Part shown: one piece after another, positions 1-64,000 of the stretch
Numbering within the stretch: the first letter of the stretch is position 1
Layout of the letters: each line of letters opens with the position of its first letter
Assembly (NCBI GenBank): GCA_036785375.1
Contig: JAWMAR010000044.1
Coordinates: 3,224,001-3,288,000 of the forward strand
From: Leucoraja ocellata
Lineage: Eukaryota
Reading direction: 5' to 3'
DNA length: 64,000 nucleotides
Notes under the pieces: generated by a model
Databases searched by the model: none
The model's input: the letters and a program-made list of their open reading frames with translations, nothing else
Told to the model about the DNA's origin: nothing
Position numbers and translations under genes: made by a program

Positions 1-111
1 GATAGATCTGACGCTTGCAGATCGAATGGATCGTCTGCAGATTCACTGGAAACTGACAAACCCACAACAGAACCTCAGCGGGTCAGGCAGCTCCGGGGAA
101 AGGGAAAAGAT

Positions 112-139
112 GACGTTTCGGGCCGAGACCCATCTTCAG
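112..139 (-). ncRNA. Minimal hammerhead ribozyme core in a Penelope-derived element
   Basis: Minus strand CTGAAGA-T-GGGTC-TC-GGCCC-GAAA-CG-TC: CUGANGA and GAAA boxes, stem II, palindromic ACGU helix III and a GUC site. Stem I is weak. Confidence 0.55.
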
Positions 140-1074
140 ACCCAAAATGTCACCTATTCCTTTTCTCAAGAGATGCTGCCTAATTCGCTGAGTTACTCCA
201 GCACTTTGTGTCTATCTTCGGTGTAAACCTGCATCTGCAATTCCTTCCTAAACAACAGAACCTGTTGCCTCAACATAAAGCTCTTCCCAAGTCCTCTTTG
301 TTTTGCTGTGACATTACTTCACTTAATTCCTTGCCCAGCACAGAGTTTTCAATTGGCTATCTTTACCACAGTGACCTTTCTGACAAAATGAATCCATCTT
401 TGTTTAGGTTAACATTCTGTGATTGATGTAAGTGTTGATTTATCTATAGTTGAGCATCCACCAATGTTTATCTCAAACTAGCCACCAGGAAGTACAAGGA
501 AAACCCGTTGATCGGTGGCTTTCCTGAGTTTTCTTCCCAATCTTTGGAGAAACATTTCAACTGCACCATCATTCTCTGATCAATATCTAAATGTGCAGTG
601 AACTGCAGAGATTGATTCACGTAAGACAGAAAAAAAAGGAACGAATAGAAAGAATATTTCCATGGCACTCTATCCAATCTTAGGATGACCCGAAGCAGTT
701 CACAGCCAGAGAAACATTTACACACATAGGATTTCACGATAAACGAATGTGACAATCTCCTTTAGTGATTTTAGGTAGATAAACATTTATATTAGATTAG
801 TGAGAAGAAACAAGGAACTGCAGATGCCAGAATCATCTGCAAAACATACAATACTGGAGTAATGCAGCAGTCAGACGGCTTCCCTGGAGAACTTGGATAA
901 GTAACGTTTTGGGTCAGGACCCTTCCTCAGACTGAAGAACGATCCCAACCCGAAATGGGTCCCAAGCAGACACTTCTTCAGACTGAAAAAAGTCTCCTGA
1001 TCTGAAATACCACCTTTCTATGTTCCCCAGAAATACTGCCTGACCTGCTGAGTTACTCCAGCATTTTGTGTTAA

Positions 1075-2060
1075 TATTAGATTAGACCAGTTAATTGTTG
1101 TGTACAACAGGGTGTAGTGACATTCCTTGTTCACAAGAAGCTTACAGAGTAAACAATATCCATACAGTAATGATAATTACAATCATAAATGTTACTATGA
1201 ATGCAAAAGAACAGAATAATGTAGGATTGTAGTGTAACACAAAGTGGAAAAATATTAAAGTACGATAATCGAACAACTGACTGAGGTAAAGTTAAGTGTA
1301 AGAGTATATGGTAGCATCTCCGGGAAGGAGGTATTTAGTTCAGGAGTCGGATAGCAATGGGGAAGAAGGTGTTCTTATGTGTGGACATCCAAGCATGCAA
1401 GCTCCTGTATCTTCTTTAAGAAAGTAGAGGAGAGAAAAAGGAATGGTATGGGTGGCAGGCATCTTTGACCATATCTTCAACCTTCCTGATGTAAATCACT
1501 GCGTAGATGGACTGGATGGGAAGAAATGATGAGCTTAAGTGATCAACTAGGCTATGTTCACCACTCTTGGCACGTTTAGGTAGTCGAGAGGACAGTTGGT
1601 GCCATGCCAGGATAAGTTGCATCTCATCAGAATCCTTTCCATTGCACATCATTAGAAATATGAGAGAATCCTCGAAGTACTGTCGAATCTTCTCAGAAGC
1701 CAAGGAAAGTAAATGCGCTGATGATCTTTCTTGTTCGCCACATCAATGTGAAAGGAACAGATTAGGTTGCTGGTGACATGGATGCCTCCGCACCAGTATT
1801 GAGGGATAGGGTGGAGAAAACGTTTATAACCAACACTAACCAACTGAGGTCTGCAAGTCAGGAAGTTCAGAAGCCAGTTGCAGAGTCAAGCCAAGGCCCA
1901 GAGTTTTAGGAATGAGCTTATTAGGCATTATGGTGTTGAAGGCTGTTATAGTCAATGAATAGCATTCTTTCATATTGTCAAGGTAATCCAGGGCTGAATG
2001 TAGTGCAAGGAGATGGTGTCTTCTATAGACCAATTTTTCCTTTATGCAAACTAGGTAAGA
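1075..2060 (-). mobile_element. Degenerate Rex1/Babar-like LINE 3' fragment
   Basis: AFNTIMPNKLIPK (RT motif, ORF 1836..2033) and a decayed C-terminal region. Confidence 0.6.
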
Positions 2061-2143
2061 CTCTTACTTGTCTTTCACTTCTGTTGCCTCAAAGTCTGTG
2101 CCTTTGACCCCCTCAGCACTGCACTGGAGTGTCAAACCCAGAT

Positions 2144-2175
<32 letters not shown>

Positions 2176-2250
2176 CTGGTCGACTGATCAGTTGATCGGT
2201 TGATCGATTGATCGGTTGATCGATTGGTCGATTGATCGGTTGGTCGATTA
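2144..2250. repeat. (GATT)n microsatellite decaying to GATC/GGTC/GGTT units
   Basis: Direct reading; adjoins a partial V-SINE at about 2247-2419. Confidence 0.9.
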
Positions 2251-3539
2251 ACCTGCAAATCCATACGTTTTTGGGATGTGGGAGGAAACCGCAGTAACCG
2301 GAGGAAACCAAACAGTCACAGAGAGCTCATGTGAACTTCATGCAGACAGCACCCGGGGTCAGGATCCAACCTGGGTCTTCAGAGCAATGTGAGACAGCTG
2401 CTCTACCAGCTGAACCACATACTTACTGATCCAGGCTTAAGAGCGCTATCAGTACCAAGGATATTACTTGAGGAAGTAGAGAAAGTATCTTGAAATTAAA
2501 ACAGAAAAGAATAACTATTATTTTAGGTTGTCCACCCCAAATTCTTGGTGAACAATGGCTGATATGTCCCCCCATTCACAAGACGGGGGAATGATCTGCT
2601 CCCATCGCTGTGTTGTCAGTGAGTGCTAACTGACCTGAAGAAGAAGAAGTAGGTCAACTAGTTCAATGTCTACAATTTATCAGAATCAGGACTGACACTT
2701 TCTCAGCTTATAAATTCTGTCTGATTTCATGAGGTTTCATATTCAGCCTCCACAGCTGGTCAATATTATAGACAATAGTCATACCTAACCACTTCCTCTC
2801 AACAGTTTTATAACGACATTCAATAAACTTCTATGACAGAATTTCTTTGTTATTAGTTTATGTTAAGGTCTGGATTTTGGATTCCACGTTCTTGACATAT
2901 TTTACATAGCAGGGAGTCAGATTTTCTTTCGCCTTCTTTTCAGTTTAGCAATTGTGAGAAAGTACAATGTTGTCCCTGTTTCCGCTCCTGTTGAATGAGC
3001 CTTATTCTTGTCTAAAAAATTTATATTTTACAAATGATTGCCAAATTGTCTGCTGTACTGGATTATGGACCTAACATGTGAATGAAGCCCCTGGACCCCT
3101 TTGATGAAAACGATACATCTCAAAGGTAGCAGGACATATGGAACAGCTTTGGAGCTACAAGTGCTGGCTGTGTTGTACTTTTAGAAAGCTTGCACGTTTG
3201 AATCTGAAGCCATCGTTTCACGAGCACTTCTGACAAGCCGGGCTAGAAGTAGTTTCAAAGGGGGAAAAAATGTTTTCTTTAATTCTGCGTAACATCTCCA
3301 GCTTCTGACTCATAAAGCCTTAACTGCAGCAATAGAAAATTTGCAAGGAATCTGCCAGCTCTTATTTTCAATATTATAAAAATAAACTGCTAGAAACAAA
3401 ATGCTGGAGTAACACAGCGGGTCAGGCAGCATCTCTGGAGAAAATGAATAGGTGACTTTTCGGGTTGTGACACTTATTCGGCATTTATTTTCCTTTGCTT
3501 TCGTTTGTTTAGTTTAGCTTAGTTAAGATTTAATTCAGT

Positions 3540-3757
3540 TGCGTTTTAGTTGAGTTTTAGTTTAGTTTAATTTAGTTTAGTTTAGTTTAGTTTAGTTTCG
3601 TGATACAGTGCAGGAACAGGCTCTTCAGCTTACCGAGTCCGCACTGACCAGCGATCATCTTCGACTAGCACTATCCTACACACTAGGGAAAATTTATAAT
3701 TTTCATCAGCCAATTACTGTACAAGCCTCTACGTCTTTGGATTGTGGAAGGAAATGG
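3540..3757 (-). mobile_element. V-SINE (HE1-like) 3' portion with long (TAAAC)n tail
   Basis: (tttag)n array at about 3505-3597 followed by SINE tail and body, truncated at aggaaa. Confidence 0.8.
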
Positions 3758-3887
3758 ATCAGATGCATCAACCACTTTAACAAGAATAGTTACTTCACTG
3801 AGATTTTTGAGCCATGAATTAAGGGTATCTGGCAGGAAAGTGGAGTTCAAGCTAAGGATCGTTGGCCATTGATGTTCAATTCCTACT

Positions 3888-4178
3888 TTTTTAGTTTAGT
3901 TTAGAGATACAGTGTGGAAACAGGCCCTTCAGCCCACTGACCAGCGATCCCCACACATTAACAGTATATGAAGCCTACTAACCTACAAACCTGTATGTAT
4001 TTTGGAATGTGGGAAGAAACCGATGCAGTCACAGGGAGAACGTGCAAACACCATACAGACAGCACCCGTACTCAGGATCTAACCCATGTCTCTTGCACTT
4101 CTTCTTCTTGCGTTTGAGGTCTGCATGTCTCTTGCACTGCAAGGCAGCAACTCTACCACGGCGCCACGATGCTGTCCT
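3888..4178 (-). mobile_element. V-SINE (HE1-like)
   Basis: tRNA-like head, V-domain (GTTCTCCCTGTGAC) and LINE-derived tail. Confidence 0.8.
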
Positions 4179-4584
4179 GGCGAATCTTCATTCTGAAGTC
4201 AACACCAACATTTTTGCTTCACCATCTGTTGTCTTTGAAGTAACTTACATATAAAAAAACGAACTAATTTTCAGAACCTTTATATCAACATCTTGATGTA
4301 GGTTTAATCTGTTGGTCAAAACGTTCTGCCTAATAAAATAAAATTTAGACATGTTATACCATATTATGTGGACAAATTAAGCCACTCTGATTAGTGTAGA
4401 CTCCCTTGTTAAATTATGACATTTCATGCAGATTTTACAATATCAAGTGCACTGTGATAAACCTGGTCCATAAGGGAGCAAGCAAGCCAGCATCACTCAC
4501 ACCTATGCCCTGTGGTATTTGATCTTTCCTCCCTAGAAATGGTGTAACTATTTGCATTCCTAAAACTCTTTGATAAAAGTAAAG

Positions 4585-4875
4585 TGTAGGAAGGAACTAC
4601 GTATGCTAGTTTAAGCCGAAAGTAGACACAAAAAACTGGAGTAACAGAGGGCCAGGCAACATCTCTGGAGAGAAGGAATGGGTGACGCTTCAGGCCGAGA
4701 CCCTTCTTCAGACTCTGTGTCTCCCTCTCCCTTGACTCTCAGTCTGAAAAAGGGTCTCGACCGGAAATGTTACCCATTCCTTCTATCCAGAGATGCTGCC
4801 TGTCCCGCTGAGTTACTCCAGCATTTTGTGCCAATCTTTGGTGGAAACCAGCATCTGCAGTTCCTTCGTATACAT
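4585..4875. mobile_element. Palindromic Penelope-derived short element (head-to-head terminal repeats)
   Basis: tgtaggaaggaact...ctggagtaac...ccttcttcagact, then a spacer, then agtctgaaaaaggg...gttactccagc...agttccttcgtataca. Related whole or half copies at about 50-255, 800-1072, 3390-3480, 5320-5507, 7000-7095, 7900-8035, 12910-13000, 16080-16475, 18413-18625, 26970-27250, 27590-27710, 29320-29445, 42185-42270, 44090-44185, 46124-46252, 53835-53940 and 60730-60850. Confidence 0.75.
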
Positions 4876-6055
4876 ACCAAGACACCCAAGTGTTGTACAC
4901 TGGTGTTTGCTGAATGGAAGCCATTTAGATGCCTTGAAACCAGTACAGGCATTTCTCAATTTAATTGCAAATGTTCAGAGCTACAAACTTGAGTTTGAAC
5001 TAATTGTATCTCTATGGCATATCTGATCTGTTTGGATAGGATGCAATACAAAGCTTTCCACGGTATAGATACAAGAATAAACCCAGTGACAGAGCAGTAA
5101 CGTTACTGCAGCGCCAGAGACAGTTCGATCCTGATTATGGGTGCTGATCTCTCATCAGTCACAATTCTCCCCACTCTATTTTATCTTCGTCATGTGCATA
5201 AAAGGACACAGTTGATTTTGGGATCCATCGCAATTTAATCTGCATGTCATTCAAAATGCCCCAGTATGAGGATTACCACGCCTCTAAGACATCATGGCAG
5301 CCATGAGAATTAATACTAAAGACAAACGCAAAAAGCTGGAGTAACTCAGTGGGCCAGGCAGCCTCTGTGGAGAAAAGGAATAGGTGACGTTTTGGGTTGA
5401 GACCCGTCACCTATTCCTTTTCTCCAGAGATACTGCCTGACCCACTGAGTTAATCCAGCTTTTTTGCGTTTGTCTTCGGTTTAAACCAGCATCTACAGTT
5501 CCTCCCTGGACAGAATTAATACTAAGCTGGATCTTATTAATATATGTGAATATGGTGAGGGCTTGATGGACATTAGCCTGCACTGAACATTGTAGCATTG
5601 GCACTTGAAACAATACCAAATAACGTGGAAAGATCATGATGGATCTTCTGAAATGTTCAAGGCCAACATCATACTTGCCGGGTGGGGTAGGGCATCAAGT
5701 GCAATTACTGTGACAGAGGAAACATTTCTAAAGGAGTTGAAATGAATCATCATGGAAGGTGGCCACTGTCCTAAGCAAATGTTTAACATGGATGGAGTCC
5801 GGCTCTTTTGGATGTGGATGTCTTCATGTGCATTCATTCTAAGGGGTGAGAAAACTGTTCCAGGCTTCAAGTTTGCCCACGGCTGCCTTACAATTCTCCT
5901 TTTAGACAAAGCTGATAGTAGCTGTAGGTTTTAGTTTTCGTTAAAGCCGCAAACTTTAATCAACCACTCAGAGAAACTAAGGACATTCAAAGGCCAATTT
6001 CTAAGTGGTGCGCTGGTCTAAGAAATCAGTTTGGGTAAAAGTTTCATTTTTGGTT

Positions 6056-6354
6056 CACTTAGATTAGAGATACAGCATGGAAACAGGCTCTTCAGCCCCA
6101 CTGAGCCTGCACTGACCACCATCACCCGTACACACTAGTTCTAATCTACACAGTAGGGAGAGTTTACAGAAGCCAATTAATCTATGAACCTGCACGTCTT
6201 TGGATTTTGGAGGAATCTGGAGCACCCGGAGAAAACCCACATAATCACAGGGTGAAAGGACAAACTGCAGACAGACAGCATACGTAGTCAGGATCGAACC
6301 CGGGTCACCTGCGCTGTAAGACAGCAATTTTACCTTTGTGCCACTGTGCCGCCC
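6056..6354 (-). mobile_element. V-SINE (HE1-like), full length
   Basis: GGGCGGCACAGTGGCACA head, B box GGTTCGATCC, V-domain, gcctgtttccatgctgtatctctaa tail. Confidence 0.88.
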
Positions 6355-6609
6355 TTTAAAGGTAATGCTCTTTCAACATTACATCACATTGTTTCTCTTC
6401 ACCCTTCTTTAAATGATATTGTGCAAGGATCAACCTGGACTAGAAGACTTGTCCATCTTCTGCATTCTTGCTAAATATGCCCATCAACAACCAGGCAATA
6501 TGTTTTCTCCTGAACACCACCTCCCTTTATTGTTAAAACCCACAGAAATAATCTCTGCATTCAAGGCTATCTACCAGCAGTGCAAGTTGAGGTATATCAT
6601 TTGGTATTG

Positions 6610-8780
6610 ATTTAGTGAAGATACAGTGAAAAACATTGTTTGTGTGCTATCCAGTCAAATCATACACATGTAAATCATACACACACGTGTACACATGTAA
6701 AACAGATAGTGCAAACAGAAAAATAGCAGAGTGCAGGATGTAGTATTGCAACATTATAGCCTTTAAAGCTATTGAGAAAATACAATTTTTTTAAAGTTCG
6801 ACGGCTACAATGAGGTGGGTTGGGAGATTGAGACTTCACTCTTTTTAGTTTACAAGAGGAATGTTCATTAGCTTGATAATAGCGGAGAATAAGCTGTTTC
6901 TGAATCTGATGGTAGGTGTGTCCAAGCTTTTGAACATCAATAACTGAGGAGACGGAAAAGAGGGCATGAAAGGGTTGTGATAATCTTTGATTATATTGAG
7001 TAAAACGCAAAGTGCTGGAGGAACTCAGCGGTTCAAGAAGCATCTATGGAGGGGATGGATAATTGGCGTGTCGGGTTAGGACTCTTCTTCAGAAAACATC
7101 AACATGAAGGGCAAATGGATTTGATGGGGAGAGGGTGGTTTGAGTGGTGGACTGGGCTACATCTACAGCTCTCGGCAACTTCTTGCAACCTTGGGCAGAA
7201 CTGTTGGCAAAACTAGTTGTGATATTTTCTGATAGGATAGCTTCTATGATGCACCTGTAGAAGTTGGTAAGAGTCATTGAAGATGTGCCAAACTTCCTTA
7301 GTCTTCTGAGGAAGTAGACAGACATTGGAGTGCTTTCATGGCAATAGTGTCAATTTGGTTGGACCAGGAGAAATTGTTGGCGATATTTACTCTTGACCAT
7401 CGGCACCGCAGATGCTGACTGGGGGGGGGGTTACATGACCTAATTTCCTGGTCAATAACTATGTACTTTGTCTACCTGGTATTGAGGGAGAGATTGTTGT
7501 CTTGTCACTATGTTACTAAGCTAGTATTCTGTCCCGAATTGTACGAGATCCAACCCACTATGGTGGTGTCATTGGCGAACTTGTAAATGGAGTTAGAGCA
7601 GAGTTTTACTGCACAGTCGAGAGTACGTAAGGAATAGAGTAAGAGGCTGAGAAAGCACTCTAGTGGGGCACCAGTATTAAGATTTATTATGGAGGATTTT
7701 TTATTGCTTGTCGTCACTGATTATGGTCTACAAGTCAGGAAGTTGAGGATCAAAAACAGAGGTCCGGGGGTGGGGGGGGGGGGGGGATTGCTGACTCGAT
7801 GTCCTCATTATCTCCATGTTCCGCCGATACATATAGGGCCAGGGAGATGGCATCTGATGTGGATTGTTTGGACAGTAGGCAATCTGCAGTGGATCAAGGC
7901 TGTATAGAAAGGAACTGCAGATGCTGGTTTAATCCAAGGATAAATATAAAGTGGCGGAATAACTGAGCGTGTCAGGCAGCATCTCTGGAGAACAAGGATG
8001 GGTAACATTTCAAGTCGGGACCCTTTTTCAGACAAGGATGAATGAATGAATGAATGAATGAATGATTGAATGATTGAATGATTGAATGATTGAATGAATG
8101 AATGAATGAGCAAGTTGATACTTAATGTCACATGTACCAAGGGTGCCTAGATACAATTAAAAGCTCTGTTTTGCATATGACAAAGTTACAAAAGCACCGA
8201 TCAGTCCTATCTACTGCCTGCCGCCGCATGTGGCAGAAGGGCCCCCTTTACCCCTTCCCTCCCCCCACGCCGTGTCCCTCCGCCGGGTCCCTCCGCCATG
8301 TTCCTCCGCCGGGTCCCTCTGCCGGGTCCCTCCATTGCTCTGACTGGTCAACCTCGTACTTAGTCCCTCCTCGCTCTCGGTGGCGCTGTTTTTGTTGACA
8401 CCGGTGGATCAGGGCTGATTCTGAGCCCACGGCGGGCGAACCGGACCTACCGGGCGGCTCCTCGAACGCGGATATGCGGTGGGCAATTCCTCTACCAATG
8501 TCGGTCTGCAGCGGGTGAGTCGGGCCTGCTTGCCGGGAGCTGCCATGGAGGCTGGAGTTAATGTGCATCATGACTGCTCTGAGCACTTCATGATGGTGGA
8601 TGTTAGCGCCACTGGATAGTCGACATTGAAGTACGCTACCTTGATTTTCTTTGGCACTGGGATGATAGTGGTCCTCTTAACGCTGGTGGTAACCTCAGTA
8701 TGGAGCAGGAAGAGGCTAAGGATGTCAGTGAATACTTCTGCCAGCTGGTCTGTGCAGATTCTGAGGATGTAGCCAGGGGT
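6610..8780 (-). mobile_element. Nested Rex1/Babar-like LINE fragments with inserted Penelope-derived pieces, (GAAT)n and a GC-rich tail
   Basis: YFLRRLRKFGTSSMTLTNFYRCIIEAILS (7089..7325); LNTGAPLECFLSLLLYSL...IYKFANDTTIVG (RT, 7508..7717); upstream RT sequence at 8560-8780. Confidence 0.8.
8036..8109. repeat. (GAAT)n/(GATT) microsatellite
   Basis: Direct reading. Confidence 0.9.
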
Positions 8781-9039
8781 TTAGTAGCTTCTATAAGTTG
8801 TCCCTAGTGTGTCGGATAGAACTGGTGTGTGCGGGTGATCATTGGTCAGTGTGGACTCAGTGGGCTGAAGGGCCTGGTTCCACGTTGTACCTCTAAAAAT
8901 ACTAAGATCTGAGACGTATGAAGTCGTGGAACTGCCTCTGCCAATTAGTCTTTTTCAAGACCTATTCAACAACTCTGAACAACTAAAATTAGGATCATAC
9001 TGATTCATACTGGGAAGGTTTACATTGCTATAGTGTCTT

Positions 9040-9170
9040 TACTGTCCCTTGCAGATTGTCTACAAGAACTTCCCATGAAGGACTTTGATAGTGACATTGC
9101 TTCTGTAATGCAAGAAATACTGCAGCCAATTTGCCACCAGCAAGTTCCCACAAACAAAAATGCAACAGCA
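9040..9170. mobile_element. Ancient DeuSINE (SacSINE-like) core remnant
   Basis: tagtgacattgcttctgtaatgcaagaaatactgcagccaatttgccaccagcaagttcccacaaac resembles the recalled Deu-domain. Confidence 0.5.
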
Positions 9171-9888
9171 ACACAAGGCAATGGTTATAATCCCAACAAT
9201 GACTTGCCAACCAAATAAGAACCTAATGCTAGGATACTCCCCAATGTGTGAAAACGATAATTAGGGTGTCCATTTAAATCAAAGGATATATTTTTCATTT
9301 CAAAAATGTATGTTGCAAAGATGTCACAACAGATGGAAATCAAAGTGAACTTTCAATGGATTTGAATGGAAGTAATAACTCACGACTTAATCAACTTGAT
9401 GCCACACTGATCCTCTTAAAGAAAGTGTTGCAAGATTTCCCATGATTCTTTCAGCACAAATCTACTTGACAATTGCTGATTAAACGATGGATTATTGATT
9501 TGTTTTAGCCAAAATTTATTGACACATCCACCAAAAGAGGTTTCACTTCATTACTATAGATTTATGATGACTTGCCAGCATAAAGACAAATTTCTAACAC
9601 TTAATTTTTTTTGGAACTAAATGAGTATACCTCTGTTGAAATATTGTGTGTGGAGATGTATCGTCCAATGTTAAAATATTCCAGAATGGAAAGCTATGAA
9701 TCAAAAGACACGAATTGGGGTGATGCCTCAAAATTAATTTAGGGGCTGCAAAATGCAGATGCATCAACCACTTTAACAAGAATAGTTACTTCACTGAGAC
9801 TTTTGAACCATGAATTAAGGGGATCTGGCAGGAAAGTGGAGTTCAAGCTAAGGATCAAGTTGGCCATTGATGTTCAATTCCTACTTTT

Positions 9889-10219
9889 TTAGGTGAGTTT
9901 AGAGACACGGTGCGGAAACAGGCCCTTCGGTCCACCATGTCCGCACCAACCAGCGATCCCCACACATTAACACTATCCTAGACACATTAGGGACATTTAT
10001 TTACACTTATACTAGGATTTGTAATAAGTCTATTAATCTGCAAATCTGAATGTGTTTTGGAATGTGGGAAGAAACCGAAGATCTCGGAGGAATCCCATGC
10101 GGTCACGGGGAGAACGTACAAACTCCGTAGACAGCACCCGTAGTCGGGATCGAACCGGGGTCTCTGGCGCTGCATGTGCTGTAAGGCAACAACTCTACCG
10201 TTGTGCCACTGTGCCACCC
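9889..10219 (-). mobile_element. V-SINE (HE1-like), full length
   Basis: A box TGGCACAACGGT, B box GGTTCGATCC, V-domain, tail. Confidence 0.88.
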
Positions 10220-10920
10220 TTGTTTCTGATGTTCTTAAGTGTGGAATATTTTCAGATGTTTTCTTGACATTTAATACATGCAAATTTCATTTCTACCATT
10301 TTTCCCATTGGGGAAACAACTTACAATTTATGAGAAATTGTCTCCTAAAATCTAAATAGATAGCTCTTCTTTTGCAAGCAAGTCAGACAAAATGGATGAA
10401 CGGCCTACTTCCTTGAAGAAGCCCCTTGCTTATTCCTGCCCCTATGATTTACTGATCAATACACACACTCTGTTTGTCCCATTCCAATCTGTACTGGTGG
10501 GATGATTTTCAAAAACTATATACGATTGGAGACTGGAATGGAGATGCGGAATAGTACACATAATAGAACTGCTGCCTCACAGCTCCAATGACACAGATTT
10601 GATCCTGACCGCCTTTGCTATCTATGTGGAGTTTGACTGTTTTCCCTGTGATTATTTAGATTTCCTCCCAAATCCCTAAATATCACTATTATAATTTTAT
10701 CTAATGTGTAGGTGAATGGCAGAATCTGAGGGGAAATTAATGGGAGTGTGATGATAAAAATGTGATTAATGTAAATTAAAGACTCAGTGCCTGTTTCTGT
10801 GATTCATAATATTTTTCTGAACTAATAATCATAATGCTGTGCCAAATAAATATTATATAATTGTGAATATAATTAACTGTGTATTAATTAATAATGGCAC
10901 TATATTCATATAATGCTTAT

Positions 10921-11235
10921 GGGTGATACAATGGCAGTGTTGCTGCCACTTAGCACCAGAGGCCTGGCTTCAATTCTGACCTCGAGTGCTGTCTGCATGG
11001 GGTTTGCACGTTTTCTTCCCGTGACCACGTGGGTTTCCTTCAGGTGCTCCGGTTTCCTCCCACATCCCACAGACAGTAGGTTTGTAGGTTAAATGGCCTC
11101 AGTAAATTGACCCAAGTGTGGATGAGAAGGTGGATAACATAGTACTAGTGTGAATGGGTGATCGATGGTTGGCATGGATTCGGTGGGCCAAAGAAACTGT
11201 TTCCATGCTGTATCTCCAAATTAAACCAAACTAAA
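10921..11235 (+). mobile_element. V-SINE (HE1-like)
   Basis: gtgggtttccttcaggtgctccggtttcctcccaca core and aaactaaa tail. Confidence 0.85.
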
Positions 11236-11803
11236 TGCCCCTGAATGGAATTGAAATATCCTGCCCCTAATGCCATCAACTGATTACATAAAAGCAACTG
11301 AACAAGTTGTTTTTTACTTGTAAAATATTATATTAACAATTCTTCATGTGACATTGATTGTGACTGACACAATTATGTGGAATGAGTAAGTATAATATTT
11401 GCATTAAAATGTGATCTGGATATTATATCTGGACCACCAGAAAATATTCCAAAAATAAGAAATTTGCCTACTGCTCCTGTTAGAATACATTTACAAAAGG
11501 AATGAGAATGCAGATCTAGTGCAGATTACATTTGGCATAATCCTCATGAAAGGCTGATCAGAAGTGCTTTGCTTGAGCTAGGATCTCTTATTGAACAATT
11601 TTTTGATCGATGGGCAAATTAGCTTTAATGGTTTTAATCATTTGAAATAAGTCTAATGCAGATGTCAGCTGATGCCGGGTGCTTTGGCTGCAGAGACTAA
11701 AGTTTAAAAAAAAAACAGCTCGGAGTTTTATGTGGAAGCCCCCACAAGGCAGAGCGTTTGTGCTTAGCACCTTCCTCCAGCCCAAAGCCCACAGCAGCAC
11801 AGT

Positions 11804-12097
11804 CGGCAGCACGGTGGCACAGTGGTAGAGTTGCTGCCTTACAGCGCCAGACACCCGGGTTCAATCCTGACTACGGGTGTTGTCGGAACGGAGATGGGAC
11901 AGCAGGGGTTTTCTACGGATGTTCTGATTTTCTCCCACATCCCAAAGACGTGCGGGTTTGTAGGTTAATTGGCTTCTGTAAATTGTCCCTAGAGTGTAGG
12001 ATAGAACTAATGTTTGGCGTAATCATTGGTCGACACGGATTCGGTGGGCCGAAGGGCCTGTTGACACGCTGTATCTCTGAGCTAAACTAAACTAAAC
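11804..12097 (+). mobile_element. V-SINE (HE1-like), full length
   Basis: ggcagcacggtggcacagtggtagag...gggttcaatcc...gggccgaagggcctg...ctaaactaaactaaa. Confidence 0.88.
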
Positions 12098-13966
12098 ACC
12101 AAGGCCTGACAGTTTCGTAGTCAAACCTCTTTGCTCATCTATCAGTGGCCTCCAGCGTATTTGCCAGTTGCAAAGGATGGGAATCCAGCACCTCCTCGAC
12201 CCAGTAGGGACCATCCAGGAACAGTACATTATAGGGCACAGCAGAGTATCTATGTATTCAATTGGACGTTGTATTCATCAGATTTATATCTCGCACCTTA
12301 CTGTTGTTTATTAGGGTGTTTACAGAGTTCTATGTTTGCATATCTGTTATTCTGCTGCAAGTAACAATTTCATTGTTCCATTTTGGGACAGAAACACATC
12401 CTTGAATCTTGACTCTCTTCACTTGAGGCAGGACAATGTGTGGCAGGTAATAGGTGGACACAGGCAAGCGGGGGATTTGATGGGCAAATGGTGAGAACAA
12501 AGGCCGGAGGTCAAAACAGGTGTGAGACAGACCGGTTGAAGAGTCGTGAATTGTGAGGCCAGAGGAAGGAATGCAGGAGGACACCATAAGAATTGCCATT
12601 CAGCCCATCGAGTCTTCTCCGCCATTCAATCATGACTGATCTATTTTCCCCTCTCAACCCCCTCAAAGGTTACCTTAAATTGTAGAATTCAATGTTCATG
12701 ACCTGACGTCCTGATCATGTTGAACCCACCTCTGGATATCCTTTAGCTTTTTGTCGACCTTTATGCATTCATCCATCCTACATGGCCGCTTCATGGTCCC
12801 AACTCTTTCCCACGAGTTTACCCTCCAAATACCCCCAACCTTTTTATATCTTCATATTTTTCAACCTCCCTTCCATCACTGTTATATCTTTCCAACTGCG
12901 ATTCTTGAAGCATGAGGCTGGAGTAACTCAGCGTGTCAGACAACATCTCTGGAGAAAGGAAATAGGTGATGTTTCAGGTCAAGATCCCTTCTTCAGACTC
13001 CTATTGACTGCTATTCTTGAAATGGTTGTCCTCTGCTTGGAACCTTCCTTTGTCAGTGACAACTTTGGAAGAGCTTAAATCAGGCAGGGTGTAACACACA
13101 CTACTCATTCACCAGCCCCAGACTTTCATGACCACCCAAGATTAAATTCGCCCTGTTGTGAGATTGGCAGAAATCAAAAATGCATTTCTTGGGACGTGAG
13201 GAGAAAATCCTAAGTTCTGTCTTGTTGTCCCTTATTACATTATTACATTTTTTTTTAATCTATATTGAGCAATAAGATAAATCATTGTCTCCTTGAAATT
13301 AACCCGAAACTCACCCCAAATAATGTTTCACCATCCGTGGACTTAATCAGGTTTCACTTTTCAAGTTATTTAAATTCTGTACAAATGGCTACAAATCATC
13401 TCATGCAGCAGCTTGTGATAGTTTTGACATTAATCAGCGTCTGTCTAGTGCCAAAATAAAGATTAATTTAAACTAACACCTATGGCCATTTAATATTGTG
13501 TTACATTTTTGAAAAAAAAAACAGGTCGGGAATAATTTACTTAAACAGCAAAATTTGCTGTAATTTTCAACAAATCAGTCAAATCACATTTTTTTATATA
13601 ATTTTCTCATACCTCACCTGTTTTTCAAACATATATGACAAAGTCAATGCTTGCAAATGTTGTGAGAGTGCAGTGTCTAATTTTGCGGTGCATTCCATGT
13701 AAAGATGACAGATACTGCAAAAACAGATGCCTCTCTGTTCTCTTTACCCCTGTGACTGACTCATCTTACCGGGCCCACCTTTCACCTGGAAGGTAGAGCA
13801 GTGCAAATGTAAGTTCATCCCTCACCTGAAGGAACAGGGAGGCTTCTACCCAGGAATTCATTAGAGCCTCCTTGGTTTGGGGTTTTATTGCCAGGAAGCA
13901 GCAGTAGTCTGACCCTGACCACATTCCTCCTCATCGAGTTGAAGTAGTAATTAATAGTAGCACTAT

Positions 13967-14360
13967 TAGAGAGTCATAAAGTCATACAGTGTGGAATCAA
14001 GCCCTTCGGTACAACTTGCCCGCTCCGACCAACATTGCCCCACCTGCCTGCGTTTGGCCCAAATCCCTCCTTTCAACCTATCCTTTCAATGTACCTGTCC
14101 AAATATTTATGTTGTGATAGTACCTGCCTCAACACTCTCCTCCAGTACCTCATTCCATGTACCTACCACCCTTTGGGTAATAAGATTGTCCCTCAGGTTC
14201 CTATTAAATCTTTTTCCCTCTCACCGTAAACCTCTTTGGTTCTCGATCCCCCCGACTGTGCAGTTACACTACCTATTCCTCTCATAATCATCCATCTCCA
14301 TAAGATCAGCCCTCATTCTCCTGCACCCCAACACATAGTGTTCTAGCCTGCTCTCCCTAT
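13967..14360 (-). mobile_element. CR1/HER1 LINE 3' fragment
   Basis: CR1 3' UTR and C-terminal ORF2 remnant (gtacatggaatgag...gagagtgttgaggcaggtac on the minus strand). Confidence 0.75.
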
Positions 14361-14619
14361 AGTTTATATATTGATACATTTATTTATAGGTTTATAGAGT
14401 AAGTTCATTATTAGATGTTCTCAGTTAGTTAAATACACAGCACCCTACCCAGTGCTACATACCACCAGTGATCTCTGGGTGAACAACACAATTGAAATAA
14501 TGAGATAAGAATTCACTTACTGACAACTACTACTTCCAGGGAATAACAAAACCTGAAGATGCTGGAAATACATAAAAAATGTTTCTTGGTATCCAAGACT
14601 GAGAACTGAATATTCTCCT

Positions 14620-14960
14620 TCTGCGCTCTTCCAACAGGCAAGTGGTACGGAAGTGTGAAAACGCACACCTCCAGATTCAGGGACAATTTCTTCCCAGCTG
14701 TTATCACGCAGCTGAACCATCCTACCAACAACTAGAGAGCCGTCCTGAGCTACTAACTATCTCATTGGAGACCCTCGGACTATCTTTGATCGGACTTTAC
14801 TGGATTTTATCTTGCACTAAACGTAATTCACATTATTCCCTTTACCATGTATCTCTACACTGTGGACGGCTCAATTGTAATCATATGTTGTCTTTCTGCT
14901 GACTGGTTAGCATGCAACAAAACCTTTTCACTATACCTCAATACACGTGACAATAAACTA
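14620..14960 (+). mobile_element. Rex1/Babar-like LINE 3' end
   Basis: ggcaagtggtacggaagtgtgaaaacgcacacctccagattcagggac...caataaacta; a reverse copy of the same tail lies at about 19440-19770. Confidence 0.75.
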
Positions 14961-16179
14961 ATATCTTGAGGAAGTAGAGGCAGAATAGCCCTATTAATGG
15001 GAGATATGGTCTGTTTGAACAACAAATTATCTTCACAAATTTTTTAAATGTAGAACTAGATCGAGTGGAGATAAGAGACCAAGGGAAAGGAGTTATTGTT
15101 GGTACTAGTCAATAGGCCCTCTTTAAACTACTTTAAACTACACAGTTAATAATTTTGAGATTTTATATGAAAGGTCCTGTAATAATCGTGGGTAACTTTT
15201 ATCTTGCTCTCTCCATAATAAATCAAATTGGCCAAGGCAGACTTGAGGGCAAATACATAAAATGTGATTGGGCAATTTCTTAGAATAATCCGTAATATAA
15301 TTTACAAAAGACCAGAGTATATTAGAATTACTCAAATGTAATGCGGCAGAATTAAATAACGATTTGATTAATAAACGATCCTCTGGAGAAAAGTGGTCAT
15401 AATCTGATGGAATTTCAGATTGAGTGTGAATGGGAACAGATCAGCCGTGATCTTAATGCATGGCAGAGAAGACATGAAGAGCCACGAGGTCTATTCCTAA
15501 GACCATACGCAACAGGAACACGCTCATAGTTCTGTCCATTTTGAATTCAGAACTGCTTGCCACAGTCAACAAGATTCTGCCTGTTATAATTCAGGGATAT
15601 GGGGAGAAGGCAGGAACGGGGTACTGATTGTGGATGATCTGCCCTGATCACATTGAATGGCGGTGCTGGCTCAACGGCCGAATGGCCTACTCCTGCACCT
15701 ATTGTCTATTGCCGATTGTCTATCTCATTAAGAAAGGACTCAATCACAAGAGTGTTCAACGTTTGTGCAATGGTGCAGAATTCATCACTATGTTCTTTTC
15801 TCATAATTTAAAATATGGAAAGGAATTTTAAATTACTTTAGGATAATTTGGTGCCACAAGTCCCTGTTACCACTTCTCCATATACTCCCAGCCATCCAAG
15901 ATCTATACCAACATAAATAAATGCCAAAGGTTGCTGCATGCCATTCTGGAGCATTATTGGCAGTGAAAGAGATCCACATTAGGAAATACAAGGCCATGAC
16001 CATTAGACCAGTCTACTGTAGTAAGGCTCTGTTAATCCGGAATTCAACTGTTTGTAAATCCAGATGATTCATTATCTATGTATGAGGGAATTGCAGTTGC
16101 TGGTTTAAGCCAAAAATAGACACAAAATGCTGGAATAACTCAGCGGGACAGGCAGCATCTCTGGATAGAAGGAATGGGT

Positions 16180-16207
16180 GATGTTTCGGGTCGAGACCCT
16201 TCTTCAG
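16180..16207 (-). ncRNA. Hammerhead-like core (helix III mismatch) in a Penelope-derived element
   Basis: CTGAAGA-A-GGGTC-TC-GACCC-GAAA-CA-TC. Confidence 0.45.
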
Positions 16208-18627
16208 ACTCCTACTGACTTACTTGTTAATCTGAATGTGAGACTAAGGTCCAGAGTACAACCGGGGTGAGTCGCCAGAGCCTGGGATCGCAATGTGGTT
16301 GGGGCCCGGCTTGGTGCCTGAAACTCCGAGGATCAGGAACTTGGGTGGGTTTGTGGCCAGATACAAGATTTGCCTCAGATCCTGAGATGCTCCATAATCT
16401 TTGGCCTGACCCACTGAGTTTCACCAGCATTTTGTGTCGATCTTCGGTATAACAGCATCTGTAGTTCCTTCCTGTGATTTGCTTGCAAATTTCCCATTTA
16501 CTTTATACTCACCAGGTTCACAGGAATATTTATAATATCACTGTGATGTTTTCAAACGCTTTGTTGTACAATGGCGCGTGTTGGGTTTTAGACAAGATAC
16601 CCCCAGTACTGTATTGTGTTCTGAGTATTGTTGTTCCTTGTATGTGACTAATTTTGAACACTAGGGCATGTCCTTTCTCCATCCTTAACAAGAACTCCAC
16701 AAGATGCTCCAATTTGCTTCAGACCTAGAGGGATGAATGACAGAACACTATTCTTGTGGGGGGAATGTAGCTTATCTCAAAGACAGTAGACAGAGTGAAG
16801 TGGCAGGATGTTCTTACACAAAACTAAATTTGGCTCCGGTAACAAGAGCTAAAGTCACAGCCTGCCGTGGGGGTACATTTTGTCTGACGGTTTCAAAGCA
16901 ATTAGCCAAGTTTCAAATTATTTAGTAGCCTCTGAGAAAATGAATGCATTACTAAGATTTATAATAGTTCCCCTATCACGCCTCCCTAGTTTTTCCTGCT
17001 CCTCTCCTGAAGGCATTGAATCCTTCCTGTGTTGTAATTCCAGGATGCCATTCATCTGAACCTCACCTAAGTGATTACAAGGGAAACCAGACAATGAAAC
17101 ACTACGAGCTATTTCAATGTTACAGGCAAGCACAGTCCTGCCCATGTTCAAGTCATATACAGCTAGTGAGTCACTGTGTGGAGAAAGAAGTCGGAACCCT
17201 GGCTGACTTTATGCCTCCCAGAAACATCAAGCAGTCATTAAGGCATATCTGCCAACACCATGACGTTCTCTTGGCCTTTCTGACTAGGTGCATGCATTGG
17301 ATACGGAGTAGCAAAGCACTATTCAAAGAGGAGTCAATGCAATTTCCCTCAAAAGGGACTCTGATGATGAAGATGATCGAGCAAGCAAATTGCCCTCTGC
17401 CCATCAGAGCCAAGGTGGTGCAATACACACATAATAAGATAATTGCAGAGTGGGAAACCTTAACAGGAGAAGCAGCCAAACTTCACCCTGACATTTTGCT
17501 GAGGTCGTAAAGCAATCTTTGACTTTTGGGCCAAAGCCAAAGCTGTCATTGCCTGAGGCTGACAGTCTAAATGTTAATGGGTTGAGCAATAAGGGACTGG
17601 GGAAGTGTATAGACATCAGTCACGAAAGGAAATGTTTACTGCTCTATAGAAACCAGGAGCCATCAATACTGTACGTTAACCTCGTATACCTTGCAAAATG
17701 GAAAAAAAAAGGAACATTTCTCAATATATAAAACTCAAACCATTTGGAAAGACATTACCAGTGGTATAATTGTGTCAATTCTTATGTTGTTGTAATCAGA
17801 ATATGAAGCCGTACAACATGTAGCACATCAAGTGCTGCAACGGGTGTCAATTTACTTTTTAAAAATGATCTCAGTATTAAATGCCAAGTTTCTCCGGATA
17901 TTTTGTGAAAACTATATTAGTGAACTACACACATGTCCCTTTGTGCAAACACACAATTTTCATCCTTAATGAAGACCTGGACACATGATAAGAGATTGGG
18001 GACATAGTTCAGTAGTGCATTATTAGTCAGATATGCAAACACACGGGGAATTTCTTTTTGCATATATTACACATGCTGGCACTGCCATTTTTGGCACCAT
18101 TATTCAGTCCAAAGATTGGTCGGCCCGCACGCTCGATGTACTGGAACAATTCCCACGAACCGATGTTCCTCGCCGTCCTTAAAGGCGCTGGTTGCATTAT
18201 CCCAGTTCACCCTCCTACCAACCCATTCCTGGTACAGCTCTCTCCTGGTCCAGGTAGATGGCACTGAGGACTCATGAGGGACTGACACCTTGAGCTTCAT
18301 TGGAAAATATAAGAAGGGTTCATTGGCTTTCGTAAACACTGATGTTTTTTTGCATATTTAAGCGATTAAATACCTACATCTCCACAATGGAGACACTATG
18401 AATCTTTAAAGGGAGACACAAAATCCTGGAGTAATTCAGTGGGTCAGGCAGCATCACTGCAGAGCGTGGATAGGTGACATTTTGGGTCGGGATCCTTCTT
18501 CAGACTGATTGTAAGGGATTGGGAAAGAGAGCTGAAAATGAGGATGGGCAGGACAGAAAATGGCTGGTGATAGGTGAATACAGTCGAGGGGAGGTTGTTT
18601 GATGGGCAGATTGGTGGCCTGGGATAC

Positions 18628-18975
18628 TCATGCTCATACGTGATAGGAACAGAATTAGGCCATTCGGCCCGTCAAGTCTACTCCACCATTCAATCATGGC
18701 TGATCTATCTTCCCCTCTTAACCCCATAACCCTTGACATCCATACTAATCAAGAATCTATCTACATCTGCCGTAAAAATATCCACTGACTTGGCCTCCAC
18801 AACCTTCTGTGACAATGAATTCCACAGATTCACCACCGTCAGACTAAAGAAATTCCTCCTCGTCCCCTTCCAAAGGGACCGTCCTTTTATTCTGAGGTTC
18901 TGGCCTCTAGTTCTAGATTCTCCCACTAGAGGAAACGTTCCCTCCCGATCCACTCTATTCCAGGTCTTTCACTAT
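18628..18975 (-). mobile_element. CR1 LINE 3' fragment inserted into a Penelope-derived terminal repeat (about 18413-19165)
   Basis: TFPLVGESRTRGQNLRIKGR...RRNFFSLTVVNLWNSLSQKVVEA (ORF 18705..18953). Confidence 0.85.
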
Positions 18976-20164
18976 TTGATGAAAAGGAAGGTTTGTGCCT
19001 GAAAAGGATAAAGAGTTGTGAATTGTGAAACTCAAGGGTAGCAAAGTTGTGAGTTGTGTAACCACTGGAAGGGATGTAGGTGGAGGGGGAGGGGAGAAAC
19101 CGGTGCAAGGTCAGCCAGGGTTCAGGGGAGAGGATCGGGCGAGAAGAGTGCTGTTTGTGGGCGACAATTACTGCATGTACTCCAGATATACTCAACAGAA
19201 ACAAAGCCACTTATTCCAGCATCTCTCATCACCCTGACAAAAATCTGTCAGCTCAGCAAAACCTAAGGTCCTCATGAATCGTCTGACACATGCACTTACT
19301 ATGCCAATGTCTGATCCATTCAAACAGGAACAATGCACTCCCCCTCAAATAAATGTGAAATATGTGTTATACTCTTAAAATGGTTGCAGTAACATAATAA
19401 TAAGATGCAACCAATGTGTCAAGACCAGAATGAATTAATTTAGTTTAGTCTTTCACCATGTACAGCGAAAGCTCTTGTTTGTTGCTTGCTATCCCGTCCG
19501 TGGAGACTACACATGATTACAATCAAGCCATCCACAGTGTGCAGTTAAAGAGTAAAGGGAATAACGTGTAGCGCAAGATAAAGTCCAGTGAAGTTGGATT
19601 AAAGATAGTGCGAGGGTCTCTAATGCTGTGATGCATCTGGATAAAATGCTTTCTACAAAGCAGCTGTAGAAGTTGATGAGAGTTTCTAGGGACATGCCAA
19701 ACTTCCTAAGCCGCCTTTAGGTGGTGTGCTTTCTTGGCCATTGCTTCGATATGGAGGGTCCAGGACAAATCACATGCATTACATCCAGATCTCTCTGGGC
19801 ATTTGGCTTCTTTTCCTGCAAAATGGACAAATGCACATTTCCCACATTATACCCCAACCACTTGCCAGATCTTTCCTCAATCACTTAACCTATACGTGGC
19901 CTTTTTATGCCCACTTCACAATTTATTTTCCTGTACATTGTCGTGTTATCAGCAAGCTAACGCTCAATGCCTTCATTTATTTAAATTGTAAAAAGGCTCA
20001 ACATCGATCCCTATGGTTGATCACTCGTTGAGCCTTGGCACCCAGAACCAGAAAAATACATTATTATGCCTAGCAATCACGAAGCAGGCAGTTTTACATC
20101 CACGCCAACATTATTCCTGTGACCAGGAGGGTTTCATCCAGGTGCTCTGGTTTCCTTTGAATAA

Positions 20165-20485
20165 TGGCTCAGTGGTGTAGCGGGTAGAGCCACTGCCTTA
20201 CAGAGCCAGAGACACGGCTTTGAACACGACCTTGTCTGTGTGGAGTTTGCACCTCCATCTTATAACTGTATTGGTTTCCTCTGACTGCACTGAATTACTT
20301 CCACATCTAAAAGACATGGCGATTGTTCACTGTAAATTGCTCCTTGTAAGGCATCTGAGAGGAGTTGATGGGAATGTGCGGAGAATAAAAATGTTATGTG
20401 GAAGGTTATTATGAATGGGTGGTTGATGTTTGGTGTGGAGCAGTGGACCAAAGGGCCTACTTCCATGCTGTATCTCTCTCTAAAA
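20165..20485 (+). mobile_element. V-SINE (HE1-like), diverged
   Basis: gtggtgtagcgggtagag head, tgtggagtttgcac core, ccatgctgtatctct tail. Confidence 0.75.
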
Positions 20486-21109
20486 CATATCACCTACACC
20501 ATGAGCTTTTAGATTCCACAATAACTTTGAAAATGTCCATTTAATTCACCTCTCCCAGAACGTTACCCGTGCTGAGAGCAAAGCAGGATCCTATAAGGTC
20601 ACACTAATGCTTCATGTCTAGTGATTATTTTCATGAGTAGAAAAAATGTACTGCTTTCTAGGTTTAAGCTTTCAAGGACAACAGCCCCACCACGTGTTAA
20701 CCAAGCCACATTACACACTTAGCTGCCAGTCATTGAAGTCTTAATCGTTTTTAAAAATCAGCAATAAATTTTGTACTTACTTATGAACTCACAGTCTACA
20801 CAGAATGTCAGGTTTTATGATTCATGATCCACATAGCCAGTTAACTTTTAAACTCCATCCCATAATATCAGCTGCAAACCATCAAATAATTAATTAATTA
20901 GATGGCTTATACTTTCATCTAATCTTTCACACACAGTCTCCATTCTGTACAGCAGAGCAAAATGCATGTATATTAGAAATTCAGGAGTGCAAATCCACAT
21001 TTGCTGCTCAGCGCCACAGTTGAGATCAGTTCAACATGAATGCTACCGCACTTCACGGTGATTGATTTCATAAACTACCAGCGAGTTGGCAATAGAAAAA
21101 AGATACACA

Positions 21110-21975
21110 TCATTATTTTTTCATCTATTTTTAATATAAACTTTGTACAAAGAAATGTGAAAAAATACTTCCATATGCTAAAAGCAATCCTGTTTCACAA
21201 GTTAGGCTAGCAAGTATGTTCTCAAAAACAATGGTAAATTTACTAGTGTCAATTTTTTTTTCTAATTTTTATTTTAACGTTGACTCATCAGGACTGGTTG
21301 AAAACTGTACAAACTGCTTGTATAAATCAGGATGAAAAATAAAAAAAACAAAAATATACACATCAGAAAAGCACTGGAACGATTCTGAACACAAGGATCA
21401 TCTCATATACATAAACTCCTGTTCAAAAAACAGACACTCCAAGAGGAAACAAGAGCGAACATGGGGAGAAGAGAAACATTGAGCAGCAAGACATACCTCC
21501 CTATTTTGTATTCCTTCATTAGAAATGCCAAGACATGGCCCACCCCCCATTTCATGCTTTTACATCACTGGATTTCACAGACTCCTACATATAAATATTA
21601 TATGCCGTGGTCCAACTACTAAAGGCTTTTTAGTTTTGTCGCATGCTGTATATGTTCCCCAATTCACTACATTTTCAGAAACTAGAGCCTACAATCTTCC
21701 ATCAAGTCACATTACAGGAAAATACCAACAGGGATGGAGTATCAAGAATTGACAAATTCTAGGAAAAAAAAGAAAAAATTGCCAGATGTGGTCGTCTTCT
21801 GTAGACTTTGCATAAATTCTTTTTAATGCTAGCATTTTGTAGTGTCACAAAAGCTCTGTATTATTATATACAAAGCAGATAACCAATGTGTCTGTTCAAG
21901 GTTGGAGAACGAAGGCAGTTCTGATGAATTCCCATGCAAAGTCTTGCTCCGTTATGCTGCTTTCTTCAATTGTCC
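21110..21975 (-). other. ZMYND8: ZMYND8 3' UTR
   Basis: Repeat-free and U-rich on the minus strand, with TGTA motifs, running to ATTAAA followed by GT/T-rich sequence. The end point is approximate. Confidence 0.75.
21130..21135 (-). terminator. Polyadenylation signal ATTAAA
   Basis: Minus strand reads ...tgtacaaagtttatATTAAAaatagatg...gatgtgtatctttttt, with upstream UGUA and a downstream GU/U-rich element. Confidence 0.7.
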
Positions 21976-22097
21976 TCAGATTAAATCTGGGGCTCTCAGG
22001 CTCTGTGGGCTTGCACAGGGGTCGTGGTCTGGGCGCACTGGACCGCAGGCTGCACAGTCGTTACTCCAACCGGTGAATTCGCCACAACGGGCATGAC
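21976..22097 (-). CDS. ZMYND8: ZMYND8 terminal exon, coding-homologous part (frame uncertain)
   Basis: tttttctgcacacag|GT CAT. Phase 1 reads HARCGEFTGWSNDCAACGPVRPDHDPCASPQSLRAPDLI*, resembling human HSRSNKSSWSSSDEKRGSTRSDHNTSTSTKSL. Phase 0 gives 33 aa ending at the stop at 21996-21998. Confidence 0.7.
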
Positions 22098-23112
22098 CTG
22101 TGTGCAGAAAAACAGTATGAAAGCGCTGAGGAATTGAAGTTCAATTGTAGTCAAAATCTACAGTCTGGCAAAATGCAAAAGTACAAAAGTTACTGTTTCC
22201 AAGCAAGAGCTGCTGTGTGGAGTCATGCGTAAAATATATGCTCATGGTGCTCCACCACTTAATGTGCCTGCTTTCATCCCAGACCGCACTGGAATAATAC
22301 ACCCTACGTTTTAATTTCTGTAAATGCCTTCCCTTTGCCAACTAGGCAATAAAGAGCAAAGGGAGACATAATTATCAGATGCAACAGCGACTTACAACAA
22401 GAATATATAATAACTACCAAGATAAACAACCGCATTTAAGCTAATAAAATGTTGGTGTACGTCACGCCCCCAAATATAAATCGGTACAGAGGCACAACAA
22501 ATTTACCAGTATTTACCACGTGCTGCTTCTTTCTATCTCAGCATTAATTAAAATAATTTACTAGGTCGTAAGCGGCAACAGTCAAAATGTTCAAGGTTTG
22601 GCGGATCAAGACAAAGACGGTCTGTTCAAATCAAATTTATTCTTAATCTGATTAACCGATGACGGTGTTGACAAAGCCACAGAAATACAACTGGTCACAA
22701 CGGTGGTCTCTCAACGAGCGAAGGGCAGAGCCCTGAAAACTGCGCAAAAACACGACCCCTCCCAGAGTCACGTGCGCGCGGATTCCAACCGCAGAGTTTG
22801 ATACTTGTTTGCGAGCACCAGCAGGTGCCACTACAAAGGAATCAAGGCAAACTTGTGGCCTTCCCCACTACCATACACCCAAACTAATGATCAATGAGGC
22901 TAAAAGAACACAGATCATTAGATTATTTTGCATTCACAACAGGAACTTCCTTAGCCTAAGTCCCCAGCTATGCACAGTGCAGTTGTCCACCTAATTTGAT
23001 GGCAACAGTAGAAGCAAAGCACAATAACACGCACAGCTCTTCAGCATTCAGTACCTCCTTGCCAAGAGGATGGGCAGTACTCGGCACATTCGTGGCAGAC
23101 TTGTTGGTCCTT

Positions 23113-23206
23113 GTAATTCCATTCTTTTTTTTTTTTTGTTTATTTTATTAGAAGTTAATACAGCACAAAACAGTACAGTGGCACCTAATTTTAGGTAATT
23201 CTATTC
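23113..23206 (-). mobile_element. 5'-truncated poly(A) retroposon (70 nt) with 12-bp TSD
   Basis: TSD gtaattc(c/t)attc at 23113-24 and 23195-206; the minus-strand insert ends in AATAAAATAAAAC-A13. Confidence 0.75.
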
Positions 23207-25029
23207 AATGTGGTAAAATCACTGGTGTAACTTTATATCAACAGCCAGCTACAACTCTATTCTTTGCATTGGCAAAAATAAAGCTTTTAAGAATTGACCT
23301 ATCTGCTAAGCTCCAACAAATTGAAGAAATCTCTAATTAGTTTTGTGACATGAGAATTTTTAAATGTTTCAGGTTCAAAGGTTAACTGCAATAACAGCAG
23401 ACATATGGTGTCAGCAAGGTCAACTATTCTAAGTGCTCATTCTTCCAACGGTAAACAGCAAGTTGCACAGTTGTTCAACTGATGTTAGGGAGCTTCCAAA
23501 CATTATGCTCTTAAAAATTATTCAACTTCAATCCACAATTTACTGTTCCATCAATTCAACCATGTTCAAGGCAGCCAGAGTGTAATCCCCCCCCCCCCCC
23601 CCCAGAAATAATAGACTTTGCAGTTGTTTGCTGCAAAAATTGAGATGAGGCGACATGAAAGGTGGGAGGTGCACTCTATAACTTTGCAGTTTTGCATTCA
23701 GATTGTTACTTTCTTTATGACTGCAAATTATTTTCAAGGTTAGTTTTATTAATGTGATAACAGTAACTAGCACAGGGCAAGCCAAGGGCATGGACAAGGG
23801 CTCGTGAATAATTATCAAGCTCTTGGCTTACATGAGGAATAAAAGTAAAGGACCCGTCGATCTTTTTGTTCCCAATATAAAAGACAGTATTCATCGAAAG
23901 GTTAAGTTTCATATCCTACCCATAATTCTGAGACCTTAGTTGTCCAAATAGCATCTAGCAAATGACACACTACAGACTATATCCCATGAACATCGAATAG
24001 GTACATTCACAAAAGACATGCCAATAAACACCATGCATCACCTGACTCTCCAACAAACCAGAAGCTAAGTAGAAATCTAAGAATTATGGATTTAGTAGGT
24101 TTTACACCACAAACCATGCGCACCTCTTCACATCCAGCAGCACTCCACTTTCTACATGAATTGCTGCTATACTCCTATAACGGTGAAGATGATGGCTTGC
24201 TTCTTTCATAACATTTGGATATGGCCATTGATCAAGTCATAAGCCATATCAAGCTCCATTTCCTCAAATTGAGTGCATATGTGTATAAATCATCATAACA
24301 TGATAATTGTTTGAATATCTCCCCTCATCTTTTAGGATAAAATTGAAGAGGTAAAGAAAGAAAACATTATTTTTTAGTTACTGATTCAGTTTTCAGATCC
24401 GCTACTGCCATCACGGCAAGCATTTACTGCACAACTATAATTACTATTAAACCTTTTGACTAGCTCGGCCAATTCAGGTATTAAAGAGTCAACCGCACAG
24501 GTAGGTCTAGAGTCATAGGCAAGCCAGACCCGGGTAAGGAAAGCAGATTTCTTCCCATTAGGAACAATGATGAACCAGATGTGTTTTCACGACTGTTTAG
24601 TACTAATAGTGGTCACTACTAATGTCTGTATTTTTCCATGTTGAGATTTGAACTCCTATCTTTGTATTATTAGTTCATCACTGCACCCATTATAATTAGT
24701 CTCGTTATCAGTTCAATTTTTTTCCAATACTGATGAAAACCATAAATATACAACAAGGCCACTCGCACAAACTGGCAATCTATAAGGCATGTGCTATACA
24801 CACAGAGAAAGCAACCGGGTCATTGAGATGGAGAAATTGCAACTCTGAACCATCATAAACAAAAAGGGAGAGCGGGAGGGCTAGAGCGACCGTGACAGAG
24901 AGTAATTGATAATGTAACGTCTTCACCTATGTTTCACATAGGGAAAATAACTTTGCAATCACTGACTTAATATGCTACCTGTTTCCTCTTCACAATTTCT
25001 GAATATCTCCAATACATTCAATGCTCCAA

Positions 25030-25327
25030 GGGCAGCACGGTGGCGCAGCGGTAGAGTTGCTGCCTTACAGCGCTTACAATACTAGAGACCCGGGTTCGAT
25101 CCTGACTACGGGTGTAGTCTGTGCGGAGATTGTAAGTTCTCCCATGACCGCGTGGATTTTCTCCGAGATCTTCGGTTACCTCCCACACTCCAAAGACATA
25201 CAGGTTTGCAGGTTAATTGGCTTGGCATAAATGTAAATGGTCCCTAATGTGTGTTGGATAGTATTAATTTGCGGGGATCGCTGGTCGGTGTGTAAAAGGT
25301 GGGCCGGAGTGTATCTCTAAACTAAAC
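25030..25327 (+). mobile_element. V-SINE (HE1-like), full length
   Basis: A box TGGCGCAGCGGT, B box GGTTCGATCC, V-domain, tctaaactaaa tail. Confidence 0.88.
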
Positions 25328-26477
25328 ATTTATTTCGCATTTCTGTTAATTCGAGTATTTGTTTATTCAAGTTCATTGAGAACACAAAAATTTTAGTACA
25401 AATTAATTCAGCCTCGTTTTGCTTCAAAAGGTGCATTATGTGTACATCATTGTAGATGGGAGTTAAGTAGCAAATGTGCTAAAATCACCTCTGGTAGAGC
25501 TATTTGGCTTACCTGAAAGCGAATTTCAACTTTGTGGTGGTAAACTGAATCCTCTGGAAATATTCTGCGCAGAAAGAGAGCTCTACAGTGACACCTGAAC
25601 ACCACTATTCATCAATAATAGGTGCAATGCCTTAGAGTTGAACCAAAGTTTTACTCTTTAGCAAATAAACAATAAAATGGGAAAAGTGGTAGTTCTAACT
25701 CATCTTACCCAAGCAGGGCCTGGCTCCTAATTACAATGCTTTAATACACAGCCAGTACAAGAAAATCACTAAATAGGTGCATTGGAGAAAGGATATAAAG
25801 AGAGCCTCACAATAGACATTGTGTGTAATAAACATAACTCCTACAGCTCCACAACAGGCTAGTTCTGCCCTTGAATAAACGGTACTAAAAGGATGTTACA
25901 ATCTCAAAAAATGAGATATATTTGACTTGACTGTATTTAAAACAAAGGGAAAAATAAAGTTTACACACTTTAAAAACACATCATAAAGACCATCAGCTCC
26001 ACCATAATACACCAAAGAAGCAAACACATTTACCAATGTACCATTTAGATAAGCATCAATGGCTTCTCTCCAGGGCTAGACATCGTATTTAACTTTTAAT
26101 TAATTTGGTGAAATATTGAAGGATTTCCCCGTTTGGAAGATGATTCTCTTACCATTTACTATGTTTGCAGCTAGTTTCAGAAGTTGGATTAATAGGAAAC
26201 GTGGATAGTTGAGAACACGTGGAATGAATAAAGTACAGAGGGGACATTTTACAGTAGGATGGAACAAAGATTAGTCATTAGTGAGATTTTAGTAAATTAT
26301 TCTAAGATGCTAGGATGTTTTGCCCAAACATTTGAAAATGAGTGAATGTGGTAATTTAGAGAAATAGAAGCACCACTTTCAACCCAAGGGATCTGTGAAG
26401 ATTTCGATCTGGTTCATGGTATTTTGTTTTTCCTCCAATTGCCAAGAACTGTCTAGTTGGTAAATGGTTGTACTTAC

Positions 26478-26570
26478 GATTGTGGGCTGAGCTGTTAGCA
26501 TCTAGGTGGCTGACGGTGCCTGGACTTGGACCAGTTTAATAGGCTGATGGCTGGTCACACCTGCTTCTAC
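26478..26570 (-). CDS. ZMYND8: Probable ZMYND8 alternative penultimate exon (93 nt), stop codon in every frame
   Basis: tgcag|GTA...ATC|gtaagt. Phase 1 reads RSRCDQPSAY* (compare recalled human SKRCDKQPAY). Phase 0 reads VEAGVTSHQPIKLVQVQAPSAT*. Confidence 0.7.
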
Positions 26571-28743
26571 CTGCAATGACAGTATTACAAAGATAATTTT
26601 ATTTGCAATGTCTTACAAATATGTATTAACAACTGGTTTTAATATATTGATTTTTTTTAGGACAATAATTCTTATACAGAATAAAGTGCATTTAAATCAA
26701 TGTATTGCAGCTTCCTTCTTTCGTCTAATTACTCACTTGTTGGTTAAGCGGGAGGTTTAGAGTTCTATAAAAGCTTTAGGAAGATAGTTTTAACATTAAA
26801 TTCCACTCTTCATTGTATCCACTCAAATTTATTTTCTTTCCTCAGTGTTGGCAGGGCTACATGGCTACACAAATAGGGCCTGCAATCTGTAATCTTTAGT
26901 AATCTAGAATATCTGACATTCATTTTGAAGAGCAAGTAATACTCCTCAAAGTCTTCATGCCATGAGTCAGAATGGTCTCGACCTGAAACGTCACCCAATT
27001 CTTCTCTCCAGAGATGCTGTTTGTCCCACTGAGTTCTTCCAGCATTTTGTGTCTATCTCCTTCTCCTTTTGCAGACAAAAGGAACTGCAGATGCTGCTGT
27101 ACAAAAAAAGTGCTAGGGGACATGACTAGGCAATATTTTGGGTCGAGGCCCTTGTGAGGAAGAAGGATCCCAACCCAAAAAATCAGCTGTCCATGTCCTC
27201 CAGAGATGCTGCCTGACCCACTGAATTATTACAGCACTTTGTGCGTTCTGTCCTTTTGTTTAGCTTTGCAGAATCTGTTGCTGGTTTAATTAATATATAT
27301 TTTGTAGTTTTTTACTTCTGGCTTGATCAGGTTTAGTTGCTAGAACGTTTTCAACTTAACAATGGAGTTTTAAAGAAACCAGCACTGAGAATCAAGCACC
27401 AGTTAAAGATGAATTTCTTATAACAGATGCCCTGCAGGTAACATCAGCTGCAAGTACTATTAATATTTTGAAAATTAATCCCAGTGCGCATTTTAGTAGT
27501 TCAGCATCTCAAAATGTGGTCATTAAAATCTCAGGTGTTACCTATAGATAGTACTGGTGTGACAAGGAAAATAGGAGTGAGTAATAGAAGGCACCGTACA
27601 AGTTTCTTGACCTGAAATGTCACCCTTTTCTTTTTCTCCAGAGATGCAACTTGGCCTGAGTCACTCTAGCACTTTGATATATACCACCATGTGCAGTTCC
27701 TTTCTACACATAAAAGTTATTCATCCCTTTTTAAGTTTCTTTCTCGTTTAGAGAGTAGGGATGATGCAGGAGATTAATATCATGCTAAAATTTAGGTGTA
27801 ATCCAATTCAGACTGGTGGGTTGAAAATATGCGTGCTTCTCTCTAGTGTAAGAATTCTATTTTTACAAAATGCTAGCAATTCATCATGGCCTGTATGACA
27901 ACATAGAACAAATTGAGAACTATTTCAGCAAAATATTCTCCAAATATATTTGTGGCATGTGAGACCAGGAAAGTAGCAGTCAGGCTTAAAAAAAAAAGTA
28001 AATCTGATAAATACAAATTAAAACATTTCATTGTTTAAAAAGCTTAGAAAAATAAATGAGGCTAGGAAAGGTAAAACAAAGTGAAGTTTTTTTTTAATGT
28101 TTTTTTTTTAAATATTAAAAAAAAAAAAAAAAAATTGAAGTTATGACTCCACAATGTAAAGCGTAAATTTTCAATGCCATTTTGTGTAAATAACATTTAA
28201 AATTAACACTGCAGTTAAATATGCAACACTTAATCTTTTCCTGACATGTATGATGGGTAAGTGTTGTACCATCTCAACTTCATGCATTTTAATGACAAAT
28301 CCACTAGAGGTAGTAGAACAAAGCTATTCGGAGATGTGCAGGATATCTTGAACAGCAACTTACAGATCTCCATGGCTTACTGCTCTTCTATGGAGACCAG
28401 AAGCTACAGTGCAATCCATTTTATTCCACAAACAATAATTGATGAAGGTCTCAGTAATATTATTTGTGTAAAAATGGACCATCAGGTTTGTGATAGTTGC
28501 AACTACTGGATATCTACAGTGTAAATCAGGAAAATTAATTCTAAACTTTGCAGTAGGGATTTCCTGCATCTAAGCTGATGATGGGGCCACAAATGTTGTA
28601 CATTGGGTGGAGCAATGTTACTCCCTTTCTAGTTGCTGATGAACATTGTAAGCCCACAGCCCACTTTAACCCATTGTGTCCCTTTACAGATATGAACTTC
28701 AACTGAAGCACACATTCATGCCAGAATATGTTTAGACCCTTAA

Positions 28744-29117
28744 AGCCCTGTCCCACGGTACAAGTTCATTCCAAGAGTTCTCCCGAGTTTGCCCTGTCCC
28801 ACGGTACGAGTTCATTCCAAGAGTTCTCCCGAGTTTGCCATGATTCGAACTCAGAGATTTACGGTAATGGCCGCTCGTCGGTACTCGGGGCTCTCGTGGA
28901 CATTTTTCAACATGTTGAAAAATCTTCACGAGTCTTCCCGAGGTTACCTACCATTAGCGAGTCTTCCCGAGTACCTGCCGTTAGCGTTACGAGCCACTAA
29001 GAGACGTCCCCGAGCTCCGACGTACCCGCTACGTTCATTCTCCGTGCTTACCACGAGTTTGATTTTTTTAAAACTCGGGAGAACACTTGGAATGAACTCG
29101 TACCGTGGGACAGGGCC
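28744..29117. mobile_element. MITE (non-autonomous DNA transposon) with 46-bp TIRs, left TIR tandemly duplicated
   Basis: gccctgtcccacggtac(a/g)agttcattccaagagttctcccgagttt at 28745 and 28791, with the reverse complement at 29071-29116 (45/46 to the inner copy). CpG-rich interior. Confidence 0.85.
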
Positions 29118-29373
29118 ATCAGGAAGCAGGTCCCTAGCTCAACAACCTTCATTACAACAATCTCTTTGATTTCAAATGCACAGGATTCATGTCCGTTTAC
29201 TTGTCTACTGATTTTCACTCTGCCTAGTGACAAAAATTCCTGCTTTGACCAGTTATTGGAGATCATAACCTTGCTGTTTGGAATATATTCATTTGCATCA
29301 CTGAACATCAAGAAATCCAAAAAATGGTCCAGCGCATCAGGACAGGCGACATCTCTGGAGAGAAGGAATGGGT

Positions 29374-29401
29374 GACATTTCGGGTCGAGAACCTTCTTCA
29401 G
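29374..29401 (-). ncRNA. Hammerhead-like core, sense to ZMYND8 pre-mRNA
   Basis: CTGAAGA-A-GGTTC-TC-GACCC-GAAA-TG-TC, with one stem II mismatch. Confidence 0.45.
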
Positions 29402-29459
29402 ACTGAGAGTCAGGGGAGAGGGAAATGAGATATATAGAAGGGTGCAAGATGCTTCTGAT

Positions 29460-29995
29460 AATGCAATCAAGATAAAGTTGGGCAGAGCACTGGCAGATGG
29501 AAATTAATATTGGCAAGTGCAAAGTAATGCATTTTGGGAAGTCAAATAAAGAATAATAACTAGCAGGGCAGGGTGATAAACAGAGAGACCTTAGGGTTTG
29601 TGTCAGTAGTTTCCTGAAAATAGCAGCACAGGTGAATGTGACAGTGAGGAAAGCATTTAGCATGATTGTCTTCATAGGCTGGACATAGATAAGGCAGAGA
29701 GTTGGAATCTTTCCCCCCATGATAAGGGCATCAAGAACAAGATTGTGTCGATTAAAAGTGAGGCAGGGGAGTTTTAAAGGAGATTTGTGGAGCAAGGTTT
29801 TTTAACACCAGGAGAGGTGAAAATCTGGAACTCACCCTGGTGAGGTGGTAAGGTCAGATGTAATCAGAACTTAGAATAAGTTTAGACAGACAACTGAATA
29901 GGCAAGAATATGGACTAAATGCAGACAAATAGTATAGATGAGCAAAAAGGTTGACAACAGTATATTGAAAGGGCTGTTTCTGTACAATTCTATGA
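29460..29995 (+). mobile_element. CR1 LINE 3' fragment
   Basis: WAEHWQMEINIGKCKVMHFG motif (tgggcagagcactggcagatggaa...aagtgcaaagtaatgcattttggg) plus 3' UTR. Confidence 0.8.
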
Positions 29996-30797
29996 GTCTA
30001 AGTGACGCTGAGCTTTATTATGCATTTGCAAATCTCTATTGTAGTCACGTAATCAATGGCATTATTGCGGGAATGTCCAGTACCTGACCAATCAACTGAA
30101 GCAAGGAAACAAGCTATGTGTACAGGTAGATAGAAGACAAAAATTATTGGTGAACAAAGGCAAGAAAATATTGATCACAAATCCAATTATAGTCTTGGCT
30201 TTAAAAAAATGTTGGTAGAAATTAATGTATTACATTGTGCCATATATGCTACATTATATATCTGTTCATTACATTGGTTTTAAGTTGGAGGTGGATAAAG
30301 CTTTATATTAAATATTTTCAGGTGGGTTATTGAAACACAGGAATTTTTTTATTATCTTGTTCAATATCCAAGCAAAAACTAGTTATGTACCCGACACTGC
30401 AAAATATTTCCGCTTCAGTCTACATAACAGAAAAAGAGCACTGTGTACAAGTTGCAAGGAGCAAAATAATGGTTTATGAATAGAATGTAAAAGGAGATGA
30501 TCAAAAGAACACGAAAACTGAAAATTAAGAACAGCCACGATTACAAATTTCAAAAAGTCTCTGGAAAAGCTTTTAATCAGTGACCCTCCAATAGGTGGTT
30601 GGACAAAATTTGATAACCAACAGATTTCCTTTAGCAGCGTACTGGTCAATAAAAATCTGCACTATTGTAATTTTATTTTATCTGAGCTACATAATTAGGG
30701 TGAACAGGTTTAAAAATAAACACAAGATATTTGAGAATACTAAAGCCTTGAGTGTGTAGGAAAAGTATTATTTACATTGGTACCAAGCTCAACTTAC

Positions 30798-30955
30798 TGT
30801 GACATTTTCCTTATTCTTATCTGGGCTGGGATCCTTGTCATTTTGGCCTGCTTTGGCCTCCGGTGGCGATTGCTGGACAGTTGGGGCTGGCTGTGCACTT
30901 TTATTCAATGCCTCGGAGTTCACTTCTGATTCTGGTTCCTGTTGAGTGGCAGTGG
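30798..30955 (-). CDS. ZMYND8: ZMYND8 exon (158 nt), post-MYND tail, ends in phase 0
   Basis: tgtag|CC...ACA|gtaag; (A)TATQQEPESEVNSEALNKSAQPAPTVQQSPPEAKAGQNDKDPSPDKNKENVT, resembling human ATAPQQEADAEVNTETLNKS. Confidence 0.92.
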
Positions 30956-31559
30956 CTACAATCAAAACACACAGCGGTTAAAACCAAACTGCTGAAATGA
31001 CTGCAACAAGTTCAAAGCAGAACTGGGGAGATGGTAGCAATCTTACATTGATTCCATCTCAAGAAGTATTGTTTATGTGGAGCAGTGGTTGCATATTGTA
31101 CACATTTATTCAATGCCAGTGCATTTATGGGTAATTGAATTAATCTAAGCCTACAGCTGCTTTGTAAAGAATGAAGACTATGCCCACGTATTTTTATTGC
31201 TGAAAAAAGTGGCATAGAAATCAAATGAGATGAAGTATCAACACTTCATACCTCAGAGACAGTGCCACAGCCATACTGCGACCAAAACTATGTTACTGTT
31301 TTGGTTACATTTTCTCCACATTCAAAGTTGATGGTTGAGGAGCAATAGCTTGGCTTGTCCTAATGCTCGCAGACAACACCCAGCCAAGCCGACTCAGGTC
31401 ATGCCAGTAGCTCAATGGGGAACCCCATAGGGATATCAGGGGCAGGTCTGTGGGCAGGACAGAAGCAATTATAACACTAAATTGAGTTTAACAAAAATAA
31501 TCTCAATTATATTGCACATGCGTTAAAAAAAAGCTTGACAATCGCATTTTTTTTATTGA

Positions 31560-31822
31560 TTGATTGATTACTTATACGTCACAGCATGGAAACAGGCCCT
31601 TTGGCCCATCGCGTCCACGCCAACCATTGATCACCTGTTCACACAAGTTCCTGAGTAATTCCATTTTCACATTCACTTCCTACACACGAGGAGCAATTTT
31701 CCCAGGCCAATTAACCTACAAACCCACACATCTTTGGGATGTGGGAGAGAACCCACGCAGTCACAGGGAGAACGTTCCACACAGACAGCACCTGTGAGAC
31801 AGCAGCCCTACCAGCCGCGCCT
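31560..31822 (-). mobile_element. V-SINE (HE1-like), internally deleted
   Basis: Tail, V-domain and partial head. Confidence 0.75.
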
Positions 31823-31889
31823 CAGTTAAATCCCTTTTTAAACAAAGAAGAATGCATTACCGTGCTGTAAAAGTTAGATCATTCAAAAT

Positions 31890-31913
31890 GGGGGGGGGGG
31901 GGGGGGGGGGGGG
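31890..31913 (+). repeat. Poly-G run
   Basis: About 24 G, roughly 20 nt into the intron after the MYND exon donor (poly-C on the transcript strand). Confidence 0.85.
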
Positions 31914-31927
31914 AATGTGCAGCACTA

Positions 31928-32194
<267 letters not shown>

Positions 32195-32897
32195 TCATTC
32201 AGGAAATGACCACAGTTTATTTGTCAAAGGATTGAAGAACAGATTTCCAAAGCAAAAACACGGTCAACAAATTACTTAATGGTATTTCAGTTCCCCATCC
32301 TACTGTTTTGATTTTACCAAGCTGCAAGTCAGAACCAACATTTTGAGCAGATTCACTTTGTTTGCGACTAGGAAACATTCTTACATCATTCAAGAAGTGT
32401 CCAACTTCCCTCACTGATGGGATAAATTTGCTACCTGCAGCCGGGGCTCTGGAACTCCGGCCGGGCTGGAGAGGGCAGATCCGTTCCCATAGCTGACTTC
32501 CACGGCCGATTTTGCGGGTGGGTATCTTGGTCCCCACAAGGCCGTGACCTCTGTTGGTCCGGAAAAACGGATAATCCAGAAAGGCTCTGGAACCAAGGGC
32601 GCCGGAAAAACGGTGGTGGACCTGTATTTCCTGCCACCACCATCCAGCACCTCCCAATGCAGATTCTACCCATATGCTACGCAAAAAAGTACTTCTTCAC
32701 GACACTTCTGGCTGTTTAACCAATCGTCTTCATTTTTTCGTCTCTGGATCTTAATTCTTGTGCCAAAGGGAACAGTGTCTACAATTCATAGGTTGCGTGT
32801 TGCCCAGGGATTGTTGTATACTGACAGCAAATGGAAAAGTAAAAATAAATTCTGTCAAGTTTCAAATTGCTGGGCAGCCGAAAGACCTATGTTCCAC

Positions 32898-33065
32898 TCA
32901 TAGAAACATAGATAATAGAATAGGTGCAGGAGCCTGCACAGCCATTCAATATGATCATGGCTGATCATCCAACTCGGTATCCTATACCTGCTTTCTCTCC
33001 ATAGCCCCTGATCCCTTTAGCCACAAGGGCCACATCTAACTCCCTCTTAAATATAGCCAATGAAG
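32898..33065 (-). mobile_element. CR1 LINE 3' UTR (catagaaa tail)
   Basis: catagaaacatag...aataggtgcaggag...gatcatggctgatcatcc. Confidence 0.8.
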
Positions 33066-33302
33066 GAGTTAGATGTCATTTTAATCTCATTTGCACCATT
33101 AGGGAAAGATCATAAAATAAGACTTTGAAACTTCTCATGAGAAAAAGGAAACCACTTTGCATAGTGTTATCTTGCATGCTGATATACTTCTGCAATCTAC
33201 TGGTCAAAATAACATATTATGGCATGGAGAGGACAAATTACACGATTTATTCATCCAATATATTAAGTAAAATAGAAAAGAAGGCTGATTTGTGGCACCT
33301 AC

Positions 33303-33381
33303 CAAGATTATGCTTCATTTCTGCAAGCTCCTGCTGATGCAACCACTGCAGTTTATCAATTTCAATTTTCATTCGTCGAAT
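33303..33381 (-). CDS. ZMYND8: ZMYND8 exon (79 nt), coiled coil
   Basis: ggcag|ATT...CTT G|gtagg; [26 protein letters not shown]; preceded by a 99-nt intron. Confidence 0.95.
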
Positions 33382-33480
33382 CTGCCAGATGAGAAATTAA
33401 ACCAGTAATTCAGATTGGTCAGCTAATGTCAGTGATGTTATTTAACGGCACAACTCCAATTTGACTATCAATAAACTAAC

Positions 33481-33561
33481 CTCTGCTATTGTGTTTCCAG
33501 AGCTGTTTCTGGAGAAATCATTGTAGATTTCAGTCATTGTTCCTTTTATTGCTTCCATCAT
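33481..33561 (-). CDS. ZMYND8: ZMYND8 exon (81 nt), coiled coil
   Basis: tttag|ATG...GAG|gttag; MMEAIKGTMTEIYNDFSRNSSGNTIAE. Confidence 0.95.
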
Positions 33562-34592
33562 CTAAAAAGTAATGGTTGTATCGATTAATCAAGAAATTAG
33601 CATGGCTAAAGAGTGAATTTGTCGTAGATTTGTCGTTGGTTAAATGGAAAAGATATTTTATGTTGTCAAAATGAATGGTAATCCCCGAGATCAACAAAAT
33701 GGAGGGTATAAAGGGAATCCAGGAACATAAGATTAGTATAGGAATGGAGGTAAAAATCAGCAATGATATTGTTTTCAATAGTGGAGCAGGCATGAATTGT
33801 TGAATGGTTTATTCTTGATCTATTTCTTATATTAAATCGGTGGGGGGGAGGAGGTATGACAGGAGAAGGCGTGACCAAGAATCGGAATATTTTTTACGTT
33901 GGTGATGATGGTAATGTTGATGGGAAGGGAGGGGGTTGGGTGTAATTATGCCCATTTTGATTGAATGGATACGTTAAAGAGATCGAATGTTAGTATGGAT
34001 TGCCCATCGTCATTGGTATTGTATCTTTCATGTCAAGAAATATGCTAAATGGAGCTGAATTAGCATGTATAATTATTCAATGCTTGAACCAGTGAGAGAA
34101 AGAACACAGACCACAAATGATGAATTTAATTAATAGTGTTTACAAGTTTCAATCTATGTTGGTTGACTGGATTGTGACCTTCACATGTTTGCAACAGGCC
34201 GTTGAAGATGACAACTTATAACAGAACCAGGTCTAATTACCTGCTTTATGGTTCTGATTCATTATAATATTTTATCCTTATTCCGAGACACTACTTGGCT
34301 GCCTTTGAAGCCTCATTTCTTTAATTATCCTGCACATTTTTTTCAATGTTTGCTCATCATTAAAAAAAACCCCCGAAGGAATATTTATTATAGGAGCATA
34401 TTTAATGGAGCATTGTGTTAGCCATTAAGTAAAAAGTTTATTCAGAGGCAAACTATTTTAACATTTGTGTTAAAGATTCTCTAAATTTAATCTTTTGAAA
34501 GAGGTGAGGGATTATAATCTAGCTTCAATAAATCTGTAATTATGTTTAATTTACAGAGCTGTACTGCTATATTTTTGATTTCATTATCTTAA

Positions 34593-35022
34593 GGGCCTGT
34601 CCCACTTACGTGACCTTGGCTTGCAAATTACGCGACCTCGTGGTCGCTTGAGGCTTACGGGCACTGTATGGCTGCGCAGGGCAGGACCCATTTAGAAGCG
34701 CGGAGTTGTGCGGGGCTAGTCCCGGCATCGTGCGGGGCTCCGAAAATCTTGCAGTGACCGAAATCTTCGCGCGCCAACGGCCTGTTGGCACGCAGGTGCC
34801 TTGCGGTCGTACACAGCGTCTTGACGGCGTATGCCTAGCACGTGGCGTTGCGTGCTGACGTCACCGCCCGACGCCGTGCGACGCTCAAATTCAGTCGGCC
34901 CGTCTCCTGCCCAGTTGATTGGTAAGCATAACGTAAATGACGTCACGCGCAAACTTCCTGCGAACTCCGCTTCCGGTTGGTCACGCCAAACGCACGCAAT
35001 CGCATGCAAGTGGGACAGGCCA
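34593..35022. mobile_element. MITE with GGGCCTGTCCCACTT-type TIRs, flanked by TTAA
   Basis: ttaa|gggcctgtcccactt ... aagtgggacaggcca|ttaa. GC/CpG-rich, no transposase. Superfamily (PIF/Harbinger or Kolobok) not resolved. Confidence 0.85.
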
Positions 35023-35073
35023 TTAAGTCATTTGTTTCCTATGTGGGGCACGACAGTGAGACTTGCAAAATTG

Positions 35074-35362
35074 TGGCATGGTGGTACTGTGGTAGAGTTG
35101 CTGTATTACAGCGCCAGAGACTGGGTTTGATTTTGACTCCAGCTGTTGTCTGTACGGAGTTTGCTCATTCTCCCTGTGACGGTGTGGGTTTTCTCTGGGT
35201 GCTCTGGTTTCCTCCCACATTCCAAAGATGTGCAGGTTTACAGGTTATTTGGCTTCTGTAAATTGTCCCTTGAGTGGAGGAAAGAGTTATATGAGGTGAT
35301 TGTTGGTCAGCGCGGACTTGGGACAAACGGCTTGTTTCCATACTGCATCTCTCAAACTAAAA
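35074..35362 (+). mobile_element. V-SINE (HE1-like)
   Basis: Head, V-domain, tail. Confidence 0.85.
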
Positions 35363-35604
35363 TTAATTTTGTACATACTCAATAGTGAAAAGTTCATTTT
35401 TTTCCCTGACGATCACAAGGCTGACATTGAAATTCAAATTTGGCTCAAGGAACAGTATCAAATCAGGATAATGGATTTAAGTATTTACAGTTCGGCAATG
35501 TGATATTGATACGGTCGACTGGGGCAAATGGTCTACTTCTATGTCATAATTTCTGTACAAAATTCTATGTCGCAGGTATTTTCAATCATAGCTGCAATAC
35601 AAAC

Positions 35605-35801
35605 CTTATTTGTATACTTTGTAAGATCAGCAGCAACGTCAGCAGATGGAGTAGCTATGGGTAGATCTGTGTTGTACACCGAACTGGAGGCTGTGTTCAC
35701 AACTGCTGAACTGCTGCCTGCCGCTGATAGAGATGACGTACTTGTAACCAAAGTAATGGAAGAAGTGGAAGTTGCCAGAGTTGCCTCTTTCTGCTGCACA
35801 G
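35605..35801 (-). CDS. ZMYND8: ZMYND8 exon (197 nt)
   Basis: tgcag|CT...AAG|gtttg; (A)VQQKEATLATSTSSITLVTS...DLPIATPSADVAADLTKYTNK. Confidence 0.94.
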
Positions 35802-36447
35802 CTGCAATGGGAAGTAAAGTCAAAGTATGAAAAGTGAGAATAGGTCAGTGTCCTTGAATTGTACTTTTCTTTCTTGGCTATCAGTCAAACCCTCCCAAAC
35901 TCTCAAATCATAACCAACTTTTGTACAATATGAGCTTTGACCATTTTGGAAGCGGCAATAACTCTGAACTTATAAATTTTGTTCTTTCGTACAGTTCATG
36001 GTGCCAATAAAGAATAGGGAGTTGTTTTCCTGCAATTAAGGAAAAATGGTAGATCTCAATATGCTGACTCCGTTAATCTTAAAAAAAACTGTGTTTTGAT
36101 TGAGATGCTGCAGATTATTCAAGATAATTCGATGAACCCCTAGGAGCTTGGGTCCTATTGTGTATTTCTCTCTGTGACTGTTTTGTACAATCACGGACAG
36201 GATCAATCTACTTATTGCCCCAGTACAAAATCAAGACTTTTTCCATGCCTGTAATGGATAGCAAAGGTTTAAAGGGATATGGGCCAAACTCGGGCAAATG
36301 GGACTAGCTTAGATGGGGCATCTTGATCGGCATGGATGAATTGGACTGAAGAGCCTGCTTCTATGCTGTATGACTCTATAACAAAATTACCGCTAACATG
36401 CGGTTTGCCGTCTGCCAGATTTAGAGCTAGACTCAAAATATTTATAC

Positions 36448-36822
36448 CTTTCACAGCCAATCTTGTCTGGTATCGCGTTCCTGTGTTCTGAGACTGTTGC
36501 TGTTGAGTCGTCGGCACTTGCTGCTGCTGTTGCTGCCTTTGGACCTTCTGCAAATGCCATTTCTGTGAGGAGGTCTGAAACTTGGTCGAGGGATTCCACA
36601 CGACTGCACGTTGGACAGATGGTACGGTTTCCTTTGGCAATAAAGGCCGTTGCTTTTTAACCGGACTGTTGCTAACAGTGGCTGCTGAAACTGTGGATGT
36701 GGACACCGCGCTGGCAGCTGTTGTTATAGTGGTTGAAGGGGTCTGGCTTGGGAGACTGGGATGTGAAGAAGCAACCTCACCTTTAGGTTGACTGGAGACA
36801 GTTGCAGTGGGTGATGCTTTAC
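36448..36822 (-). CDS. ZMYND8: ZMYND8 exon (375 nt), Ser/Thr- and Q-rich
   Basis: tatag|GT AAA...AAA G|gtata; KASPT...SPVKKQRPLLPKE...KFQTSSQKWHLQKVQRQQQQQQ...TRYQTRLAVK. Confidence 0.92.
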
Positions 36823-37339
36823 CTATACACATAATTAGGAATATTACTTTTTCCCCTTATAACTATTAGAACCGATAATCAGCAGTCAATTCACAATTCA
36901 CTCTTTGATTGTAATATTCATTGTAATAAAATGGAAAGCTGGTGGAAAGAGCATATTATGTTCAAGGTATTCCTTCTCCCACCACTCTCTCTGAAATTTC
37001 CAGTGAAAATATTTAATCTTTAAAAATCTGATGTAACTTTTATTCTTCATATCATCACCTTTTTGGACGAACCTCCTATAAAATATGGCCAATCACAACC
37101 AAAAAAAATCTACGTCCCTGCACCATGAATCAAGCTAGTACTGAGGAAAATTTAGTTCATGTTAATCCCGCTGTAAAAATTAACATCCCACATTAAAAGA
37201 CGCCAAACTAGATTTTTTTTTTAAACAATCATCTTATTCACAAAAAGAGTGAAATACTTTGAAGAAAGCACTTCCCAAGACTTTCCTTCCTGTTTAGGTT
37301 ATTGTATTCCCTTATTTCAACATCACAATGCAGCTGTAC

Positions 37340-37880
37340 TAGTCGTTGGTGAGACCCACACTTGGAGTACTGTGTGCTCTTCTGGTGGCCCAGCTACAGG
37401 AAATATGTCATTCAGCTGGAGGGGATGCAGAGGAGATTCACCAGGATCTTGCCTGAGCTTGCAAGCTTGAGTTACAGGGAGAGGATGGGACTTGTTTTGC
37501 TTTGGAGTGTGGGAGGCTGAACCTTATTGAGGTGTAAAGGATGATGAGGGGCAAGAATAAAATGAATGGTCACAGTCTTTTTCCCCAGGGTGGAAGATTC
37601 CAAAACTAATGGGCACAGGCTTAAGTTGGGAGAGGAGATTTTTAAGAGGGACCTCAGAGAGGCAGCTTTCCCCACTCAGAGAGTAGGTCTGTACATGGAA
37701 TAGGCTGCCAAAGGAAGCTATAAACTTTTCAGTCATTTGGACAGATTTATGGACAGGAAAGGTTTCGAGGGCAATGGGCCACATGTGGACAAATGGGGCT
37801 AGCCCAATATGCCAACTTGATCGGCATGGACAAGGTGGGTCATAGGGGCTTGCTTCCATACCATACATATGGCTCTATTA
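37340..37880 (+). mobile_element. CR1 LINE 3' fragment
   Basis: ttggtgagacccacacttggagtactgtgtg (LVRPHLEYCV-like) through to the 3' UTR. Confidence 0.82.
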
Positions 37881-38064
37881 AATAACGTCACAGAAACCTA
37901 TACCAAGCCAATAAATTTCTGATTCAACTAGTCTAATGGTTCTATTACAAATCTTAAATTGTGGAGTACAGAGGCAAATGAATAAATGATGGGCCTTTGT
38001 CCCAAACATTATGGAGGGCACTGTATAATACCATTAAGGAAAGCACAGGTTTAAGTATACATAC

Positions 38065-38604
38065 TTTCCGTATTTGACGAGGCTGGCGATTCTTTCATTG
38101 TTGGTGTTGACTCCTTTTTGCTCTTCTCACCTTTCTTGCCTTCTCGTACAGCTTCTTTGCTTTCATCTCCTAAATCGATAACTAGTTCATTGTCAGAATC
38201 AGAATCCAGTCCCAAATGCACTGTTGGAGAATCAGTCTCATCTTTATTTCCCAGTTTCTCCTTTGTTCCTTGATGTAGATTTTTAATTTTCTCAATGTGC
38301 TCTTTGTCCGAATCCCCATTTGCCTTTTCCTTCCCCAGAGCCTCATTTTTGGCCACAAGAGAACTTGGATTGGTCTCCTGCTTCACTTCCCCATGAACTA
38401 CTAAATGTTTAGGCTTCTTTTTCACAAAGGGAGATTCCTTTTCACTCCTGGTACCATCCTTTTCCTCTCTCTCTTCGTGTCCATTGTTTAGCTTTGGACC
38501 TTCATCACTGGCATATTCACTGTCAGAAGTGTCCGATTTTTCTGAATCTTCAGAATCGCTGTGTTCAGCACCCGCATCAACATCTTCAGAAATTTCATTT
38601 ATCC
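38065..38604 (-). CDS. ZMYND8: ZMYND8 exon (540 nt), acidic/charged region
   Basis: ccaag|GG ATA...GAA A|gtatg; (G)INEISEDV...DETDSPTVHLGLDSDSDNELVIDLG...SSNTE. Confidence 0.94.
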
Positions 38605-39009
38605 CTTGGGATAAGAATATATAGAATTTTGAAACAATACCAGACATATCATCAATGAAGTCTCAAAAAAAATGTACATGCTTCAAAAGTTGATAATAAA
38701 CGTATCAAACTAAAGAATATTCCAATATAGAGTGCACTAACTCCATTATTAATAGCATTTCCTATTAACCAATATGATGCTCTTATATGCAACTTGTCAA
38801 AACAAGCCAGTAGAGAGCAAGAAGTATTGGTGCCTGGTGGTGCTTTAAAATAAAAATGTAATTTCGCAGCATAAGTGGAACTAATTCAACTTCTAAATCT
38901 CCATAAGATTTTAAAAAAATACAAGAATACAATTGGCATAAATTTGGCAAGGACAATCCCCTTGATTTTTAAGTGATTTGAACTATCTGGATCAAATCAA
39001 TTTTGGTTT

Positions 39010-39235
39010 ATGGATCCTCATCCTTCCTCTTCCAACGTCCACAATCAGTTCCTTGGTCTTACTGACATTGAGAGCCCGGTTGTTGTGATCGCATCATTTG
39101 GCCAGTCGATCGATCTCATGTCTACACTCTGACTCTTCACCATCTGTAATTCGTCCAACAAAGGCGGTGTCGTCGGTGAACTTGAGGATGGAGCTTGCAC
39201 TGTGTCCGGCTACACAGTCGTGAGTATAGAGTGAA
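39010..39235 (-). mobile_element. Rex1/Babar-like RT fragment
   Basis: Minus strand LYTHDCVA...SILKFTDDTAFVGRITDGEESECR. Confidence 0.75.
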
Positions 39236-39929
39236 CTTCATCTAAAGTCTGGCAGAATAAACCGCCAGGAAATTGCCAAAGCAGTATTTGCTTTGGTTCC
39301 TAACTTGCTTTTGAAAGTGAATGATAACTGTTTTGTGCAGAAATGCCCCCAAAATTCCCAAAAGGTTGCCAATACGTTTCAAAGTAAAGAGAAGCTGGAT
39401 AGTAGCCTTTTTGCTGGTTTATGACTTAGAAAGCTGCAGAAATCCCAGCAATTCAATCAAATTATTAATCTTTTCTTTACCATTAGGCTGTTTCTTTACA
39501 AAGGAACAGTAATCACTGTTCAAAATACATCATACAAAATCCAACAGGGATCATTGGATTTTATAACAGTCATAAATTAAACTGATTATTCTCAAGAAAA
39601 TTAACTGCAGTCCTTCCTCAAATCAATTAACAAGATTAACAATTTGAGGGAGATAACTCGTGCGAGTTATCTATGAAAAATGTAACATTTTATTTTCTGA
39701 GTAATAGGGCTTTCTAATCTTGTCCTGTATTCCAAAAGAGGTCACACATTATCATTTGGTCCTACTATGCAATATAGAATGCCTCATAGAGCACAGCACT
39801 TACATATTCAAACTTTTGCCAATATCTCTTCAGTCCAACGAAACAAATAATCTTTGTGATGATCAGAATACAAAGACTCTAAATTACGAGTTTAGAGTCT
39901 TTGTATTTTAATCATCACAAAGATGATCA

Positions 39930-40217
39930 GATAAATACAGCGTGGAAATAAACCCTTCAGCCCACCGAGTCTGCGCCGACCAGTGATCACCCCGCACATT
40001 AACACAATCCTACACACTAGGGACAAGTTACAATTTTACCAAAGCCAATGAACCTACAAACACACACTTTGGACTGTAGGAGGAAACTAGAGCACCCAGA
40101 GAAAACCCATGTGATCACAGGGACAATGTACAAACTCCGCACAGACGGCACCCGTAGTCAGGATGGAACCGTGGTCTCTGACACTGTGATGCAGCAGCTC
40201 TACTCGCCACGCTGCCG
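39930..40217 (-). mobile_element. V-SINE (HE1-like)
   Basis: Head, V-domain, tail. Confidence 0.85.
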
Positions 40218-40428
40218 TTTCACTGTTTGTCTCCCCTGTGCAGGCAGACGGGGCTGGGACTGGATGTACAGTGGCCCGGGTCAGTGCCATCGTGGCACCC
40301 AGCGTACGTTGATCGGTGACTACGTGCCCTCCTTTCCCATGGCCACGCACAGTGGGATAACAATCATATCTGGACTGGCTGCCATTAGCCTCCTGGAAAC
40401 ACACAATGTGCGTGTGAAATTGAACTAA

Positions 40429-42013
40429 TATGGCAGGCAAATAAGCAAGCCGCGCGTGGTGAATCAACGAGATCTTTATTGGTGAAGTAAAGAGAACAAC
40501 ACACGCGAATGGGGGAAGGCTGACCCGGGGCTCAATACTTATACTAGAGCACACCCCTAAACCTGATGATAACTCCTTCCCCCCATTACCCAGTAACATG
40601 ACCCTATCCCCAACTGCCGAGGGTTCACATAGTAAGTGGCCTACCCACCGAGTGGCGCCACAGGACCCCCCCCCCCCGCCAGAACCGGAGGCATGAAAGC
40701 GAAAGGGTAGGCGAACGAGGCATTGATCCCGCACATCCACTAACAGAGACTAGGCCCAGAGGAAATCTGCGCCCAGCAACGGCTGGGAAACCATCAACCA
40801 CCGTAAAGGTCGAGGTAAAATGGCATGGGCCAAAGATGAGCACGATCGTGCGAACTCCAAACGTCCATATGGACCTGCCGTTGACTGCAGTCAGCGAAGG
40901 ACCCCACTTGCCATAACGAGTGTCCACCCCCGACAGGGGTAAAGCGCTAACCTCCGCGCCCGAGTCCTTAGTGTCGATCCCACACGCGTAGAGGCGATTT
41001 TTCAGGCTGACCACCGCAGTGACTACTGGTGGCCGGCCCTGGCATTTTCCGGATACAAGCAGGGCGGGCGGCACAGACGGGCTGCGGGACCCGAGCGCTG
41101 GTGGTAGTAACATCACTTCCCCTTACCAGGGTCATTCAGGACTGGCGACGCAGCTGAACTCCCAGTGGACATAGGGCCTGGTCTCTGGGCCCTCCAGCCG
41201 ATACCCGATCAATCGAGTCACCACCCTGCCGCTTGGCTTGCCACAGCTCGTCCGCCGCTAACAGTAGGAGGCCTGCGAAATCCTCACCGGAGAGCAGTAG
41301 GCGAATGTCGTCCGACATCGACTCCAAAAAGGTGTGCTCGAAAACCAGGCAGGGCCGACGCCCATCCATGAGGGTGAGCATCTCACTCATGAGCTCCAAC
41401 AGCTTGCGATCGCCGAGGCCGCCCATACGTATGAGCCGTGCTGTGCGGTCCGTCCGGGCAGCTGAGCGCAAAGGTCTGCTAGAGCAGCGCTTTAAGGCCC
41501 TCATATTTGTCCTGATCCGGTGGCGCACGCCGGTAAGGGATCAGGCGACCGGCCGTTTCCTGATCCAACGCGCCGACCACATAGTAGTACCGCGTGTCGT
41601 TGGCTGTTATGCGTCGAACGTGGAACTGGGCTGCGATGTCCAGAACACGGGCAACTTCAGGGAGACAAAATTCTGCTGGGCCGGATTTTCAGCGACCTCG
41701 GGCTGTTGAGGTTGATAGTTGACTGCGTCCATGATTTAAATCCAAAATGACTGTTTTGGATCGTCGGGGTCACCAATATGGCGGGCGAATAAGCAAGCCA
41801 TGTGTGGTGAATCAAAGAGATCTTTATTGTTGAAGTAAAGAGAACAACACACACGCGAATGGGGGAAGGTTGACCCGGGGCTCAATACTTATACCAGGGC
41901 ACACCCTTATACCTCATGACGACTCCTTCCCAGTCATTACCCAGTCGTGTGACCCTACCACCGACTGCCGAGGGTTCGCATAATAAGTGGCCTACCCACT
42001 GGGTGGAGCCACA
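40429..42013 (-). mobile_element. Gypsy-type LTR retrotransposon, internally deleted (gag and protease remnants only)
   Basis: LTRs at 41777-42013 and 40429-40662 (about 87% identical by eye), CTAA TSD at 40425-28 and 42014-17, PBS TGGTGACCCCGACG, G-rich PPT next to the 3' LTR. Gag motifs VSLKLPVFW, RYYYVVGALDQETA, LGDRKLLELMSEML; protease motifs DSGAEVS and LTAVNG. Confidence 0.92.
41762..41775 (-). other. Primer-binding site complementary to tRNA-Trp
   Basis: Plus-strand cgtcggggtcacca equals the 3' end of vertebrate tRNA-Trp including CCA, and lies just inside the 5' LTR. Confidence 0.85.
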
Positions 42014-42518
42014 CTAAATTATTTTAAATCACATCTTAGTCTTGGCAATTCCAGACAGAGTGCTGGATTCTCTATTAAATGCGAAAAAATATAAATCTCT
42101 ATCTCAAATATCATTAATACTAAACTTCTCTTCAATAAATGTATTTTAGCAGGTCATATCCATCATGTTGATTTGACGAGTCTTAAGAAGGCTTCCCAAA
42201 CGTCACCCATCCATTTTCTCCAGAGATGCTGCCTGACCCACTGAGTTACTCCAGCACTTTTTGTCTATGTTGGTTTCCTTGTCCATTAAAATGCATCACT
42301 CCAACTTTACCAAAGGTATGGGGAAATTAATTTGTCCCTTAAAAAATGCATACCACAAACAAACAGTTAAAAGGTGAAATGCCAACTCTCCTGCCTTCCA
42401 AACCATTAAGTTTAGGAAAAAAAATCTTCTACCAAACTTTAATTACACTGATATTCCAAAGAACTATTAAGTCCTTCCTGAAGCCTTAAAATTTGATAAA
42501 TAACAAACACATTCTCAC

Positions 42519-42671
42519 CTAACTGTGCTTTACAACTTTCTATTGTCTTGTCGAGATTAAGCAGGAAACTGCTCCGGACTGGGTGTTTTTTGGGTGAAGT
42601 GAGGAGCACAGGAGCTGATTGCACCACAGATTCACTCAGCTCTTTCAGATCCATCTCTGCTTTACTGCGAT
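42519..42671 (-). CDS. ZMYND8: ZMYND8 exon (153 nt)
   Basis: gatag|AT...TTA G|gtgag; (D)RSKAEMDLKELSESVVQSAPVLLTSPKKHPVRSSFLLNLDKTIESCKAQL. Confidence 0.95.
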
Positions 42672-43386
42672 CTATCAGACAAGAGGACAGAATAAAACAT
42701 TAATGAGAAAGCAAAACCAATGATGTGGTATCAGCCTGAAGCAAGCCTCTGTTGAAGACATCTGAAAAGACAGAGAGGTGACCCAAAGCCAATGTGGAAC
42801 ATGGTCTCAGAATACTGATCATTCTAGAATGCAATATTAAGAGATGGTGTGAAAACAATGGAGTTTGGCAAATCAATAACAACATGGCCTTTGAGACAAT
42901 AAATTGGACAGAATACCAAGCTATTACTGTTTTAGGACCACGATAGAAATGAAAAGCACAGCTGAAGCCACAGAATAAGTAATAATGAAAGAAAACAACT
43001 TTTCAATCATACCAAATATAGAAAACTGCATGACAATCTCCCTACTCTATCTTGTGGCCTGCAATATACAATGAAAAATAAACTATGAAAATAACTGGGA
43101 TGGTGTGTTACTGGGACAACCTTGTTGAATCATAAAACAAAGATTTTGTTTTGAAAAAGTGATACTTGTCCAACCTTCTGCATCTAATTTCCTCTCAAAC
43201 AATGTACGTTACTCACTTCAAAGTCCCCTTCCCTGGCTGGAAATAGCTACAAGAAGATGGCACACAACACTGGACAATCCCAATGCATGCACATACACTG
43301 CTCCCACACAGCCTCTTCATGTGGCCATAGATTGACTAAAAATCCCATAAAGCCAATGGAAAAAACATTTTGTGGTCACAACTAAC

Positions 43387-43536
43387 CAAGGTTTAGATTA
43401 AGGATGCTGCCCGTAGGAGGGGTTTTCAGAGTCCTTTCTGATTTAGCAGCAATGGGAGTGGAGGACTGAGGAGAGAAGGGTTTTGGGCTGCCCGACACAC
43501 TGCCAGCTTGACTTGTCTTCATAGATCCAGGAGAAG
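43387..43536 (-). CDS. ZMYND8: ZMYND8 exon (150 nt)
   Basis: ttcag|CT...CTT G|gttag; (A)SPGSMKTSQAGSVSGSPKPFSPQSSTPIAAKSERTLKTPPTGSILNLNL. Confidence 0.94.
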
Positions 43537-44090
43537 CTGAAAGAGGAAACAAACTGGATCAATGTGGATCGGGCAGAGAATTTCAGGTTTGAACATTGTT
43601 TGTAACCTGTACCACAAATGAACATGAAGTCAGTTGGAGGAGGAAGGTTTGTCATCCAAAACTCGACACAGAATGGGAATGGGTGAATGGACATAGAACA
43701 TAGAATCCATCAAGCTAATGCATGATCCCTGCATGACTCTGGACTTCTTCATTTTTAAGATCAAGTTCATCTGCCAGACAAATTCCATATTCAGTGATAA
43801 TCCTTTACCTATCCTCAAATCTCCTTTCTGTTGGAATAACATTAAGAATCTTGTGTAAGGTGGTATTAATAATGTCAAAACAATTTCAAGTTTGCCAGAC
43901 CAAAGTTGCAGTCTCCATTACTTGGAAGATCTTTACATACTGGTAACATCAGCACATCATCTCCAAAATACAGAACTCTCTATGGAAACGGCATGCAAAA
44001 CTACCCTCTTAAAATCCAAGACCATATATTTTTAGATTTACTTGTTAAGATGTTTAGATTACTCTTTAAAACCCTAGAGCGTCTATTTAT

Positions 44091-44118
44091 CTGAAGAAGG
44101 GTTCCGACCCGAAACGAC
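44091..44118 (+). ncRNA. Degenerate hammerhead-like core
   Basis: CTGAAGA-A-GGGTT-CC-GACCC-GAAA-CG-AC; cleavage triplet mutated. Confidence 0.35.
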
Positions 44119-44646
44119 AGCGATCCTTTTTCTCCAGAGATGCTGCCTGACCCACTGAGTTACTCCAGCACTTTGTGTCAATCTTCAACATCTATTTTTA
44201 AATCTTTTCACTTTTCACTGCACAAATTCCTAGTAGCATCTGGCGACTCTAATGATACAATATTTCTGCCTCCCAATAAAATTACTGGGATACAGTCACC
44301 CATTCCCAATTCATTTTAGGACTAATGCCACTCTGGTATAGCACTTTCTGTTCTACTGTGATATCTGGAAAACAGAACTGACAGTCCTCAGTGCAGGGCA
44401 ACTGAAATGCTTTTACACAACCTACGGGGGACAGTGTATATGGGAATTATATCGAAAAAAAATTGGCAATCAAATTTATAAGCATAAATTTTGAAGGAGT
44501 TATAAAGGTACAACCTCTCCAATGGGTTCCTTTTATATAGCTTTTGAAAAAAAAGATGGTTAATTTCACCTTTTCCTTCCCGCTCCATCAAATGCTGCCT
44601 CAACATACACTTTGAAACAAGTTTTTAAAATTAAGGTATATCATAC

Positions 44647-45137
44647 CTGTGCTCCGGTCAATGAAGTCCATCGACTCCTCGCTTGCACTAAAGTGACTGG
44701 AAGTAGCTTTCATGCTCTTCTCTGTAGGATCAGTTTCTAGGTCAGAACCAGTGTGCACTGAAGAATTGGTGCTCATTGGTGAACGAGGCGTGTCCATTAG
44801 TGAAATTCTCTGACTGGGACCACCGATTAACAGAGACTTGCTGAGAACTATTTTTGGCGAGGCAGTCATATCAAAGTTTAGTTTGATTTTCTCATATTTA
44901 TCAGGCTTAGCAGTTCCTGCGGCTGGGTTCTGGGGATCTTTCAGCATCTGGAATTGGTTGTTGGGAGTGTATGGTGACCGAAAAGGTGCATAATTGAATG
45001 TTCCAAACTTTTTACGAATGTTTTCCACATATACCTCCATTTCTTGCATTGCACTATTGAAGATGCTTTTCGTCTTTTTCACAGAAAAGGGGATTTCTCT
45101 GGACATGAGGTAGCAGTTATTTATTGGAACCCAAGCC
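44647..45137 (-). CDS. ZMYND8: ZMYND8 exon (491 nt), PWWP end and linker
   Basis: cacag|G GCT TGG...ACA G|gtatg; [23 protein letters not shown]...[12 protein letters not shown] (within ORF 44600..45193). Confidence 0.96.
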
Positions 45138-46259
45138 CTGTGTATAGGAGAAAAAATTGTTATATTAATGCCTCTTTTAGATTTATTTGCCAATATTTTC
45201 TCATCGGCTCCAACATCACAATGACAAAAACATGTTACTTATAAATGCAAATCAAACCCATTGAGGATCAGATTGTCTTTTGATCCAAGGGCCAGAGGTC
45301 AAGAATTTTGAGAGATCTTTTAACATTTTGTCATCGTCATATCATGTTATTTTCAATGGTCATGCTTGTGGGTCACTGATATACAATTCATTCCAGTGTG
45401 GCATCGCTGATTAAGACAATTACCCTCAGTGGTTTCACATCCCTCCTTGGCATTTAGGTATCTGTCTTTGCATCTCTTCATGTGGCTGAAAGTCAAATTT
45501 TGATAATGCTTCGGTGAAGGGCCTTGGGGTATTTTGCTATGTAAATGGAGCCACATCAATGCATGGAGTTATTGCCAGGATTGAGTAAACTCAGGGGATA
45601 ACCAGCCACTTTGCTCAAATGCCAGCTAGCAACGCATCATGCAGGACAAAGCAACCTACTTGACTGGCGTTTCATTACCCATTTTAAACATTAATTCCCT
45701 TCACCATGAGTACACAGGCTACTTTGGAAGCTCCTCCCAAACCATCCATCACCAAGAAGATCAAGTGCAGCAGGTGCATGGGACCACCACCATTTTGGGT
45801 ACCACTGAGCCACATCTAGAATTATATTGCTGGTCCTTCATCATTACTGGATTCAAATCTAGGAACTCCTTAACCAATAGCAATGCAGTTGGATGCTCTT
45901 AAGACAAATCATTCCTTAATTTAGATTTTGAAGACACACCCTATGTTCCATTTAGAATTAAGAGTGGATTGGTGCTCTGATTATTCTGGCCTCAAGATAC
46001 ACACTCATGCCCCACTCCAGAACTTGAGATCATGCATTGTGAGTTAGCAAAAAGCAAATAAACTTTGGCATGGGGCTCTGGCCACATGAATAATAGTACA
46101 CTTAAAACAACAACATTATTTTCTTGAAGAAGGGTCTCGGCCTGAAACATCACCCACTCCTTCTCTCCAGAGATGTTGGCTGCCCCGCTGAGTTACTCCA
46201 GCATTGTGTCTATCTTTGGTGTAAACCTGCATCTGCAGTTCATTCCTACACATTACTCA

Positions 46260-46463
<204 letters not shown>

Positions 46464-47666
46464 TCAAGTAGAACATGAAGAATTACACAAGTTCAATGCG
46501 AGTAATTATAACCAATAGGATTTGTAAACTGCACCTAATAAACAATATTTAAACACAATTCTTCTGTGGAAAATCAGTAGCACAGCACAAGCATTAACCC
46601 TGCAGGCCACAGACACAGCGATCATTTTCTTTTTAAAGGAAATCGCGACCAGCACTCTTGGCAGTTATGCAGTGTCCTGCTACTGTGCTAGCTTTCCCCA
46701 GAGTTCGTGCCCGCTACTTGCAACCTAAATTATCGCTCTGAAAACAACCAGACTGTGCCCTGAAGCCTCACAGCAGAGACTAGAAATTGAGAGAAGTCAG
46801 TTTCACTTTGACTCAAAATATTACTCAATATCATTAACAGAAACAACAATAACAAAACTTGCCACTGTACTTGTTTTGATTTAGTTTTGGGGAAATAGAA
46901 TTCTATTCCTTAAGTTTAGCAGGGAAGTATTCCACAGGTATCAGAGATTTTATGTTCACTGATTCAGTGGCAAAAGGTAGAGGTTGCCCAAAAATTGTGA
47001 TTGTATAAGTTTGATGAAAAACACCAATAATTACCCTCTGTCTCAACAACACGTCTGTTCCACCAGATTGAACAAAGACTCAGAGTCCACTTGTTGAAAG
47101 ATCAATAAGATAAGTGGAAGGTAGTCTATGTAAAGGAACTAAGCTATTCTTCATAGAGGACTGGAGGATGCAATTTGAAAATTCACAACCCTTGAACAGG
47201 ATTAGGAACTGACCTGGAGTGGGATAACAAATTTTGGGTGATGATAACACATCAAGAAGTTAAGTGGATTCAGACTAACTTTCATCTTGAATAATGTGAT
47301 CAATATCTGGTGAGAAGCACAATGGATGGTTTTTGCAAACTTTCATGTTATGTTTAATTTTCCTCTCCTTTCCTTGACCAACGACCTACTGCCCACCAAT
47401 AGCGCACAAATGAAAATATGTTTCTCTGAGGCATCTATTTGAGTGAAGGAGCAATGATTTAGAAATAACCACTTCTGGATAGTGGAAAAGATGATTGTAA
47501 AGGTGTTTAGAAATGTCTTAAAGCAAACTAAAGATCATAAGGTAGACAAAAATGCTGGATAAACTATTTTTCCAGCATCTGCAGTTCTTTCTTAAAGATC
47601 ATAAGGGATCAGCTGTTTGATTTAATGGACATCTTGACATTCAGTTTACAGAATACTTTAACTTAC

Positions 47667-47744
47667 ACAAGGCTCACAGAACCAATTGTCCCTCTTCTGG
47701 CATGCAGCCAAATAGCATTCTGGACAAACTTCAATTTCATTCAT
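47667..47744 (-). CDS. ZMYND8: ZMYND8 exon (78 nt), zinc-binding linker
   Basis: aatag|ATG...TGT|gtaag; MNEIEVCPECYLAACQKRDNWFCEPC. Confidence 0.96.
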
Positions 47745-48072
47745 CTATTTTTTAAGGGGAAAGAGGAGAAACATATTAGCTTGAAACCACATATTTTCTT
47801 CAATGGAGCAAAGCATCAACTAAAACCACAAACAGTGGACATCTGAGGGAGTGAATAGCTGACAGAGAAAAGAAGAATAGAAGGATGATTAGGAGGATTC
47901 TCATCAAAAAGGTTAAAGGAGCTTTTCTCTTTCAGACTGGTTTGTTTAACATTGTGTTTCAATTTTTTGACCAACATAGGTTTATTCCAAAGTAAATGAT
48001 CCTGTCTAAATAATTCCAATTAAATCAGAGTATAAAAATACAAAATCACACAAATGCCTCATTAATACTTAC

Positions 48073-48128
48073 TTCATGCTCGCAGATCTTAATGATCACT
48101 TTAGCTGTTGCTGTTAATTTATGATTGG
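48073..48128 (-). CDS. ZMYND8: ZMYND8 exon (56 nt), bromodomain end
   Basis: tgcag|CC...GAA|gtaag; (A)NHKLTATAKVIIKICEHE. Confidence 0.95.
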
Positions 48129-49371
48129 CTGCAACACAGAAATCTATTATTGATATTAAAAACAGAACACAGAATGACACTGGCATCTAATTTAATGACA
48201 TGAGGAGTGCACCTAATAACTACACTGTGACATGTTTCGGATTTACTCTACATTTGCTTGACTAAGTGGAAATTGTCTCTTCTCTAAACCAGTAAATGGA
48301 TCAAATCATGACGAGCAGAAGCTGCATTACACAATACAAGATCGTATGTGTTACGTTGTCAGATATATCATATTTCAGAAGACACTGATCCCATTTTGAC
48401 TAGTTCAGATAAATATTAAAGGCCACAAGACACATGTTGCAAAGCATTTCGATCTCTCTATGTTTTCTTTCAGTACAATACTATTGAAATGACTGCATAC
48501 GTGATAATTATAGCTCATTTGCCATTGCAAAATTATCCATTGAGTAGTTAAGGCATACAAGCCATAATTTAATCCTCAACCTTCTGCACTGTATAATGGA
48601 GCTAAACACTATGGGGCAGAAGAAAGATATTATTCCTATTTGATCATTACAAGCAATTTGAAGGTGCATGAATGCATTTTGCCAAGGACAGGAATCGATA
48701 TAAAAAAATATTCTCCTGGTAATCATCAGTGGTGAATTAATCTTCAAGGGTTTTTGCTATTTAAAGCTAATCAGCAATTGTTCTGGAAAAAAAGTGGCGG
48801 TGAGTGCTTTGAACACACGGTGTTGGTGGTGGAGGCGATACAAGCCTTTTGGATGGGTACAAGGATTTGCAGGAAATAGTAGAGATATGGATCAATTGAA
48901 GGCAGATGAGATTAAATTAACGGCATCATGTTTGGCACAGACATTGTGGACTGAAGGGCCAGTCCCTGTGTGGCTCTGTTCTGTACTTCGTTGTAGATTG
49001 TATGCTGTAGGTAATCCCAGAAAGTGCATGGGAAGGAAAATCCAGGATTTTGACTCCATTCCAATGAAGGAATGGTAATCTATATCCAAGTCAGTTTGGA
49101 CAAGAATTGGAAGTATTTTCCAGACATCCATTTCTCTTGCCCTTCCCTGTGGTGGAAACCATGGGCTTAAAGGTGTTGCTAAAATAAACGTTACTGTTCA
49201 TCGCATGGAACACGGTGCACAGATGATGGGAAAGATGATTGTGTAAGACTAGGATTCAGGCAGATTGCTTCCAACACTTTGCCAATAAGTTACCGTTGAG
49301 CAATGGGGAATTTTTTGGTAGAGCTAGACCGGCCAAAGCTACAGCTAGTGTTGAAGCACAGGTTTTCACAA

Positions 49372-49637
49372 GGGTGGCACGGTGGTGCAGCCCTAGAGTT
49401 GCTGCCTTACAGAGCCAGAGACCCAGGTTTGATCCTGACTACGGGTGCTGTCTGTATGGAGTTTGTACCTTCTTCCCAGGACCGCATGGAATTTGCTCTG
49501 GGTGTTGCAGTTTCCTCCCACATTCCATAGTTTGGCTTTGGTAAGAATTGTAAATTGTCACTAGTGTATAGGATGGTGCTAGTGTACGGGGATGGCTATT
49601 CGGCATGGAAGGGCCTATACTATGTGCTGTGTCCAAA
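49372..49637 (+). mobile_element. V-SINE (HE1-like)
   Basis: gggtggcacggtggtgcag head and core. Confidence 0.82.
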
Positions 49638-50450
49638 GTACTCATTCCATCGTTGCTGTTACAATGAGTAAATCAAATTGGCTTAAGTGTTGCACCTGTG
49701 CACTTAAGAGGAAACTTTGACTGCATCAAAGCTCAACTATGACTAATTTGAAGTACCAAAAGGCACAGAATCTATTGGAAGAAGATAGACGAGAGTGGAA
49801 ATAATTGTTGACATCTTATCTGATACCACAATGAATAATCTTAAACCATTGCAATTCAGCTTTAATGAAAAGTGAGAGTTGCTGGAATCTCTCATGCTAA
49901 AGTGCTTCTTTAACTTGGTAAGTTAATAAGTAATTACATGTCCAAGAATGTGCACTGATATCAAAATCATAATATGACTCGAGGCTATAGGCTCAGGGAA
50001 ATATAGTGTACAAGAGGAGGCCATTTCACAAACAACCATTACTTTTTCCAGAATTTGGGGTTTGTAAGAATTACAATTAGTTGGCTGGTGTTATACAGCA
50101 GAACTTTAACATAAATCATCAGCAATATTCCCATTCACAGTTGTACCCAAATGGCACTTGGGTACAACAATATCAGGGAAATTTAGTGCAACATGATACT
50201 TCTGGATTGTAATTCTGGATTTTCCCCAAAACACAGGATTAAAGAATGGCAGATAATGGAAAGATGTCCATTTCATATTAATTTAGATAGCAGTGGTGTC
50301 ATTTTATGCCTGCAGCAAGTTTCTATAATTTAGGACAAAGATACCTAGAATCCACATATTCCTTCACCACAGATATCCATCAGAATAGGAGAATGAAGCT
50401 GGAATGTATATATATTTTAAAAGAAATTATGTATTAACGATGATATTTAC

Positions 50451-50538
50451 CACCATTATATATTATGCAGTTATGCAATATCCATTTGACATCAGCTAGG
50501 AAAGCCTCAGTGCAACCGTACATCTTCTTCTTGACATT
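50451..50538 (-). CDS. ZMYND8: ZMYND8 exon (88 nt), bromodomain
   Basis: ttcag|AAT...GGTG|gtaaa; [29 protein letters not shown]. Confidence 0.96.
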
Positions 50539-50769
50539 CTGAAAGAATAGAAATACTCAGTGGTATTAAATGCATATTCATTTATTACACAACCACAATT
50601 TGGAAAAGCCCACAAGGTCACACAATGTAGTCTATCTTTAGTGAGAGCATGGTAATTTAATCCAATTGACTGAGTAGACTGAGATACACTCCAACTTGCC
50701 CAGAGTGTAACTCGAGTACAAGCAAGTCATTTTGTTGTCATTGAACAATGGCATTTACCAGGATTGTAC

Positions 50770-51600
50770 AAGGTGTAAGGTGCTGCACAAACTGAGCAAT
50801 TGTGAGGAGTTGCAATGTGTGATGTTGAATGTAAGTATACAGTTAATGGCAAGACCCTTAAAAGCATTAATGTACAGTAGGATCTTGAGGTCCAAGTCCA
50901 CAGCTCCCTGAAAATGGCAATGGAAGTAGATAGCGTGGTAAATACAACTTATGGTATGTTTGCCTTCACTGGTTGGGACAATGAGTATAAGATTCAAGAG
51001 TGTTTTATTGTCATGTGTCCCAGATAGGTCAATGAAATTCTTACTTGCTGCAGCACAACAGAATATGTAAACATAATGCAGAACGGGAGATAAAATTCAG
51101 TGTGTAGTCAGTAAGTCATGATTTTGCATTATAGGACAGGTTAGGATGCATTTTGAATATTGTGTACAGTTCTGATCGCCTCATTACAGGATGTGGAGGC
51201 TTTAGAAAATGTGCAGAAGAGGTTTAGCAGAATGCGGCCTGATTAGCTATTAGCTATAAGCCATTTGGAGAGACTTGAATTGTTTTCTCTGAGCTTCCAG
51301 AGGTTGCGGGGAGACCAAATACTTAGAGAGGCATAGATAGGGTAAACAGTCAGAATCTTTTTCACAAGGTAGAAATGTCAGACTAAAGAGCATAACTTTA
51401 AGTGAAAGGGACAAAATTTAAAGATGTGCGGAAGATCATGGTGGTGAAAGCAGATATGAGAGGCACATGTATATGTGGGGAATGGAGAGCTATGGATAAT
51501 GTGCAGGTAGATTAGATTAGTTTAGCTTGACATCATGTTTGGCACAGATGTTGTGGGCCAATGGACCCGTTTCTGTGCTGTACCTTTTGTTGTTTTATGT
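50770..51600 (+). mobile_element. CR1 LINE 3' fragment interrupted by a short insertion (about 50990-51105)
   Basis: gatcttgaggtccaagtccacagctccctgaaa, ttttgaatattgtgtacagttctg and CR1 3' UTR. Confidence 0.8.
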
Positions 51601-53289
51601 TTGATGTCTCAAAAGCAAAATGAATCATTCGGTCTCAGATTTTGTTTGGTATTGGCTTCTGGAACATTGTTACAACAAGCACAAGATTTTAAAAAAGAGG
51701 TTCATTCACATAAATCGCACAAGTTTTATAATTTATGGCTGTAATTAATTATTTACAGGCAGTTTACTGGGCAGAGCCATTCCATTCAAATCCAGATCTG
51801 CTATGCTCAACAATAAAAAAATATCCAAATATGAGAGAGGCCTGTTAAATTAAACAAATAGTAGGTGCTTTTTAAAAATATACTTCCCAAAAGTTTTGCA
51901 GAATTTAATTGTAAAGAATATGGGATACATGTGGAGAGGAAATTTTAATACATATAATTCATTCAATACGCAGATTTAAAAAGAAACCAGCTGCAAAAAG
52001 TAAAGGGTGTGTTGGAAATTGAAAAATAATTTAAAGAAGCAACAGAGATTAACAATGCCATAAAATAAAGCATCCTAATAAGAAGAGCGAGCAAGATGTG
52101 ATCAATTTCCAATAAGGGGCTGGTAAGGTTGGTCAATAAGGGTACAGTGAAGGGTACACACGGTGAAATAATTACTGAATTGATCATCCAGAGATCTGGT
52201 CTGAATGATCTGGATTCGATTTCAAATTTCACCACAGTAACTGGGAATCATAAATTCTAATAATTGAATAATCTGGAAGAATAACAGAACATAAGAACAG
52301 GAACAGATGTAAGCCATATGGCCCCTCAAACCTCTCTGCTCAATAACCCTCTGGCTGATTCTTGGCACAGCCTTGCTCTCCGGCCCATTCTCTTCCGACT
52401 CTCAATTCCCCTAATAACCAAAATCTATCTTCACCCTCATATGTGTTCACTGACTGGGCATCCATAAACCTGTGATAAAGAAATTAATAGATCCTGGACC
52501 TCAGAAGAAATTCCTCATCATCTTCACCTTAAGTGGATGACTCCTTGGTCTGCCCCCAAGTTCTAGATTCCACATGAAAGTAGCAATGCAGTATGGTGGA
52601 ACTACTGAAATACCTTTAAAACAAATCTGTTCACTAATAGTTTCTTGGAAATAAATTTGACCTACTTTCCCCAATATAAAGAATTCCAGATTCATAGCAA
52701 TAAAGCTGGATATTATCTCCCTTCTGAAATGTCATGGTAAGCAATTCAGTTCAAGGGAACTTTAAAATGGCTGTTAATCACCGAGCTTTTCACTAACACC
52801 CATATCTTATGAAATGGCAAAATATATTCAAACACCCTACCCATCAATAAAAAAAAAAAAACCTTGCTGCTCGTCTATAAATGTGTAGGATACTTGGATT
52901 TGTAGCATAATTGGACTGTAAATTGCCCATTGTGTGAAGGGAGTGAATGCGAAAGTGGGGTAACACAGAACTAGTGAGATTGGGTGGTTGATGGTTGGTA
53001 TGGACTCTGTGGGCAGAAAGGCCTGTTTCTGTGCTGTATGACTGTTAAGACAAAATATTTAAATTATGAAGGAATTTTATAGGGAAGACACAAACTTACT
53101 TTGTCTCACGGCCTTTAATTATTCCAAAATTCAAATTCAAATTTATATGCTATTCACAAACAAATTCAGTAAATTCTTTACACATCAAGGTTAGAGCATG
53201 GAACCCATTTCTACAGTTAGTGGTTGAATTAAAAAGGTCAGATGCATTGAGGAGAATCTAGATAAAGGAGAAAGGCAAGGAACAAGCTG

Positions 53290-53577
53290 TTTAGTTTAGT
53301 TTCGATATTCAGCTTGGCAACAGGACGTTTGGTCCACATAGTCCACGTCGACAGCGATCTCTATATACTAGCACTATCCTACACACCAAAACCAATTAAC
53401 CTACAAACCTGTGCATTGTTGGAATGAGGGAGGAAACTAGAGCACCCAGATAAAACCCATGCGGTCACGGGGAGAACATACAAACTCTGTAACAGACAGC
53501 ATCTGTAGTCAGGATCAAACCCGAGTCTCTGGCTCTGTAAGGTAGCAACTATGCCGGTGCACCACCGTGCCACCCCA
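53290..53577 (-). mobile_element. V-SINE (HE1-like)
   Basis: (tttag)n tail, core and head. Confidence 0.85.
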
Positions 53578-54580
53578 ATGATGGAAGATTTTCAAGAGTA
53601 TAAATACTAGGTCAGTTGGGCTAAAAGGTATATATTGGCCCATGACACCAGCACAGACTGCAAATATCTCAGCCGCACACCATGCTTATAGACTGTAATA
53701 ACTAATAGAACCACAGCAATGCTGTGTAATTATATACTTGTATACTGAGTTCTACAATGAGGCTGACAAACAGAGAGCAAGAGATCAATGGAAAAGCAGG
53801 AGCCATTTAAATCTCGTTCACTCGTTTCCCTTATCCCTATCCAGTCTAAAGAAGGGTCTCGACCCGAAACATCACACGTTCCTTCTCTCCAGATAGGCTG
53901 CTTATCCTGCTGAGCTACTCCAGATTTTCGTGTCTATCTGCCATTTAAATCATGTTCTCATGCCAATTGCCTGTGGGATTATCACTATTTCTACAAGTTA
54001 CAAAGACAGTTTGCAGGTTGTAGATTTAACAGGCAAATTGTCTGTCAACAGGTAAACTGGATGGCAACATTAGATGTCCAATTGTTGGAAGACAAACATT
54101 TGACCCACTAAAGTGACTTGCTCCCCAAGGTGCTCAAGTCAATTTCCTAATCAAGCAGGAAAAGATCCCTGGTATAAAACATGCATGAACCAACTTTTGT
54201 ACTCAAAGCATGTATAATAACTAATAAACCAACAGGTTCATATTTTAGCTACATAGCTTTAGCAATGACAGATATTTTAGTAAACAATGGTATTGTGCAT
54301 AATATTGGAAGTGTGTGCATTTATTGAAGTACAATGCTGTTAAATACGCTCTCTGCCACTGGATGGCACTAGACTGCAACATGCTGAAATTGTTATACAA
54401 ATGTGCATTTATTTTGAACTAGGATTTCATGACTTTCCAAAGTAAAAGTCCCAAACTGAAAGCAGAGAGAGACAAGAAGGGGCAATTACACAATTAAGAA
54501 AAGAGAGGAAAAAATCAAACAGAAACACAAGCAAATGGGACCTAATTTGTTAATAAGAGTCCCGAGGTCCGAAAACATAC

Positions 54581-54673
54581 CTTTTCTAATGTGCAGATGT
54601 CCATTGGATGAAAGATATATTCAGCATAATCAGGATGTTGTTCTAATGAAACCGGCTTTTGGAAGGGTTCAGT
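54581..54673 (-). CDS. ZMYND8: ZMYND8 exon (93 nt), bromodomain
   Basis: aacag|ACT...AAG|gtatg; [31 protein letters not shown]. Not in the ORF track; translated by hand. Confidence 0.96.
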
Positions 54674-55246
54674 CTGTTAATAAGCAGCACAGTATTTTTA
54701 AAAGTTACAAATAATTAGAAACAAAATAATTGTTTCGGAAAATACTTTAATAAAGCTTGGGTTTTGTTTCATTTTTTGGAGAAAGAAGTCAAACAAGAAA
54801 CTCAGCAGCTCCATAATTGCAGCAAATGATTAGCCATGGCATGACAAATCCCACAATGACATTTAGCACAGCCAGTTGGGCCACTAATGCAATTTTGCAC
54901 AATGTTTTGGAGGCAGTAAAAAGCTGTGCTCTGAGTGGATCAGAGTAATATATTGTTGCAATAACCTTAATTAAAATCTATCATATACAGTCAGGTTGAC
55001 AGAAATAATACTAATATGTCAATGCTCGGTTCCATGAATCATTTGTATATTGTTTCATGTTCCCCAATCATATGGGAGGTAGTCAGCACATGATGTGGTA
55101 ACATCCACTCGGAGCTGTGATAGTGGCAGATAGAAGAGAATCTCCACTGGATAACACTTTCAGTAGTCATCTGAGAGAGGCCCACTCCATTGATTGCAGG
55201 GGCATTGAAGTGAAAAGACCGAAGTAAAAAAGATAAAATGTCACTG

Positions 55247-55541
55247 ATTTAGTTTAGTTTAACTTAGAGATACAGGATGGAAACAGCCTCTTCGGCCCAC
55301 CAAGTACTGTGCCGACAAGCGATCCCTGCACACTAACACGATCCTACACACACCAGGTACAATTTTACCATTTTACCAAAGCCAATTAACCTACAAACCT
55401 GTACGTCTTTGGAGTGTGAGAGGAAACTGGAGCTCCCGGAAAAAACACTCGCAGGTCACGGGGAGAACGTACAAACTCCATACAGACAGCCCCCATAGTT
55501 AGGATCGAACCCGGGTCTCTGCCGCTGTGCCACCTTGCCGT
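55247..55541 (-). mobile_element. V-SINE (HE1-like)
   Basis: (tttag)n tail, core, B box; deletion in the head. Confidence 0.85.
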
Positions 55542-56077
55542 CTAATTTCTTTCAAAGCGCAATTTCTGACAAACTCCAGCTGCAGTTTATATTTGCAAGG
55601 AGTAAGATCTTGAGCACTGGGACTGCACTCTCAGAAAGGATTTTACTTCTGTAGCTAATGGTAGCTGGATGTTGAACAATTAAGCAAATCATTAAGAGGC
55701 ATAAAGAAGTAGATTATTTTGCTATTACGTTTGTTCCAGATCAGTATATTAAATTAAAATAAAGTGCCTCATGGTTTGATTGACTCATAGCTGACTTTAC
55801 TTTACCAAAGGAATATTGAAAAATTGTGATCATGTCGTTTCTTGTGTTTCACCTTTTAATATTTCTGACACCACGCCATTTAAAAGATTCCTATTCAGCA
55901 TTGTATTTGATTCTTTATTTTTATTTTATTAATAAATATTGAAGTGCATTATCTATTTCAGTTTGATACTCCCTCCCTTTAGTGTGTAATCTCACTACCA
56001 CTCAAGACCCTTAACCGAGAAGTTGAACAAACATCAGAAATGTGTCCCTTTTAGAAGTCACAGGAAAATAACAGTCA

Positions 56078-56368
<291 letters not shown>

Positions 56369-56878
56369 TCAGATACTCTTCTTACTCATGAAATGTACAA
56401 CAGTCTGAATGGCAACGGTCCCAAATGAGTCCAACGCCATCAAGTTTAGGACCAAGTTACCGCATTAACCCTTTGGAAAACATTGTGAATTATTTATCTG
56501 CCAGCTTCTAAAGCTGCTGCTTGTAAAAGTGCTACAGATGAATTAACAAAACTACAAAACCTGGAACTTAGGAAAAGAAAATCAATAAATTATTTGATTA
56601 AAATTCTACCTTTATAGCTCAAAGGGTTAATGATACAATAAAGAAATATTCAATTAAGCTCACAGAAATTAGTCATGTCCTTAGCAACTCAGTTAGTTCC
56701 CTGTATCCATACCAGTTTGTGTTATTGATGAACCTTATCCTATGAATTGTGGCTTCATGCATCTTTTATCCAAATTTATTTATTACATATAATCAAAATA
56801 AAATCCCACTTTCTTATTCTTGAATTTGTACAAATTTAAACCCATTTCCCTCACCATAGTTTCAACTATCTTTTATCA

Positions 56879-57133
<255 letters not shown>

Positions 57134-58377
57134 TCAAAATGGGATGATCACCAATTGTTAGGGTGCAAAAAAAATACCAGTTCTGTTAGGCTTCTCATCC
57201 TGAGTACCAGATGGTTAAGAATGCAATAGGAACAACCGTCCATTGAACAAGATTGCTAGATTATTACAAGACAGTCAGAAGATGACAAATTAATGACAAG
57301 CTTGTTTTTTTAATTATACAAGCAAGTCTGGTCAAATTCATGCAACTGTACTCTTTACTTACAAGACATGCACATACTTTTTCTTACATTGTCTTGCAAA
57401 GTAAAAGAATACAAAATAGATAAAAGTAGTAAAAGTTACTGATATCCATCGTTTTAGACAAAGTGGGGGAAGAAAGCAAAGAATGCAATGCTCAATTGGG
57501 TTTGAGTTTAAGATTCAGCAAAAAAATATTGCTGAAAATATTATATATTTTATTGAGTAATTGTAGCAGAAACCCATCTGAATAAGCAATTTGATACCTA
57601 ACAAGTACCGGTATTCTAATTACACTACAGTAAAAATAATATACTTCACAAAATACTGCAATTTTAAATACTAAATACACACAAAGTAACTACATTTACT
57701 GAAAAATACTGCAAATGTATTAACAGTGAATACCAATATATACTCTCTGTGCAATATTACTAAAGCTCCTCACGTTTGGGGTAACAAAAGCTACCAATTT
57801 ATTTGCCTGGTATTTTTCCAAGAAAACTAAGTTTTGAAGAACAGTTATGTTTTCCCCTCCAACCCCATGGTCATGTGGAGGCGGGCCATTATCTCGTGTA
57901 TAAGAATCATTAACTGCATTCAGTTTTGGAAGGGCTTATTATTATTTTTGATTCAACAGCACTGCTAAACCATTGATCAATCCGAGCACCAAAAATATCT
58001 GGCACCTCCATTGACCTTTTGAAAATATTTGTTCAATGCACAGTAAATTAAACCAAAATTACAGAGATACCAGCTTAACATGAAACATGTTCCTTGGTCT
58101 CTGTCCCTACACGCCTTCTGTACCAACCCTCTGATTCTATCATGCACCCTGACCAGTTTCTCAAGCTAAGCCAGGCCCCGTCATTATATCTAACCTCAAG
58201 ATGCCCATGTTTATCCGTGCCTCCACCCACTGTTGAAACCAATGATAATGGTTTTGTTATCATCAGTCTCAACAGCTCTAATGTTATCCTGATCCATCAT
58301 CCATCAGCTATAAACTTGAGTTCATCAGAAGCTCAATTGCTGGTATTTTAATTCCCATTGCTCCTCCATTTATTCGA

Positions 58378-58682
58378 CAGCACGGTGGTGCAGCGATAGA
58401 GTTTCTGCCTTACGGCACCAGAGACCTGGCTTCAATCCTAACTACGGGTGCTGTCATCGCAGAGTTTATACATTCTCCCTGTGACCGCATGGGTTTTCTC
58501 TGGGTTCTCCACTTTCCAAAGACGTGCAGGTTTGTAGGTTCATTGGTTTCTGTACATTGCCTCTAGTGTGTAGGATGTAAAACTGGGATAACATAGAACT
58601 CATGTACGAGTGATCATTGGTCGGCGCAGACTCAGTGGGCTAAAGATCTCATTCCGCACTATTTCTGAAGTAAACTAAAACT
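58378..58682 (+). mobile_element. V-SINE (HE1-like)
   Basis: cagcacggtggtgcagcgatagag head, core, aaactaaa tail. Confidence 0.85.
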
Positions 58683-60959
58683 GAACTTATGGGCCTATAT
58701 GAAACCCTAATCGATGCCTTAACTTAAAATTGTTCATCAATGTTGACCAGCACTTCAGTAGCCTTACCTATCAAAATATATGTATCCAATTGGAGCCTCT
58801 GCATAACTGATCCCCCTTTTATGGTCAGGATTTCCTACATCCTACTGTTACGTACTGCAGCTATTTCAGTAGTACACCATGGCATTTCATTCATAGATCT
58901 CTCTTCCTTTCCTCCCTGTTCAAAATAGTCCTTAGAGCCTGCTCAGTTTCCAAAGTTATTTGTCATCCATCTCTAGATGTGATGGAAGTCAAATTTATCA
59001 AATGTGGCCATGTGAATGACATTTAAATTTATTAGTAGGAGAAATGCTACAAACTAATTCAACATTTAAAAACTCCATTGTACTCCTTGGCCATCACAAG
59101 TCAAATTATTTTGCAGTTGTTCATTTCTCCTACATTCAATTGGGTACTACAAATTGGTTAATTGGAACCTATTCTGCAATGGATAGGCTATGAGATTATG
59201 GTCCAACCTTCAAAATACAATGGCGCTACTGCAACTTGGTGGAGATTTTTCTACACCCAGCAGAGGTGCATCAGATAGGTTCTGTCAATGTGATTGTAAT
59301 TGTGGCATTTCAGTCATAACACAGTGATGTAGAGCATTTTGATTTGGCAAGAACAATTATAGCATCAATTTCTGGGAATTATCAAGAAATCAAAGGTGAG
59401 GATTCAATGCAATGCAATGGCCACACTGTATTGCTGAACTAACTTGACAATTTAGGGTGGATGCACAAGTGAAGTATACAAGAATATTTAATTATCTTTG
59501 CAAAGCAGATTTTCACAAATTCAAAGCATATTGCACCAAACTTTGTGATCTTGAATTCATTGAATTTGGCTCTTATGCTACTTATATTCCTTAAATTAGG
59601 TGGAATCACTGGCAAAAAATTAATTATTCTCCCTAAGCATACAACCCACAACTGGAAATATGTGCTGCTGTTATGAAAGAAGGGAACTTTTAAAATAAAA
59701 AAAGCTTTAATTTACCGATTTCAGCTGATACCAATGACACAATCCATAGTATATACCCTAAAACAAAATCACTGAAGTATGAAGAATATTGAATAAAGAA
59801 ATCCATCAGAGAGTGGGGAAAAAAAGGTAAATTAGGTCTTTGAGTGGTTTTAAGTTAGTTAAAGACCTGGTTCCAGAGTGATGTTCTTGTAATATTAGCT
59901 GGCTATGTCCTAAAATAATCAAATTGTAAATTTCACAATTAATGCTCTTTGAAGGAGAAGAGGAAAGTTGAAGGTATGCATGATAGACAAATGCTCATTT
60001 CAAAAACTCTGTACCTCTGGCGAAGTTTTAACAAAACCAGATATTATGCCAAATATATTAAACCATTTGTTGCATGGCCACTCTACAGACACTATGTAAA
60101 ATAAATATTGGGCAATAAAAAGTGATTTTATCACCATGGTGTTCAGACTTGACCAGTTTGAGCATGGACGCTATTATTTGGGAACAGCGTTGCCCAAATG
60201 TCAAATAGGTACATGCAAATTCACAATATAAAACTGAAACCCACACGATGCCAAGCTCCCATTAGGATGTGAAATCACATGTAAAGGTAATAGCTAGGGC
60301 ATTTTCGCATTTACATGCCTGATATGTTTTATTCAGCAAAACAAATGGATGCAAATGCCATATGTTAACAAGTGTCATTTCTGAAGATTTCTGTGTTTAT
60401 GTTAAGCCACTAAATATATATCTGTTTACTCTCCTTTACTATTGCTCTTACATTTTGTGGAACTTACAGCATTAGAATGGTTTATTACACAATGTTGATG
60501 ACTGGCCAGAGTTTGAGATCATGTTAAAGAGAGTTTGCAACCACACCTTAAAAGCAGATATTTCTGAGCTTTTGGTTCAAGTGAGGGGAGCATCGTTATT
60601 AGGTCTATGCTCAAATTTGCATGAAAACAATTATTCAGAGTGCAAAAGTGGTGGAATTGGAAGCAGAATATAAACAAACCCGCATGGTCCTATATTGATA
60701 AATACTGCAAATGGTGCCACAATATAACACGGAGAAACAAGGAGCTGCAGGTGCAAATATACAAAATAAAACACAAACTGCTGGAGTAACTCAGTGGGTC
60801 AGGCAGCTCTCTTGGGGAACATGGATAGGTGATGTTTCAGGTTACGACCCATCTGGACCCAGCACATTGATGCAATCATAAAGAAAGCCCATCAATGTTT
60901 CTACTTCCTTAGAAGATTGAGGAGATTTGATGTGCACGAGGTTTCTTAGAAAGTTAACA

Positions 60960-61445
60960 AATCTGCAGGGATCACTATCATGTGACTCCCTGGTCAGATC
61001 ATCCATCATTATCCACCCTTCCCTGATCCCTGGCATTTTCCACTGTAACTGTAGGAGATGCAAAATTGTTCCTATACCTCATTCCTCGCCACCTTCCAGG
61101 GACTAAACAGCCCTTCCTGATGAGGCAAAGATTGGAATGCATCTCCTCCACCCTCGTCTACCACACTTTGTGCTCCCGATGTGGCCACCACTGTATTGAT
61201 TGGAGAGACCAAATGCAGATTTGGTAACTGGTTTGCAGAGAACCTGTGCTTTGACGCCATAGACCATCACAAGCTCCCAGTTGCATGCAATTTCAATTCT
61301 CCTTTCATTTCCCAAACTGATCTTCCGTCCTTGTCCTTCTCCACTGCCCGTGAAGCCAAATGCAAACCAGAGAAACCACACCTCCTATTCCACCTGGGTC
61401 GTTTAACAATCCAACGGTATAAACAATTCATTCTAAAATGTCAGC
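60960..61445 (+). mobile_element. Penelope-like element remnant, GIY-YIG endonuclease
   Basis: Degenerate C.SS.LVY..LCSRCG...IGETKCRFGNWFAENL...LPVACNFNS...HLLFHLGRL (ORF 61181..61519 and the upstream frame), typical of the PLE C-terminal endonuclease. Confidence 0.85.
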
Positions 61446-61959
61446 TAACCCTTGCCTCTGGTTTATATTCTCTTGTTATATTAACTGCCTTCAAGCTGAT
61501 ATTCGAGTTATTCAGCTGATTCGCATCAAACCTCCCCTTTTTCTGTATGCCTCTGGGCATCCTTTGTCATTTTGTACTGGTTATGTTTCCCTTAATTTTC
61601 CAACTGGTGGAAATGTTACCCTGTCTGTACCTAAAACATCTCCCCTTTTAAAAATGTTACTTGATATTCTTTTGCAGTTTTATCTCCAATACTTAATTTT
61701 CCATTACCTCGGTGTTTGTCATTCCATTGAAGTAAGCCCTCCTCCAGTTGAGAATCTCTGCTTTTGATTGTTCCATGCCATTCGGTGCTATTAATGTAAA
61801 CCTTTTTAACTTGATGATCACTGCTTCCCAAGTACCCCCTCCCTGATCTTTGGTGCAGTTGGATCACCTTGCTTCCCAGAAGTCAATTCAATGTTGCTCT
61901 GTGCCTCATTGGCCAAGGTCTTTCTGTTGATTACAATTGAGGAAGTCTTTGCTATGTTT

Positions 61960-62260
61960 GTCCTTTAACATTATTCTAGCCAATCAAAGGTTTAATTTGA
62001 TAGCCCCCAAAATCACAACTATAGTTCTTGCACATTTCTGTAATTTCTCTGCAGATTTGCTCCTTATGCTGCCACTTATTATTGGGAAACCTGGAGCAAA
62101 CCCTCAGTAATTTGATGGCTCCCTTCTTGTTATCCAACTCTAACCTAGTGAATAATACATTTGACTTCTCAAGAACATGCCTTCCCTCCAGCATTATAAT
62201 GTCTTTTTCTAACCAGTACCTCCATCCCACCCACATTTTTCTTCCCCATCTGTTCTAAAC
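61960..62260 (-). mobile_element. CR1 ORF2 endonuclease-region remnant
   Basis: LELDNKKGAIKLLRVCSRFPNN...EQICREITEMCKN (ORF 61976..62236). Confidence 0.65.
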
Positions 62261-62604
62261 ATTTTTGTGGGAGGTAAAGTTTCATTTATGGCTATACATG
62301 TTCCTGCACAGCTGTTTCTGCAGCTCATTGAATTTAGTCATGATGCTTAGAATTATATAATCTATGTCAGTTTTATTTCCATCCGTATTCTCATATAGTC
62401 TGCTCCCATTTAAAACTGTACTATTTTCTGCATGAGTGCCATCTACCACTCCAGTTCTCGTGTGCAGCTTATTTCTACTGCTCTATGCAGATGCCCAAGT
62501 CTTGAAAGTTTGGTATGAATCTCCCAGCTATGACATATTGTACAGGTTCCTCTTATCCCACGACTGATTCCAGTGTCTCAAAGAATTTTGAGTCCTCTTT
62601 TCTT

Positions 62605-62930
62605 AGAACACAGAACAGTACAGAACAAGAACAGGCCCTACAACCCGCAATGTCTGCGCTGAACATGATGTCAAGACCATCTCTTATCTGCCTTATAATC
62701 CATATCGCTCCATATACCTGTGCCTACCCAAAACCTTCTTAAATGTCACTATCGTATCTGCCTCAAGTACCAACCCTGGTGAAGCCTTCTAGGCACTCGC
62801 CACCCTCTGTGTAAAATACAAATTTGCCCCGCACATCTCCTTTTAAACTTTGCCCCATTACCTTATAGCTCTGCCCTCTAGCATTTGATTTTTCCATCCT
62901 GGGAAAAAAGTTCTGACTGCCTACCAATGT
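62605..62930 (-). mobile_element. CR1 LINE 3' fragment
   Basis: FFPRMEKSNARGQSYKVMGQSLKGDVRGKF; a second CR1 3' piece lies at about 63250-63530. Confidence 0.8.
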
Positions 62931-63599
62931 GCCAATATAATATTCTTCATCATGACTGAACCACACATTAATGTTGTAGATTCACGAGCAACTATCTTTG
63001 CTTCCAACCCCTTGACACAAGTATCATTGTTGAAACAATTAAAGATGGCTGACTTGGGACACCGCCTCAAGGAGCAACTACAGAATATTCAAGCATTGTA
63101 CCAATTAATCTATGATAAACACTGCCATTTGATTTTGTACTTGACAGGAATCTAAATAGTGGAGCGTTTTATTACCCTTGCTTCAAGTTGACTTTGGATT
63201 TACCTGAATACTTTTGATGCCATGTTTGGGTAAATGCTGTCTTTATAGAGACATAGAGTATCACAGCACAAAACCAGGCTCATCAGCCCAATGTCAATGC
63301 TGACCAAGATGCCCATCTAAGCAAGTACTATTTTCTCTCAATTGACCTATATCCCTCTAAACCTTTCCTGTCCATGAATCTGCCCAAATGCATTAAAAAA
63401 GTTATTATTGGACCTCAACCACTCAACCTGCCTCAACCACTTTCTATGGCAGTTTATTCCATGGCTCTCTGAGAAGTTGTTGTTCCTTGGGTCCATTTTA
63501 AATCTTCTCCCTCTCATCTTCCGCCTATGAACTATCATTTGTTTTGGGGGGGTCCTGTTTCCTATGTCAAAGCAGACACTATTGGATCAGTTCTGGAAA

Positions 63600-63950
63600 T
63601 CTCCGTATTTGGAGCAAGGCTAGGGTTGAATGATCATGATGGAGCCCCAAGTGAGTTTTGGCAAGTGTTTCTTTATGACCTTGAAAGTAGCCCCTTTGAT
63701 CACTTTACTGAACTAAACGTAGGTTTTGTGATGAGATTGGAAGTTCCATTTTGGGTCAAGTAGGACAATGAGATTGCGGATGGTTTGGTCCACTTGATGG
63801 CCTGAAATTAAGCTATAAGGTGGAGGCAAGTGTATTGAGCTTGTTGGCAGGGTAGGTCGATGAACAGGGAAAACCAAACTGTTGTTGGTTATCATTCGGA
63901 TTGTGTTGAGATTCAGGAGGAGGCAGGAGATGTGTTGGTGGTACACCTGG
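63600..63950 (-). mobile_element. L2-like LINE ORF2 remnant
   Basis: LLLNLNT...QTIRNLIVLLDPKWNFQSH resembles the L2 motif VRNLGVxxDxxLsFxxHI. Confidence 0.55.
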
Positions 63951-64000
63951 CTACATTGTGGAAGAAAGAATGAAATGAAGACAGGGTACTTTTTGACAAA

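What the first reader, a model, noticed from the sequence alone, without database searches (positions are those of the whole stretch)
3540..10219. SINE 3' transduction ending at a Pol III terminator and fused onto another SINE tail
Seen: about 135 bp (cagatgcatcaaccactttaacaag...cctacttttttag) plus the adjacent minus-strand V-SINE occur twice, at about 3760-4178 and 9756-10219. The two SINE bodies share non-consensus variants (ccagcgatccccacacattaaca; ttttggaatgtgggaagaaaccga), while their 5' flanks differ. In the 9.8-kb copy, the first TTTT on the SINE's strand lies at 9750-9753, exactly where the shared sequence stops (source caaaatgcagatg, copy ggaaatggatcagatg). The 3.8-kb copy is joined there to the tail-bearing 3' half of another SINE whose 5' half is missing. 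Known: Pol III terminates at T4 or longer, CR1/L2-type reverse transcriptases need the 3' tail, and U6/L1 chimeras join a Pol III RNA 3' end to a retroposing tail. Inference: a read-through SINE transcript was captured by template switching or RNA ligation and inserted 6 kb from its source. This would be a SINE-SINE chimera route for moving flanking DNA.
Basis: partly seen in the sequence, partly recalled or inferred. Interest (0 to 1): 0.7.

Follow-up and report, generated by a model that had tools for sequence, protein, structure and literature searches.

The report
Local DNA patch inside old SINE
A short stretch of DNA, made of unique sequence plus half of a repeat element, was copied from 6 kb away into what is likely an older repeat of the same family, most likely by ordinary DNA break repair rather than by a new RNA-based jumping route.

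Summary
The duplication is real and local. The 132-bp flank has 4 genome hits: the two window copies and their twins in an inverted 98% segmental duplication. A 28-mer private to both SINE bodies has the same 4 hits. But only the tail half of the 3.8-kb SINE descends from the 9.8-kb copy. Its head carries 17 private changes in 110 sites against 3 in 125 for its tail half. It scores as the older subfamily of the 'head-less' SINE at 3590-3755 and resumes 22 consensus bases after that SINE stops. Best reading: one old SINE was split by a 267-bp patch (3756-4022) templated from 9751-10077, likely by homology-started, microhomology-ended repair (0.68). The first downstream TTTT does sit at the junction (chance 2-12%), but most family copies carry an internal TTTT, and a 6-kb hop favours DNA. 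The junction is present in relatives 5-7% diverged; no empty site was found.

The parts
3505..3755 (-). SINE X: degenerate tail repeat and tail-side half (consensus columns 2-163) of an older-subfamily (M1) copy; the inferred recipient
   Evidence: HMM hit 3590-3755; class log-likelihood M1 -99.8 vs Y -111.3, 28/154 from M1 consensus; left edge of the tail repeat read by eye
3751..3759 (.). Left junction: X ends GGAAA, donor reads CAAAATG; 3-nt AAA microhomology plus 3 extra bases
   Evidence: bridged by contigs of organisms C and D (X10 record 1, X11 record 9)
3760..3891 (.). Copied unique flank (132 bp)
3892..4022 (-). Copied tail half of the donor SINE (young subfamily Y, columns 2-166) with 11-bp and about 46-bp internal deletions
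4023..4178 (-). SINE head (columns 186-297) after a 19-bp gap; inferred to be the original head of SINE X
   Evidence: 17/110 private changes, M1/M2-like score, 16/111 from M1 consensus
4085..4138 (.). 24-bp insertion between 15-bp direct repeats inside that head
9750..9753 (-). First TTTT downstream of donor SINE B, at the end of the copied tract
9756..9891 (.). Donor flank
9892..10219 (-). Donor SINE B, full length, young subfamily, A-box and B-box motifs intact; the copied part ends at 10077
1..14006 (.). End of an inverted segmental duplication (about 98%, at least 74 kb) that carries twins of both loci

Best explanation
The 267 bp at 3756-4022 were copied from the locus 6 kb away and likely inserted into one pre-existing older SINE by DNA break repair. 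Inferred steps: a break in SINE X near column 165-185; the head-side end invades the nearby same-strand SINE B through family homology, 19 bp out of register at the near-repeat AAACC; synthesis runs through B's tail, slipping twice, and 135 bp into unique flank; the new strand is then joined to X's tail half at a 3-nt microhomology. Shown: donor identity, mosaic structure, junction sequences, and an age older than the split from relatives 5-7% diverged. Inferred: that the head is X's own, the polarity of invasion, and that the template was DNA.
For: Flank and private 28-mer occur only at these loci and their twins (control 194 hits). Private changes are uneven across the 19-bp gap: copy 3/125 tail vs 17/110 head, donor 11/125 vs 5/110, Fisher p 0.0017, non-CpG 0.03; conservative combined p 0.016. 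Copy tail scores Y (-39.7 vs M1 -48.0); its head scores M1/M2 (-58.3/-57.9 vs Y -62.2); X scores M1; 31 of 70 M1 but 4 of 40 Y copies have so M1-like a head. X (28/154) and the head (16/111) are equally decayed (p 0.50) and match the M1 median of 0.16. The 19-bp gap is rare (11 exact hits, 2 of them this locus and its twin) and sits where X stops. Base rates: 20 of 35 cases of a half-SINE with a same-strand piece 20-450 bp beyond are one SINE split by an insertion (hand count); 22 local duplicate alignments of otherwise unrepeated DNA were seen in 1.03 Mb. Homology-started, microhomology-ended conversion with template switches is described in PMC5104497 (abstract).
Against: No empty site was found, so an intact X was never seen. 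Total non-CpG distance between copy and donor is similar in head (10/84) and tail half (11/109), so distance alone does not separate them. A rare G at column 292 is shared by the copy and the donor's twin. The donor's 9-nt head insert could have been lost in the copy by one more slip. The donor's tail has 9/109 private non-CpG changes but its flank 1/132 (p 0.006); this needs a later flank conversion or uneven rates and is unexplained. The tract does end at the first TTTT (chance 0.02-0.045 for tract ranges of 200-500 bp, up to 0.05-0.125 with a 3-nt microhomology). Subfamily classes are my own and weakly separated in the head.
Confidence: 0.68

Rival explanations
1. Same split of SINE X, but the patch was reverse-transcribed from RNA: a Pol III read-through transcript of B ending in UUU paired with X's broken AAA end, cDNA ran through flank and tail, then annealed to X's head by homology (endonuclease-independent, class 2 templated insertion).
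For: The tract ends at the first TTTT; AAA:UUU pairing and polarity fit; B has intact A- and B-box motifs; class 2 templated insertions can be RNA-derived (PMC5110952, parts 1-2 of 4); slippage deletions suit a reverse transcriptase too.
Against: The donor is 6 kb away, whereas the experimental RNA-derived patches came from distant sites. An internal TTTT in 31 of 37 Y and 46 of 66 M1 copies shows T4 is read through in this family (inference). X's AAA end favours an A-run junction under DNA repair as well. No second case was found among 35 candidates inspected by eye, 1 of them tested by search.
Confidence: 0.13
2. One reading: a full read-through transcript of B was joined to another SINE's tail half by template switching or RNA ligation and retrotransposed as one unit to an empty site.
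For: TTTT at the junction; layout resembles U6/L1 chimeras (PMC6789731, abstract; PMC4859970, passages); head and tail non-CpG distances to B are similar.
Against: The head is older than the tail half and flank of the same copy and of X's class; X's truncation point and the 19-bp gap would coincide by chance; X is as decayed as a typical old copy; insertion 6 kb from the source in a 3.44-Gb genome; a survey of 118,489 AluY confirmed no Pol III SINE transduction (10.1101/2024.04.29.591526, first third read).
Confidence: 0.06
3. Multi-step DNA history: unequal crossover between X and B duplicated the 6 kb between them and made the B-tail/X-head hybrid, and a later deletion removed nearly all of one copy; or the flank plus the whole of B was copied long ago and patchy gene conversion then reshaped flank and head.
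For: A hybrid SINE is the expected crossover product; conversion would explain why the flank is more alike than the SINE tail and why three donor-flank alleles seen in relatives (two in C, D and G, one in C and G) are absent here.
Against: The deletion would have to start within about 20 bp of the crossover column in X; no remnant of a 6-kb duplicate is seen; more events are needed.
Confidence: 0.13

Closest known systems
Long-tract gene conversion with non-canonical, microhomology-mediated termination (PMC5104497; one-sided invasion, cited in PMC4888836)
   Same: Copying starts in homology, runs into non-homologous flank, ends at microhomology with added bases, and has internal template slips.
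   Different: Here the donor is an ectopic, diverged SINE 6 kb away rather than a reporter repeat on the sister; the tract is about 320 bp, not kilobases; the event is an old, fixed germline one.
Class 2 templated sequence insertions (PMC5110952)
   Same: Intact donor, patch of a few hundred bp, small target deletion, microhomology, no target-site duplication or poly(A).
   Different: Donor is local and one junction is homology-guided; described class 2 patches come from distant sites and are argued to be RNA-derived.
U6/L1 and U6/Alu chimeric retropseudogenes (PMC6789731, PMC4859970, PMC11838501)
   Same: A stretch ending at an oligo-U site abuts the 3' part of a retroposon.
   Different: The 5' part is not a full-length Pol III RNA of one age; single local copy, not a dispersed class.
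V-SINE HE1 of sharks and rays with partner LINE HER1 (table row in PMC3747384; assignment of this family to it is recalled, not tested)
   Same: tRNA-type A and B boxes, about 300 bp, simple-repeat tail, tail shared with longer repeats.

Membership tests
SINE 3' transduction / Pol III RNA-retroposon chimera | Flank is unique and traceable to one source element | tested here: met
   4 genome hits, two loci plus twins
SINE 3' transduction / Pol III RNA-retroposon chimera | Transduced tract ends at the first Pol III terminator | tested here: met
   9750-9753 is the first T4; chance 0.02-0.125; the family reads through an internal T4
SINE 3' transduction / Pol III RNA-retroposon chimera | Whole SINE, head included, descends from the source and has one age | tested here: not met
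   17/110 vs 3/125 private changes, M1/M2-like head; conservative p 0.016
SINE 3' transduction / Pol III RNA-retroposon chimera | Target-site duplication around the whole unit | tested here: inconclusive
   Longest match 4 nt, but the family itself shows no clear duplications (4 of 98 with 8 nt or more, null 0.023)
SINE 3' transduction / Pol III RNA-retroposon chimera | Empty orthologous site lacking the whole unit | tested here: inconclusive
   2 of 4 runs bridge the junction, none shows an empty site
SINE 3' transduction / Pol III RNA-retroposon chimera | Read-through or chimeric RNA exists | not tested
   Only DNA runs were sought and laid
Homology-started, microhomology-ended conversion (templated patch) | One junction inside shared homology, near register | tested here: met
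   Donor column 166 joins column 186 at the AAACC near-repeat
Homology-started, microhomology-ended conversion (templated patch) | Other junction in non-homologous flank with microhomology or added bases | tested here: met
   AAA microhomology plus 3 extra bases
Homology-started, microhomology-ended conversion (templated patch) | Donor left intact | tested here: met
   B full length with continuous single-locus left flank
Homology-started, microhomology-ended conversion (templated patch) | Recipient element pre-existed intact | tested here: inconclusive
   Inferred from class and decay; not seen in an outgroup
Homology-started, microhomology-ended conversion (templated patch) | Template was DNA | not testable with these tools
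   No intron, editing or poly(A) mark lies in the tract
V-SINE (HE1) | tRNA-type A and B boxes | tested here: met
   Motif match in B (motifs recalled)
V-SINE (HE1) | Conserved V-domain matching the published consensus | not tested
   The defining paper is not held

The most novel reading that the evidence does not exclude
A Pol III read-through SINE RNA, ending in oligo-U at its natural terminator, was primed by the AAA end of a broken neighbouring SINE and reverse-transcribed in place, so that SINE transcripts patch breaks in nearby family members and carry unique flank with them: a natural germline case of local RNA-templated repair and of the SINE flank transduction that an AluY survey could not confirm.
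Probability: 0.12. Interest if true: 0.6.

Novelty: new member of a known kind. Interest (0 to 1): 0.2.

Why it matters
As best read it is an ordinary but well-preserved example of repeats steering break repair and duplicating unique DNA locally. It is also a caution: such patches mimic SINE transductions and make hybrid SINEs that confuse subfamily dating. No coding sequence or known RNA family was recognised in it. It would matter more if many such patches ended at first T4 sites, which would point to RNA-templated repair by SINE transcripts.

Tried and rejected
Extended subfamily carrying the flank: rejected, 4 hits. Larger DNA duplication past 9750 or past the heads: rejected, neighbouring unique DNA has only the twin hit. 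Assembly artefact: rejected, junction bridged in two other organisms and contigs of organisms A and B stop at 9786-9787, as a repeated flank predicts. The copy's tail half coming from a deleted subfamily: 28 other loci with the 11-bp gap share neither the 46-bp gap nor the copy's other changes and have mixed heads, so the gap looks recurrent. Empty-site search by laying contigs: joint tables were swamped by family copies; X8 and X20 list no contig across the junction, which is no evidence of absence. Target-site duplications: uninformative. A second chimera candidate (L112) has a common dispersed repeat as its spacer; the other candidates were judged by eye only. Rfam: 14 matches, none at a gathering score. 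ORFs of 90 aa or more were listed but not searched against families. Earlier findings: none returned. The local-duplicate filter missed the present pair itself and did not check uniqueness genome-wide.
Full report
Names. X = SINE half at 3590-3755; A = SINE at 3892-4178; B = SINE at 9892-10219; A2 and B2 = their twins. Columns refer to a 298-position family profile built here, numbered from the tail.

Observation. The 132-bp flank and the following SINE are shared. A genome search with the flank gave 4 of 4 scored candidates: A, B and two twins in an inverted duplication of about 98% identity that ends at window 14006 and spans at least 74 kb. Unique DNA beside A and beside B has only the twin hit, so homology does stop at about 9751-9756. 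The twins let me drop recent changes: ancestral A and B flanks differ by 2 substitutions and one 2-bp gap.

The second is private: a 28-mer at columns 138-166 occurs only at A, A2, B, B2, against 194 hits for a relaxed control. I sampled 193 near-full copies from 1.03 Mb of window-side and arbitrary stretches plus 127 kb of targeted loci; copies under 230 columns were dropped, and the targeted loci enrich the young class. I classed them on tail-half marks only: O 24, M1 70, M2 59, Y 40. B is A's closest copy only at columns 138-166 (0 of 178 as close); over the whole tail half 7 of 175 are as close, in the head 16 of 173.

The mosaic. A has three gaps relative to B: 11 bp, about 46 bp and 19 bp. 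The last spans columns 167-185; X stops at column 163. On the tail side of that gap A has 3 private changes in 125 sites and B 11; on the head side A has 17 in 110 and B 5 (Fisher p 0.0017; non-CpG 0.03). Adding the flank, which I polarised by hand, gives 5/257 against 17/110 (p 3e-6), a figure inflated by CpG density and by 2-3 doubtful columns. The conservative version is non-CpG 4/241 against 6/82 (p 0.02) and CpG losses 1 of 6 against 7 of 10 (p 0.12), combined p 0.016. A's tail half scores as Y; its head scores as M1/M2; X scores as M1; B's head scores as Y/M2. X and A's head are equally decayed (28/154 and 16/111, p 0.50), at the M1 median (0.16), while B's head is 7/108. The simplest reading is that X and A's head are one old SINE split by a patch of 267 bp. 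Split SINEs are common here: 20 of 35 comparable layouts resume within 20 columns of where they stopped (hand count, three twin pairs included). Against this: non-CpG distance to B is about the same in head (10/84) and tail half (11/109); a rare base at column 292 is shared by A and B2; 4 of 40 Y copies have a head as M1-like as A's.

Age. Contigs of organisms C and D bridge the X-flank junction (X10 record 1, 3674-3916; X11 record 9, 3632-3860; 2 of 4 runs). These relatives differ from the window by 5-7% in adjacent unique DNA (12/228, 13/228, 11/148, 18/263). In C, D and G the two flank copies are separate contigs with their own changes; by my reading of table 3 they differ at 10 of 132 sites in C. 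The event is therefore older than that split, and no empty site was seen. One thing stays unexplained: B's tail has 9/109 private non-CpG changes but its flank only 1/132 in this genome (p 0.006). Two B-flank alleles shared by C, D and G and a third shared by C and G are absent here, which fits either a later A-to-B conversion of the flank in this lineage or changes on their common stem.

Junctions. Left: X ends GGAAA, the donor reads CAAAATG, and the copy has 3 extra bases after the shared AAATG. Right: B's GAAACCG joins the head at the near-repeat 19 bp further on. The 11-bp and 19-bp gaps recur elsewhere (91 and 11 exact hits) in copies of mixed classes, so they look like slippage products; three such gaps in one short tract suggest one error-prone synthesis (inference).

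DNA or RNA. For RNA: the tract ends at the first TTTT, and B has intact A- and B-box motifs. The chance of ending in that 9-base zone is 0.018-0.045 for tract ranges of 200-500 bp, and 0.053-0.125 if a 3-nt match to X's end is required; the feature was also noticed after the fact. Against RNA: 31 of 37 Y and 46 of 66 M1 copies carry a TTTT inside the body, so source transcripts evidently passed one; the donor lies 6 kb away in a 3.44-Gb genome, while local duplicates of otherwise unrepeated DNA are frequent (22 alignments in 1.03 Mb, 2 of 22 touching a SINE). No second flank-carrying chimera turned up.

Literature. PMC5104497 (abstract and outline) describes conversion that runs past homology and ends by microhomology or added bases, with template switches. 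PMC5110952 (parts 1-2 of 4) defines class 2 templated insertions and argues that they can be RNA-derived and come from distant sites. 10.1101/2024.04.29.591526 (first third) confirmed no AluY transduction among 118,489 copies, though it cites two isolated earlier reports. PMC6789731 (abstract and opening), PMC11838501 (abstract) and PMC4859970 (passages) cover U6/L1-type chimeras. PMC4888836 (passages) cites one-sided invasion. PMC3747384 (passages) lists HE1/HER1; filing this family under it is recalled, not tested. Searches listed no title or abstract opening on SINE-SINE read-through chimeras in fishes; most subscription papers are not held, and no supplements were read.

Verdict. Interest 0.2.

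Noticed in passing
window 1-14006 and G000:C44:2604870-2686000: Inverted segmental duplication of about 98% identity, at least 74 kb, on the same contig; its end at 14006 falls in a short piece resembling the SINE/LINE tail (13980-14037).
   Followed up: partly
window 4085-4138: 24-bp insertion between 15-bp direct repeats inside the SINE head, likely a tiny truncated retro-insertion.
   Followed up: no
window 40424-40662 and 41772-42013: Local 240-bp duplicate at 86% not repeated elsewhere in the 1.03-Mb sample; one of 22 such alignments.
   Followed up: no
family columns 179-182, e.g. absent in window 9892-10219: Most copies of this SINE family carry an internal TTTT on the transcribed strand; the oldest class mostly does not (5 of 21).
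   Followed up: partly
L160-L200: Recurrent 11-bp and 19-bp deletions between short repeats in unrelated SINE copies.
   Followed up: partly
L105:1443-2014 and L107:1021-1588: SINE split by a roughly 230-bp insert with an overlap of about 40 consensus columns; the same layout at two places on one contig.
   Followed up: no
window 3390-3479, 4578-4876, 5313-5508: Abundant palindromic repeat family with many copies in the window, giving only sub-threshold hairpin matches in Rfam.
   Followed up: no
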